This document shows, piece by piece, positions 1 through 64,000 of a stretch of 64,000 nt of DNA. Below the pieces are notes generated by a model. It saw nothing but the letters and a program-made list of their open reading frames with translations. It ran no database searches and was not told the DNA's origin. Position numbers and translations under genes: made by a program. The stretch lies in the NCBI GenBank assembly GCA_004022145.1, contig RCNU01000009.1; one strand, written 5' to 3'. Source of the DNA: Paecilomyces variotii (lineage: Eukaryota). Position 1 is the first letter of the stretch. Every line of letters starts with the position of its first letter.

Positions 1-781
1 GCTGAACAGGCCGGTAAAGAATCGAGTGAGCATAATAGTCTGGACGTCTTTGGCAGCGGCGGTTCCAAACGAGAATATTGCCGCGATGAAATACGGGGCA
101 AGCACGGCAGGTTTGCGGCCATAAAGTTCAGATAATGGAGCCCAGATGAGAGGGCCCAGTCCGAAACCAAACATTAGCAGGGTCAATCCAAGCGTACTGA
201 CCTCCTCCCCAACATGGAATTGGCCTGCTATCTGACGAATGCCGGGAGAGTAGCTATCATACAGTTAGTATTTCTTAATTCCGTATAATCTCGAGTCCAC
301 GGCCGGATCAAAAGGTAGACATACACCGAACTAGACCAAGTAGCACCTAAGAAGGAAATCACCATTAGAAACCTGCGAGCTACTTCAGTTTCCAGTGCTA
401 GCTGCATCAGAAAGACCTACCCATTGTTGTTAACCCGTACAGTAACGTGGTCATTGCCTTCTTTCTAAACCCCCAATTCAACGGTCTATACGGATCATCG
501 GGCCCATCGAAATCAACAATGACATCAGGTCCTGTCTTCGTATGGGATAACGGGTGCGTAAAGCGCGCTGTCTGACCCGGTTCTCGACTCCGTATCCTCG
601 AGACTACCGACTGCGCTCGCTGTTCCATCGACGACAGCGCAGACGCTGCTGTGCTTTGCTTTTCCAGGTTGGCTCCATTTGTATTTGCTGGGCCAGCAAT
701 GGATCCATATTCAACATCGGAGCTGTCATCGTCATGCTCATGAGGATCGGTGTTTCTGCACGTAATAAGATCTGATGCCAT
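1..781 (-). CDS. MFS drug:H+ antiporter (DHA1 family), 5' part; continues beyond the window start
   Basis: ATG at 781. Exon 781-421 has VDFDGPDDPYRPLNW. A 22-nt exon lies at 346-325. The exon from 254 has LGPLIWAPLSELYGRKP and IMLTRFFTGLF, typical DHA1 motifs. Introns are GT-AG. Confidence 0.92.
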
Positions 782-952
782 TCCTATTCAAAAGAGCGCA
801 TCGTTCTCCGACGCGAGCTAAGATATTTTTGAAAATATGTACACTTCTTCTTCCTGATCTTCAACAGAAAGACCAAATCAACAAGAGAAGGAGAGAAAAA
901 AAAGTTTCAGGAACAGCAGACGAGGGGCAGCGGTAGACGTCACCAAAAAAAG

Positions 953-1310
953 CGCCGGAAACATTGGAGAGCGTTAACTAAGTATCAGTCGGAGGCCATC
1001 AAGTCCGAAGTCCAAGCCGGATAGCCGATAGCGGTCTGGATAAAGCCGATGCCTTAATCCGGCAAACTCGGCATTAACTAGCCTATGTTGGTATTGAATC
1101 GTTCTTTTAGAGCGAAGAAAATTGTCGGCATTATTATTATTGCGCTTCAGTTTGCTATCGGACGTCCATACAATTCGGTGGGTCGGCCTGTTCCGACAGC
1201 TTCAATCTCTGTCTGTCGGAAATGTTTCCGACCTGTCGAAGCCAAAGAGATTGTCCATGTCCATCCAGCTTATCCGAAGCACCTTGCGGGCTGCGATCGC
1301 CACCTTCCGG
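953..1310. promoter_or_regulatory. CGG/CCG-triplet-rich upstream region of the MFS gene, including palindrome GTCGGAAA-TG-TTTCCGAC (1215-1232)
   Basis: Dense CGG/CCG triplets and a perfect 8-bp inverted repeat (CGG-N8-CCG). CGG half-sites are the standard Zn2Cys6 recognition element. Confidence 0.5.
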
Positions 1311-1718
1311 TAAAAAGTTCAGCCCTTGTCTTGTCGCGGGCAAGTCCGCTTAGGGTAGACAACAGAATCCTCTGCTAGATGCTTCATATCATCAATAATA
1401 ATAATAATATGTTCAATAATAACATCTTGAGGCGTGAGAACAAGATTCGGATATGGTCACATGACCAGGAGGACCCTGCAAACATCCGATGACGTACTCT
1501 TAAGCATGGTAGAAACAGCATACTACGATAAACATCAGTGATCCATGATCTTCGTGTTAGTGTTCATCTGATAAGTCTAGTCTTTCGTAGCATTCCTGAA
1601 TCACTTTCCTATCTAGAAGACGTCTATCGGCTTTTCTATATACAGAACACTGCAATACGTACGGCGTAACAAGAAACATACGTGCGCAGCAAAATGGGGG
1701 AGAATATATAGACATGGC

Positions 1719-1790
1719 GAAAAAAAAAGAAGAAGACGAAGAAGAAGAAAAAGAAAAGAGAAGAAGAGAAGAAAAAAAAAGAGAAGAGAA
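1719..1790. repeat. Low-complexity A/G tract (U/C-rich in the IML2 3' UTR)
   Basis: Almost pure purine run with (GAA)n and poly-A, immediately after the IML2 stop codon. Confidence 0.85.
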
Positions 1791-1798
1791 TGGCCATC

Positions 1799-4402
1799 TT
1801 AGGCAGTGGTCGAAGCCGTGGAACGAGAAGCTTCCCACTTTTGCAGCGCCTCTTCACCAGCAGTCACCTTGAGTCCAATACGCGCATCGAGTTCGTAGCT
1901 CTCCCATTTGGCGGTTTTATCCAAGTACTCCTTGCACTCGCGAACCTTCTCGCGCTCAATGGCTTCCACGTCTTCCTGTGAGGTATTAGAGGCCGCGGCG
2001 GTACTGGGACTAGCAGGACCAACAGGTCCATGTGAAGAAATGTAGCTCGGTCGCTCCATCCACAGGTTAGCAGCCATCTCATAGTGAGCTGCTGGACAGG
2101 TCCAGTCATCTTTCAGATGGCCTTTGAAGAGAGACCGGTCATGGTCGAGGATCTGGTTCCTTAGAAGTTCCTTTGCCTCTTCATGGCGACGCTGTGAACG
2201 AAGAATAGCAGCCCGAAGGACAGCAAGAATGGCCTTCTCGTCGGGTCCTTCTCGGTGCCAGTGCTTATTGGCATCGCTTTCAGACCACTCCAAGTTACGC
2301 AGTGAGTCCTCGAGCTGCTCAGTGGTCATCCGTCCGAATCCGTTCCAGAAGAAGTTCATCTCCTCAATGGGGTCCACTCCCACGGCATCTACGAGGGGGA
2401 CACCCCATTCTTTGGTTCGCGCCTCCCATTTGGCAATCTTTCGCGTTACGAAGACATCAAAAGGGAGCTGGCGGGCCAGAAATCGTTTCTTGCCAGCCTG
2501 CGTGGGGGCTTTGCGGAGGAGCTCGGTCGCTGTCTCCGCGTGTTTCGCCGCGAGAGAAGGGTCGCTTTTGAGATAGCGACGGTACAAGACAACATGTGCG
2601 GAACCAGCGATATAATAGTACAATGACCGTGACCACGAGTTGAGTTCGACACACTAGAACGGAACATTAATGCCTGTCCAAACCAAAGTCTAAGGGAAAG
2701 ATAAGATGACGGACCTCCAGGAAGGACTGCGAACAGAGTTCGTACTTGTGGAGATACATAGCATTCAAGCTTCGTTCGAACACACGCAAGGCTTCGACCT
2801 GTTTGAGCGGGCTACGCTCCCCTTCAGAGAGCATCTTCACGGCCTCCTCCAGGTTCTTGTTAGCACCATGCATCCTCGACTCCTCGAGGAGCCACAGCTG
2901 GCTCTTCGGAAACCGTTCTCTCATCTCCGCAAGAAGTGCAGCGAGTCTCTCACGGGGGTATCCTTCGATGCCCTCACCATGATCCATCGTCTCATCCGGG
3001 ATGATATCACAGTATCGAACAAAACCGTTGTAGTAACCCAGTAGAGCCAACGCTGCTATGGCACCCATGAGATTATGGAACTTGCTCGCCTGCCACAGCA
3101 TCTGCAAGCCTCTATGTTTGTCTCCGCGGAAACCAATGATACTAAGAAGCTTACTGAACGCTGGAGGGACCATCGAAATGATCAGGAGAAGAACGCCAAA
3201 ACACAGATTAGCCCCGGAGTGAATGAAAACGTCAATGGGGGTGGTGAAAATGTCCGAGTCGGGATCATCATGTATACCGCGGAGAGAGTCCATCGAAGCT
3301 GGAGACTCAGAAACCTTGTCGGAGATATCCAAATCAGATAGTCTCCCGGGTAAGTCTGAGGAACATTCGGGCTCCTCCGCATCATGAAATGCTTCAGTGG
3401 AACTTCTGGCGGATGCGTCTGTTCTCTTCGAGTTCAAAGGGAAGGTTCGAGCTCGTTTGGAAGAAAAGGACAACTGACTCGATTTTGCGGATAGTTCCTT
3501 TGTTCCCAAGGTGGATGTAGCCGATCTCTGTGCGGTTTTGGGGTTCTCAAGCGATGCTCTGACAGCACCCGTCAGGTCTTTGGATTTCCGTTCCTGAAGG
3601 TATTTCTCCTCCATCTGTAGAATACCATCAAGGGTTATATAGGCCTTTCTCAGCTTGTAAAACCCCTTTATGCTCTCAGTCAAGCTCTCATTGAGCACCG
3701 CAATGACAGCACCCATGAGTTGCGCCATCGCCTGGCAGAGCGCATACTCTGCTCCGGGCGAATAAATGGCAGACCGATAGGCATTCGGAGCATTCGCATC
3801 ATGCGTTGCTCTGTGCTGATCGCTCCATGCGCTTGTCTCCGCCTCATTGAGTCGATCCGATGCTGAAATTCAATCCTTCAAATCAGAGGCAGGTTCAAAT
3901 GAGAGCAATCCATAGACCCACCCTGACGCATAATCTCCTGCTCAAACCCCAATGTAGCCCGCACGAATGCCACGACGCCTTTTCCAAGCTACACGCAAGA
4001 TCCATCAGTCTCCTATCCATAACTTCTGGGGGCTCCGCATTCATCCCAATAGCATACCTTGTGGTAGGACGAATTCCCCTTGTCTAGACCTGCCTCAGCT
4101 GCGTCGACATCATCGTTTAAAATCAACGTAGCCGCTAGATTCCATCATAGTGTATCAGCAATCATCCTCGGGCGCTTCTATCCACTGCTTTTCAAGATCA
4201 TGTTCATGTGGCTGCTGCATACCTCGCATAGCATTCTCAACTGTAGCCCATCACAGATCACAATTAGCCTGCCATCCACAGATCGATCCCGACATATACG
4301 AGGACTCAACTTACGTTCCTGCGCCTCAGCCAGGGAATCGAGAGATTGCGTCGAAGCACTGCCTGGCTTCTTGCCGGACAGCCATGATCCCACCCTCAAC
4401 AT
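1799..4402 (-). CDS. IML2: Iml2/TTC39-family TPR protein (inclusion body clearance protein)
   Basis: Starts [12 protein letters not shown] at 4402. Spliced N-terminus ...[20 protein letters not shown]...ATLGFEQE. Motifs [46 protein letters not shown]. Five GT-AG introns, including around an 18-nt exon at 4240-4223. Confidence 0.88.
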
Positions 4403-5210
4403 CGTGAAACCAGATCCCACAATAAATGAACGATAAGGAACGATAAAAACAGTCTAGATTTTTTTCAACGCTGCTGCGAAATATCGTTACGAATTGAACC
4501 CAGGCAGAACCGAATGGCAGTGAAAAGAGTTTCCTATGATGTCAGTCGCTAACCGCACCCGTCTGGGCCTGGGATAAGGAAAATAGAATCTGGGAATGGC
4601 CCATCAACAGAAGAGGCACCACAGTGTCTGTATCCTTCATGGAGAAACGAAGGAAACAGACAGGAGGGAACTATGGTAGCGACGGGGAAGAAAGAGAGCA
4701 AAATGGGTACGAATACGGTCGCGTGCCTCAGCGGAGGCGGGCGGGAGTCTTTGCACACACCCTGGGGCCGGCTCTTGCGCTCCTTACAATGTTTCCGCTT
4801 TTTGACGTCGTGGCGTGCGGGAGCTTTGGGACGAGCAAGACAGCGCTGAATATGGCCCCTTGCCATGCATGCTGAGGTGAGCCAGGAGCGCTGAGGCTGA
4901 TAGGAATAAATTACAACAGGAGGCGCTGTAGCTTGTAGAAATGAGCCTTGCAAAACAATGTGGGATGGCCATGGGGTCTAGCCTTGACGTCTGGAGGCTC
5001 ACCAATCCCGCTGCTAAGTAGAGGTAGAGCGTCTCCGCGATCATCACCGCCCAAGCTCCATTCTGCACCAGACATCTTCTCCAACGCCACGATACTCCCC
5101 CACAGCAACATCTGGCCCTCTTTTCACAGCTGGCTATCTTTTCGATCGCCTCTCTGCTTCTCCCTATCCTCCTCTGAAGAGGCCTGCGAACACATATCAC
5201 ACCAGCTACC

Positions 5211-5757
5211 ATGTCGAATCAGACGTCCAACCAGAACCAGGCCGAGGCCTCGCAACAACCCAAGCAGCAGAAGGCACCCCAGGTACTCGAGGAAGATGAT
5301 GAGTTCGAAGACTTCCCTGTCGAAGGTGCGCGCGATCGTCCCTGCAGAGCTCCAGGCTTTACCAACAGCACGATCCCCCTTTGACGCACATCTATCATCC
5401 CACCATGAGCTTCATGCTACAATGCCCCAGAACAGCCCATTACAGCTGCACGCATCATCACCATTCCCTTTTTCGTCGCAAACTTAACCTCTTGCTGACC
5501 ACATACTCTATCTACAGACTGGCCCCAAGAAGAGACCGAGCAGGGCTCAACGACAGCCAACGGCACAAGCGTCCACCTGTGGGAGGAGAGCTGGGACGAC
5601 GACGATGCGAGCGAGGACTTCTCAAAGCAGCTGAAGTACGTGACAACCTCACTCCGTACCTCCTGCGCGACAGCAAAGGAAAAAACAATACTGTGGAATG
5701 CAGCCAGGCTAACGAGTACGCAGGGAGGAACTCAAGAAGGTCGAGGCGGCTAAATAG
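5211..5757 (+). CDS. SEM1: 26S proteasome lid / TREX-2 subunit Sem1 (Dss1), 88 aa
   Basis: Exons 5211-5325, 5518-5635 and 5724-5757 join in frame to give LEEDDEFEDFPVEDW...HLWEESWDDDDASEDFSKQLKEEL, the Dss1/Sem1 signature. Not represented in the ORF track. Confidence 0.97.
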
Positions 5758-7075
5758 ATAGAGACGGAATGAAAAGACGGACGAATAATAATGTATCTTG
5801 TTCGAAATCAAAAGAACAGCGAGCTTTACATCTTCGGGAAAAGCAAGGCGCAAGCCACGCTAGGCTAGAGCATGATAAGCCGGTTAGAGGGGTCGTTGTG
5901 ACTTATGCTGTAATTTCCAAGTTTGGAGTACTGGACAGACATCGTCGATTATCCATCCATCTCTTTCCACGAAAACGCTCCAGAAAAGGCGCCGAGAGTG
6001 GGCTTATTGAGGTTGAGGAATGAAAGACGATAGGAAGTATCGGATCAGAACTTGCCTATTATGCTCTTTGAGGTATAGCAACAGTAGATAGCTATGCAGA
6101 AACATACAAGCACATTATATGCCCATCAGACTCCTCTACCGTCAGTATATATCTGATAGAAACGCTTCAATCACCTCTTACAGGCTGGCTGTTGACCCCT
6201 CCTCCCTTCCAGTCAGCTCTCTCCCCAAACAAAGAAATCGCACCCCGTATAGTCCAGAATAACATGGCCCCCTGTTAACAGCGAAGTCCAAATAGCGCAG
6301 TGGTTACAAAAACGTAGTTCACAGCTTCTTCGTAGTACAGAGGTTGATGTGGGTGTTTTGGGGGGACGGAGGGGGGTTATCTTTTTTAAGATTGTTGAAC
6401 TAGGTAAGTTTCCGTTTTGGGAAGCTGGGATAGTGCAGTGCAGAGGCGGGATAACTTTAACAGGTCAGGGTCACCGATTTAGTAGAATATTGATTCGAAT
6501 AACTATTGGTATTATCATCTAATGTGAAATATGATTTGCTAGCCTTGTCTATATCTCACAACAAGTTCGCGTATACTGATACCATCATTAGATCCTAGTC
6601 ATTTGAGTCGAAAGGATTAACTACGTGTATCCATAGTAGTATACGTAGGCGTAACTCATGCTCTCATGCTCTATATATCATCATGTTCCGTCCTTAGCGG
6701 AGTCGTGCTTATGCGGTGTGTATATACTTTGCCCCTTCCGAACGGGAAGACATCTAAAGGTTCGCGCCTTTTTCTATTATTGAAAGAACAATCAGAACTC
6801 CATTGTATTGACAAAATATTGTATTTCAAGTATATCTCTTTTATTCTGCCCGAGATACATTATGGGCATGGAACAGGTTCCATTGAAGAAAAGGACCGGA
6901 CATCTTCGGGTAAGGACTTTTCCCTCCAGCTCAGGGTTCATCAGTCGAGAGGAGATTCAGGAGTCTTCCGCCTCTTCCCTTCTAACCTGCGGGGAAAGCT
7001 CTCCAATTCGAGCCTTGTCCCCCTCTCTCATTATGATATCATAATATTATTGGCGCGCTCTGAAAAGGACAAATT

Positions 7076-8521
7076 TTACTTACTTGACAGAGCAGCGACA
7101 CCAGGCAGATCCTTGCCCTCGAGGAGCTCCAGAGAGGCACCACCACCGGTGGAGACGTGGCTCAACTTGTCCTCAACACCGTACTTGGCAGCGACAGTAG
7201 CGGTGTCACCACCACCGATGATGACGATGGTACCCTTCTGGGCAGCATCGACAACGGCGTCGAGAGTGTTCTTGGTACCCTTAGAGAAAGGCTCCAACTC
7301 GAAGACGCCAGGAGGACCGTTCCAGAGGATGGTCTTGGCCTCAGCGATGGTCTTCTTGTACAGCTCAACACTCTTCTCACCAACATCCAGACCCATGTAA
7401 CCGTCGGGAATGCCTTCAGCATCGGTAGCATAGCCAGTCTTCGCGTCAGCGGCGAACTTGTCGGCGGTAACATAGTCGACGGGAAGGACAACCTCGACGT
7501 TGTTCTTCTTGGCCTTCTCAATGACCTCGCCGACGATCTTGCTACCAGCCTCGTCGAACAGACTGTTACCGATCTTGACGTTCTCGAGGGTCTTCTTGAA
7601 AGTGAAGGCCATAGCACCAGTGATGATGAGGCTGTTGACCTTGGGAAGGAGGTTGTCAATCAGCTGAATCTTGTCAGAGACCTTGGCACCACCCAGAATG
7701 GCAAGGAATGGTCGCTGGGGGCTCTCCAGAGCCTTAGCGAAGTAGTCAAGCTCCTTCTTGACCAGGAAACCGGAAGCCTTCTGGGGCAGCTCGACACCGA
7801 CCATGGAGCTGTGGGCACGGTGAGCGGTACCGAAAGCATCGTCTAGGAGAGTGAGAGTCAGCAACTGGTTTCGTCAAGGCGGTCAATGAGCCAAGATGAG
7901 GCGAGGTAAGAGTAAGTCTTACTGATGTAGATGTCTCCAAGAGCAGTGAGTCCCTTGCGGAACTCAGCGACCTTCTCCTTGTCGGCCTTGACCTTCTTGC
8001 CCTCCTCGTCCTTGTAGCTACCCTCCTCCTCGGGGTGGAAACGCAGGTTCTCCAGAAGGATGACCTGGCCGCCAGAGGCCTTGTTGACAGTCTCCTCGAC
8101 TTCCTTGCCAACGCAGTCTTCGGTGAAGATAACGTTGCGGCCGAGGAGCTTCTCCAGCTCAGGGACAACGGGCTTCAAGCTGTACTTAGGGTTCTTCTTG
8201 CCATCGGGGCGGCCCAGGTGGGACATGAGGATGACAGCCTTGGCGCCATGGTCGATGGCATACTTGATCGTGGGCAGAGCACCGACAATACGCTGGTTGT
8301 TGGTGATCTTCTTGTCGGCATCGAGAGGGACGTTGAAGTCGACCTGGATGATGTCATCCTATCAGCAAATGCCTTCTTCTCTCATTCCCATTGATTGGAT
8401 TCCACAACAGGAGAGGGGACCCAATGCGTAATTGAAAGCAATTTTTCCCACGTACTCGGATCAGAACCCTCTTGTCCTTGAGGTCGACGTCGGTGATGGC
8501 AAGCTTGTTGGAGAGAGACAT
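7076..8521 (-). CDS. PGK1: Phosphoglycerate kinase
   Basis: [70 protein letters not shown]. Introns at 8455-8344 and 7922-7843. Strong C/G-ending codon bias. Confidence 0.99.
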
Positions 8522-9321
8522 GGTTGCGATGTAATTCCGCCTTGATGAACAACACACGGTCAGCCAGGAAGCGGATTGGATTGATTGGCCTGGATAGGAT
8601 TATCAGGGAGAGCAGGACTATATACCTCACGATGAAGCCGTGCTTAACTGAGAGGAAAAGCAAATAAACGGACCAAGGGAGAAAGTGATTCCTTCGGTGT
8701 ACCTAGCGGGGTAGCATATAACCTATCGACGGTGGGGCTCCCGGTGAGAAGGTGGGATGTCGGGCTGATGCGGGACTGATGTCAATGCGATCAACGGGGA
8801 AAAGCAACGAGCTCGAAAATGCTACACGGAACAGATCGGGCTTACAGCCAGCTTTATATCTCCCCTTTCCTCCTTCTTTCCTCGGTTCCTGAGTCGGCGT
8901 TCTGATGTTGCCGGCTCGGACATGAGACATCATTGCCACGAGACCTTGGTGGAAGCTGGCAGTACCGAAATCATTGTATGCTTTCTTATTGGACGATTCC
9001 AATTATCTGACAAGCAACGATCGCATGATATGGTACATATGTAGGGTACGCAATACAGGAATATGACAGCCAGACCCCGCTCCGAAACGATCAGATGTTC
9101 ACGATAAAAAAAGAAGAAAAGACAGGACCAATAGCGAACCAATTTTGTAGAATCCCACCTATGTTGCAATGTACCTTGGACGCCTTGAACAAGATCCTCT
9201 TTGAATCACAAATGACATATCTGGGAATAGAAGACGCCTGGATAACAGAAATTTTTAATCGGGGTGGAAGGTATAAATCTTGGGCCCCTCCCTATAAACA
9301 ATGCTAATGCCAAAGATTCTT

Positions 9322-10253
9322 TTAGTGCTTCTCCTCCGATGAGTTGGTTAGAGACAGGTACGCCGTCCAGGCGATACCGACGCTTGAAACAAAGGGCTGC
9401 GAGAATGGTCAGCCAGAGCTACTTTTCTATTGGAGAAGGAAAAAAAAAGAAACTTACGATCTGAAACTGGATGGGGACGACTCTAAAGTTCAGGATCTGG
9501 ACAGCTGGCCATAGAACAAAGTTGGCCTTAAGGGTTGGGATGTACACGTCCCGGAACTTGCGAACCAAATCCCGCCTTCCACCTCCTTCAGCGAAGGTCA
9601 TGAAAGTGAAGAAAGCAACGAGACCTAAAGCTTCATTAACAAAGCTGCATGACCAGAGAGAACAGATGAAGATGACTTACCAAATGGCGCGAACATCAGC
9701 TGGTCGGCAGCCACTCTCTTCAAAGCCGGAGCCGTTGCCGACTCCTTCGTGAGAGGAAACGCTCTGGACAAGAACTTGAACCACTGGAACTGAAGTGGCG
9801 CCATGAAGAAACCGAACGCCATGAAGCGTGTGAGTCGCTCAAAGTCGAACGCCGGCGGTCGACCTTTCCCTGTACCCAGCTCCCCCAGGGCGGGAGGCCG
9901 CTGCTTGTCAAGCTCATGAAGCTCGATCGAAACCAAATCATCTCCTGGCCTGCGCTCGATACGTGACCTCAGGGCAGTGATTGTTTGAGCGACGGTATCA
10001 GCGATGCCATTAAGGACCTACAACGGAGTCCCTCGTCAGTCATAGTTCGATACAGGCAGCACAGGAGGGTCCCAATGAGGGTGGTTCTGCAACTTACAGC
10101 ATTGGTGACCATGGTGGTCAGCACTGTTTTGATGACGTCGATGTCAGTCCGGTGACGATTCAAGGGCGGGCAGAGCTACAGAAAGGGCAACCTACCTGGC
10201 TTTTCCGCATAGTAGGAGTTGAATTTGGCAGCGAGTCGCGCTGTGACAGCCAT
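9322..10253 (-). CDS. Mpv17/PMP22 family membrane protein (Sym1-like)
   Basis: MAVTARLAAKFNSYYAEKP, LTTMVTNA, FDFERLTRFMAFG, KRVAADQLMFAP, LWPAVQILNFRVVP. Last exon PFVSSVGIAWTAYLSLTNS ends with a stop at 9324-9322. Four introns. Confidence 0.92.
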
Positions 10254-11109
10254 CTCGATCAGGAATATAATAGTGTGTAGCAGAGGCTGTGATGGATGGA
10301 ATGGAGATAGAGTCAGCGTCAACTCTACCGGCAATGGAGTGTAATCGTCATTGTCGCGATATAGATCTGGGAGGACGGCAAAAGAAGCGTGAAATTCCTG
10401 CGTTATTCACATACCAGACGACCGTAGATGTATCTTTTGTTCAGCCCGTCCAGCACTTTTCTTCGTGTCGTGTTAAACATGTTGTAAAAAAAAAAAAGCG
10501 CGAGACCTATATAAGATAGAACTGGATCGAAGACGCAGAATGGACCGGCGGATTGGAGCCCGGAGCGGGAGCGACAGTATGACGCAAAGCGCGCAAGACT
10601 TGGCACGGGGGGACCACAGTAGGGCTGCTAGCAGATGAGATCAGAGGGAGGACGGCAGTGGTCCAGCATGCAGTCAGGGGTCAGGATTGATGAAGTTTGA
10701 ATCTGGGGGATTATATAGAAAGGTGTTTTCGATAGCAGAGTGATAGGTACTCTGGTTGATGAGGTATTAACAGCCGACGAAGGGGGCGGACGCGGCAGGC
10801 TTGGATGGAGCCTGTGAGCCTCGACCGTTGCGACCTTGGCGCCGCTTTTACGCCTCCCGCACTCTTTGAGAGATGGTATCATCACTATGAATCTTCCACA
10901 GGCGGATTTTTACCCTAGATTGGTGACAATAGACGGACTCTTTAACGGTTTACCACATGAATAAGGAACCTAGAGGAGTAATGTGACTCGTAATCTGAAT
11001 TCTGCTGACGCCGCACAAATCGTCTATGCTGACAAGGATCTAGAGTAAGGATCAACTGGAACCCCACGGGGTCACAGTTGAAACGTTTATTATATACACA
11101 TTAACTTCA

Positions 11110-13032
11110 TCATACATGCTTCCGTTCAAACGCTAATATGTCCGGAAGATCCCTGATATCGGTCGTTTCGTTCGTGTTTACATCCACAAGACGGACCGCT
11201 TCCAGATGCAGTGAGCCTGCTGCTAAAGGAAGCAGTTTCACCTCAGTCGAATGGCAGGTCCCTGGGAGCAGTGGTCTTCTCGGGCCATTAGCGGGCGGTC
11301 TATGAGAGAAAATTCATGCTCAGGCAACAATGCTGGAAGACTCACCCCACTCTGATATCGGTACTCAAACAGATCAACTCCGCATCCTGACCAGCGGCTG
11401 TCTTTTGCATAGCGTGGATAATGTTGTCATCTGTGACCGCTTCTGCCACTTGGTCTTCCTTACGGCTAGTAGCAGATGCGGACGATGGTCGGGCGACATG
11501 TTTCCGTGGATCCGGCCGCTTCCTGCGCGGGATTGCGGTCATTGTAAACTTGCGAGGGATCCCCGACCGGTTCACAATGAAGACGTCCCAGTAGAACGGC
11601 TTGCTCACCTCGACACTGACGGGCCCGGAAAATGATATCGTAACTCCCAGATCAGTGGTGGAATAAGCACGCTCACGAAGAGAACTGCGGTTGGAAGGGG
11701 GAAGGGAGGGAGGGAGACCCGCCTGGCCTGGAAGCATCGGCAGACTTGCAGGACGTTTATTTCTCTGCAAAACCTGGCTTGGTGCTCCAAAGGTCGGGTT
11801 GAGAGGAAGTGAGAAGTCGACGTTCGTCCGCCACTGCATGGATATCTTTGGCCTACAATCATCCGACAGATTGATAACACCTGCAAGAGCAATGTCCAGG
11901 GTGCTGACCATCGCAGTGGTTGAAGGATTAGTTTCCGGTCCATACTCGGGTGTCAGCTTGTAGACCAAGGTAACGTCATCTCGCGGACGACAAGTAATGG
12001 GCAGGGCCAAGCCTGGGATATCTGATATTGTCTCAACATTACCATCGGACAAATCCAGCTTCGCCTGTTCCAGGACAACTTCACAAGTCAAGAACGGAGT
12101 GACTTCAAAGTCGAGACTTGCGATTGTCGTGGGTCTGCTTGAATAACTATTGAGCCGCGAGTAGCGGATCCTTGCGCTGGCAGCAGGGACAATCCGCGTC
12201 GGATGCTCTGTTTGTTGCTGGATATTGTAGATTGGTTCCTCAGTGTGTTGCGCCGGTACCACCCGTAGAAGCCTAGAAGCTGGGAGGAAAGGACTCTCTG
12301 TGCCCAAAGTAGGGTCCGCGGCTAATGGCTCAAAGACATTGCTGGACGCAGGAACAAGGCTTTGAAGATACCTATCGTCGCGGTTGTTGTGCTCTGAGAC
12401 TTTTGGTGGATTCAAAGTTGCGGACGCCGTGAAGATGACCGATGGATACTGAATGCGGACGCGCGGTCGATCTTTGCAGAATTAACAACGCGAGATAACA
12501 AGCCATAGCAGCTAGCCAGACTTACTCAGAAAGGCCTCGATCTTCCATATAACGTAGACATGATTTCCCTTCTCTTCATCTCCCTCAAAAGCGTTGACAA
12601 CTATCAGGGGATCCTCGTTTTCACTAACAACCCCTGAAAAAATCAGATCCCTCGTAGGCGTGGTCCCTTCGCTGTTTGGATCCACTGGGTTGACAACAAA
12701 TGCATCTAGTCTGACGTCCAGTCGTGGCAGAAGTGTCTTCAAGGCATGTTCCGAGCAATTCGATAATCTAAGGACGATGCGGGCGTTGACAAACTCATCT
12801 GGACCACTGTTAATGAGTAAGAGGCTGAACACGAGGCGCATACAGACTGCAACGTACCAAAAAATAAAAGTGAGCGCTGATGTATGGAAGATAAAACCTC
12901 CGATAGGTCCTCAGCGCCTCCTTCTAACGCAGAACTCAACGCGCCCTCAATATCTATATCAGTGGCGTGAGGGACGACAGTTTCTAGAACAGCGTGCCTT
13001 AGAAACTCGCCATGAGACTCGATACCAGGCAT
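11110..13032 (-). CDS. TRS65: TRAPPII-specific subunit Trs65-like protein
   Basis: Four exons. Motifs QRSLLFF-DE, YVIWK, RPRIRIQYPSVIF, VPAASARIRYSR, WDVFIVNRS, ICLSTDIRVGPLLPGTCH, LHLEAVRLVD...IRDLPDI match my recollection of fungal Trs65. Confidence 0.8.
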
Positions 13033-13371
13033 TGCGAGGGCCGAAGTCGTAGGCTCATCAGACTCTCACCGGTAATATCAATCCAAACATCACCAAGACA
13101 GATGAGCCTTGAATCCGCATCAAGCAAGACACTGCCTGTATATGATCTGGGGATATACGCACTGCGGATGCTGGAGAAGCCGATGCAAACAATGGCAAAC
13201 AGCTCCACTTACGGTAAGCTAACCGCGCGCTTAAGTAGAGCTCCCCGAGGCAGACCCTACCAGGGGAAGTAGCAACAACTTTTTTGCGGAGCATCGCGAC
13301 CCTCGAACATCAGTGATACCCAACACGTACGTTCTGTTCAGTTGAATTCGTCCATAATACGAATTAGCGCG

Positions 13372-15907
13372 ATGAATGGAATGCCCGGAGCCCCGTCGCT
13401 CTGGCAGGAGGCTCGTAACGCTGACGGAAGGGTTTATTACTACAATGTCCAAACGAAAGCGACACAATGGGCCAAGCCGCTCGAGTTGATGACGCCTGTC
13501 GAGGTTCGTCCGTCGCATTGCTTTTGTCAGTATCTATGATGGCTAACATCTAATTTTTTCTTTTACAGCGCGCGTTAGCGAACCAGCCATGGAAAGAATA
13601 CACTGCGGAGGGTGGGCGCAAATACTGGTACAACACAGAGACCAGGCAGAGCACATGGGAGATGCCTGAAGTTTACAAGACTGCTCTTGCACAGGTTCAG
13701 ACTCCTGCAGCGCCACCTGTAGCGTAAGTTCCTATCTATAATCTGTTGGCATTCGTCTTCTAACTTTTCTGCAGCGCCCCGACCTTCGTCGCCGGTGGTG
13801 CCAGCACCTATCCCTACCCTCAACAACGCGACCGCGATGACTACGACAGGGGTCCTGCTGACCGACGCGGTACTTATGGTATGGTAGACACAAACGGAAT
13901 GGCTGCTGCTGCCACTGCGGTAGGAACTCAACAGACAGATCCGGAGTACGGTTCGTTTGAAGAAGCCGAAAGCGCCTTCATGAAGTTACTGCGACGTAAC
14001 AACGTGCAGCCCGATTGGACCTGGGAGCAGGCGATGCGCGCAACGATCAAAGACCCACAGTACCGGGCGCTGAAAGATCCCAGGGACCGCAAGGCTGCAT
14101 TCGAGAAATATGTGGTCGAGGTTCGCGCTCAGGAAAAGGATAGAGCGAAAGAGAGGTTTGCTAAGCTCCGAGCGGACTTCAATACGATGCTGAAGAGTCA
14201 CCCGGAGATCAAGCACTATTCGCGATGGAAGACCATCCGGCCCATCATCGAAGGTGAGACCATCTTCCGGTCGACTAACGATGAAAACGAGAGACGCCAG
14301 CTCTTTGAAGAGTACATTGTCGAGCTCAGGAAAGCCCATATGGAGCAAGAGGCAGTGACTCGTAAGGCCGCAATGGACGAATTAGTCGCCATCCTGAAAG
14401 CTCTGAACCTGGAACCTTATACCAGGTGGGCTGAAGCGCAAGAGATGATTCAGTCAAATGAAAGGATCCAAAACGATGATAAGTTCAAGACCCTGAGCAA
14501 ATCAGACATTCTGACAGCTTTCGAGAACCATATCAAGGCCCTTGAACGCGCATTCAATGACGCGCGTCAGCAGCAAAAAGCGGCCAAGGCACGAAGAGAG
14601 CGCCATAACCGTGAAAGATTCATCGAACTCCTGCAAGAGCTTAGATCTCAGGGCAAGATTAAGGCTGGTAGTAAGTGGATGAACATTCACCCTTTGATTC
14701 AGGACGACCCTCGGTATGTAGCAATGCTGGGCCAGTCCGGATCTAGTCCACTTGATCTTTTCTGGGATATGGTGGAGGAAGAGGAACGGTCTCTACGAGG
14801 ACCGCGTAATGATGTGCTGGATGTTCTCGATGTGAGTTTTCTTCGTATCTGAAAAGTCAAAGCCAAGCCTATTACTGACACTTGCCGCAGGACAAACGCT
14901 ATGAGGTCACTCCGAAGACTACATTCGAAGAGTTCAATTCCATGATGAGCACTGATCGGCGTACAGCAAACATCGATCGAGATATCCTTCAGCTTATTTT
15001 CCAGCGCATCCAAGAGAAGGTCATCCGACGTAGCGAGGATGAGAAGCATGCAGCAGACCGTCACCAGCGGCGTGCCGTCGATGCCTTGCGTTCTCGCATC
15101 AAACATCTCGAACCACCTGTTCGACTCACCGATACTTGGGAACAAGTTCGGCCAAGAGTTGAAAAGACAGAGGAATACAAGGCCATTGAATCAGACGAAC
15201 TTCGTCAGACTGCATTCGACAAAGTCATTCGCCGTCTTAAGGAAAAGGAAGAAGACGTGGATAAGGAACGAGACCTGCGTGATCGAGACCGTGGCGGACG
15301 GCACGATCATTACGATCGTGACCACCGCAACGGTCAATCATATAGAAGGGAAAGAAGAGCGGCTTCTAGCCGTCTCAGCCGTACCCCTGAGCCTGACGCG
15401 TACGAAGCTGACCGTCGGAAAGCCCAGGCGGATCGGGAGAAATCCTACCGGAAGACCAGTGGGCTTTCTCCCATCCGTGACAGGCGCGAAGATCGTGATC
15501 GTGACCGCGAAAGGGACAGGGACCGCTACCGTGAGCGTGAGCGCGACCGAGACAGACGACCCCTTAGCCACTACGAACGAGAACGCCGCGACCGCGAAGA
15601 GGAGCGGGAGAGGCTATACCGCACGCGCGGAGATCCTCGTGGCAGCCGGGACGAGTTAGATTACGGTGACTCTCGCAGCACGGTAAGTAATAATGACCGC
15701 CGTCGCCGTCGTGACAGTGACGCCGAAAGCGCCACAAGTCGCGGTGCCAAACGGTACAGGCGTGACAGTCGGGAAAGAGATCGCAGCAGAGGCGCCAGGA
15801 AAGACCGCGATCGTGCTCGCGACCGGGCGTCTGCAGAGGCGGAGGCCAAGAAGGAAGAGAAAGCAGTGCATTCTGGAAGCGAGGAGGGAGAGATCGAGGA
15901 AGACTAA
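13372..15907 (+). CDS. PRP40: U1 snRNP-associated WW/FF-domain splicing factor Prp40
   Basis: Two WW domains ([52 protein letters not shown]), repeated FF domains, and an R/D/E/S-rich tail ending EEGEIEED. Three introns. Confidence 0.95.
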
Positions 15908-16551
15908 AAGTCGTGGGCAAAAGCTGTACGAATAGCGAAGAAGGAATGACCAGCCAGCAGGGCCCGGTCGGAGGATGGCTGATAAAGTCCCTCGTAAGTG
16001 TAAACTTCTTCTGATCTTACATATAATGATAAATGTAGATTTTCCCATACCATCATCCTTCACCATACTACTAAATGCCATGGCAAGTAATTCCGTATCG
16101 TATTAGTGATTCTACTCTAAGAGTGATTTATGACAATAGCAAACCTTATTATGCTATACTTTCTATGACTCTACCCTCTGTTCTTGAGTCTTCTTTGACT
16201 TCCCCGTCAGGAATATATATATATAAGCGCCACTCCCACCCTCTCTCCCTTCATATCCTCATCTATCCACATGTGCTGAATATAGACAACACGACAAATC
16301 TCAATACCATCACACTCTGCCCCTCCTCTGGTTACTAATAGCAGTGCATGGTCTACTCTGCCATTATTAAGTCAGAAATCAGTGATTCTTGCTACGAACC
16401 CAGCCCATTTCAGCGAAAGTATTACACATAAACTCAACTCGGAGCAGGTCATTGAACCATTATTTGATTATCGTGCACTCCCGTGTATCAGTTGAAGACA
16501 AATTCTACTTTATTCATTTGATGGTTTCAAGAACTCCAAGTAATTATCTCG

Positions 16552-16666
16552 TTGCCACTTGCGCGTTTCTGGGCGTCGAGATGCAGTAAGCTGAGTGATG
16601 GCGGTACTTAAGGGTACTGCCACTTGGCAGCACATCTGGCGGACTGGGAGTCGCGCAAGACGGTAA
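16552..16666 (+). other. Long imperfect hairpin (candidate structured RNA)
   Basis: Nested complementary blocks closing on a 6-nt loop (see findings). About 42 pairs by hand count, several of them G-U. Confidence 0.5.
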
Positions 16667-17533
16667 GTGCAGCACGTTCATGTGGGATCATGTAAGTAAG
16701 TGGGTACCAGATTTACTAATGGAGAGATATAACATGAAACTTTTGGGCTAGAGACTCTATTTTGACGATTTCTATATTTCGATAATGTGTATAATATTTT
16801 TGACACGATTTCTCACCGTGACTGGCACGCATATCCCAGGAAACTTCAAGCTCATGGAAGACCCGATCAAGAAACACACAAAATCAACAGAAAGAACGAC
16901 TATGAGGCAAGGGCGCACAGAATCCATGTAGAAGATTGCAAGTCTCTGCCCGCCATTTCAATCGATTCCTGGGAATGCTGCACGGCAGTGGCCACCTAAC
17001 TTGACCCGTCCCATCTCTATAGCTGCGGCGTCCTCATGGATGATTTGACGCTCAGCTTGTGTCGTACCTTCACTCGATAACGACAAGTCCACTGATTCCC
17101 GGTATGTCATATGCATGAAGGTGGGCCTCCACACTAGACACTGCCGTGGCATGAGACATGAGACTGATGCCGTAGTTGGAGACATGAGCGATAGTCGAAT
17201 CAGAGAACGTGGAGGCGGCACAGCAAGGAATGCACATCATCGACGGCAAAGAACGGACAACTTAACGTCAGCTAAATCGAATGGTGACAGGAGGTCGACC
17301 ACTGCCAACGCCAAAGGTCCTCCTCATCGTCGTCTTCACCGTCACAGCACTCATCTTCGGAGAGACCCATGCAACGGTGTCCCCTGCCTCGAGCAACAAC
17401 GCCTTTACCAACGCCAGAAAATGCTACCAACCAAACGCCTTTTTTCGTGCCGCGGTATCGTCGTCGTCGCTTGTGAGAATCGCGATCGTCACGCCTGTAG
17501 CGGTCGCGATGGTGCCTGCCATGGACGCCCTTT

Positions 17534-19779
17534 TCAACTCTCCTCCTCCAGGAAGAACTATGGAACCGATGTTAGTATATAGTCTAGATTAATGGGGCCG
17601 AGCTATCCGTTTTTATGTTGATGAACTTACGTAGCTTCCACTCAACTTCTGCTCCTGGTCCAGCTGAGACTGGTACTTGTTGATACGAGGACGGTAACTG
17701 TTCGGATCACGACGGAAGGTGACATCCAGGTTCTTGAGGAAACGGTTGCAACCAGTCAAGAGAGATTCCGGGGGGTTCGCACAGGCATCCCTAGATGGTT
17801 GACCGTCGAAGACAATGACACGATCGGCAAGGTAAGTGGCCATGATGAAGTCGTGTTCGACAATGAATGCAGTCTTCTTGGTGTGCATGATGAAGCGCTT
17901 GATGACACGAGCAGCGATAATACGTTGCTCAGAGTCGAGATAGGCACTGGGCTCGTCAATAACGTAGATATCAGCAGGGATACCGAGAGCCAAGACAATA
18001 GCCACACGCTGCAATTCACCACCAGACAGGTTCTGAACCTCCTGGTCAATGAAGTCGTCAATCTTGAGAGGCTTGTAGACGTCAGTCTGGAATTGTGGGG
18101 AGAGGAAGGCAGCCTTGATACGCTTGAAGAACAGCTGGCGCACGGTTCCTTGGAACTTGGGAGTGATCTTCTGGGGCTTCATGCTGATGTTCATACGAGG
18201 CACAGACATGTTGCCGTCCGGCTTCTCAGCACCAGCCAGCATCTTACAGAAAGTGGTCTTTCCAGTTCCATTCTCACCCATCATGACAATGATCTCGGAG
18301 TCAGTGAACCTTCCAGGCTCGACCTTGAGATGGAAGTTGCCCAAAGTCTTCTCCATAGCAGGGTAGGCGAAAGCACGGGCCTTGTCAGCCATGAAGTCAT
18401 CTCCCGCCTCGGCGATACGGAAGGTGAGAGATTCCTCTCGGAATCGCAAGTTCTCGGTAGGAATATGGCCGTCCAAGAAGATGTTGATACCTTCACGGAC
18501 GGATGCAGGGAGGGTCACGACACCATACACTGCGGGTCTACCGTAGAGAACGCAGACAAAGTCGGACAGATAGTCCAGAACAGACAAGTCGTGTTCGACG
18601 ACGATGACATAGTCGTCAGGTCGCAGCAGTTCACGGATAGTACGGGCCGCACTCAAACGCTGCTTAACATCCAGATAAGAAGATGGCTCGTCAAACATAT
18701 ACCTGGTAGACATTAGAAGACGAGCACACAACAGTGGTGGACCGGTTGTTATATACTTACACATCGGCCTTCTGGACGCAAACCAGACCAATAGCAAAGC
18801 GCTGGAGTTCTCCTCCGGAAAGCAAAGCAATCTCACGGTCCTCGACCTGCTCGAGCTCTGCGCAAATTATCAGTACCGAGCCATTTATGAGAAAGATGGG
18901 ATCTATGCATACCAAGAACTTTCATGATGTGCTCCATGTTGTCCATCTGGGAACGGGCCTTGATGAGAGGGCCCACGGTGTTGACAGGTCCCTTCACAGC
19001 TCTGGGAATCTGGTCGACGTACTGAGGCTTGACCACAGCCTTCAGGTTATCCTCCAAGACCTTGGTGAAGTAGTCTACAGAATATTAGTGTCCGCATTAG
19101 AGCCGAAATCGATCCTAAGGAGACCTACTCTGCAGCTCAGAACCACGGAAATACTTGAGGATCTCCTCCCAATCCGGGGGGTTATCATATCGTCCAAGGT
19201 TTGGCTTGAGCTTTCCACTAAGAATCTTAAGAGCAGTACTCTTGCCAATACCGTTGGTTCCCACCAGACCCAGGACCTGACCCGGACGGGGCATGGGCAA
19301 CCGATGAAGCTTGAAACTGTTGGCCGAGTAGCGGTGCGTCACCTGGGTTTCAAGGTTGGTGGGCAGGTTGATGATGTGAATAGCGCCAAAGGGACATTTC
19401 TTCGGGCAGATACCGCATCCGATACACAGCCGTTCCGAAATGAAAGCGATCTTGGACTCAGGGGTGACTTCGATACAGAGCTTGCCTGTACGGACCACAG
19501 GACAAGACTTCTTGCACTCTTGCCGACATTTCTATGACCGTCAGCGAACAAGGTTCCACTTGACTCAATATCCTAAGACGTACCTTCGGTTTGCACTGTA
19601 TACGGCGAAAAAGGGTCGAGTTAGCACTGTATGGCGGAGAACCGTGCCTGCGGGGTTCGAGCGGGCAGTAAACACACCTTGTCACTGTTGACAATAGCAA
19701 CTCTGGTAAAACACGTTAATTGAGGCACTATTTCTATAACTCTTATTAGGAGTGCATACCTTGTGAGCTTGTCCGACAT
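17534..19779 (-). CDS. RLI1: ABCE1/Rli1 Fe-S ABC ATPase, ribosome recycling factor
   Basis: [50 protein letters not shown], two Walker A motifs ([16 protein letters not shown]) and two LSGGELQR signatures. The last exon FFLEEES* is at 17557-17534. Confidence 0.98.
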
Positions 19780-20502
19780 GTTGAATTACAACAGTGTTGG
19801 AAAAGCGAGGCAAAAAACGGGTATGGTTATAGTTTTGCAGCCCAGTGCGCCTTAAAAAGTACGTCAAGGGACGTCTGAAAGCCTCTGACTCTGGGATCGC
19901 GGTAGTCGCTCAGCAGGCAATATGGCACAGTGGGTATCTGTGCAGAGCACCGTTGAGACCTGCTAACGAAGCTGTTTGCAGGAACGAACTGGACGTCTAG
20001 AGGGGGAGGGGCGCCAAAGAAAAGCCGGCGAGGGAATTGTGGGATGCGGCAGGCCCCAGGCCGCAATTGCGCGCTGTAGGGCTCTGAACGAACAAGGGCC
20101 TGAGGCAGGAATAGCAAGCAGGATTGGGTGTGTCCTGATTGGCGGATGGCTGATGTGCCGGAACTTCTGTCGGGCCGGACTGTCCTTGACTCCTCAGGCA
20201 TCAAGGGTTCCTTCGGGTCAGGTGATGTTGCTGACCGCTAAACCCGATGGGTAACACCGTGTGGGCGCCTTAGATGCCTCATTGCTCAGGCAGTGACAGC
20301 CAGCGCCCCGGTTCTTCACTGCGACTCGCTCTCCGACCACCACCACCACTGACAACTCTCTTCTCGCTCTTACTCCCTCATCTTTCTCAGGTCGTCTATC
20401 CTCATACCTCCCAACTCCACCACCAACACCACCACCCTTATCCTCTTTGATTCAGCCACCATTGCGTCCCTTTAGTATTGGCCGTCTCGGGGCCACCAAG
20501 CT

Positions 20503-23500
20503 ATGGACTGTAAGTGTCTTGTGTTCGCTCTGTAGCTATCCTAGACGCGTGCCTGTGTGTCCGGCCGGGGTACTTCTCCACGCTTCTCGACCCACCGGGA
20601 CACAGGACCTTCCTGTTGCTTCTCGGTCTGCGAGCTCTCTCTAGGTCGTTAATGTGACCTTTGGATTGCGCTGTTTCTCTCGCATCTGCTCTGGCGGCAG
20701 AATTTTCTCTCGCGGTGGCCCTCATCCTTCCATCATCATTATCCATCTCGTCCATCAGAGCATCATCAAAAAACATCTCGATTCATCTCATGAACCTCTC
20801 CTGCTGCCTCCTATGTTCCATTCCGCCTCTATAGGGTATTTTCTGGGTCGCATATCTATCCTCTACCTCGTCCACTGCTTTACACCGCGTTCTCAGCCCT
20901 CCTTAGCCTTCAATGCTGACCGTTCCCGTCGATAGCCACTAGCATGGTGCTCCCCTCGGCCTCCAGACCCTCCTCGATGACTGCCGTTCCTAATGGTCAC
21001 TCCCTGTCATCAACGATGAATGGTGCACAGGACAGGGATCCCACAATGGTCGCGAGTGACAGCGAATTGTCAGATACTTCCGACGACCGCGCCTCCTCGG
21101 AGTCTGCAGAGGAGGACGACGTCGCAGACGAGACTTACGATGCTCGAAGTCCTGATCCGGTTGACAGTGACGGCGATTCGCCAATCCAGGATGGAGACGA
21201 GCCCCAAGAGCATTCAAGCCCTGAAAACTCTGCGTCTTCAACATCCGGCCACGGTAGAAAGCGGAAGTCATCGGCAGTCGATGAAACGGAGTTCATGCGG
21301 CAGAATCCGGACCTCTATGGTCTGCGTCGGAGCGGACGAGCTCGTACAACGCGTCAGGTTGCTCATTCAGTGTCTGATTCAGACTCAGACGATGTGGCAC
21401 CGCGTACCAAGCGGCGTCGTCGTGTCGTGTCGGAGCAGTCGTCGAAGATCCCTTCCCGTTCTGCTACCCAATCGTCCTTTTCCGAGTCAGATAGCGATGA
21501 GTATGGCGGACCTCGTGCTCGTGCAAACCGAACTAGACGGCGTCGTTTGACGCAGACTGCCTCCAGCCGTGAACCAACACATGCGGAAGTCCGTTTCTCT
21601 ACAAGAAACGCTTCTCGCGTCTCCAATTATAATGAAGACGATGACGATGACGACTTATTGGAAGATGATCCGGAAGATATGACACAAAACTACTGGGTCA
21701 ATGCGGAAGAGGACGATCGTCCTGCCGTTGATTTGGTACTCAACCATCGTTTTAAGGAAGGCGTCAACCCTAGAGAATCGAAAGTCAGCCGTCACGACTG
21801 TGAGTTTTACATAAAGTGGCAGGGGAAGTCCCATTACCACGCAACGTGGGAGACAATCGACAGTCTAGCCAACTGTCGAAGCACACGTCGTGTTGACAAC
21901 TACATTCGCAAAGTCGTCGAGGAAGAATTGAGACTTATCAATTATGAGGATATCGCTCCCGAGGATAAAGAGAAATGGAACCTCGACCGCGAGCGGGATG
22001 CTGAAGCGATTGAGGACTACAAGAAGGTCGAAAGGGTCATCGGAATGCGGAAAGGTGAAGACGGCGGAACAGAGTATTTCGTCAAATGGAAGCGTCTCTT
22101 CTACGATTCATGTACTTGGGAGAGCGAAGAACTTGTGAGCAAGATTGCTCAGCGTGAAATCGATCGGTATCTGGACCGTTCATCCCACCCTCCCATATCC
22201 AGCAAGACAGAATCCAACCCCGCCACCCGGAAACCTTTCGAGACCATCAAGTCGACGCCAAGTTTCTTGCACAATGGTGAACTGAAGGAGTTCCAGATCA
22301 AGGGTCTCAATTTCATGGCTTTCAACTGGGTCCGGAATCGGAACGTCGTCCTCGCAGACGAGATGGGTCTTGGTAAAACTGTTCAGACAGTGGCCTTCAT
22401 CAACTGGTTGCGTCATGTGCGGCACCAGCAGGGACCTTTCGTCGTCGTAGTGCCACTGTCCACAATGCCCTCCTGGGCCGAGACCTTCGACAACTGGTCT
22501 CCTGATCTTAACTATGTGGTATACAACGGCAACGAAGCGGCTCGCAACGTTATCAAAGAATATGAGCTCCTGATTGACGGAAACCCTAAGCGCCCTAAGT
22601 TCAATGTCCTCCTAACAACGTACGAGTACGTCCTGTTGGACTCTTCATTCCTGAGCCAGCTCAAGTGGCAGTTCCTCGCTGTCGATGAGGCACACCGCCT
22701 GAAGAACCGCGACTCGCAGCTTTATGCCAAGCTGTTGGAATTTAGGTCTCCCGCTAGATTGCTCATTACCGGTACACCCATCCAGAACAATCTCGCTGAG
22801 TTGTCGGCTTTGATGGATTTCCTGAATCCCGGCTTGGTGGAAATCGATGCCGATATGGACCTCAACTCTGAGGCTGCTTCTCACAAGATCGCGCAGCTCA
22901 CGAAAGCTATCCAACCTTATATGCTACGCCGTACGAAATCCAAGGTTGAAACTGATCTTCCTCCCAAGACAGAGAAAATCATCCGTGTCGAGCTGTCCGA
23001 CGTCCAGTTGGAATACTACAAGAACATCCTCACAAAGAATTATGCAGCGCTGAACGAAGGGTCCAAGGGCCAAAAGCAGTCGTTGCTGAACATTATGATG
23101 GAGCTTAAGAAGGCGAGCAATCATCCTTTCATGTTTCCTAATGCCGAAGCTAGGATTCTTGAAGGCAGCACTCGCCGTGAGGATGTGCTAAGGGCTATGA
23201 TTACGAGCAGCGGAAAGATGATGCTTCTCGACCAACTCTTGGCCAAGTTGAAGCGCGACGGGCACCGAGTCTTGATTTTCAGTCAAATGGTCAAAATGCT
23301 TGATATCCTTGGGGATTACATGGAGTACAGGGGCTATTCCTACCAGCGTCTGGATGGAACCATCGCTGCGGGGCCTCGACGTCTCGCTATCGAGCATTTC
23401 AACGCTCCTGACAGCAACGACTTCGCCTTCATTCTTTCAACTAGAGCTGGTGGACTCGGAATCAACCTGATGACTGCGGATACTGTAGTTCTGTTCGACT

Positions 23501-25531
23501 CTGACTGGAATCCTCAAGCTGACTTGCAAGCAATGGCTCGAGCCCACCGTATCGGTCAGACCAAGCCTGTCAGCGTTTACCGACTTGTGTCGAAGGACAC
23601 GGTGGAGGAAGAAGTCTTGGAACGAGCGCGGAATAAGCTCCTTCTTGAATTTATCACCATCCAGAGGGGTGTCACGGATAAGGAAGCGTCGGAGATTCAG
23701 AGCAAGATGGCTCGCGGCGGTATCTCTGTTGGAGAACCGGTTGCAACTGACGATATTTCCCGGATACTCAAGCGTCGTGGCCAGAAGATGTTCGAGCAGA
23801 CGGATAACCAGAAGAAGTTGGAGCAGCTTGATATTGATTCCGTTCTGGCCAATGCTGAATTGCACCAGACGGAGCAAGCGGAAGGTATTCAGGCAGATGG
23901 TGGCGAAGAGTTCCTGAAGGCGTTCAATTTTGTAGATATCAAAGTTGACGACCTGAGCTGGGATGACATTATCCCGAAGGAACAACTCGAGGAAATCAAA
24001 GCAGAAGAGAAGCGCAAGGCTGATGAGCGCTATCTTGCTGAAGTCATCGAACAGAACCGGCCGCGCAAGCGTAATGCCCCTACCGAGGAGGCACCAGATA
24101 GTCGTGAAGAACGTACAGCGAAGCGCCGGGCGCGAGCACAGGTCAATGTCGATGCCGCTGATATGTCCGATACTAATAACTCTCTTGATCCTAAACGTCC
24201 TCTTGTCGAAAAGGAATACCGTCATCTCCTTCGCGCCTTCTTGAGATATGGTGCGATTGAGGACCGTGAGGAAGAAGTCATCCGCGAAGCCAGACTTATA
24301 GGCCGTGATAGGGATACTGTGAAGGCTGCTCTTCGTGAGATCACTGGCAAGGCTGCGGCATTGGTGAGGGAAGACACCGAAAAGCTGGAGGCCTTGGAGC
24401 AAGAAGGAAAGATTCCGACAAAGAAGGAGAAGAAAGCCGTCCTCTTTGATCTTCACGGTGTTAAGCGCCTGAATGCGTGGACCATTGTCGAGCGCCCTGG
24501 TGAGATGCGCATGCTACGACAACTTACGTCTGCTCTTCCTGATCCTAAGAATTTCCGTATACCCGAGGCAACAAAAGGCGCAGACTACACCTGCGAATGG
24601 GGCGCACGCGAAGACGGCATGCTGTGTGTTGGCATCGCCCGCCATGGCTATGGTGCTTGGGCACAAATCCGTGACGACCCAGATCTGGCGCTCTCCGACA
24701 AGTTCTTTTTAGAAGAGCACCGCGTGGACAAGAAGAGCGAACGCCAGAATGGCGAGAAGACTACCAAGTCTCCCGGTGCGGTCCATCTTGTACGTCGGGC
24801 TGACTATCTCCTCTCCGTGCTCAAGGACAAGTTGAGCAATGGCACTAGCCTAGCAGCTAAGCGGGCTGTCGAGAACCATCACCGCAACAACAAGAAGAAT
24901 GGGATGCGTCACCAACATAGTGGTAGTATGTCGGCGTCGCCTGCACCTCCTAGTGGTCGAAAGGGCGCTAGAGAACATGAGAAATCGCGACACCGTTCTC
25001 AAACCCACGGAATTCGAGATAGTATGGAACGACCGAACACTCCCAGGAGCGATGCCCGCCCCAGATCTGGATCTGATGCAGAGCGGGTTCGTAAGAGAGC
25101 CACAAATGGGTCGGCTGAAGAAATGCGTCATCGCAAGAGTGACGACAATGGCTCTTCCAGCCAGGATGATATGTTTCGCATGCTCTTCAAGCCCATCCGA
25201 GACAAGTTGAAGCGGATGGCAGGTGTTACAAAGGAAAACTATCCCAGCAAGGCTGAACGTGCCTTGCAGCTCAAGAACCTGCTGCGCTCAGTTGGCGATT
25301 TCATCGCCAAAACGCTGGAAGGGGAATCCATGGCTTCTCTCGAGGACCGTCTCTGGTATGTGAATTACTTTCTTGTTTTGAATCCCACGAGGACATGTAT
25401 ATCTAACTGTCAGTGATAGGGGTTACGTCGCCGAGAAATACTGGCCCAACAAGGAAGTTGGGACCGACAAAATTCGGGATATGTACCGAAAGGTGGCCGC
25501 TGCTGAGAAGGCCCCCGCGAACGGGGCCTAG
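20503..25531 (+). CDS. CHD1: Chromodomain-helicase-DNA-binding remodeler Chd1 (Hrp1/Hrp3-like)
   Basis: Double chromodomain (IKWQGKSHYHATWE; YFVKWKRLFYDSCTWE) and Snf2 motifs ADEMGLGKT, DEAH, QAMARAHRIGQ. A probable 7-nt first exon at 20503-20509 splices in frame to 20936; the alternative start is 20944. The last exon is 25420-25531. Confidence 0.96.
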
Positions 25532-26980
25532 AGCCCCGTCTCGTGATGGCGGTCTTCCTGCAGTGGCCAAGAAATAATTTTGTGATATATGCTTTGTCCT
25601 TCCTTTCAATTGTAAGCATTTGTGGAGCCATGTCCCCTCTGGAGGGTATCGGCATATTTTCTCATTGATTTGAATTTTACTTGGAGTTTCGAGGCGGCAC
25701 ATATCCTTGTATGATTGCATGGCGGCGGCGCAAGGTTGTTGGGTACAGAACATCTGGCGGCTATCACCAGTGGGCATGATGTGTGTGGATGACCCATCTT
25801 GCATGGTTTTGTTTCTTTTCGTCTTGCCCTTGACCCCTTCGCCGAAGTCGGGTCTTCGGTTTATTTTGTGTACGGGTGGACCCGCCCTTTCATGGGCAAG
25901 GGTCCCCGTTGTTCTTTTTCCCGGTCTTCTCTACTTCTGTCGTTTAGACAGCTCTCTGGTGGTGTCTCCAACTCATGGAGCGTGAATGGCAACATCTTGG
26001 CAGGGCACACTCCTACGGCGTCTTATCCTAGTTTTGTTTAGCTTCTTTGTTCCCTTAGCATACCCATTGGGAGCAATTCGGGGACAAGGAGGGTTTAAAA
26101 TGTGTCATGGAATTTGTTATTTTCTCGAAAAAAAAGGAGTTGCACACGCCGTGTCATATGCCTGGCTGGGATGCCTTGTTCTGAAGCATACGCAAAAGTG
26201 GACATTTAATGCCTATCTGGTCTTTGCTGCGAGAGATACCAAGTACGAAACAAAATTCTAAGATCCTTTCTCAGATCATCTACGTAGAAGTAAATTACTA
26301 GTAGGCTTTTGCCTGTCACTGTGGTCATTGTTATTACTGATTCCACCTTGTCTCCTAGGACGAACAGTGCCGTAAGACCTCGAGATAGATGTACGTTTTG
26401 TTCCGCAAGGCCCATTTTCCTCTGTATCTACTGAAAAGGTCTCTAGATCCTCGAAACGTCAAGCGCTCCTGTTGTCTTCCAAAGTGATCTGAAGCTGGAC
26501 CTTAGCTTCATCTATTGGTTATTAGTTATTTTCCTGGTACTTGTAAAGGAAATAGAGTGAGCTGCCTAGGTATCAAGGACAGTCAATCTGGCGAGTTTCT
26601 AATTGAAATGCTATGTTTGTCATTTCAGATATCTCCGACTAAGGTATGCAGATAGGATGAAGATGAAGAAACTGCACCATTTTTTCAGACAAGATGGGTA
26701 AAAAAAAAGTATAAAAAAAAAAAAAAGATACATATATGGATTCCAACCCCGCACCGAGCATAAATAGCCATGTACCCGTACATTGAAGAGAGAAAGGGGC
26801 GAAAAAAGGAAAAGGGGAAGAAAAAGGGAAAAAAAGGAGAAAAGGCAGAGCCAATCCGGATAAATTAGCCATGTGATCACAGCACCGCTGCGAGGAAAGG
26901 AACACTGTACGCCTGATTGAAATACAAGGTTTCGGAGGAAGGAGTTGATGCATTAGGTTGTAGATTGTAGGCATATTGCC

Positions 26981-28216
26981 TCAACCTGCGACGGGCTCGG
27001 CAGTAGGGGCTGAAGCTGTTTCAGCTGGGTCTTCTGATTGCGGCACGTCGTTCTTCTGCTGCAATTGTCCGAGGCCATTAGCGAGAGTCAGAGCTTGTGG
27101 TAGTACTCCCTCTGTGCCCCAGATGGTTTTGATTAATTCCAGCTCGGCCTCGGCTACGTTGTCAAAGATGGATTCTTTCTCCCTGAAGGCTTGTTTTCTC
27201 CGTGGTTCGATTTTCTCCCAGTCCTGGCGAAGCTGGGCGCTTTCCTTTTCTGCCCAGTGGATCTGGCGACGGAGCAGGCGGTAGAGGTCGTATGGACGAA
27301 GGGAAAGCTCCTCTTCATCGAAGCCTAGTTCAGGGCCATAGTCGGGAATAGATATTGAGTCAAGTTCATCAATGTCTGCAGGCTCTTCGATGTTGGTGTC
27401 GCTTAATTGTTCCATGTCTTCTCTAGGGGGGTAGGACAGCTTTAGCTTGATACGCTGTAGCTTGCTGGTTGGCGTAGCTATTGACCCGAGAGCAGTATGA
27501 TGCTTTGGGACGGGGTCTGAAGGTCTCAGGGCTTCTGTTTCGTGGACTGTCCTCATGTGCTTCGCGAGAGCGTCTGAACGGGTGAAGCTGCGATCGCATT
27601 CTGTACGTAGTGAAACAGGCCATGTCAGTCAGGAATGCTCACAAATCAGAGTCTCAGATGAGATTAAGACACCCGAACACATACCTGGAAGTGCGCAGTA
27701 GAAAGGTTTCTCTCTGGTATGGCTTCTCATATGCGCGCGCAGCGCGTATCCGCTTGCATGCGTCTGACCCTTCCGGCTACAATCGACCCATTCGCAGGAG
27801 TACTTCTTCTGCCGGATCCCAATATGTTCATTATGGATATGCTGGACGAGGTCATCCATATTTCCCAGATCTCCAGCTTCGCATCCCTCCCATCTGCAGA
27901 CGGTCACTTGGTCACTGCCCTGGCCGCTATAGTCGTCATCCTGGCCGGCTCCGATGAGCGCGGCTGTGTTGGGTGAGTTCGGGATATCACCGGAGGTATC
28001 GGACGATATCGAGGTCGAAGGAGATGTCGGAGGAATATCTTCGTGAACTGAGGACATGGGCGTCTGGCGGTCCCAGGACGCGATGCCAGTGCGACGGCGC
28101 TTTGAGGGCGGCATGTTCGATGCGGAGGGTGATTGTCCCTGGTTATCGAGCTTCATGTCCTCAGTAAGGTCATCTGAAGCGATGGAGGAGAGAGGGGATC
28201 CTGGAGACTCGGCCAT
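26981..28216 (-). CDS. IEC1: C2H2 zinc-finger protein, INO80-complex subunit Iec1-like
   Basis: Three fingers (CRWEGC..HIHNEH; CEWVDC..HMRSH; CALPECDRSFTRSDALAKHMRTVH across the intron), then a coiled C-terminal region LYRLLRRQIHWA. Confidence 0.75.
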
Positions 28217-28927
28217 GGTGAAAAGCACACGGCTGTGATGCGAATGGTTTGCAAAAAGGGTCAATAGCAGGGTTGGATGCCTACAATCAAAGACATTGTT
28301 CCCGGCTGCATTGAATGTCTAAAGCAGCTATACCGCGATGGCCCCAGCACGTGACCGGACTATTTATCTCCGTCGGCGATGTGAGTTTTTTTCCCTCTGC
28401 TTTCCTCTCTACACATTTATCATTTCTGCATGTGTGCGCACAACACTGAGACCAAGACTACTCCTCTACAATGATAATTGGAATAGCATCAGATCATATT
28501 ATCCGTTATTGATATTATGTTCATAATTCATGTGCATGTTGATGATTTCTACCACTAAACCATCATAAACCAGTGAAGGGTAAGTCAATTAACCACAGCC
28601 CCTGCTTATTCCAACCTCCCCTTTTCCATGATGAGTAAAAAGTGAATTCTGCAATACAGACAGTTTCCTGTTCTGCAGTGAAACCGTGTGTTGACACCAA
28701 ATCTACACTTGATCTGATCGTCGAACCACTCGAAGCATTTGTTTTCAGAAGACGTCAAAAGGGTTTAGCTGACCTTCATTTCAGAACAGGAAATGCCAAG
28801 TAGAGTCCGCTATATGCAGAGTTTATCGCCTGATTTTTTTTCCCCCGTATAGCTTCGCTGCGTAGCAATAATCGTTGCTCTGACCGGGATGGAAGTAGTC
28901 TATCGACGGAGGCTGGTAAATACTGGT

Positions 28928-30090
28928 TTAGTGCGAAGGATATCTTTCTCCAACCACCTTGTGCTCCTGCAAGATCTTTTCGAGATCCTTCATATCCGCA
29001 TCGTCAAGTTCAGGGATGTCCTTCGTATTCTGAGTAACCTTGTCGCTAGTCGTACCACCAGGGATGGGAATAATCGTAGGCATGCCAGGCTTTGCGCTCA
29101 AGGTCTTCAGCCAGGACAGAGCGATCTGACCAGGGGTCAGACTCTTTCGCTCGGCGATCTTCTTCACTTCGTTGACCAGCTGCAGATTGTTCTTCAGAGT
29201 CTCATCTTGGTACTTAGGCAGCAGTCTCCGGAAGTCGCCCTCGGGGATATCAGTGAGTTTGGTGATGGAGCCTGTCAGAACTCCCCGGCCAAGCGGAGAG
29301 TAGGCAATCAGAGGGATTCCAAGTTCCGCGCAGGCTGCCGCGGTGCCATCTTCAAGGACGTGCGTATCCCACAGGGACAGTTCAACCTCGACTCCCGCGA
29401 TGGGGTGAATCTTGGCTCTGAAGTCATGTCAGTATCCTAGTTCGGTGTGGCCGGGATGCTTTGCGGTGCAGAATACGTACGCTCGTCTCACCGTCTCAGC
29501 GTCGACCTCACTGAGTCCGATGCCCTTAATCTTTCCCTCCTTCACGAGCTGAGCTAGGATGCTCACGGTCTGTTCGACCGTAGTGTTCGGGTCCTGTCTG
29601 GCGCATTCGAAGATATCGACGCTCTTCTTTCCGTCCAGGACTCGCAGACACTCGTCTACGCTTCGTCGGATGTTCTCCTCAGAGCCATCTGGTACCAGGG
29701 CACCGCGCTTCAGACCACCCTTGATGCTCAGAACCACTTTGTCTGCGTTTTCGGGGTACTTGGTGAAGTATCTGTTGAGAAGATGCAGCGAGTTGCTCTC
29801 GGGAGTACCGTACAGCTCTCCACCGTTCCAGAAGTTGGCACCGAGCTTCAACGCCGTGTTCAAGGTTTCAAAGGCTACTTCATCACTCGGGGGTGTAGGA
29901 TTCCAGGTCAATCCTGCAATTGTGATGGTGATTCTGTCAGTACTGTTCGACCTGTCTTTTCTTTTGTGTTCTTTTTTTTTCTGCACGGATTCACAAGATT
30001 GCATTCGCATTAGAGTCTGGGAAACAGAGAAAACATACTCATCATTCCATAGCCCGTAGGACCAACCTCTCTTCCGACGAGGATAGGCAT
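28928..30090 (-). CDS. Aldo-keto reductase, pyridoxal reductase (AKR8/Plr1)-like
   Basis: MPILVGREVGPTGYGMM, FWNGGELYG, LSIKGG, DIFECARQD, IGLSEV, AYSPLGRG, PIPG. The NGGE-YG and FECAR variants are typical of pyridoxal reductases. Two introns. Confidence 0.85.
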
Positions 30091-30829
30091 GTTGACAGAG
30101 GCGATTCGTATCTGTGATGTGTAACTGAAGGTGTCTGTAGATGTCTGGGAAATACAAGGCGTTGATGTCTATCTTCGGCGGGGCAGCTATGAGGGGTCTT
30201 TATATCCTCCCGAGCCCCAGAATTCCTATTATTGCATCATGGATCTAGGTTTATTATCCCCGCAGCGTTGTACTGTCTACTCTACAGATTCGTCCAGTAA
30301 TACCGATGACTATGTCCGCATATACTACTAAGACCACGGTCTGAGTTAACCTCGTAAGCTCATCTCCGAACCCTGGATATTCTCGAACCATCCACTGCTC
30401 CTTTCCTGTCTTTGCGGGCGTGTTCTCGTCCGATTATTAACTTCCGGACCGGTCGTTGATAGAGAACACCGACAGGAGATAAGACACGCAAACCCGCCGC
30501 TAAACTCCGAGCACTTTAGAAGAGCTTCGGCATAATTACTTAGCGGACCTTAGAAGATCTGCCGGCTGGAAGCACTTTGATTTCTGTCTCCAAATTACAT
30601 TATTAGTGGGCCTTGTCTTTTGTCTGTTCAGCTTCATGCTTGGAAGACTGACAATAATTTACTAAGCAGAAACAGGCAGCTGAAATCATATCATGATCAA
30701 GACATCTAGTCGTGGATAACATGGAACCATAACCATTATTGGCCCTCTATGCCAAACGCCTCTGTACTTATACACATCTTGAATATCATTGTTTCATTTT
30801 TGTTTTTATAACACTTCGTATACCGTTGC

Positions 30830-31350
30830 TCATGAGAGACCATGCTCGTCACTGTCATACAAAACGCTTGTCAACGCCGATGTCAGAGTGTTCATCAAAT
30901 CCTGAACAAGATCCGGCGTGTTGGCTGCGGTAGGAGTTGCTGAAGCGGTGCTGTTGCTTGCAGTCGGTGTAGCGGTGCTCTGGCTGGCTCCCGTGCCATT
31001 GCTAGAGCCATACCTGTTCTTTGGCTCGCCGAGCTTGTCTGCGATATCGTTCTTCACGGCATTCTTGAGAGCGTTGACATTGACGTGGAGGCCAAGGTCG
31101 GAAAGGATATCTGATAGACTGGCATTGGGGTCTGGAATGATTCTCTGTTATTCAGACCGTCAGCTATCCCTGTTGGGACTAAGAGAGGCGGATCTGTATG
31201 AATACTTACCGGTTTAGGGGATCTGGTTCTCAAGACAGTCGCTCCATCGCCTGCAGGGGAAATCGGCAGTGCCTCTACTGTACAAACAAAGACGATGAGG
31301 CCGAAAACGAAGTATATGATGGCAAGTGACGAAGACAGTGTAGATGCCAT
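30830..31350 (-). CDS. Small putative secreted protein, 151 aa, unknown function
   Basis: Exon 31350-31210 (hydrophobic leader ending VEA-LP) splices in frame over a GTAAGT..CTGAC..CAG intron to exon 31144-30830, which has an S/T/A-rich segment. Confidence 0.7.
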
Positions 31351-33009
31351 TGTGTATTGTAGTGATATTCCTTTTGCGAGGGCCTCAGATGGACGTGGGA
31401 TGAGGGGTTAGAGAGATAGATTGGAGGTTCTTGGACTGGGCGAGCTCAGAACAGAGATGAATTCTTGGATTGACACTTCTAAAGCTTGAGACATCTACTC
31501 AACTGTGGAGAGAACGCTTTCCGTGGATCCAAATGAAGTTCATATATTTGTAGTGAGGTCTATGCGAGACCGCTGTCATTTGCCTCCTTGTGGAATGTTA
31601 GGATAACGCGCCGGCGGGTGGCCGTCACCAACCCCATTTCTGATAGACTTGACAGCCCCCAGTAAGTTTTTGATTACCGCAATGCAGGCTATCCCTTGCT
31701 CTTTGTGGTTAACAAATTAGCAAACAGTGCAAAGATGAGACTGTTGTGGCGCTGTGCTCTATGATCACTGATTTGGAGATGTTTCAGCCGTCCTTCCTGA
31801 GTATGGACCATCTTTACATTCATATTGAGCCCCAGCCAGCTTTCGATCAGCTTTCGATCAGCTTCCAACTTGTAGTTAGACGGTAATAAGTATGCGCAGT
31901 ATGTGTTGTGCAACAAGTTATTCTATCTCTCTGATAAGGCAGTGAGATCTTTATATTAGCGAAAGTTGCCCTACATGCGAGGTGCATTGTCGGGTTTTGC
32001 CGTACTTTCACCTCGATCCTTCGTTTTAAGATGTCTCGAATCCTTTAGTTGAGATAATCTGTGTCTCCGCTCTGGAGAAAATAATGGCATGAAGGGGAGG
32101 AAGGCCGATATTCTAATGGCTTCCAAAAACGGAAATGATCTCTCTTCCGACCTCCGCTATATAGACCTCAAGATGATAATGGTTATCAAATCCGGGAAGA
32201 GAGTATCATCCAATAACGCTTTGATATAATCTAGAATTGAAATGTAACTTCAATATCGCAACTAAAGGCATTGTATTCGGACCGTCTGTTGTAGGGTTAA
32301 ATACTCAGGGTTTCATAGATCCTTCAGACTCCGATATGGCTCCTTCCAAGACTGCAGTGAGAACTTCTATGTCCACAGGCATCCTTGTATATGAATACTA
32401 GAAACATCTCTGGTATGTATAATAGAGTGAGATTCGTTTGCCTCGATATATTCGAGGAAAAGCCGTGCTGTAAGCATATCGATGAGTTCAAAAAGTGTAT
32501 GCGAAAGATGTGCCAAAGGACGTAGTCTTGCAGAATTTCTGCAGCGTGGACTTAACTCCAGGTATTCACCTCGAAACTCATATTAGAGAATACTTTCTAT
32601 TGGTCAGTTAAGATGTTTTGAATCCATGCTATGCTCTATGAGACCCAGAGAGGGTAGGTAGTTTGGGACTCAATGAAGGTCTCTACCAGCGCATGTTTCA
32701 ATGCTCGCATGAAATATGGACACTCGTAAAGTAGATATACATGATGGGGATTCGTTTAGCTATGGTTAACTTTATAGCATCTAGGAGCATCAAGTGGAGT
32801 ATCAAATTATGCTGCCTTGAAGGACAATACGAATGTAACCGGAGACGGAGACAACTTTAAACTCCGGTCCCGCCCCACTTGACGATATCTTAAATCAGAG
32901 AGCAGAACACTTTTCTTTTTTTCCATCATTGGAAACGGCAGTCTTTATGAGTTCCGTGCCCGCGTCTTGAAACGGAGTCCGTCTTTCAGTGAGGTTGCTC
33001 ACTGTGTGG

Positions 33010-35184
33010 ATGGTGATGGATGCGTTGAAATCTAAGCCTCTTAGCAGCAGCTCGCATGGTTCGGGACCTCGCGGACCACGGGCTTGCCGCATATGCGCCG
33101 TTGCTAAAGCTAGGTGTGTCCCGTCGGCAGTAGATGGGACAAAGTGTGAAAGGTAATTCAATTGATAGTATCAATAGACGGGCCAGAATTGGGTTGACTC
33201 GATTGCAGATGTCATCGTCTAAAAAAAGAATGCGTTATGCAGACTCCGTCCGCAACTCGCAGACGGAAGGCACCAAGAACGTGAGTTGATACATGTATCA
33301 GCTAGAGATCCATCGAGTCCAGATGATAACATGTTCAATAGGAGGGTTGCTCAATTGGAGCAAAAGTTAGATAACATAGTCACTCTTCTCACATCGAACA
33401 GGACTACCCCGGCAGATGAAGAACAAGTGCAGGACCGGGCCGATCCCTCATACACAGGTATACCTGCAGCCGCTTCATCAAACACTCAATCTGGCTCCAC
33501 ATCATCCATACCGGATGCTACCGCAGCATGCTTGCAGCCTGCTTCTCTTTCTAGGTCCCCAGATCCAGGACCACCCCACCAGTTCTATGGATCCGCGCCG
33601 TTACCACCCCCACCCGTTGAGTTGAATGAAGAGACGTGCCTCAACCTTTTCAGGATGCGTATGGCAGAACATTTTCCGTTCGTTATGATCGATAGTAAGG
33701 TGTCTGTACATGAACTACGTCGGGACAAGCCCTTTCTGCTCAAAGCAATCGTTGTCACAGCATCCTTCAGTCAAATGGAGAGGCAAATGAACTTGGGGAA
33801 AGAGTTCGTACAAGAGTTGAGCCAGCGCATGCTAGTCGAAGGTGAAAAGTCTCTAGACCTTCTACAAGGACTTCTTGTCTATATGGGGTGGTAAGTCTCT
33901 TTGTAACGTTCGTGTAACAATACACTGGATAGCCCTAACACCCCTGAACAGGTTCCAGTATCTGTTTTCTTCCATACGACAAATAACGAATCTGCTACAA
34001 CTTGCAGTAGCCCTCGTGGTGGACCTTGGCTTGAACAAAGGGCAATCAAAACCTAATGTTCAGTGCCGGTTCCAGAAAGTTTCAGATGCCATGGGGGATG
34101 TCTCTGGGCTTGGATCTAGCGGAGGATCTGGCACTCTTGAAGAGAGAAGAGCTTTTTTGGGTTGCTTCTACCTAACCGCTGTGTAAGCCGCTTAAGAATA
34201 GTGTCACGAAAAAGAAAGCCATACTGACCTCGAAACAGAGTCTCATCAGTGTTCAGGCGGATGGATCCACTTCGATATACGCCTTATGTAGAAGAATGCT
34301 GCCAAATACTGCTTTCTAGCAAAAGATACCCTACGGATACCTACTTGGTCGAACTCGTGCGCCTCCAGAAGATTGCGAACACTATCAAACGAAGTATCCC
34401 CATAGACGATATCGAGCCGGGCAAAATGAGGGCTCCGGTCGGGATGCACATGAAAGCTATAGAAAAGGATCTGCATGTTCTGCGCGAGAGCTGGAACAAG
34501 CTTGTCAAAGGGAACTGTGAGCCACCACATTGCTGTACACACATTTCGCATTCTCGACGAGAGGGCTTTAGTAACGATTCAGGTATATTAAACATACACT
34601 ACCACGATACAGAAATGTCTTTGTACGAGATAGTATTTTATGACATCCCTCCTCAGACTTCCTACGGATCCTACTCGTTTGAGCGATTGAATACACTTTA
34701 CGCCTGTCTTGAATCGTCACTCGCGTTGATAGAACAGTTCCTCTCGATCCCACCCGCAATCTATGTCTACGTGCCAATTGTGATATGGCTCCATATAGCC
34801 CGCGCTATCATATTCACTCGACGACTGTGTTTCCTCGAAAACAGCGAGTGGGATCTAAATTACGTTCGAAGCAGAGTCAACCTGCCAACAATCCTGGACA
34901 GGATGATTCAGAAATCGGAGCTGGCCAGATCTTCTATGCTTCAGCCCGAACTTGGAGAGCATAGGGACTTGCTACTCGTCAGCATTTCGAAGCTGCGAAT
35001 GGTCAAGGAGGGGTATCTGCGAGCGATAGCTTCCGAACAGGAAACAGTTGGATCGTTGGGACACAATATATCATCTAGTAGCGTTCCTGCTGGCTATTAT
35101 GACTTTGATATGAGCGAGGGTTTCCTCGGCATTTATGACAGCTTCTGGCAAGGATTTCCAGAAGGGTGGAACATTTGTAAGTGA
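33010..35184 (+). CDS. Zn(II)2Cys6 fungal transcription factor
   Basis: CRICAVAKARC-VPSAVDGTK-CER/CHRLKKEC joined across intron 33153-33208. Coiled coil RVAQLEQKLD. Middle-homology motifs HFPFV, KSLDLLQGLLVYMGW, LVVDLGL, EERRAFLGCFYL. Five introns. Confidence 0.93.
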
Positions 35185-35312
35185 TAAACAAGTAGCCTGG
35201 AATTTTTCCCATGTGATTGCTCTAGGACTATGGTATGCTAATCGGGAAGAAAGGAAACATATATCACAAGTCTTGCCTTGAGTTAGAGGAGACTCTGTCG
35301 ATCACGGTCAAC

Positions 35313-36331
35313 CTATTTCTTTATTTTGAGGCGCTTGAATGCCTGCGCATTCTCCTTAATAGCGATCTCCACTGGAAGCCTCTCCATGCTGCTCGCCCCG
35401 AAGAAGCCATGGACACCCTTCGTGCGGTTCAAGACGTATTCGGCGTCTTTAGGTTCCGCAATCGGACCTCCATGACATAACACGATAATCTCCGGATTGA
35501 TCTTTACGGCCGCGTCCCGGATATCTTGGATGATAGTGACACAGTCGTCAAGGCTCAGTGCCGTTTCGGCCCCAATGGATCCAGATGTCGTAAGCCCAAC
35601 GTGGCAGACCAGCACATCTGCACCAGCACGAGCCATCCGTTCGCCTTCGTCAACATTGAAGACATACGGACATGTAAGCAGATCGATCTCACGCGCTGCT
35701 CGGATCATCTCGACTTCCTTGTCGTATCCCATGCCTGTTTCTTCGAGGTTCTGCCGGAATTTTCCATCTATCAGTCCTACTGTCGGGAAGTTTTGCACTC
35801 CGCAAAAACCTAGCCCTTTGAGCTGCTGTAGGAAGTTCGGCATCGAGCGAAATGGGTCTGTACCACAAACACCCGCTAGGACACCAGTATTCTCCACGAT
35901 AGGGAGGATCTCGCTTGCCTACTGAATGTTATTATACCCCGAACGATCGAAGTGCTGAACTTGAGGACTTTCTAACTCGGTGATTATCACCAATATTCGA
36001 TGTATCTGAGACTTACCATTTCCACAACCACCTGGTTAGCATCTCCATACGGCATCAATCCAGCCAACGAACCGCGACCCGCCATTCGAAAACGACCCGA
36101 GTTGTAGATGATAATGAGATCACAACCGCCCTTTTCGACGCTTTTTGCTGATAGTCCGATGCCTAGAATGGAGCTGTTACTTGATTTTCCATGTACATAC
36201 AAATAAAGCCAATACAATGATGCTGGACGATGCGCTTACTTACCCGCCCCTGCTCCTACGATGGTACCTCCATTTGCGACGACGTCTTTCAGTCGACCAA
36301 GCACTTCTTTCCGAGTGGTTGGGCGAGGCAT
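35313..36331 (-). CDS. TIM-barrel protein of the PEP-hydrolase-like / 'TIM-barrel signal transduction' family (homologous to the Tm-1 C-terminal domain), 279 aa
   Basis: Exons 36331-36244, 36162-36017 and 35918-35313. Motifs [73 protein letters not shown]. Confidence 0.92.
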
Positions 36332-36749
36332 CTAGGAAATCTATGGATTGCTCGATTGTACTGTACGTTCCTCAGCGTCTTTTCCAATGGCGAACTTTCG
36401 GAGCTCAAAGCTTTGGTTTCAGTCGAGAACCCCGCGTTGCGTGAGGAAATCATGTGGATGTGATATCATTCGACGTCGGGAAATCTCCGCATACCTCTAT
36501 GTACGAAACAAATGCGGGGGTCCGGAGTAAATGTGCATACATGTACTTGACGCTCTTTTCCTCTGCAATATTGACAGATCCATGTAATAAACTGTGATTG
36601 ATGATAGTTCATACTGATTACCTATTCTATCAAATCAATGCAATTTTTTGGTTAACTGCTGATCCTGTCTATCCTGACTCAACACATAACTCTTCCATGT
36701 GCTTATTCAATCTAGAGCTTCACAAGAACCAGACGGCCCTCAAATAAAT
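36332..36749. promoter_or_regulatory. Bidirectional promoter with clustered SYGGRG (CreA-type) and CGG sites
   Basis: SYGGRG matches at 36430-36435 (-), 36485-36490 (-), 36514-36519 and 36522-36527. CGG-N7-CCG at 36477-36489. Confidence 0.55.
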
Positions 36750-38036
36750 ATGTCAGCGAAGATCTCCAAGCCTACGGTGCTCCTTCTAGGGACGTGCGAT
36801 ACAAAACTAGAAGAACTCCTTTTCGTGAAAAAGGAAATTGAGCGCACCAAAGCTTGTTCTGTACTTCTTATGGATCTGGGTAGGGTTTCGAGTACTCATC
36901 CAGCAGTGGATATCGGCCACGCAAGTCTTCTAGAACATGCATCCCTTCCAACGTCTCAAGATCCAAATACCTACTTCGCAACACTCGCAAAGGGAGATTA
37001 TATACAAACTCTAACTGCATTTGCGATCACCACTACCACGGATCTGGTCCAATCCACCAAGATCCAAGGAATTATCGGCATCGGCGGGTCTAGTGGGACT
37101 GCCATAGCTGCAGCAGTAATGCGCGAGGCAGTCCCAATAGGATTTCCCAAGTTGATGGTGTCAACCATGGCCAGCGGAAACGTGAAGCCTTTCATTGAAG
37201 AGACAGATATCACTCTAATGTACAGCGTCGTTGACATTGCGGGAACAAACACAATCTTGAACCGCATCTTATCAAATGCAGCCGCTGCAATCGTGGGTAT
37301 GACCTGTTCCCATGCAGAGCATCTCAGATGGGAGTCAATTCAACCGGCCAAGAAACGCGTGGCCGTGACCATGTTTGGCGTCACTACGCCTTGTGTCGAC
37401 AAGATCCGCGAGCACCTGGAACAGAATCACGGATACGAGGTTTACGTATTTCACGCAACCGGTTCTGGAGGCAAGGCTATGGAGCGATTGATCTATGAAG
37501 GACAACTCGACGCAGTCATTGACCTGACCACAACCGAGATAGCAGACGAGCTAGTTGGTGGCGTCCTAACTGCAGGTCCGAATCGCCTCGAAGCTGCAGC
37601 AAGGGCTGGAATCCCTCAAATTATCAGCGTTGGAGCCTGCGACATGGTCAATTTCGGTCCGAAGGATACCGTCCCAGAAAAGTTTACAGGCCGCCTACTA
37701 TATGAGCATAACCCGGCGGTGACGCTCATGAGGACCAGTCCAGAGGAGTGCCAGATGATCGGGCAGGATATCGCGCAGAAATTGCGTACCCATAGCACGA
37801 ATCCAGAGGTCGTACGCGTGGTATTACCAGAAAGAGGTATCAGTATGATATCGACGGAAGGTCAGTCTTTCCATGATAGCGAGGCTGATTCTAGTTTGTT
37901 TTCCACATTGAAGCAGGGACTCTCAGAGACTGAGATCAAGGTGGATGGAGTGTCTTTGGACATTAATGATCCGGAATTTGCGGTGCTCGTTGCAGAGTTA
38001 TTGGTAGAGTTGGTCCAAAGAGGTTCGAAAAATTGA
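36750..38036 (+). CDS. UPF0261 / Tm-1-like ATP-binding domain protein, 428 aa, intronless
   Basis: Motifs LLGTCDTKLEE, GIGGSSGT, PIGFPKLMVSTMASG, YSVVDIAG, TMFGVTTPCV, VFHATGSGGKAME, DLTTTE, GACDMVNFG, HNPAVTLMRT, DINDPEFA. Confidence 0.92.
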   Translation: MSAKISKPTVLLLGTCDTKLEELLFVKKEIERTKACSVLLMDLGRVSSTHPAVDIGHASLLEHASLPTSQDPNTYFATLAKGDYIQTLTAFAITTTTDLVQSTKIQGIIGIGGSSGTAIAAAVMREAVPIGFPKLMVSTMASGNVKPFIEETDITLMYSVVDIAGTNTILNRILSNAAAAIVGMTCSHAEHLRWESIQPAKKRVAVTMFGVTTPCVDKIREHLEQNHGYEVYVFHATGSGGKAMERLIYEGQLDAVIDLTTTEIADELVGGVLTAGPNRLEAAARAGIPQIISVGACDMVNFGPKDTVPEKFTGRLLYEHNPAVTLMRTSPEECQMIGQDIAQKLRTHSTNPEVVRVVLPERGISMISTEGQSFHDSEADSSLFSTLKQGLSETEIKVDGVSLDINDPEFAVLVAELLVELVQRGSKN

Positions 38037-38754
38037 GACTGAGAATATAACAGCAGAGGATATTATCTAATGGAGCCGTATATATTCCATGTTTCTTTGT
38101 ACAGTTATGATAAGGATTCCTATGTATGCAGTATCGTAGTTACTTACCTACTCCTGGGTTAGTCTATAGACCTTGACTCACCACCAGGAAGGGTATTTTC
38201 CCGCATTCAAAAAATAAGATAAAATAAAGTAAAAAAACCCCAATATAGTGCACAAACAAGATCCCTTCCTTCGTAAGTTGAGGTTGAAGGACCCTGGGGG
38301 CTTATGGAGGGGCAGTCTGACAGCGCCCAAGATCGACAACAATAATAACAATGTACTGTACGACGGGCTGTCTGCTAGGGAATAAGAATAATGACCGCCT
38401 CATCGAACAAAAAGTCTGCAGGAATAATTTATCTCATAATAACCCAAACAACAGCAATGCCCCGTACTAGGATGACACGTGGGTGTGATCCCATCTCGCC
38501 TTGGCTGATGAAGATGATTATATTTATCGCCCAAAAAGGAAATTAGGGCGCAACCCTAGCAGATCGGCAGGTGGACGACGTGGGGTTTGCCGATGCTGGC
38601 TGAACTAACGGGCAGCGGAGAGATTTGGACCCGGACGGTAATCGACGTCCATTTCTTCTAGGCTTCCTTCCCCTCCTCTTCTCCTGACCTCTTTTTCCCT
38701 CTTGACACCCTTCCTTCATCCTTCTGTAACACCTATCCTTTCTTTCTTTTTCTT

Positions 38755-38831
38755 GTGAGTCTTCCCGCATACTATCTGGAAACTGTCCATCTGGATGTGC
38801 TTATCTGGCGTGCCGTACTGACTTTCCCCAG
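38755..38831 (+). other. Probable 5'-UTR intron of the SAH hydrolase gene
   Basis: GTGAGT donor, TACTGAC branch (38816) and CCCCAG acceptor; 77 nt long, ending 31 nt before the ATG. Confidence 0.7.
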
Positions 38832-38862
38832 TTCCCCTCATCAGTCAATTCAAGCAGTCAAA

Positions 38863-40444
<1,582 letters not shown>

Positions 40445-41101
40445 GCTATTTCGGAGGAAAAGAGATTTCTTTCGCGTCCTGTGGGCGTCGCATGACATAT
40501 AGACTTTTCAACATGAGACTACGATGTTATGACTAACATTAATTGGGTTCTGTATCAACTACACAGAACCAAAAAGATTTGTCCTTCAACGGCAAAAGAA
40601 AAAAGTGATATCTAGGGGTTTTACATTTGGTTGTCCATCATCAGGAATTTGGGCGCAGGTGCATTACTATTTTACTCTTTCCGCATTCAACAATTGTCCA
40701 CGCTGGATGTGCTCCGTGTACCTATACCCTCTGCGAGACACGGGGAAGGTGCATTCGATAGAGGCCTATGGCCGAAGATTCAACAAAGCGCTGCTTTCGT
40801 CAGTAGACAGACGAAAGATACTAAGATACCATAACTAAATATATTGCGTTAGAAGCGCGGAAGACTCTTTTTACGGATATGTCCATGTGGATCAAATCAG
40901 TATATTGTATAACGCCACTAGTAAACAGCATATTTCGTCAACCCTCCATAGCAAAGGGTGCTCCGAGTAGAAGCCTAGGAGATTGAATAAGGCGCTCTAG
41001 GCATTCTTGAAACCAGTTCCATCGTTTACAATTGTAAAGATCCTCAAGTCATTAGCCATAACGGCCATGCAATGCATCATATCAATAAAATGTCCCGACA
41101 G

Positions 41102-42296
41102 CTAGACACCGTCTCCAAACGCGTAGAAGTTCATCCACCGCTATACAGGTCAAAAGTTAGATAATCAAACGACAAGGGCAGGGAACTTTTACACACCTTA
41201 TCGTATGGTCTTGAAGAATCACAGAATCGGAGATCGGTTGCCAGTCGAATCACATTGTCAGGGTCATGGTTAACGGTCGAAGCGTGGATCTATCCACCAA
41301 AGACCAATCATCAGCACACTGTATTGATGGGATAGAATGATTGAAAACGAAACATCTTTCTTACCGCATGAGCCTTATGAAGAACAACATCGCCTGCTTC
41401 GTACGCGGATACTAACCAGCGGCGATTATGTTCCCTCGCGAACTCCTTGGGATATTCAGACAGCATGCCTGTCGACATCATATTCTGGTTGAATCCCGAG
41501 CGGGCCTCCTCGTCGGTGAGTCCACTTTCTTTGGCTTTCCGGGTGAATTCATCTTCGATCTCGCGGCCGAGAGAGTCGCCTATATAATAATAATAACACA
41601 GTCGTCAACAATCCGTACTGTTTTGCATATGCATTGCGGAACATAAGAGACTGGAATCCCACCATCTTCAAGATAAATCAAACCACCACCATTAACCTTC
41701 ACATCCCCAATAGGCACCCACGCCGTCACAGCCGTGGGCTCTCCATATCTCAAAAAGATCTGATCATAGTGCACACCAATCGGCTTCGAAGTCGGTATAT
41801 TATTCCTCAACAACGTCCTCCTCACAGGCAGAGTATTCTTACCCCAACCAGTAAATTCAGCCACGAAGTTCTCCAGCGCCGGATGTCTACACAGTTCCTC
41901 CGCATACCAATCTTTATAGTGCGCTTCGAGAGCTAAATCGACGAATTGCTTCGCGCTATCTCCTCCCGGACGGCCATTCCCCCCTACAGCGCCCGCGCCG
42001 ATTCCTGGAAAGTCATGGATGGAGCGCTTCGAGTTGAAGATGCCTTCGACGGGCTTCGTGCCTTCTTCAAGCACGCCAGTCGGAGCGACGAGATTGAAGT
42101 ACCTCTCGCGGGCTTTGAGCACGTCTTCACGAGGGAGGAGTTGTTTTAGGAAGAGGTAGCCGTCTTCGTTGTATCGGTTGCGGAGCTCGTCGATGGGCGT
42201 GATGTTGGGGTCAGAAGGTCTGAGATATGCGATGTCCTCGGGTTGAAGAGGGCCATCGCTCACGGCGAGTTTGTCAACTGTGACTACTCCGACCAT
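41102..42296 (-). CDS. Phytanoyl-CoA dioxygenase (PhyH)-like Fe(II)/2-oxoglutarate oxygenase
   Basis: EDGYLFLK, HYD (HxD) in VHYDQIFLR, TAWVPIGD, YEAGDVVLH, distal IHAS, IRLATDLRF. Three introns. Confidence 0.88.
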
Positions 42297-43383
42297 TGTT
42301 GTCTTAACTATGTTATTCTTTCGGGGAGCACAAGAGAATCGATTATTCAAGAACCTCGTAACAATCCAAACTAAAAAAAGATTAGATTAGATTCCTTCTT
42401 GCTGGTAAGTAAGAAAAAATCCAAGCTCCCTGTAAGCATGTATTCATCGACTGACTAGGTATATATAAACTCGGATCTCCATACAAGCGGGCAAAATTAC
42501 TCTTTTCTAACCGCCACATGCAGAGCCACTCACTTCATAGGTAGGTAGTTCCATGTCGTACAAAGTTCAAAGACAACAAACCTGGCACATAAGTAGGCCC
42601 GATTAGCATTCATACTCTATTCTCTACATCGAGTAAAAACCACCGATGTGGGATTCAGAGTCATTACGAACTAACGTGTCTGCGATACGTTGGTTGGTAG
42701 GGGAGATATTCCTTCTTGGGTGATGTGGAGAGAGGGGATGGAGAATAGGGAAGTTTGATGTAAATTGGGAATTTGCTATTGGCGGGGTACGTAGTACTAC
42801 TGGGATGATGGGGAGATGAGATGGGTTGGCGGGGTAGAATATTCTAAAAGATCAGCTGGCTAGTTATAGTGTTTGATTCGATCGTGTGAGATGGTATCGA
42901 GGATTGCGGTTTAGATTGGTGGTGATATTCTGGTTATGCTCAGATGATATCGGTGATTTTTTGAGGATTCAGACAACATTCTTAGTCTTTTTCACTCATG
43001 TTGTGAGCAGAATTGTCACCAAGAGATGCAGCGCGACATTGAAGTCCGATAATACTTTATGATATAACCAGGGCCTGAAACCCGTAAATTCTACTCAATG
43101 CATATGTATTTCTATTCTGTCCTATTCTACTACATGTCTTTTGGTTAAGTATATACTCAACATCTGGAACAAGCGCACCGCAACCCCAAGATATAGATCT
43201 AAAATCAAATTAAACACCGGAACTTGCACCGCTAAACGCAATGATAATCGATGCTAACAAGGTATCTCTATAGTAAGCTTGAAAACTCCCAGTAATGATA
43301 AATAGAAATCATAAAACCACAACAAAAAGAACAAAAGTACGGGTTAATTTCAATCTCATCAGCTGCCAACACAACAGAACAGC

Positions 43384-44197
43384 TTACTCCTCTGTCCAGT
43401 CGCTGAAATTCCACGACGAGACGTCATCGTCGATAGTTAATTTCAGCGTCGTGAAGACAATCTGCTCATACATGTCTCGGGCTGCAGCCCTGGCTTTTTT
43501 ATGCCATGGACCTAGCCCTCCGAGTCGAGCGTCTTCTCTATTCCGCCATAGGCCTGTGATATGTTAGTCGAACGATGCCAAAAATGAATCAAACATGAAG
43601 GTACCAAAGAAGAAACGCACAAGTTGCCAAATTCCTCCGATTTTCATTCTTCGTACCGAACCAATACTTCAACAGACCACCACTAGTCGTCGCTTCAGCA
43701 TGAGAATGAGCATCCAGCTGATGCAAATACTCCAGATCCGCATCTGCACGCAGAACGGACCGGAATACAACAACGTAAAATTCCCGCTTCTTCCACTCGT
43801 AGCCCTCTGCATCAGACAGGGCACGCAGGAGTTCAAAGACAGCGACCCAGTTGAATGACTGCGTATACTCTGCAGTTGCGTAGTCGTACTGAATGGGCTT
43901 GAGAATCGTCAAGGCTTTGGCAAATAGTCGATTCGGTGTGTCTAGTCTCTTGAGATCTAAGAGGTGTGCGGGTTCGTTATACGGAGATGAAATGAGTCTG
44001 TGGTCTGTCCATGCTGCGGATTCATGCTTCTGGCCAGATTGAAGCTGCAACGACGCTGCGGCGTGGAATTTGAGCGCGTCAAAGTCGGAAGTCACCAGAC
44101 TATGGTGGAAGAGAGATGTCGATCTTGTATTGGAAGGCTTTTCTTCTAGGATAGAGACACTCTCCGTTGGTAAAGTGCTTCCTATACCGGGAGCCAT
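43384..44197 (-). CDS. Conserved fungal hypothetical protein (UPF0643-like)
   Basis: Motifs LISSPY..HLLDL, YATAEYTQSFNW, FYVVVFRS, LDAHSHAEATTSGGLLKYWFG, NLATC/LWRNREDARLGGLGPWH. One intron at about 43620-43554. Confidence 0.75.
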
Positions 44198-45406
44198 GTT
44201 TGGATTTCGCCAGAGCACCCGATTCGCAGTATGGAATTCCAGGAATAGCAGAGATGATTTTGAGAAAGAGACGGGAAGAAAGTACTTCAGTCTATACCTC
44301 AGACTGCCGCCTTAGGAAACAAAGAAGAGAGGACGCAGAAAGTGATAGACCAGAGGCCGGTACCACTCTAGACACCGCTTCGAGAAAAAAACCGGAGCAA
44401 TAATTCTAACAAGACAGAACGAGAATAAAAAAGAAAAGGAAAGGAAAGAAACTCATCCATTCTTTTAAAAAGAGGCGAACAATCACCCTTTACCGCCTAA
44501 ATTGAGGGGCGTTTCAATCTACAAAATCGGTGAGCAATCCCAGCGGCAAAAGCACGCAATAAGATAAAATTGCAGCCCCCTTTCGGGATCGGGAGTCGAT
44601 CCATGGGACAGTAGTTAACCTCAAGGTCCAGATCCAAAGAAAAAAAAATCATTCCCTATTATTGGGAGAAAATTTTGACTTCCCGTATCGTCGACGGTGT
44701 CAGTCTGTCGTTTGTCTCTGGCGGTCAGATTGCTGGTTGATGGATGATGAGATGTTAGTAGGAGATTTATCACACTCCAATCAGACTGCTCATATTGATT
44801 CATGTCAGGGACTAGAGAGCATAGCTTGCTAAATGAAAGGTCCATAAATCCTTAAATGGAACAAGGCCTAACTAGTACATAGATAGTACTTGGAGCCAAG
44901 ATCGACCATACAGGTGCGGTAGAAGATCGTTGAAACGGCGCTTCGTGGGGTTGAAACTCGAGTTAAAGCTTCCGCGCCATCCGATGCTAGACATGCTAAT
45001 CGTCCCATCTTGAATAGATAAAAATGCACTGCATGTGTTGGTACGGCTTTATATGGCTAGAGACTGTGCGGAATTCATTAGATACATAATAGCAGATATT
45101 TAATGTGCTGGCTAAGTCGTTAGGGAATCTCTATCAGAAGAGCGCATTGATGTCTCAGTTTTGAATACGAGGTAGGAACGGAGTGATAATATATTATCAC
45201 AACTAACGAATCGCACACTTGCTGTTCAGTTACTGTTTCTAGAAAGTTTGAATTCTATTCATCCTATGGGCTTTTCCGCCAACCCCATGATCTTGAAACA
45301 ATAGAGACATGGTATCATGCAAGCAATCGTATAAAATAACCCCGCCAGAACGCCCCAAATGCATACACGGCACAATCCTTTCCTTCGAAGGATAGGATGG
45401 ACTAAT

Positions 45407-46969
45407 CTATTTCTTCACCGGAAGAGGCGGAGGAGCCATCTTGCCATCACCTGTGTCGACCTTCTTCCTCGCAGGGATGTCCGGGACTTTGAATCCACCA
45501 TTCTGCTGCTGCTGCTGCTGCGAGTTATTACTGTTCTGACTCCCGACCTGAGTGAACGTTCCACTCTTGAACCATCTGTCTTCCTCCGCTTTCCGCTTCC
45601 TGTTGAGCTCGGCTTGGACCTTGGGGTCGACAAGCTCAAGTCCCTGGACAGGTGTGAACGCGATAGAACTAGCTGTACCCGCAACTCCTCCCAAAGAGGG
45701 TCCGACTCCGGTTGTACGAAGGCCCTTCGCCTGCAGGACAGAGGCACTGCCAGAGCCCTGTCCAAAACCACGAAGGGAGGAAGCCGTTCCAGCAACAGGA
45801 GTCGCTGCGCCCCAGCCCTTGTTGTTCTTGCTGAGCTTGGCCCTCGTCCTCTGATCGATTTGAGTCGCGCGAATACGGCCAAGGTCCTGCTGGCCCAGCA
45901 TTCCCAGTCCCTTTGTCCCTTCACCGGTTCCGTAACCGATTTCTGCTTCTTCCTTACCGAAAGCAACGCGGTTCTGCGCTTTACGGATCTCCGTCATAGC
46001 GATGGCCTCCTTGGCTTTACGAGCCCTGCGACCTCCTCGCTTCCTCGATGGTTTGTCGTCCGGTGCCGGAAGAGCACGAGGTCCCTTGTTAGGCGGAGGT
46101 TCAGTTAGTTTCTCGAGACGTTGGAAACACTGTTGCTTCAGCTCCTCTCCCATAGATCCATCGCGACTAGACCCCGCCACATCTGCTCTGGCGGCAAGAA
46201 CCATTTTAGCAGACACAATGCGCATCGCCTGACGCTTGAGGTCGTTAGGAATGCCCTGGATGACGGGCGAATTGTAGAGAAATCCCTGCTGTCTGATTCC
46301 AACATTTGTAGCAAAGCCCAGTCCGGACTGCTTCTTCGAACCCTGAGCGGCCAAATTGCACGCGGGGACCTTGGCCAGCTCATGAAGACCTCCGACCTGG
46401 TTCAGGAATTGAGCTGCTGTCTGCGGTCCGATGAGCGCGGTCAAATTGGGCGCCATCTCGTTCATACGCGACACCACACTTTCCGCCAGGGCAGTCCTCT
46501 CGCGGTCCAACTTCAGAATTCTCTCGCAGGTATCCAGGACAATCTTCAGTTCCGACTCAGTCATCTCGCGCCCTCTTGTAGTTGTCCCTTCGACAGCAAC
46601 AACCATCAACGTAGGTCCATCCAGCACCGATTCCAGCGATGCGCCAACCATATTGTCAGCTGAGGACGAAATCGCCTTGATGTCGTTAAGCGGGCCATTC
46701 TTCAAGATCGCAACGGTCTTTGCGTAGTCGATAGGGTTTGTAACGAGCGTCTCTAACTCCGGAAATCGAATGGAATAATGGTCACGAAGGACTTTATGAA
46801 GACGTGTAAGCTCGTCCGCCGTGGACATGGCAGTCTCGAAGTCATTCGCCGGTTTCTCTTGGGGCTCTTCTTCCTGCTCCATCTCCTCGGGCTCCTCCTG
46901 CTCCTCCAGGCCCTCGAAGCCCTCCTCATCCTCCTCGAAATCCCTCAATAGCTCTTCTGCGGTCGACAT
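45407..46969 (-). CDS. PRP31: U4/U6.U5 tri-snRNP protein Prp31, intronless
   Basis: RDHYSIRFPELETLV, Nop domain MAPNLTALIG..PACN, LPAPDDKPSRKRGGRRARK, NRVAFG, GTASSIAFTPVQGLEL. Confidence 0.96.
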   Translation of the reverse strand: MSTAEELLRDFEEDEEGFEGLEEQEEPEEMEQEEEPQEKPANDFETAMSTADELTRLHKVLRDHYSIRFPELETLVTNPIDYAKTVAILKNGPLNDIKAISSSADNMVGASLESVLDGPTLMVVAVEGTTTRGREMTESELKIVLDTCERILKLDRERTALAESVVSRMNEMAPNLTALIGPQTAAQFLNQVGGLHELAKVPACNLAAQGSKKQSGLGFATNVGIRQQGFLYNSPVIQGIPNDLKRQAMRIVSAKMVLAARADVAGSSRDGSMGEELKQQCFQRLEKLTEPPPNKGPRALPAPDDKPSRKRGGRRARKAKEAIAMTEIRKAQNRVAFGKEEAEIGYGTGEGTKGLGMLGQQDLGRIRATQIDQRTRAKLSKNNKGWGAATPVAGTASSLRGFGQGSGSASVLQAKGLRTTGVGPSLGGVAGTASSIAFTPVQGLELVDPKVQAELNRKRKAEEDRWFKSGTFTQVGSQNSNNSQQQQQQNGGFKVPDIPARKKVDTGDGKMAPPPLPVKK

Positions 46970-47424
46970 TGTGACAGCAGCTGTGAAAGAATCACCCCAG
47001 AGATGTTGATGAACAGGATAAATTCGAACTGGTTGAAGGTCTTCGCCACGGCCAGCCCGCTTAAGATGAAGTTAGCTACGGATTATGTAAGATGAGCTTC
47101 GCCGTCACTAGACCATATCATATGCGGGTGGCGGTAGAGACAACCTGTGCATTTAGTTATCATGTTTCTGCATCGCGACGGACGCTGTCTTGAAGATAAT
47201 TATTGATCGGTCTGCAACAGACAACCACACGGTTTCGTCTGAGATTCGTGGCCGACTTTTGGGGGCGATTTCTCAATCGCGGTCAGCTCCTTCAGCTGTT
47301 CTATCCGCGCTGGCTAAGCAACTGGCGGGTTTGCTCAGGACAATCCACACCGTCAGTTCCGTCAACCTCGATACTGCGAACTCCTGTGGAATAGATATAC
47401 ACGCCATACACGCCAGCACTCACC

Positions 47425-49524
47425 ATGGAGTCCTCACGCGGACCCCCTCGGGTCAAGAACAAGGCCCCCGCGCCGCAGCAAATCTCCGCTGAGCAGCTGC
47501 TGCGCGAGGCGGTTGACAGACAAGAACCCGGCCTCCAAGCCCCGACGCAACGGTTCGCCGATCTCGAAGAGCTCCATGAGTACCAGGGTCGAAAACGGAA
47601 GGAGTTCGAGGACTATGTGCGGCGCAATAGGATTAACATGAACAACTGGATGCGCTATGCGCAATGGGAGCTCGAGCAGAAGGAATTCCGCCGGGCGCGA
47701 TCTATCTTCGAGCGTGCGCTGGATGTTGATTCGACTTCGGTGGTGCTGTGGATTCGGTATATCGAGTCGGAGATGAAGAATCGCAATATCAATCATGCTC
47801 GGAATCTGCTTGATCGCGCCGTGACGATTCTGCCGCGAGTGGACAAGCTTTGGTATAAGTATGTCTACATGGAGGAGATGTTGGGGAACATCCCCGGAAC
47901 CCGGCAGGTGTTTGAGCGGTGGATGTCCTGGGAGCCAGATGAGGGCGCGTGGGGTGCATACATCAAGCTCGAGAAGAGATATAATGAATTTGAAAGAGCA
48001 CGGGCTATCTTCGAGCGCTTTACGGTGGTACACCCGGAACCTAGGAATTGGATCAAGTGGGCTCGGTTTGAGGAGGAGTATGGGACGAGCGATATGGTCC
48101 GAGAAGTGTATGGCTTGGCTATCGAGACGCTGGGTGAAGATTTCATGGATGAGAAGCTCTTCATCGCCTATGCCAAGTTTGAGACTAAGCTCAAGGAGTA
48201 CGAGCGTGCGAGGGCTATCTACAAATATGCTTTGGATCGTCTGCCTCGATCGAAGTCGATGGCATTGCACAAGGCATACACTACCTTCGAGAAACAATTC
48301 GGTGACCGGGATGGTGTCGAAGACGTCATCCTTGCTAAACGGAGAGTGCAGTATGAGGAGCAGCTCAAGGAGAACCCGAGGAACTACGATATCTGGTTCG
48401 ACTTCGCCAGACTGGAAGAAAGCTCTGGTGATGTCGACCGGGTTCGTGATGTATATGAGCGAGCAATCGCACAGATCCCTCCGTCGCAGGAGAAGCGGCA
48501 TTGGAGACGATACATCTTCTTGTGGATCTTCTACGCACTATGGGAGGAGATGGAGAATAACGACATCGAGCGTGCCAGGCAAATATACAACGAATGCCTG
48601 AAGCTCATTCCGCACCGAAAGTTCACCTTCGCCAAGATCTGGCTCCTGAAAGCCCAATTCGAGATCCGACAGATGGATCTGCAGGCAGCACGGAAGACTC
48701 TCGGCCAGGCAATTGGAATGTGTCCCAAGGACAAGCTCTTCCGCGGCTACATAGACCTAGAGCGTCAGCTGTTCGAGTTCGTTCGATGTCGAACTCTGTA
48801 TGAAAAGCAAATTGAGTGGAACCACTCAAACAGCCAGGCATGGATCAAATATGCAGAATTGGAACGTGGACTGGAAGATCTCGATCGAGCGAGGGCTATC
48901 TTTGAGCTTGGCATTGAGCAGCAGACATTGGATATGCCCGAGCTCGTGTGGAAAGCGTATATCGACTTCGAGGAGTACGAGGGAGAGTACGATCGCGTGC
49001 GGGCTCTCTACGAACGTCTTCTGGAGAGGACAGATCACGTCAAGGTGTGGATCAACTACGCCCGGTTCGAGATCAACGTTCCGGAAGGCGAAGAGGAAGA
49101 GGAGGAGGAGGAAGAGGAACGGCCGGTCAGCGAAGAAGCGAAGCGCCGCGCTCGCAAGATCTTCGAACGTGCGTACCAGCGGATGAAGGAGAAGGATATG
49201 AAGGAAGAGGTAAGCCACGAATACATTTACCGACCCTCACCCCGCCTTCCCGGCACATGGCTGACAATCTCGCAGAGAGTGGACCTGTTGAATGCATGGA
49301 AGGCATTCGAAAACACGCACGGTTCTCCCGAAGACATCGCCAAGATCGAGAAGCAGATGCCGCGGAGGGTCAAGAAGAGACGCAAGCTGGACGACGACCG
49401 GTACGAAGAGTACATGGACTATGTCTTCCCCGCGGACGACGAATCCGCAGCGAACCTGTCGAAGCTGCTCCAGAGAGCCCACCAGTGGAAGCAGCAACAA
49501 GCCCAGCAAAGCGGACAGTCATAG
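47425..49524 (+). CDS. CLF1: NineTeen-complex HAT-repeat splicing factor Clf1/Syf3 (crooked neck)
   Basis: [25 protein letters not shown], tandem HAT repeats ([10 protein letters not shown]...), [16 protein letters not shown]. One probable in-frame intron at 49210-49275. Confidence 0.97.
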
Positions 49525-50679
49525 AGATCGGCACAAAGACTCGAAGCCTAATGGTCCATTGGGCATCTCTAAGCGCCGTGATATCTCGGATGTCACATCA
49601 AGTCACCTATGTTTGGTACCACCCAACCTTGAAGGACAATTCGATCTATGGTCATATGAACATCACGATGAGAGGGCTCCTTGTTGCGGGAAATGCATGT
49701 CATTATTCAGCAATTCCGCGTGCTTGTCCTGTAAATTAATAATTCCTTTTTTCTTTCCTCCATCATAGCTACTCTGCATAGTCGGGGTCCACCCATGGAC
49801 TGGAAACAGCCGAAAAGCACTAACTCGCATAAAATTAGCGATTTTCCCTTAGAGCGCCAATCATGTCCTATTTTGGCATATGAACTTCCCTTCAATATAA
49901 CCAGAGATTATTATTATTGATAGTCTGCGTACTCCGTACTAGCTGTGCTGCTGTACAGAGTACGAAATAATAATAGTTAACTAGAGTAACTATCTACTAC
50001 TGTACTCTACGCAGTCGATCTAAAATTGTTCAGATCTCAAATGATGCTATGTAATCAGTGTACGGAGTAGATAACTAACTATGGTCTTGCTTGTCGGGTC
50101 GCTAACAGTTTAACGGCTAAGCATTGAGGCGTGGGATTAGTCCTCGTTAGCTTGTCAAAAGCATCATTGAACATTATTGAACAATAATGGCCATGACGTC
50201 CCGATGGGCCCAACCGCTGGTGGATCGAACGGACTCCAAGGAAAAGCCTCATGATCGTGGGCCCACTTGGGGCAAGCCTTGGGTACTTTCTCTACAATAA
50301 TAATATTAGATAGAATAATAATAGTGATATTTTACCATAATAAATCGAGCAATGATCGGTTGTCGACGTCGGGAGGTCGGATCCTGCGGGTAGAGACTTC
50401 CAGGCTATTTCTCCGTGTAACATGCTATGTCCTATAGGTATGGTCCTTGACCTCCTGGCGAGAATCAACAAACAATAATACCACCGAGGATACCGTAAAT
50501 GCCTGAGGCTGCAAGTGCGACTGTCTCTGGTCGGAGGAGCAGACCGACTCGATACTAGGTGCGCTACGGCTAGGAGGGGCCGTAGCAAATAATCATTGAG
50601 CGTAGTGACCAAGCTGGCTGCTCTGACTAAGCTGGCTGCTGGCGCTGACGCGCTGGCGCGCTGGCAAAGCCTGGCAGAT

Positions 50680-51085
50680 AGGTTGATTGCTTACCTAAAT
50701 CAGGTAATTTGTCAGGCTCTTTTAGTGTAGTAACTGTAGATGATGATAAATATTGTAAAGAACTATCTAATGGATGAAGCTAGCTAGTAATTGCTAGATA
50801 ATATAAGAAGCCGAAGTCTATATAAGATAGGTAGGCAGAAGGGGGATAGGTAGGAGGGATTTAGCTGATATAGTCGATATTTTAGACAGACCAATAAGAA
50901 GCTAGTATTTAGATAGAAGAAAATGCTTTAAAAGCGAGCTTTAATAGGCAAAAGAAAGCAGGGGGTAAGGACTGCGAAGGGTGTAAATTAATTAATATAA
51001 ACGCGAACCTGTATAGGAGGTTAGGAAGAGTTGTTTTAATTTCTTAAATTAGAAGGCGGTAATACCTAGCAGTTTAAACCATATG
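50680..51085. other. AT-rich, TpA-rich segment, possibly a RIP-degraded repeat relic
   Basis: By eye, many TA/TAG/CTA and few CA dinucleotides compared with the flanks; no ORF. Confidence 0.4.
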
Positions 51086-51087
51086 AT

Positions 51088-51170
51088 AAATCAATGGTCA
51101 TGTGACTGTAACTCAGAATAGACCAATTAAATCAGTGGTCATGTGACTGTAACTCAGAACAGACTAATCA
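51088..51170. repeat. 41-bp tandem duplication containing GGTCATGTGAC
   Basis: AAATCAATGGTCATGTGACTGTAACTCAGAATAGACCAATT followed by AAATCAGTGGTCATGTGACTGTAACTCAGAACAGACTAATC. Confidence 0.92.
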
Positions 51171-53541
51171 GAGAGAGGCGGAAAAAGTGGAGAAAAAACA
51201 AAAAACTTTTGTACCTAGTATATTGAAACATTTCGCTAGCGCTCAATGATGAGACCCGAAGGGCCGAAGGGAGCTCAAGGGACGTCAGCAGGCTCCATCC
51301 AGATTCCAAGGTAACCTTGTCCCTGGCCGCTAGATAGTTAGATAAAGCATCTAATAATTTAGTTGCTCCGCGAGCCCTAGTTGGACGGTCGCGTTCCTGG
51401 CCAAGCGTGACGCCCGACGAATAGCCACTTTCGACGTGCTCTCTGGCGCCGTTGCAGAACGCGTTCGGGGTCCCTTGCGACAATTAACTGGCTTGTCGTG
51501 ACTCGTGGAGTGGTGATAGTCTGATCAAAAAGCCTCTGAAAATCTAAGAGCAGGCTGTCTCTCGCGATTCGTGAGCATGGGGGATCCAGAATGCCTGAGA
51601 TGTAATACTCTGCGCTCTAATCATAACTAGCCAGCTGCCGCCTGGAGACAGTTCAGGGACAATTGGCTTGACCAGATTTCAATGCGGTCATCAACATAGC
51701 GGTTGTAATAATGAGTTATCTGCCCCTTGGGCGGAGATCGGCCCATTATTCGGTTGTCTATCACGCCACAAAGACCCACGAGCGGACCGTGGAATTAGGA
51801 GCAAAGCTGGAACTGATTGAACGAACTGTGGGATGCGATGGAAATCTCCTTGGGGCCGTGAACCAAACCTGGATCCTGGGAATAACAATGGCCGCGGTAT
51901 ACGGAGTATGTTACACTGATGATTGATCCAACCGACGATGGCGACAACATCCATTGCCAGATATACCATAGTCGTATCCATCGGGTGCTCCTCGCATTAT
52001 AGCGGTCTAGGAGGCAGAGACCATCGATCGCGGCTGTCCTTGCATCGCATCGCAGATGCTCCATCGTTAAGCAAGTAGTAGCTTATGGCGCTTCGTCTCA
52101 TCTCATAATAAGCGTCAACTGTCACAAAGCGTGGTAGTCGGTGTTCGAGCAAACAGTCGACGAGTTATTATTATTATTATTACTCCTTTGGGATCAATTG
52201 GACCAGCTGTGTAGAGTCTTAGACAGTTCAAAGTTTCATGTGGAGTCTCCAGGCTTTTCGTCTGTTTCACAAAACTTCGTGGAGAGAGAGACATCCATAC
52301 CGAGGATGGCCAGACTCGAGCCTATCCTCCTCCTCCCTCCACCATCGATTATGACGCCTCTCATGCGGGCATCATCCTTCTTATCGAGGTTGTACACAGT
52401 ACGGCAAGGGATAATGATGATATTAACCAGCACCAGCCCCCAAGAACATAGTGTGTGTTGCTGTAGCCGAATCACTGCGCATCGCGGTGACAAGCGAGAA
52501 CGAGGGAACGCCGGCGGCTGTTAGTTCCTGGATCGCCATCAGGAGCCTTCTAACCTTCTCGCTTTCCCCGCTTCCCCTGTCACTCGCCCTTGAGAACTGT
52601 GACGGTTGGACGATCAAAGAGAATCTTTGCCTGTCTCTTTCTCATCCTCTTCTTCTGCTCGTCCACCGTCTGCTTGGGTCGTCCTGTCAAGTGCAGTGCA
52701 CTGTTGCGCATCCAGTTCTCTCACGATTTGCTCCTTCTATCCTTCTATTCCCACGCGATACGACCTCTCGCTCTTTGCTTCTAGAAAGAAACCTGATAAA
52801 GTACTCGTGGTCAAAGCTGTGCCTCCGTTGTTTCACCCTCTTCGGTCTACCGACGTCTTCTCCCTGGGCCCGTTCACTCTTCTCTCTCCTGTCAGCGGGT
52901 TTTTACCTCTCGGGGGACGCCTGGCACTCATTTGATCTACACCATTCTCTCGTTATTATTTCTCTCTCGCTCTCCGTGTCGTGTCGGTATCTCTATGTGT
53001 TGAACCTCGAGCGCTTGGATACCGCTTCCCCTGACCATAGCTGGACCTCACCCGCCGACACGATCGAGAACTTCACTACATCTTCCGCTCTTTTCTTCGT
53101 CTTTAACCCGCCTCACAGCACATTGAAGGCTCCGATCTTCCCTCAATCCTTCGGGAAACTGTCTTGCGCGGGATCCACGCCGTATTCTTGGTGGTAATAT
53201 CCGGGAATTCAGCTCTGGGCCCACGTTCAAGTGTTAAGCACGGAGATCTGGAATACCCCCGTACGGTAAACAGCCACAGATAGGTATCTGGCGGAGCTGG
53301 CAGCGTCGCATTGCTCCTCTATCTATCTGGGCTACCGTGTAGCCATTGCTATCGACGTTGGGAAAACTCGCCGCCGCCAATCGTTCCATTCAATCATGAG
53401 ATAGTACTCTGGCAGTCTCACCCCGTTCACTCTTTTATATCTTGTACCTTGCCCATACTGTCTGCGCTCAGATAGCTGTTGACTGGTCATCAACCTAACT
53501 TTCGTCTTCGGCTGGCGTTCTCGAGGACACATTCGTTAAAC

Positions 53542-55719
53542 ATGTCGATCCCCATCCCGCCAGTGACGTTGGAGGGTCATTGCTCCGCCATTCACAACAA
53601 TACGCTCTATGTTTATACGCCCGATGCATTCCTTTCGTTACCGCTGGAACTGGATGGGAAATGGCAAAAGCTGCAGATGGGTCAGGCGGTAACTGGTGCG
53701 ATCTGTGTGAAAGGAGGAACTGAAGGCGATAACAATCGAGAGTCACTCTACGTTGTCGGTGGAACCGCAAACTCTCCCGATTATTCTGGCCTTCAGAGAT
53801 ATTCCTTTGAAGATAAACAATGGCAGACCATCGATACGCCGGGAACCTCTCTTCAGAACCGGACAAACCATGGCGCTGCCTATATCAATTCGACAGCTTC
53901 TTTACTGATCTACGCAGGCTCTCAGGATGGTAGCGAGGCTCCGACGACATCAACGTTTCTTGTTTCGACCGTGCCGCCGTTCGGCATGGATTCTTTCAAT
54001 TCGCAAGGTGCCTATCCTGCGGTAGCACCCATGTTGTTACCCTGGGATGAAGGTTCAGCAGCTTTAGTGGGCGGTGATGCGAGTACGACATCGATCTTCG
54101 TCTTTAACTCGACCGGCGGATGGCAGAACTCCGGCGCCTCGCTGGCCCAGGCACTTCCTGAGCAGGTCCAGTGTGCTTTGGTCAGCGCCTCGGACGGTTC
54201 GAAGATATTGGAGACTTTCGACATGAGCACCTCGCCCAATACTGTCTCGAGAGTCGCTCTGCTCGACGCCGGCGGTGTTCCAGCACCAGCCGGCCAAGTC
54301 GTCGGTACCTCTAGCGCATCGTCAACCTCCGCAACGAAAACGAAAAGAGATCTCACCTTGGCCAACTATCCCGCCTACAACGGAACGTTTGCGCCAAACG
54401 TAACTCGAACCGGTTTCTCCCTGGCGCAGGACGGCAACGGGTTTGTGGTTATTTCCGGCGGTAGCACGACTGATCCCTTATGCATATTCGACTCATCAAG
54501 CAATCGGTGGTTGAACGCTACCAAACTCTTCCACGGCGACGAAGTGCAGAAACCTCTTGTGACTCAATCCGTTTCATCGACTACAAGTTCCAGTACGACG
54601 TCTGCAACCGCTGCAGCTACCACCAGTGCCATCTCTAGCCCGCCTGCGGCAGCTACGAGTACCGCTAGTGGTGCTGGTGGTAAATCTAGCAGTCGAACAG
54701 GGACAATCATTGGCGCCACTCTGGGTGGTGTACTGGGATTTGCCTTATTCTTGGTCATCGTCCTCCTTATTCTCAGGTGGCTGAGGCAGAAGAAGGAAAG
54801 GCCCGGAGCGAATGGCCAGGTGGAGGACAAGGACCGCCTCAGTTTCCAGGACCGGGGTCTCGAGCCTCTTGCTCTATCTGCAACCCCAATGGGAAGAGGT
54901 TCTGTCCCGTCAGTGTCAGCCGACTCACTCGCTATCATGTCGGGCAAATACAATGGTTCCAACTCTTTGGCTTCACCAATGAGTCAGCACGGAGTATTCG
55001 CAGAGAAAAACCGAAGCCCCTTGACCACTATCATGTCCAGTCGACAAGAGGCCACCCCGAGCCCGCTGACAGCCACAGACCGTTCGTCGCCAGATGAGCG
55101 TCCTCGCGGAGATAGGACCACGGATGAGGGATGGAGTAAATACTTCGAGGACAATAACGCGACCAGTTTTATCGACGCCAAGTCACCCCGATCAACAGTC
55201 TCATCCGATCAGACCAGATCTGACTACAGAGGCAGTGGATGGCCAACCATGACTTCCGGGCTCGCTCCATTGAATCTAGGGGTCCTCGATGATCGGAGAC
55301 CATTAGGCCGTGTTCCTACCGGCAGTCCTAGTACCGAGCATCCTAGCAAGAGTCTATTCTTCCAGGAAGGCCAATCCGCGAGGATATCAAGTGCCGATTC
55401 AGTCAGCTTAGCCTCCGATGATGGTGACTATGGCCCAGATGCTTACTCGTCCGGTGTGCCAGCCAGCATCGTTGACGAACGAGGGTGGCCACGACCAGCA
55501 AGTAGCAACTACACCAACAGCGTCTACGCACCCACAAACGTAGGAGGAGATACCTTGATGATCCCTTCGCGATCTGCAAGCCATTCTCAGAGAATCGACA
55601 CCAATCGCACCCATCACCGTGGTTCAAGTACAGTCATACCAGAGCACTACGACGACGACCTACAGACTCGCAGCAATGTCAACTCCGATATGAGTTGGTT
55701 GAATCTCAACCTCAAGTGA
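53542..55719 (+). CDS. Single-pass membrane protein with kelch/galactose-oxidase-like ectodomain, S/T stalk and S/P-rich tail
   Basis: Kelch-like units (LYVVGG..QRYSF..W; LLIYAG; LVGG; VVISGG..W), an S/T/A run, TM helix IIGATLGGVLGFALFLVIVLLIL followed by RWLRQKK, and C-terminal SDMSWLNL. Intronless. Confidence 0.8.
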   Translation: MSIPIPPVTLEGHCSAIHNNTLYVYTPDAFLSLPLELDGKWQKLQMGQAVTGAICVKGGTEGDNNRESLYVVGGTANSPDYSGLQRYSFEDKQWQTIDTPGTSLQNRTNHGAAYINSTASLLIYAGSQDGSEAPTTSTFLVSTVPPFGMDSFNSQGAYPAVAPMLLPWDEGSAALVGGDASTTSIFVFNSTGGWQNSGASLAQALPEQVQCALVSASDGSKILETFDMSTSPNTVSRVALLDAGGVPAPAGQVVGTSSASSTSATKTKRDLTLANYPAYNGTFAPNVTRTGFSLAQDGNGFVVISGGSTTDPLCIFDSSSNRWLNATKLFHGDEVQKPLVTQSVSSTTSSSTTSATAAATTSAISSPPAAATSTASGAGGKSSSRTGTIIGATLGGVLGFALFLVIVLLILRWLRQKKERPGANGQVEDKDRLSFQDRGLEPLALSATPMGRGSVPSVSADSLAIMSGKYNGSNSLASPMSQHGVFAEKNRSPLTTIMSSRQEATPSPLTATDRSSPDERPRGDRTTDEGWSKYFEDNNATSFIDAKSPRSTVSSDQTRSDYRGSGWPTMTSGLAPLNLGVLDDRRPLGRVPTGSPSTEHPSKSLFFQEGQSARISSADSVSLASDDGDYGPDAYSSGVPASIVDERGWPRPASSNYTNSVYAPTNVGGDTLMIPSRSASHSQRIDTNRTHHRGSSTVIPEHYDDDLQTRSNVNSDMSWLNLNLK

Positions 55720-56854
55720 GCGATATTCTAAAGCGAGTCCTTGTCGGTTGATTGGCATGAAGCACTGCAAATATGACTCTACCCTCTATTGTCGGTATTA
55801 CACTTTCACGTAACGTTGTAAATGACTGTCTGTCTTATCCTGTCTGTCAATGGCTTCCACGTCCCCATCGAGCGATCTTATGTATATTCCGTCTAATTCT
55901 GATCTGATCTTTCTCTTCGAGGGCGTCCGCTCTGAGATGGCTGTTCAACTCCTGAGCCTCTTGAACTTCCCATTTGGTGTTCTTTGCCGTTATGCAGTTG
56001 CAAGTGCCTCCGTTCGAAGTATGTTCAGCAGCCATGTATTGTTGTTGTGTGTCCTTTCTTTCCCTTCTGCTTGAAAGCGCCTCGATTCTGGAGCCGGTCC
56101 TGTATCCATCATTCCTTGCATTTACTCTTCGTGTCTAAACCTAATTTCATCGATCGAGCGCATGCTCGGAGCTTTGCGTCGCCCGCCCAAAAACCTTTTT
56201 TGATCTCCGACCTGGCTGTCGAATGTATAGTGTGTACCTCATCGTTATTACAACTGATGTCTGTCGTTTCTTTGTGTGCTATGCTGCCTTTTTTTTTTCG
56301 CATCCTGTCTGATATCCCATCTCGTTGGAACATAACCCTTCTCTTTTGACGGTGTATCATCTTTCTCTATTTTCGCGCCTGAAGCGCTGAATTATTTCTC
56401 TTGGTTCTGATCCGACCTATTCACAAGATATAAATAAAATATTGTCAATAAGCCAATACAGACATGTCCTCATCTCTTGTCAGAAATCGGAGAAATAACA
56501 AATAGCTTGGTCGACCTTCCCAGCTGGGATCTCGGGCGATGGGACTGTTACGAGTATAGTCCGATCTGTATAATCTAGGTATCTGTTGTAGCTTAGAATT
56601 TATGGCTACCAGTGTTATTCTACAGTAGGGAAATATTGTGAATGCTTGATTCTTGGGTATGATAATAGATATTCATCGAATAGAATAGAAGAAAATATCA
56701 AAGTCTGAGTATAGTGCAAGTGATGTCTTCTCAAAATCATAAAAATCATAGGGATCTTAGCAGCAAATAATTCATCGGCCAGAGTGAGAGAGAAGATGAA
56801 GGGGGCTTCAAGGTTCATAATATAATAAACAACCTGCTGCTCGCGCTCCCATTA

Positions 56855-58011
56855 TTATATAACCGGCGTGTCCGCAAAGCTACTGGCCATACCCCTGTAG
56901 ATGTTCCCATGAGAGTCAGTTTGTTTTTCAAGATTTCTTTCGGACGTAAAAGCGACGAGCATGATGGAAATCAAGACTTACCCATCCGGTAAGGGCCTTC
57001 CAACGGCTTCTGCATTTTCAATTTCATATCGAATCTTCTTGACCTCTTCAGGATCCAACTGGAGCATCACAGCCTGTTCGTTCAATTGGACGTTTCTCGT
57101 CTTGGTAGTTCCGGGAATAGGGATAATATCGCTGCCCTGGGCCATGAGCCAGGCGAGGACGAGGGTACTAGCGTGACATCCTTTCTGTTCTCCAAGGGCA
57201 CTGAGGACCTCGTAGAGCTTGAGATTCCGGTGGAATTTCGTCGGTCCGAATCTTGTCAGCGTTCTGCGAAGGTCGTCGGTGGAGAGATCTTCGCGCGACT
57301 TGATTTGACCACCGAGAAGACCACGTCCGAGAGGGGAGTAGGCCACGATGGCGACTCCAAGTTCACGCGCTGTTTGTAGAAAGCCGTTTCGCTCAATGTC
57401 TAGTTTGTAAGGGCTGTATTCTACCTCGGCTGCTGCGATGTGGTGGACCTTGCATCTGTGGCAAACTTGCATTAGAACTTACGTATGGATTTGGTTATAG
57501 GTATATATACTTACGCTGCACGGAGCGTCTCGGCGCTACAGTCGGAGAGTCCAAGATATCGGATCTTCCCCTCCCGTTGCAAGTCGGCCAAAGCAGCTAC
57601 TGCCTTTTCAATAGGCATGTACCGTTCAATGCGGTGGAGGTAATAGAGATCGATCGTTCTGACTCCCAGTCTCTGCAGGCTTCGGTTGCAGGCGTCCTTG
57701 ATACACTGCCCGTCATCGTCTTGGGCGAATTCGTCCGTTCTCGCAAACTTGGTAGCCAGAAAGATCTCGTTCCTCACACCGGTTCGGGCGAACCACTTCC
57801 CTAGCAGCTCTTCACTGTCGCCGTATAGATCGGAGCTGTCCCAGAAGGTGCAGCCAGTCTGGTAGACATAGTCCAGCATCTCGAACCGTCGTTCGTCGGG
57901 GGGCGGAGGACCGTAGAAGACGGACAGACCCATTGTTCCATACCCCAGAGCGCTGACATCGGGTCCATACCGGCCCAGCTTTCTGGTTGGCAGTTGCAGT
58001 TGAGTCGGCAT
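56855..58011 (-). CDS. Aldo-keto reductase, YakC/AKR13-like
   Basis: VSALGYGTMGLSVFYG, FWDSSDLYG, FLATKF, IDLYYLHR, EYSP, AYSPLGRG, IPIPGT, last exon ending FADTPVI. The D/Y/K/H tetrad is present. Two introns. Confidence 0.9.
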
Positions 58012-61000
58012 TGCGGTGGTATCTGTATATGTTGTGATGTGTTGGAATTTCGGGCGGTGGTAGGACCTCAAACGCGCTATGTCGACATTTAAGAAAGAAA
58101 AAGAGCGTGGGAACACAGCTTTATGTATGACTCCACGAACGCAAATCCGTTCCCCTTTTTTTTTCGAATCTCCACGCGGGGGAATACCCAATCGCTTCCG
58201 GATAAATCAAGGGCAAGAGAGTGCGAGATGCGGGCAAAACACAATGTCCATCATCCTACCGAATGCGTCAACCATGACGTCGTGCGGCACAGGGACAGCG
58301 CAGAATTTCCGCAGTGCAAATAATAATCGTCAATTAGTGCTTCGCTCCGGACCACGCGCTTGAGAGTCCCCAGTTGAGTTAATAGTTCCACACATTGGAT
58401 GATCGAGCATGCGTTTGGTTGAAGCTCATGATCCCGTCTTGCTAGCCCCATGATGCTGGGGGTGGCGGCGCGCCATCTGAAGGCCACACTATCCCTGGAC
58501 GGTAAGGTCTGGCAACGCAAAGAGCATCTTAGCAAGAGATGCCTTCCCAACAGCCATTAAACATGATAAGACACGCTCAAGCTTCCTCGAGTACGTGCTA
58601 TGCGATGGCCGTGTCTTCTCCGACTTATCGCCGAGACGCGAGCCACATGATGCACGTGCGATCAATCGGGCGATCTTCGCGTCTGCTGGAGAAGAATGAC
58701 TGGATCAGAGCGGCATGAGCGATATCAGAGGCGGGGCAGGATAAATAAGAAGGTCCAAGTATTCTGTGACATGGGCATGTCAACGATCACTCCCGCAGTT
58801 TGTTTTGCAGTGCTAGAGAACCTCTAGCGAGAGATCCTGCACAGTCATTGGAAGGGATGTCATGAATGCATACCATAGCTTGTACCGCAATCGAAACGGT
58901 CAATTGTTGAGAACTTAAGAAGTAGACTACCTTGAGATGATGGATCGCACGGTGGAGCAGATGGATGTCATAAGTTAGTTATAAGTTATAACTATCGAGT
59001 TAGTCAAAGATCTGTGGGGTAATGACACGCCCCACCGACTACGCTGAGTAGGTCGAATCGCCTTCCAAGCTTTCAGAAATATCATATCCGTACGAACAGG
59101 AACAGAATGGGAATCTCTCAAGACATATTTGCAGGATGGCCATGACTCAACCAGTCTGCGCATGCATCACGGCTAGCAATCAGCCATTGCACCCCTTCGC
59201 GTGTCCTGAACAAGATGGAATGATATCAACAGAGATATGTCTATTAGGCAGGAAGCAGGATCCTATCCGTATCAATTAGCGAAAATGCCCCTCGAAATAA
59301 CGACAACATAGATGTGTGAATCAAAAACGAGTAATGGACGCTAAGAGATTCCGTCGTCATGCAATGGACTTCATCAAAGCGTGCGGTTTGACAACGATGA
59401 GATATCAACTCCGCCGTTTTTGACACGGAGGGATATCTTCTCGAATTTCGGAAGTCATGACTGCAAGTATCTTAGCCAGCTGAGCTTGCGAGTAGCAAGA
59501 TGAAAAATATGCCGTCAAGATTGACGGGTCTCGTGCAACGAATTGAAGAAAGACAAGGTGGAATCGGACAACGACGTTTCATCCTAAAGGAAGACAAAAC
59601 GAGAAGTCGCAAGTCTCCCACTGGTAGCAATAGCATAACATCCCGCGGACTGACTCAAGGTAGCTCAGTTAGCTGATAGTACTGCACAATTAGGTTAGTC
59701 TTCCTCTAGATGTACATACATAGGTCATCGTAATCGACACCATACACACCGTTATCATTATTTATAGTTATCGCATACTTTCAGCACCACACACTCGACC
59801 ATCTATCAGCTCCAAAGCTTGAGGATGTAGTTGAATAGTTCTTGCGCTAGGGCTATCGACTCTCAAGGAATTGGAAAAGTCTATCTGTACTCCCACCTGA
59901 TTGTGAATCATAACTCTTATTGAAACCCCGATAGCTGTAGTTAAGTAGCAAGCATAATATCATAACTTAACTCACTATGGACCGAATCATATTGTAAATG
60001 TAAAGGTTGTCCACGATTTAGATCGCATTAGTTGATTTTAAGAGGAGGAAATCCTACATCGATAACAGTAGTCTGATCCTCGGAATGATATTAAAGCCGG
60101 AAATCTCTGGTCTAAAAGTCATGCTTTCACTAGGACCAGATCTATAACCAAACTGTGTCGCTCTCTACCTACTGGAAACCTCGCCGCATATATAACAATA
60201 GTTCATGTCCATTAACATACAGCCCTGATTTTGATATCACGTCAACTATAACTATTGTCGTTCAACTTAAGTTATAAGAAAGAGATATTAAATCAATCTA
60301 CCGAGTTTGAGAGAACTACAAACAGTACAAACAGAGTAATCTTCCCTCAGGAAGAGGATATAATTAAATTTTATAACTTGCACACACAGCAAATACCAGT
60401 CCATTTCCTGTCCTAGATACCCGACTTAAGATTATTACGAGCTTGAACTTCGACCTATATCTGAATTATTCCTTAGTCTTGACCTGAAGTTCATAAAACC
60501 GGCATAATATCATCTTCCCTCTATTCCTTAACAATCTAAATCTCCCAACTAACATTCTAGCACACCGTATTCGAGTAAACGCAGACCACTCATCTCCTGT
60601 CCGTATCTCCCCCTTCGCTGAGACAAATCACTACCTGCGTAAGCTGTCCACGTTATTCCCAGCTGAAGTCCAAACATAGCCTCATCTTAAAATCCCACCG
60701 GAACAAAAGGAAACAAGAAGCGAAGAAGAACAGACGAGGTTGTCTGTCTAAATTAGATTAGACCAAAAGGCTGTAACTAATATACGCAAGCCTTCTAAGC
60801 CTCAATCAAGCAGATAAGCGTAAGATTCAGCTTTAGCGCTATTTCCCTTTTCTTTTGTACTGGTTCTTGAGGTCTCTATCAGGTATCTAGCCTAAAAACA
60901 AGACAGATCTTGCTTTGTTAACGAGATATGTATAATAGTTTTTTGTTTAGTTTTTACGGTGCAAAGTATTTCTATTGCGCGGCATAAACCAAGACCGTTA

Positions 61001-64000
61001 AGCTAGTGCGAATACTAATTACGCGGACGAAGGTCGGATTTAACTGGCCACGCGTACCAATTGGTATTATGTTTGTTTCTTCATTGCGACTAGAGTAGGT
61101 TCGAGTGTTTCATAAGGAAAATTCAAAGTGTTACTTTTGTGATATTATTATTATTGTTATTTGTTATTGTTATAAGGTTATTATTATATTGCTTGCTAAT
61201 AATGTATACTTACCCCCGTTTTAGGTTGGGTTATCGATATTACCTGCTGGGTTTGATTCTCTACTTAACCTGATCGGGTTGTGATTTTCTGTTGGCGAAA
61301 GTTCGAGTCAAAAAAGATAGTTGGAAAGAAAAGTGTTTAGTATATCAATAGCGTGTTTGAAGTTACGCACTGGGGAACTTTGTTTTGTAGATAGTTATTA
61401 TTGATAGGACGAATGAATGGAGAATAGTTACACTTTTCGTTTCCTTGCTCAATGATGCAATGTTGGGTGACTGCTTTACATCACATCCTGGTGCATGGTT
61501 TCTGTAAGTATCTCTATGTTTTTTCACACTTCCTATAGTTAGTCGACTGCATAAAAAGACTCAAAAATGCATGTGCCACTTGTGTGGAGTATGGTATATC
61601 TGAGCAAAAAGATCCCAAGAAGAACCTGCCTTTTCTGGTATGATTTACAGGATTGGAATCAAGGAAGCAGGGATTCGTCTCATGAATAACCCTATAGGAA
61701 GATTCGACTACAGCATCCGGCTGCGCCTAGTGAGCGTTGAAAAACCCAATCATCACACTCTGAAAGCTTACGTTCGAATAATAGCCCGTTCTGGTAGATT
61801 GGTTCACCCTTCAAAAGTGACTGGTTTCGGCTTAGTTTGCAGCTGCATATGCATTGAGGACAATGTCGACACCCCCCCTCTTCATGGCAAGCGGTGCACG
61901 AGGCGGGAAGGGAGAGAGAGAGGCGTTGCGAGGTGACAACAACGTGCCAAAAGCTGAGGCAGCACACGTTTCAAATTTGCCTGCCAACCCCGTATCTCTC
62001 ACGGAAAAGCAAGAAGGGTCCCTCGCAGATAAGGTGGTTGACCCGTCCACGCCACGGAAAGAGTCCCTTGCATGATGCATTCTTCATAGGCTTTTGAAAC
62101 ATCAAGTGTTCGAAACAGCCCACAGAACGCTGCAAGAGACTCTCTTTCCGCGCGCTGGTGTCTGACACGATGCTGTTCTAGAAGCGTCGTGATTACATAT
62201 CATTTGCCTGTACAGTCCTCGGCGCATAACTGATCGATGGAGCGCGAAAGTGATCGACTCTTTCGGATTGTGGAGGAGGCCCAGGACTCATGACATAAGC
62301 AAGGGTCCTTGAAGGCGATCGACCTTGCACAAGGTTCGACAGTCGTCTCATATAGATACATACATATCTGGCTTTGGAGTCTTTGAGGCCGTGTTTCAGG
62401 TCGGACTGCTCGTTGTCGAGATGCTCACGTGACGGGATGCGGCTGCCGGGAACCGGGACCCCCCTTTTCCATCCCCGAGGCTATTTAACTTAATTAACGC
62501 CAGCGGTGGAGAAAAGCTCAACTCACAATGAACGAGTTAGTTCGGGATCCATACGGCACCCCTTAAGCGATCCAAAACAGATCTATCTAGCCGGCTAGAG
62601 ACCCCGGTTTCAAATGGATTCGGAGACTAGATAGAATGACTGCCTGCTAGCTTCGCGAGCAGATCACTTTCTGTGGATCCTTATGGTATTGTCCCCCGGC
62701 AACCACTGCTCTCGCGCGAGAGAAAAAACGCTGTTCGAAATCTCTGGATGCAATAATAATAATAATAATAGTAGTAGTAGTAGATGGCTTATCCACAGAT
62801 CGAAATTGAGTAGCTAGCGCAGAAGGGTCCGACTCCATTAATTTTGTTTTCCCTTCCGGACTAACACAATGCACAGCAGATCCCTTGAGAGTTCTGCTCA
62901 TACGATTTCTCTGAGACAGACGCGCAATCTTAGATGGTTTGATGTGAGTTATGGGGCTGAGAAGGATAATAATGCCCTTCATAAGTTTTTCATCTGCGGT
63001 TGCTGCATCATGGTAGAATGGCGAATAAAAAGCTTTCTGCTTGACTATTATGTCTTGTGCCATGGGGCATAATAATAATCCCGTAGCGTGATTAACCCCA
63101 ACCCCAACGGTAGTGGAGGGCTGTTGCTCCTTTATCCACAGTACGTACTCCGTAGACGAGACGGTTTTAGCAGCGCGTTGATAGTTCCCCAGGGATTGCT
63201 ATTTTTGGCTTATTTAGATGATCGCACCGATCTCGCCTGAACGTAGCTGAATAGAACTACGGAGTAGAGCATTCTCATCAGTCTGCCAACCTGTGCGAAG
63301 ATCGTTACCACAGAGATATATTATTCCGGGGATAACGACGCAAACAACATCATCCTTAGCGATGTGGCTGCAGGAAGGCTGTGTCAAGACAAGATTTCAG
63401 CATCTGTGCGTGCAGGCAGAAGGATAGTTTGGTTTAGTCGCGGCTGTACGGAACTTTCCAAGAGCTACCAAGTAATCCCCTGGAAACATATGCATCAAGG
63501 TGGAGTCCACGTAGACCGGTAGCGAAGGGAACAGGACGAAATACGCCACGGGGATGTACGTCGCTTCTAGGGATCCTGCGTTTTAATCCCCGGAATAAAT
63601 GATGATAATAATGATGCGCTCTGCGATGGTCCACGACGCAGAAGTCAATAGTCACGGCGTTGCATTACTGAGAGAGGACATATGCTCCGTCCAACAAGGC
63701 GCAGCGACTATCTATCCAATTTTTTGGTCGTTGAATATCAACCAGGAGCAGCTAATAGTCGATGAACTGAAGGTATCCTTGCTCCGAAGAGCATCGCCAG
63801 TATCTAGTCGGCTCTCAGGTATATCACCGATGATGCTCGTTCACCCGGCTCCATAAATGACTCAGGGTCAGAAGGGTCCACGGCCAGCGGTCTCGACAGA
63901 TCTGGATACTTACGCTAGGGCACAGGTCAAACAGTCTGCCGGATGTTCACCAGTTGACCCGGTTCATGGTGATCTGCAGGGCATCGGCATAGCGTGGCTT

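Follow-up and report, generated by a model that had tools for sequence, protein, structure and literature searches.

Background

Tm-1 is a virus-resistance protein of tomato; genes like it are found in almost every land plant, in Dikarya and in numerous prokaryotes. The original prediction for the locus considered here described their native role as unresolved. This stands insofar as we found no report of a native reaction for Tm-1-like genes in the literature; however, it has to be amended, as catalysis has been shown for one UPF0261 protein, MarK (PMC12624787). In fungi the UPF0261 and TBST (PF09370) proteins are encoded by separate genes, with one copy of each across Dikarya, and this split pair, its co-evolution and the putative interaction of its products were published in 2016 by Yang et al. 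(PMC5028733). The main text of that study mentions no head-to-head layout and offers no biochemical function; the A. clavatus orthologues XP_001269250/251 are listed in its table, and Paecilomyces variotii is not among its 61 fungi (PMC5028733).

The stretch of DNA analysed here (the window) comprises 64,000 nucleotides from P. variotii and carries such a pair beside a gene for a Zn2Cys6 factor. What do the two halves of Tm-1 do as separate proteins, and does the factor belong with them? What is new here is a head-to-head tally over 61 fungi made from published coordinates, the split pair itself being already known (PMC5028733). The P. variotii locus is an ordinary orthologue and hence adds a test system rather than a new system.

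Results and discussion

Gene models of the locus

The gene models are based on public annotations. Exon models, Pfam matches and annotated proteins agree that the three predicted genes are real and lie where they had been placed. The features to which we refer are:

33010..35184, + strand: Zn2Cys6 factor gene, 6 exons (33010-33152, 33209-33280, 33342-33890, 33952-34182, 34239-34516, 34583-35184), 624 aa
33085..33233, + strand: Zn2Cys6 cluster C26-C56, interrupted by intron 1
35185..35312, no strand: interval separating the converging 3' ends of the Zn2Cys6 factor and barrel genes, 128 bp from stop to stop
35313..36331, - strand: PF09370 TIM-barrel gene, homologue of the Tm-1 C-terminal half, exons 36331-36244, 36162-36017 and 35918-35313, 279 aa
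35388..35474, - strand: H227-G-G and G252-A-S-S, conserved predicted phosphate site at the ends of strands 7 and 8
36332..36749, no strand: divergent intergenic region and candidate shared promoter, 418 bp from ATG to ATG
36750..38036, + strand: UPF0261 gene, single exon, 428 aa, homologue of the Tm-1 N-terminal half and of MarK, predicted small-molecule kinase
36798..36806, + strand: D17-T18-K19, predicted ATP site, aligned with MarK D14-T15-K16 and Tm-1 K20
37452..37454, + strand: H235, predicted acceptor site, aligned with MarK H219, which hydrogen-bonds the acceptor hydroxyl
37641..37655, + strand: D298-M-V-N-F302 pocket motif, common to Tm-1, with MarK F283 and I285 at M299 and N301

The three exons of the barrel gene are joined across GT-AG introns throughout, and its product shows 0 differences from the annotated P. 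variotii protein P0122. The factor matches annotated P0241 at 99.5% identity and P0394 without a difference over 622 aa. Both predicted spacings hold, but the shorter one separates two 3' ends and is therefore uninformative on regulation. Tm-1 is one fused chain, whereas the P. variotii genes lie on opposite strands with their own start codons and do not form the plant-type fusion; the reading of the locus as a split Tm-1 is supported. UPF0261-AdoHcyase models of 810 and 949 aa from two strains were set aside, as they look like annotation merges spanning intergenic DNA.

Conservation of the divergent pair

Using the coordinates in Table S2 of Yang et al. (PMC5028733), we carried out a survey for linkage of the kind proposed with the original prediction: the two genes are divergent and separated by under 1 kb in 52/61 fungi (45/54 ascomycetes and 7/7 basidiomycetes). 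The tight divergent pair is seen in 36 of 40 genera, with a median gap of 330 bp, and is broken in 9 of the 61 fungi, 4 of which have the genes unlinked. A head-to-head arrangement this frequent greatly exceeds chance expectation. In further Eurotiomycetes the UPF0261 and barrel accessions are consecutive; the A. nidulans genes are ANID_08931/08932, and N. crassa NCU00864 is annotated as a TIM-barrel enzyme family protein. The P. variotii pair consists of the same two families, likewise as separate genes, as the published fungal pairs (PMC5028733). No chain carrying both domains was recovered among 518 fetched proteins (length ranges 235-749 and 110-352 aa), a length-limited search that leaves room for fungal fusions, two of which have been reported in Aspergillus (PMC5028733). 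A metagenome search for fungal loci returned 64 loci with 30-62% identity, which are prokaryotic-looking and hence give no fungal synteny.

Adjacency of the separate genes in prokaryotes, also part of the original prediction, is borne out in a sample selected for its similarity to the fungal proteins: a UPF0261 gene lies within 7 kb in 56/80 GTDB barrel loci, 51 of these within 300 bp, and none lies within 7 kb in the other 24, of which 19 have adequate flanks. The bacterial neighbours of the pair are varied and name no single pathway; the 88 adjacent genes scanned include 17 cupins, 8 ABC ATPases, 5 Gfo/Idh/MocA proteins, 3 HpcH aldolases and 2 xylose-isomerase-like proteins, with 30 left without assignment.

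A functional link between the UPF0261 and barrel genes is thus supported, with a layout kept in most fungi, and on the strength of this layout and the bacterial adjacency they are very likely to be co-regulated. This much of the predicted co-regulated pair with its own activator survives; the activator is not supported. The intergenic region holds four SYGGRG sites (36430, 36485, 36514 and 36522), which we take to match the CreA-type consensus, against a mean of 0.68 in dinucleotide shuffles (P=0.003, for one of nine patterns tried), and carbon catabolite repression may act on the pair.

The Zn2Cys6 factor as a neighbour

The factor belongs to the Zn2Cys6 class: it has a complete C-x2-C-x6-C-x9-C-x2-C-x6-C pattern at residues 26-56 and a PF04082 match of 29.5 bits, above the cut-off, with PF00172 giving no score at E 0.1. 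The prediction of a three-gene module made it a dedicated activator of the pair, a role that we consider doubtful. The factor is indeed intact, and is adjacent in all P. variotii strains with comparable accessions; its upstream region, like the promoter of the pair, is rich in SYGGRG sites; two CGG-n-CCG sites lie within the 418 bp; and bacterial pairs adjoin regulators of the GntR, sigma54, Crp and AraC types. However, the factor lies tail-to-tail with the barrel gene, the count of CGG-n-CCG sites gives P=0.06, and words common to the pair promoter and the factor upstream region are at background level, as is the candidate word CCGGAGT shared by both promoters, which was rejected.

Moreover, a word search with the factor recovered only the P. 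variotii cluster (1/891 candidates), and a more sensitive one yielded a single 193-aa fragment (85%) and otherwise matches of only 28-40%, with no full-length relative above about 40% identity found outside P. variotii. Its nine best full-length matches are scattered over Dothideomycetes, Leotiomycetes, one Pezizomycete, one Aspergillus and Rhinocladiella, unlike the relatives of the pair, which are from Eurotiales/Onygenales. In Rhinocladiella the factor match is Z518_02453 and the UPF0261 gene is Z518_09320. In A. fumigatus a short-chain dehydrogenase (SDR), absent from the P. variotii window, lies directly 3' of the barrel gene, and gene models fuse the two. The check proposed originally, linkage to orthologues of the factor in other fungi, thus found no orthologue-level match in other genera, and linkage of the regulator to the enzymes is not kept in the other genera compared. 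Given its lineage-restricted nature, the A. fumigatus SDR and a binding-site signal not clearly above chance, the Zn2Cys6 gene is probably a bystander to the pair.

The UPF0261 protein as a predicted kinase

Profile searches confirm the family assignments of both members of the pair (PF06792, PF23189, PF09370). The UPF0261 protein matches PF06792 (E=4.7e-60) followed in order by PF23189 (E=9.7e-97), scoring 203 and 323 bits where the cut-offs are 27, and NF002674 is also above its cut-off. Its PDB matches are 3wry (E=4e-81) and 9mpy (E=9e-55), and its structure model (pLDDT 90.8) aligns with TM-scores of 0.77-0.83 to Tm-1 and 0.61 to MarK. The protein is 36-37% identical to Tm-1(1-431) (PDB 3WRW/3WRX/3WRY), and both the DMVNF motif and Tm-1 K20 are common to the two. 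Of the same fold and family, at 32% identity, is Novosphingobium aromaticivorans MarK (Saro_1862, PDB 9MPY), a homodimer that phosphorylates aromatics with ADP as product; its operon, acvCDEF, has no barrel gene (PMC12624787).

By alignment, the ATP-site triad of MarK is retained in the fungal protein, with D17 and K19 invariant in 65/65 fungal and 89/89 prokaryotic rows and position 18 being T or S in the 65 fungal rows. Likewise, acceptor-site residues G195/H219/H304 of MarK correspond to G210/H235/H320, H235 being invariant in all 65 fungal and 89 prokaryotic rows, H320 in the 65 fungal rows and G210 in 64. In contrast, T196, F283, I285 and H348 of the aromatic ketone pocket are replaced by V211, M299, N301 and I367, so that this pocket is not retained. 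A DMxNF motif tracks partnership with the barrel and a DF-type motif its absence; of 75 prokaryotic copies that have a barrel gene no more than 1 kb away, 73 carry N301. Compared with the phenyl ketones of MarK, the substrate is probably a more polar molecule. No conserved C-terminal targeting signal was found.

The barrel protein as a putative enzyme

The barrel protein gives a full-length match to the PF09370 profile (E=7.9e-134) and has a (beta/alpha)8 fold like that of 2P10. The latter, Mll9387 of Mesorhizobium loti, is its closest PDB entry (E=7e-78, Z 32.8, rmsd 1.9 A, 58-59% identity) and the sole match in a PDB profile search with 57 fungal barrels; it is titled a 'putative phosphonopyruvate hydrolase', its function being putative by that title. 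A true phosphonopyruvate hydrolase, 2DUA of the PEP mutase/isocitrate lyase superfamily, aligns with the barrel at Z 16.4, which is no better than for TIM, IGPS or KDPGal aldolase and ties with many unrelated barrels. The next folds, tied at Z 15-18 and hence singling out no particular reaction, are mostly phosphate-binding barrels (Pdx1, IGPS, TrpA, TIM and KDPGal aldolase). ESM Atlas matches without PF09370 score 0.81 or less (TMP synthase, histidine biosynthesis, TrpA) and serve as leads only. The H227-G-G and G252-A-S-S motifs have what we assume to be the position and pattern of the standard TIM-barrel phosphate-binding site.

The stand-alone barrel has a mean column identity of 81% over 57 fungi and is up to about 70% identical to bacterial versions. 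Comparison of enzyme and sensor forms rests on two sigma54-activator-fused barrels (L073, L117), which retain the GG/GSSER site but show Y49->L, Y163->F and H227->Y, and in one case also H184->N; this pattern would be expected of stand-alone enzymes and fused sensors that bind one and the same ligand. With the phosphate motif present and the residues lost in the fused sensor copies retained, the stand-alone barrel is, judging from its sequence, probably an enzyme for a phosphorylated intermediate.

A proposed two-step reaction

The overall best explanation, which we favour with some reserve, is that the pair comprises a small-molecule kinase and an enzyme acting on its phosphorylated product. 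The two genes would be of bacterial origin and serve catabolism or salvage as a module transcribed from one bidirectional promoter. By analogy to MarK, it is quite likely that the UPF0261 protein binds ATP at D17/T18/K19 and a hydroxyl-bearing small molecule at G210/H235/H320, which would be phosphorylated with release of ADP. With somewhat less assurance, the barrel would then grip the phosphorylated product through its strand 7/8 phosphate site, and isomerise or cleave it using Y49, Y163, H184 and H227. As a tentative first guess, the substrate may be a small sugar, polyol or sugar-acid-like compound. Counting against the model, activity of barrel-partnered UPF0261 proteins is a prediction by analogy, MarK itself being barrel-less, with about 25 A between its ATP and substrate sites. 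In its favour, a published table for two brown-rot fungi gives 6.9- and 9.2-fold increases of a UPF0261 orthologue during late wood decay, alongside glycosidases and a sugar transporter (PMC6867892); searches of the literature by gene identifier for fungal expression of the pair gave passing mentions only. HpeHI and AcvAB, aromatic dikinases in a two-gene small-molecule phosphorylation module, are an analogy only: going by the available text, they are AMP-making rifampin-phosphotransferase homologues (PMC12167813), to which the window pair has no match. HpeHI itself was considered as a UPF0261/barrel pair and ruled out, being of an unrelated family in that text (PMC12167813).

Retention of G210, H235 and the stacking H320, together with molybdenum hydroxylase subunits and SRPBCC proteins among the bacterial neighbours, could alternatively point to a phenol kinase pathway of the MarK type that handles lignin-derived aromatics, in which the barrel replaces the bacterial carboxylase steps. 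We regard this as unlikely, as the four pocket residues differ, the two motif types segregate with barrel partnership and absence, and the acetovanillone carboxylase-type family is missing from the 25 window ORFs and the 88 bacterial neighbours scanned. Less likely still is a ligand-sensing or signalling pair, with a barrel that only binds a phosphorylated metabolite and modulates its ATP-binding partner: the family does also supply the input domain of the sigma54 activators, and its older name, 'TIM-barrel signal transduction', implies signalling (PMC5028733), but the extreme conservation of the stand-alone barrel and the polar residues that it keeps and the fused copies lose speak against this.

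Strain polymorphism and the antiviral reading

An unexpected observation, and the sole feature specific to P. variotii here, is an excess of UPF0261 alleles. In protein-level counts over distinct alleles, these differ by 4.04% among strains, against 0.39-0.69% for five neighbouring proteins; polymorphic to fixed sites are 53:13 versus 50:66 (nominal P=1e-6), 175/351 site pairs fail the four-gamete test, and variation touches just 2 of 133 highly conserved columns. These figures, and a partitivirus recorded from P. variotii in the available part of one report (PMC10768695), would be in keeping with UPF0261 being also a mycovirus restriction factor, like Tm-1, under balancing selection. Genetic conflict would then have recruited a metabolic kinase of the Tm-1 family once more, this time in a fungus: the protein would block, or be bound by, a mycovirus or other antagonist, and many old, recombining alleles would be kept while the barrel partner stays nearly invariant. 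Both the restriction role and this conflict scenario strike us as very improbable. The equivalent of the selected region 79-112 of Tm-1 (P. variotii residues 68-102, poorly aligned) shows no clear clustering of polymorphism (8/35 versus 58/393, P=0.15), A. fumigatus alleles differ by only 0.40%, and the discoverers of Tm-1 expect a different primary function (PMC3475678). Furthermore, an unrelated ORF 3.5 kb away differs by 1.7-3.1% among strains, so that the UPF0261 diversity may stem from introgression or from linkage to a balanced site.

Conclusions

The conserved bidirectional pair, taken together with the MarK residue map, offers a concrete assay route to the predicted phosphorylated compound of the pair. 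Identifying it would reveal what a crop resistance gene originally did.

Conserved linkage of the UPF0261 and TIM-barrel genes

The window carries separate homologues of the two halves fused in tomato Tm-1, a UPF0261 gene and a PF09370 TIM-barrel gene, with a Zn2Cys6 transcription factor gene adjoining the latter. All three are present as originally predicted, their gene models and domain matches being in agreement, and both predicted gaps proved correct on re-measurement, namely 418 bp start-to-start between the barrel and UPF0261 genes and 128 bp stop-to-stop between the regulator and barrel genes. The barrel product is identical to one annotated Paecilomyces variotii protein, and the regulator matches annotated proteins of this species at 95.8-100%. 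The surroundings are of a housekeeping type, including Iml2, an FF-domain protein, Chd1, a zinc-finger factor, AdoHcyase, Prp31 and Clf1.

Features of the locus
26639-28216, minus strand: C2H2 zinc-finger gene; weak Zap1_zf1 match, under cut-off
28889-30010, minus strand: aldo-keto reductase gene, two genes away from the pair
30830-31350, minus strand: small ORFs; hydrophobic N-terminus and a Ser/Thr/Ala-rich stretch
33010-35184: regulator gene; six exons, 624 aa, full six-cysteine cluster and PF04082 domain
36331-35313, minus strand: barrel gene; two introns, 279 aa, PF09370 match
36750-38036, plus strand: UPF0261 gene; single exon, 428 aa, PF06792 and PF23189 matches
41583-42296, minus strand: 238-aa ORF; close records differ by 1.7-3.1%, and a more distant one is 73% identical
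56978-58011, minus strand: second aldo-keto reductase gene

The small ORFs gave no NCBIfam match and are possibly one spliced secreted protein; the 238-aa ORF matched neither Pfam nor NCBIfam.

Fungi encode both Tm-1 halves as separate, co-evolving genes, according to Yang et al. 2016 (PMC5028733). Tallying the coordinates for 61 fungi in Table S2 of that study, we found the two genes head-to-head within 1 kb in 52 (45/54 ascomycetes, 7/7 basidiomycetes; 36/40 genera), with a median gap of 330 bp. The exceptions are two divergent pairs 3-5 kb apart, three tandem pairs 4.7-6.2 kb apart and four cases in which the genes are not linked or lie on separate scaffolds. The words 'head-to-head', 'bidirectional' and 'linked' do not occur in the main text of PMC5028733. 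Consecutive accession numbers likewise place the two genes side by side in Polytolypa, Rasamsonia byssochlamydoides, Monascus, Talaromyces proteolyticus, A. fumigatiaffinis and P. variotii No. 5. The adjacency claimed for prokaryotes is also borne out: among the best 80 of at least 595 GTDB barrel matches, 56 are accompanied within 7 kb by a UPF0261 gene, which in most cases immediately precedes the barrel gene in the same orientation, and 24 lack one. In a quick, unrooted tree from a short search, the fungal UPF0261 proteins (14 of 65 homologues and the window protein, n=15) form one group with support of 99 inside barrel-partnered bacterial proteins. Their sister there, with support of 96 and a placement made unsure by long branches, is UPF0261 from six bacterial loci (L079, L099, L108, L126, L090 and L103), and in L079 and L108 a flotillin gene directly follows the barrel gene.

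Together, the fungal linkage, bacterial adjacency and nesting in the tree suggest that a bacterial operon was turned into a fungal bidirectional pair and a plant fusion, which would be three independent ways of holding both halves together. The pair is of a known kind and the locus here an ordinary orthologue; what is new is that its bidirectional layout is spelled out as Dikarya-wide.

UPF0261 as a predicted kinase of the Tm-1 subtype

The first UPF0261 protein for which a reaction has been demonstrated is MarK of Novosphingobium, which phosphorylates acetovanillone and related phenols with release of ADP (PMC12624787). Its ATP-site residues D14/T15/K16 align with D17/T18/K19 of the window protein, and its acceptor-site residues G195/H219/H304 with G210/H235/H320, whereas the rest of the pocket differs (T196/F283/I285/H348 versus V211/M299/N301/I367). 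D17, K19 and H235 are invariant in all 65 fungal and 89 prokaryotic rows. In a prokaryotic sample biased to relatives of the fungal proteins, N301 is present in 73 of the 75 copies that have a barrel gene no more than 1 kb away, and the motif at 298-302 differs in 10 of the 14 remaining copies, several being of MarK's DF type. The fungal DMVNF motif also occurs in Tm-1, and the structural model is closer to Tm-1 (TM 0.83) than to MarK (TM 0.61). From the matched ATP and acceptor residues, the changed pocket and the Tm-1-like motif and fold, we infer that the window protein is a Tm-1-subtype kinase whose substrate is different from MarK's and more polar. This residue split between MarK-type and barrel-partnered predicted kinases is new. 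Our literature search, in which subscription journals were thinly covered, found no published function for fungal or barrel-partnered UPF0261 proteins.

H320 is replaced by W in 16/89 prokaryotic rows, and a subgroup of barrel-partnered proteins combines this W with N at the V211 position, which may point to a second class of substrate; N211 is also seen in 9/65 fungal homologues.

The TIM barrel as a predicted enzyme on a phosphorylated intermediate

The barrel model (pLDDT 81) reaches Z 32.8 against the homologue structure 2P10. The scores of all remaining barrels are level at Z 15-18, among them that of a real phosphonopyruvate hydrolase (16.4), so the Pfam name is no evidence for that reaction. 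The motifs H227-G-G and G252-A-S-S are found where strands 7 and 8 end, the phosphate-binding position of TIM barrels, and many of the top structural matches act on phosphorylated substrates. At two bacterial loci a barrel copy fused to a sigma54 activator precedes the pair:

L073:3500-5425: barrel joined to AAA+ and HTH; a UPF0261-barrel operon follows directly downstream
L117:3702-5525: barrel joined to AAA+ and HTH; a UPF0261-barrel operon follows directly downstream

In the fused copies the phosphate site and E257/R258 are retained but Y49, Y163 and H227 are changed; the latter three are kept in their stand-alone partners and in the fungal barrel. Because of this difference, the sequences suggest that the fused barrels are pure sensors of a phosphorylated intermediate for which the stand-alone ones are enzymes; this proposed enzyme-versus-sensor contrast is new. 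The 'IGPS-like' label of a wheat homologue is disputed (bioRxiv 10.1101/2020.10.12.336560).

A possible catabolic context

The flanks of the bacterial pairs (88 of 92 genes scanned here, the other 4 scanned earlier or flotillin-like) encode 17 cupins, 8 ABC ATPases, 5 Gfo/Idh/MocA proteins, 3 HpcH aldolases, 3 ThuA-domain giants, 2 xylose-isomerase-like proteins and 30 unassigned products; families recurring farther away include FAD oxidases, molybdenum hydroxylases and RuBisCO-like proteins. This is a context of uptake and breakdown that names no single substrate. A RuBisCO-like gene lies near UPF0261 in L048, L060 and L063; the first of these encodes three paralogous barrels, and in one of them the active site is degenerate.

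Four CreA-type sites lie in the shared fungal promoter (dinucleotide shuffling, P=0.003, for one of nine patterns tried), a number reached in 5/110 GC-matched windows, two of which are the promoter itself. A UPF0261 orthologue is 6.9- and 9.2-fold up late in brown-rot decay (PMC6867892). Both observations are compatible with a carbon-catabolic role and do not prove it. Five SYGGRG (CreA-type) sites also lie upstream of the regulator (32500-33009).

The regulator is probably a bystander

The original prediction of a three-gene module with its own activator is not supported. The regulator adjoins the pair in strains of one species, P. variotii. A word search found its own cluster alone, and with the full HMMER search a single 193-aa fragment at 85% was followed by matches of 28-40% identity within a family of thousands, nine of the best matches belonging to scattered lineages. 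In A. fumigatus, identifiers and adjacency give the order zafA (AFUA_1G10080), two loci, barrel (1G10110), UPF0261, sahA (1G10130); the short-chain dehydrogenase downstream of that barrel, merged with it in many annotations, is absent from the window, where the corresponding interval is taken up by an aldo-keto reductase, a small ORF and the regulator. Promoter motif comparison gave no support for a regulator-pair link. The factor is thus probably a bystander, and its recent recruitment to the pair seems rather improbable. The C2H2 gene is probably zafA, in which case the zafA ... barrel-UPF0261-sahA backbone is conserved with A. fumigatus.

Public gene models (P0411, P0412, P0423, P0434) include UPF0261-AdoHcyase fusions in two P. 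variotii strains and barrel-SDR fusions in many A. fumigatus strains, which are probably annotation merges.

Excess of UPF0261 alleles in P. variotii

UPF0261 is 6-10 times as diverse among P. variotii strains as five neighbouring proteins. Its 11 distinct alleles (12 of 16 cluster members used; divergent strain DTO271G3 left out) differ by 4.04% on average, versus 0.39% (Prp31), 0.56% (factor), 0.57% (barrel), 0.61% (a Kelch protein) and 0.69% (Iml2). The pattern holds per strain, DTO164E3 for instance having 20/428 differences in UPF0261, 0/279 in the barrel and 2/622 in the factor. Polymorphic to fixed sites relative to DTO271G3 number 53:13 in UPF0261 and 50:66 in four neighbours (nominal P=1e-6, taking no account of linkage or allele frequency). 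Recombination is evident in half of the UPF0261 site pairs, and the variable sites spare the conserved core, leaving the predicted catalytic core intact.

An antiviral reading of this excess, itself a new observation, seems improbable: variation is not significantly clustered (P=0.15) in the equivalent of Tm-1 residues 79-112, the selected stretch of that protein (PMC3475678), UPF0261 diversity in A. fumigatus is only 0.40%, and the 238-aa ORF likewise differs among close records. The pair itself now poses a testable question about a wide family.
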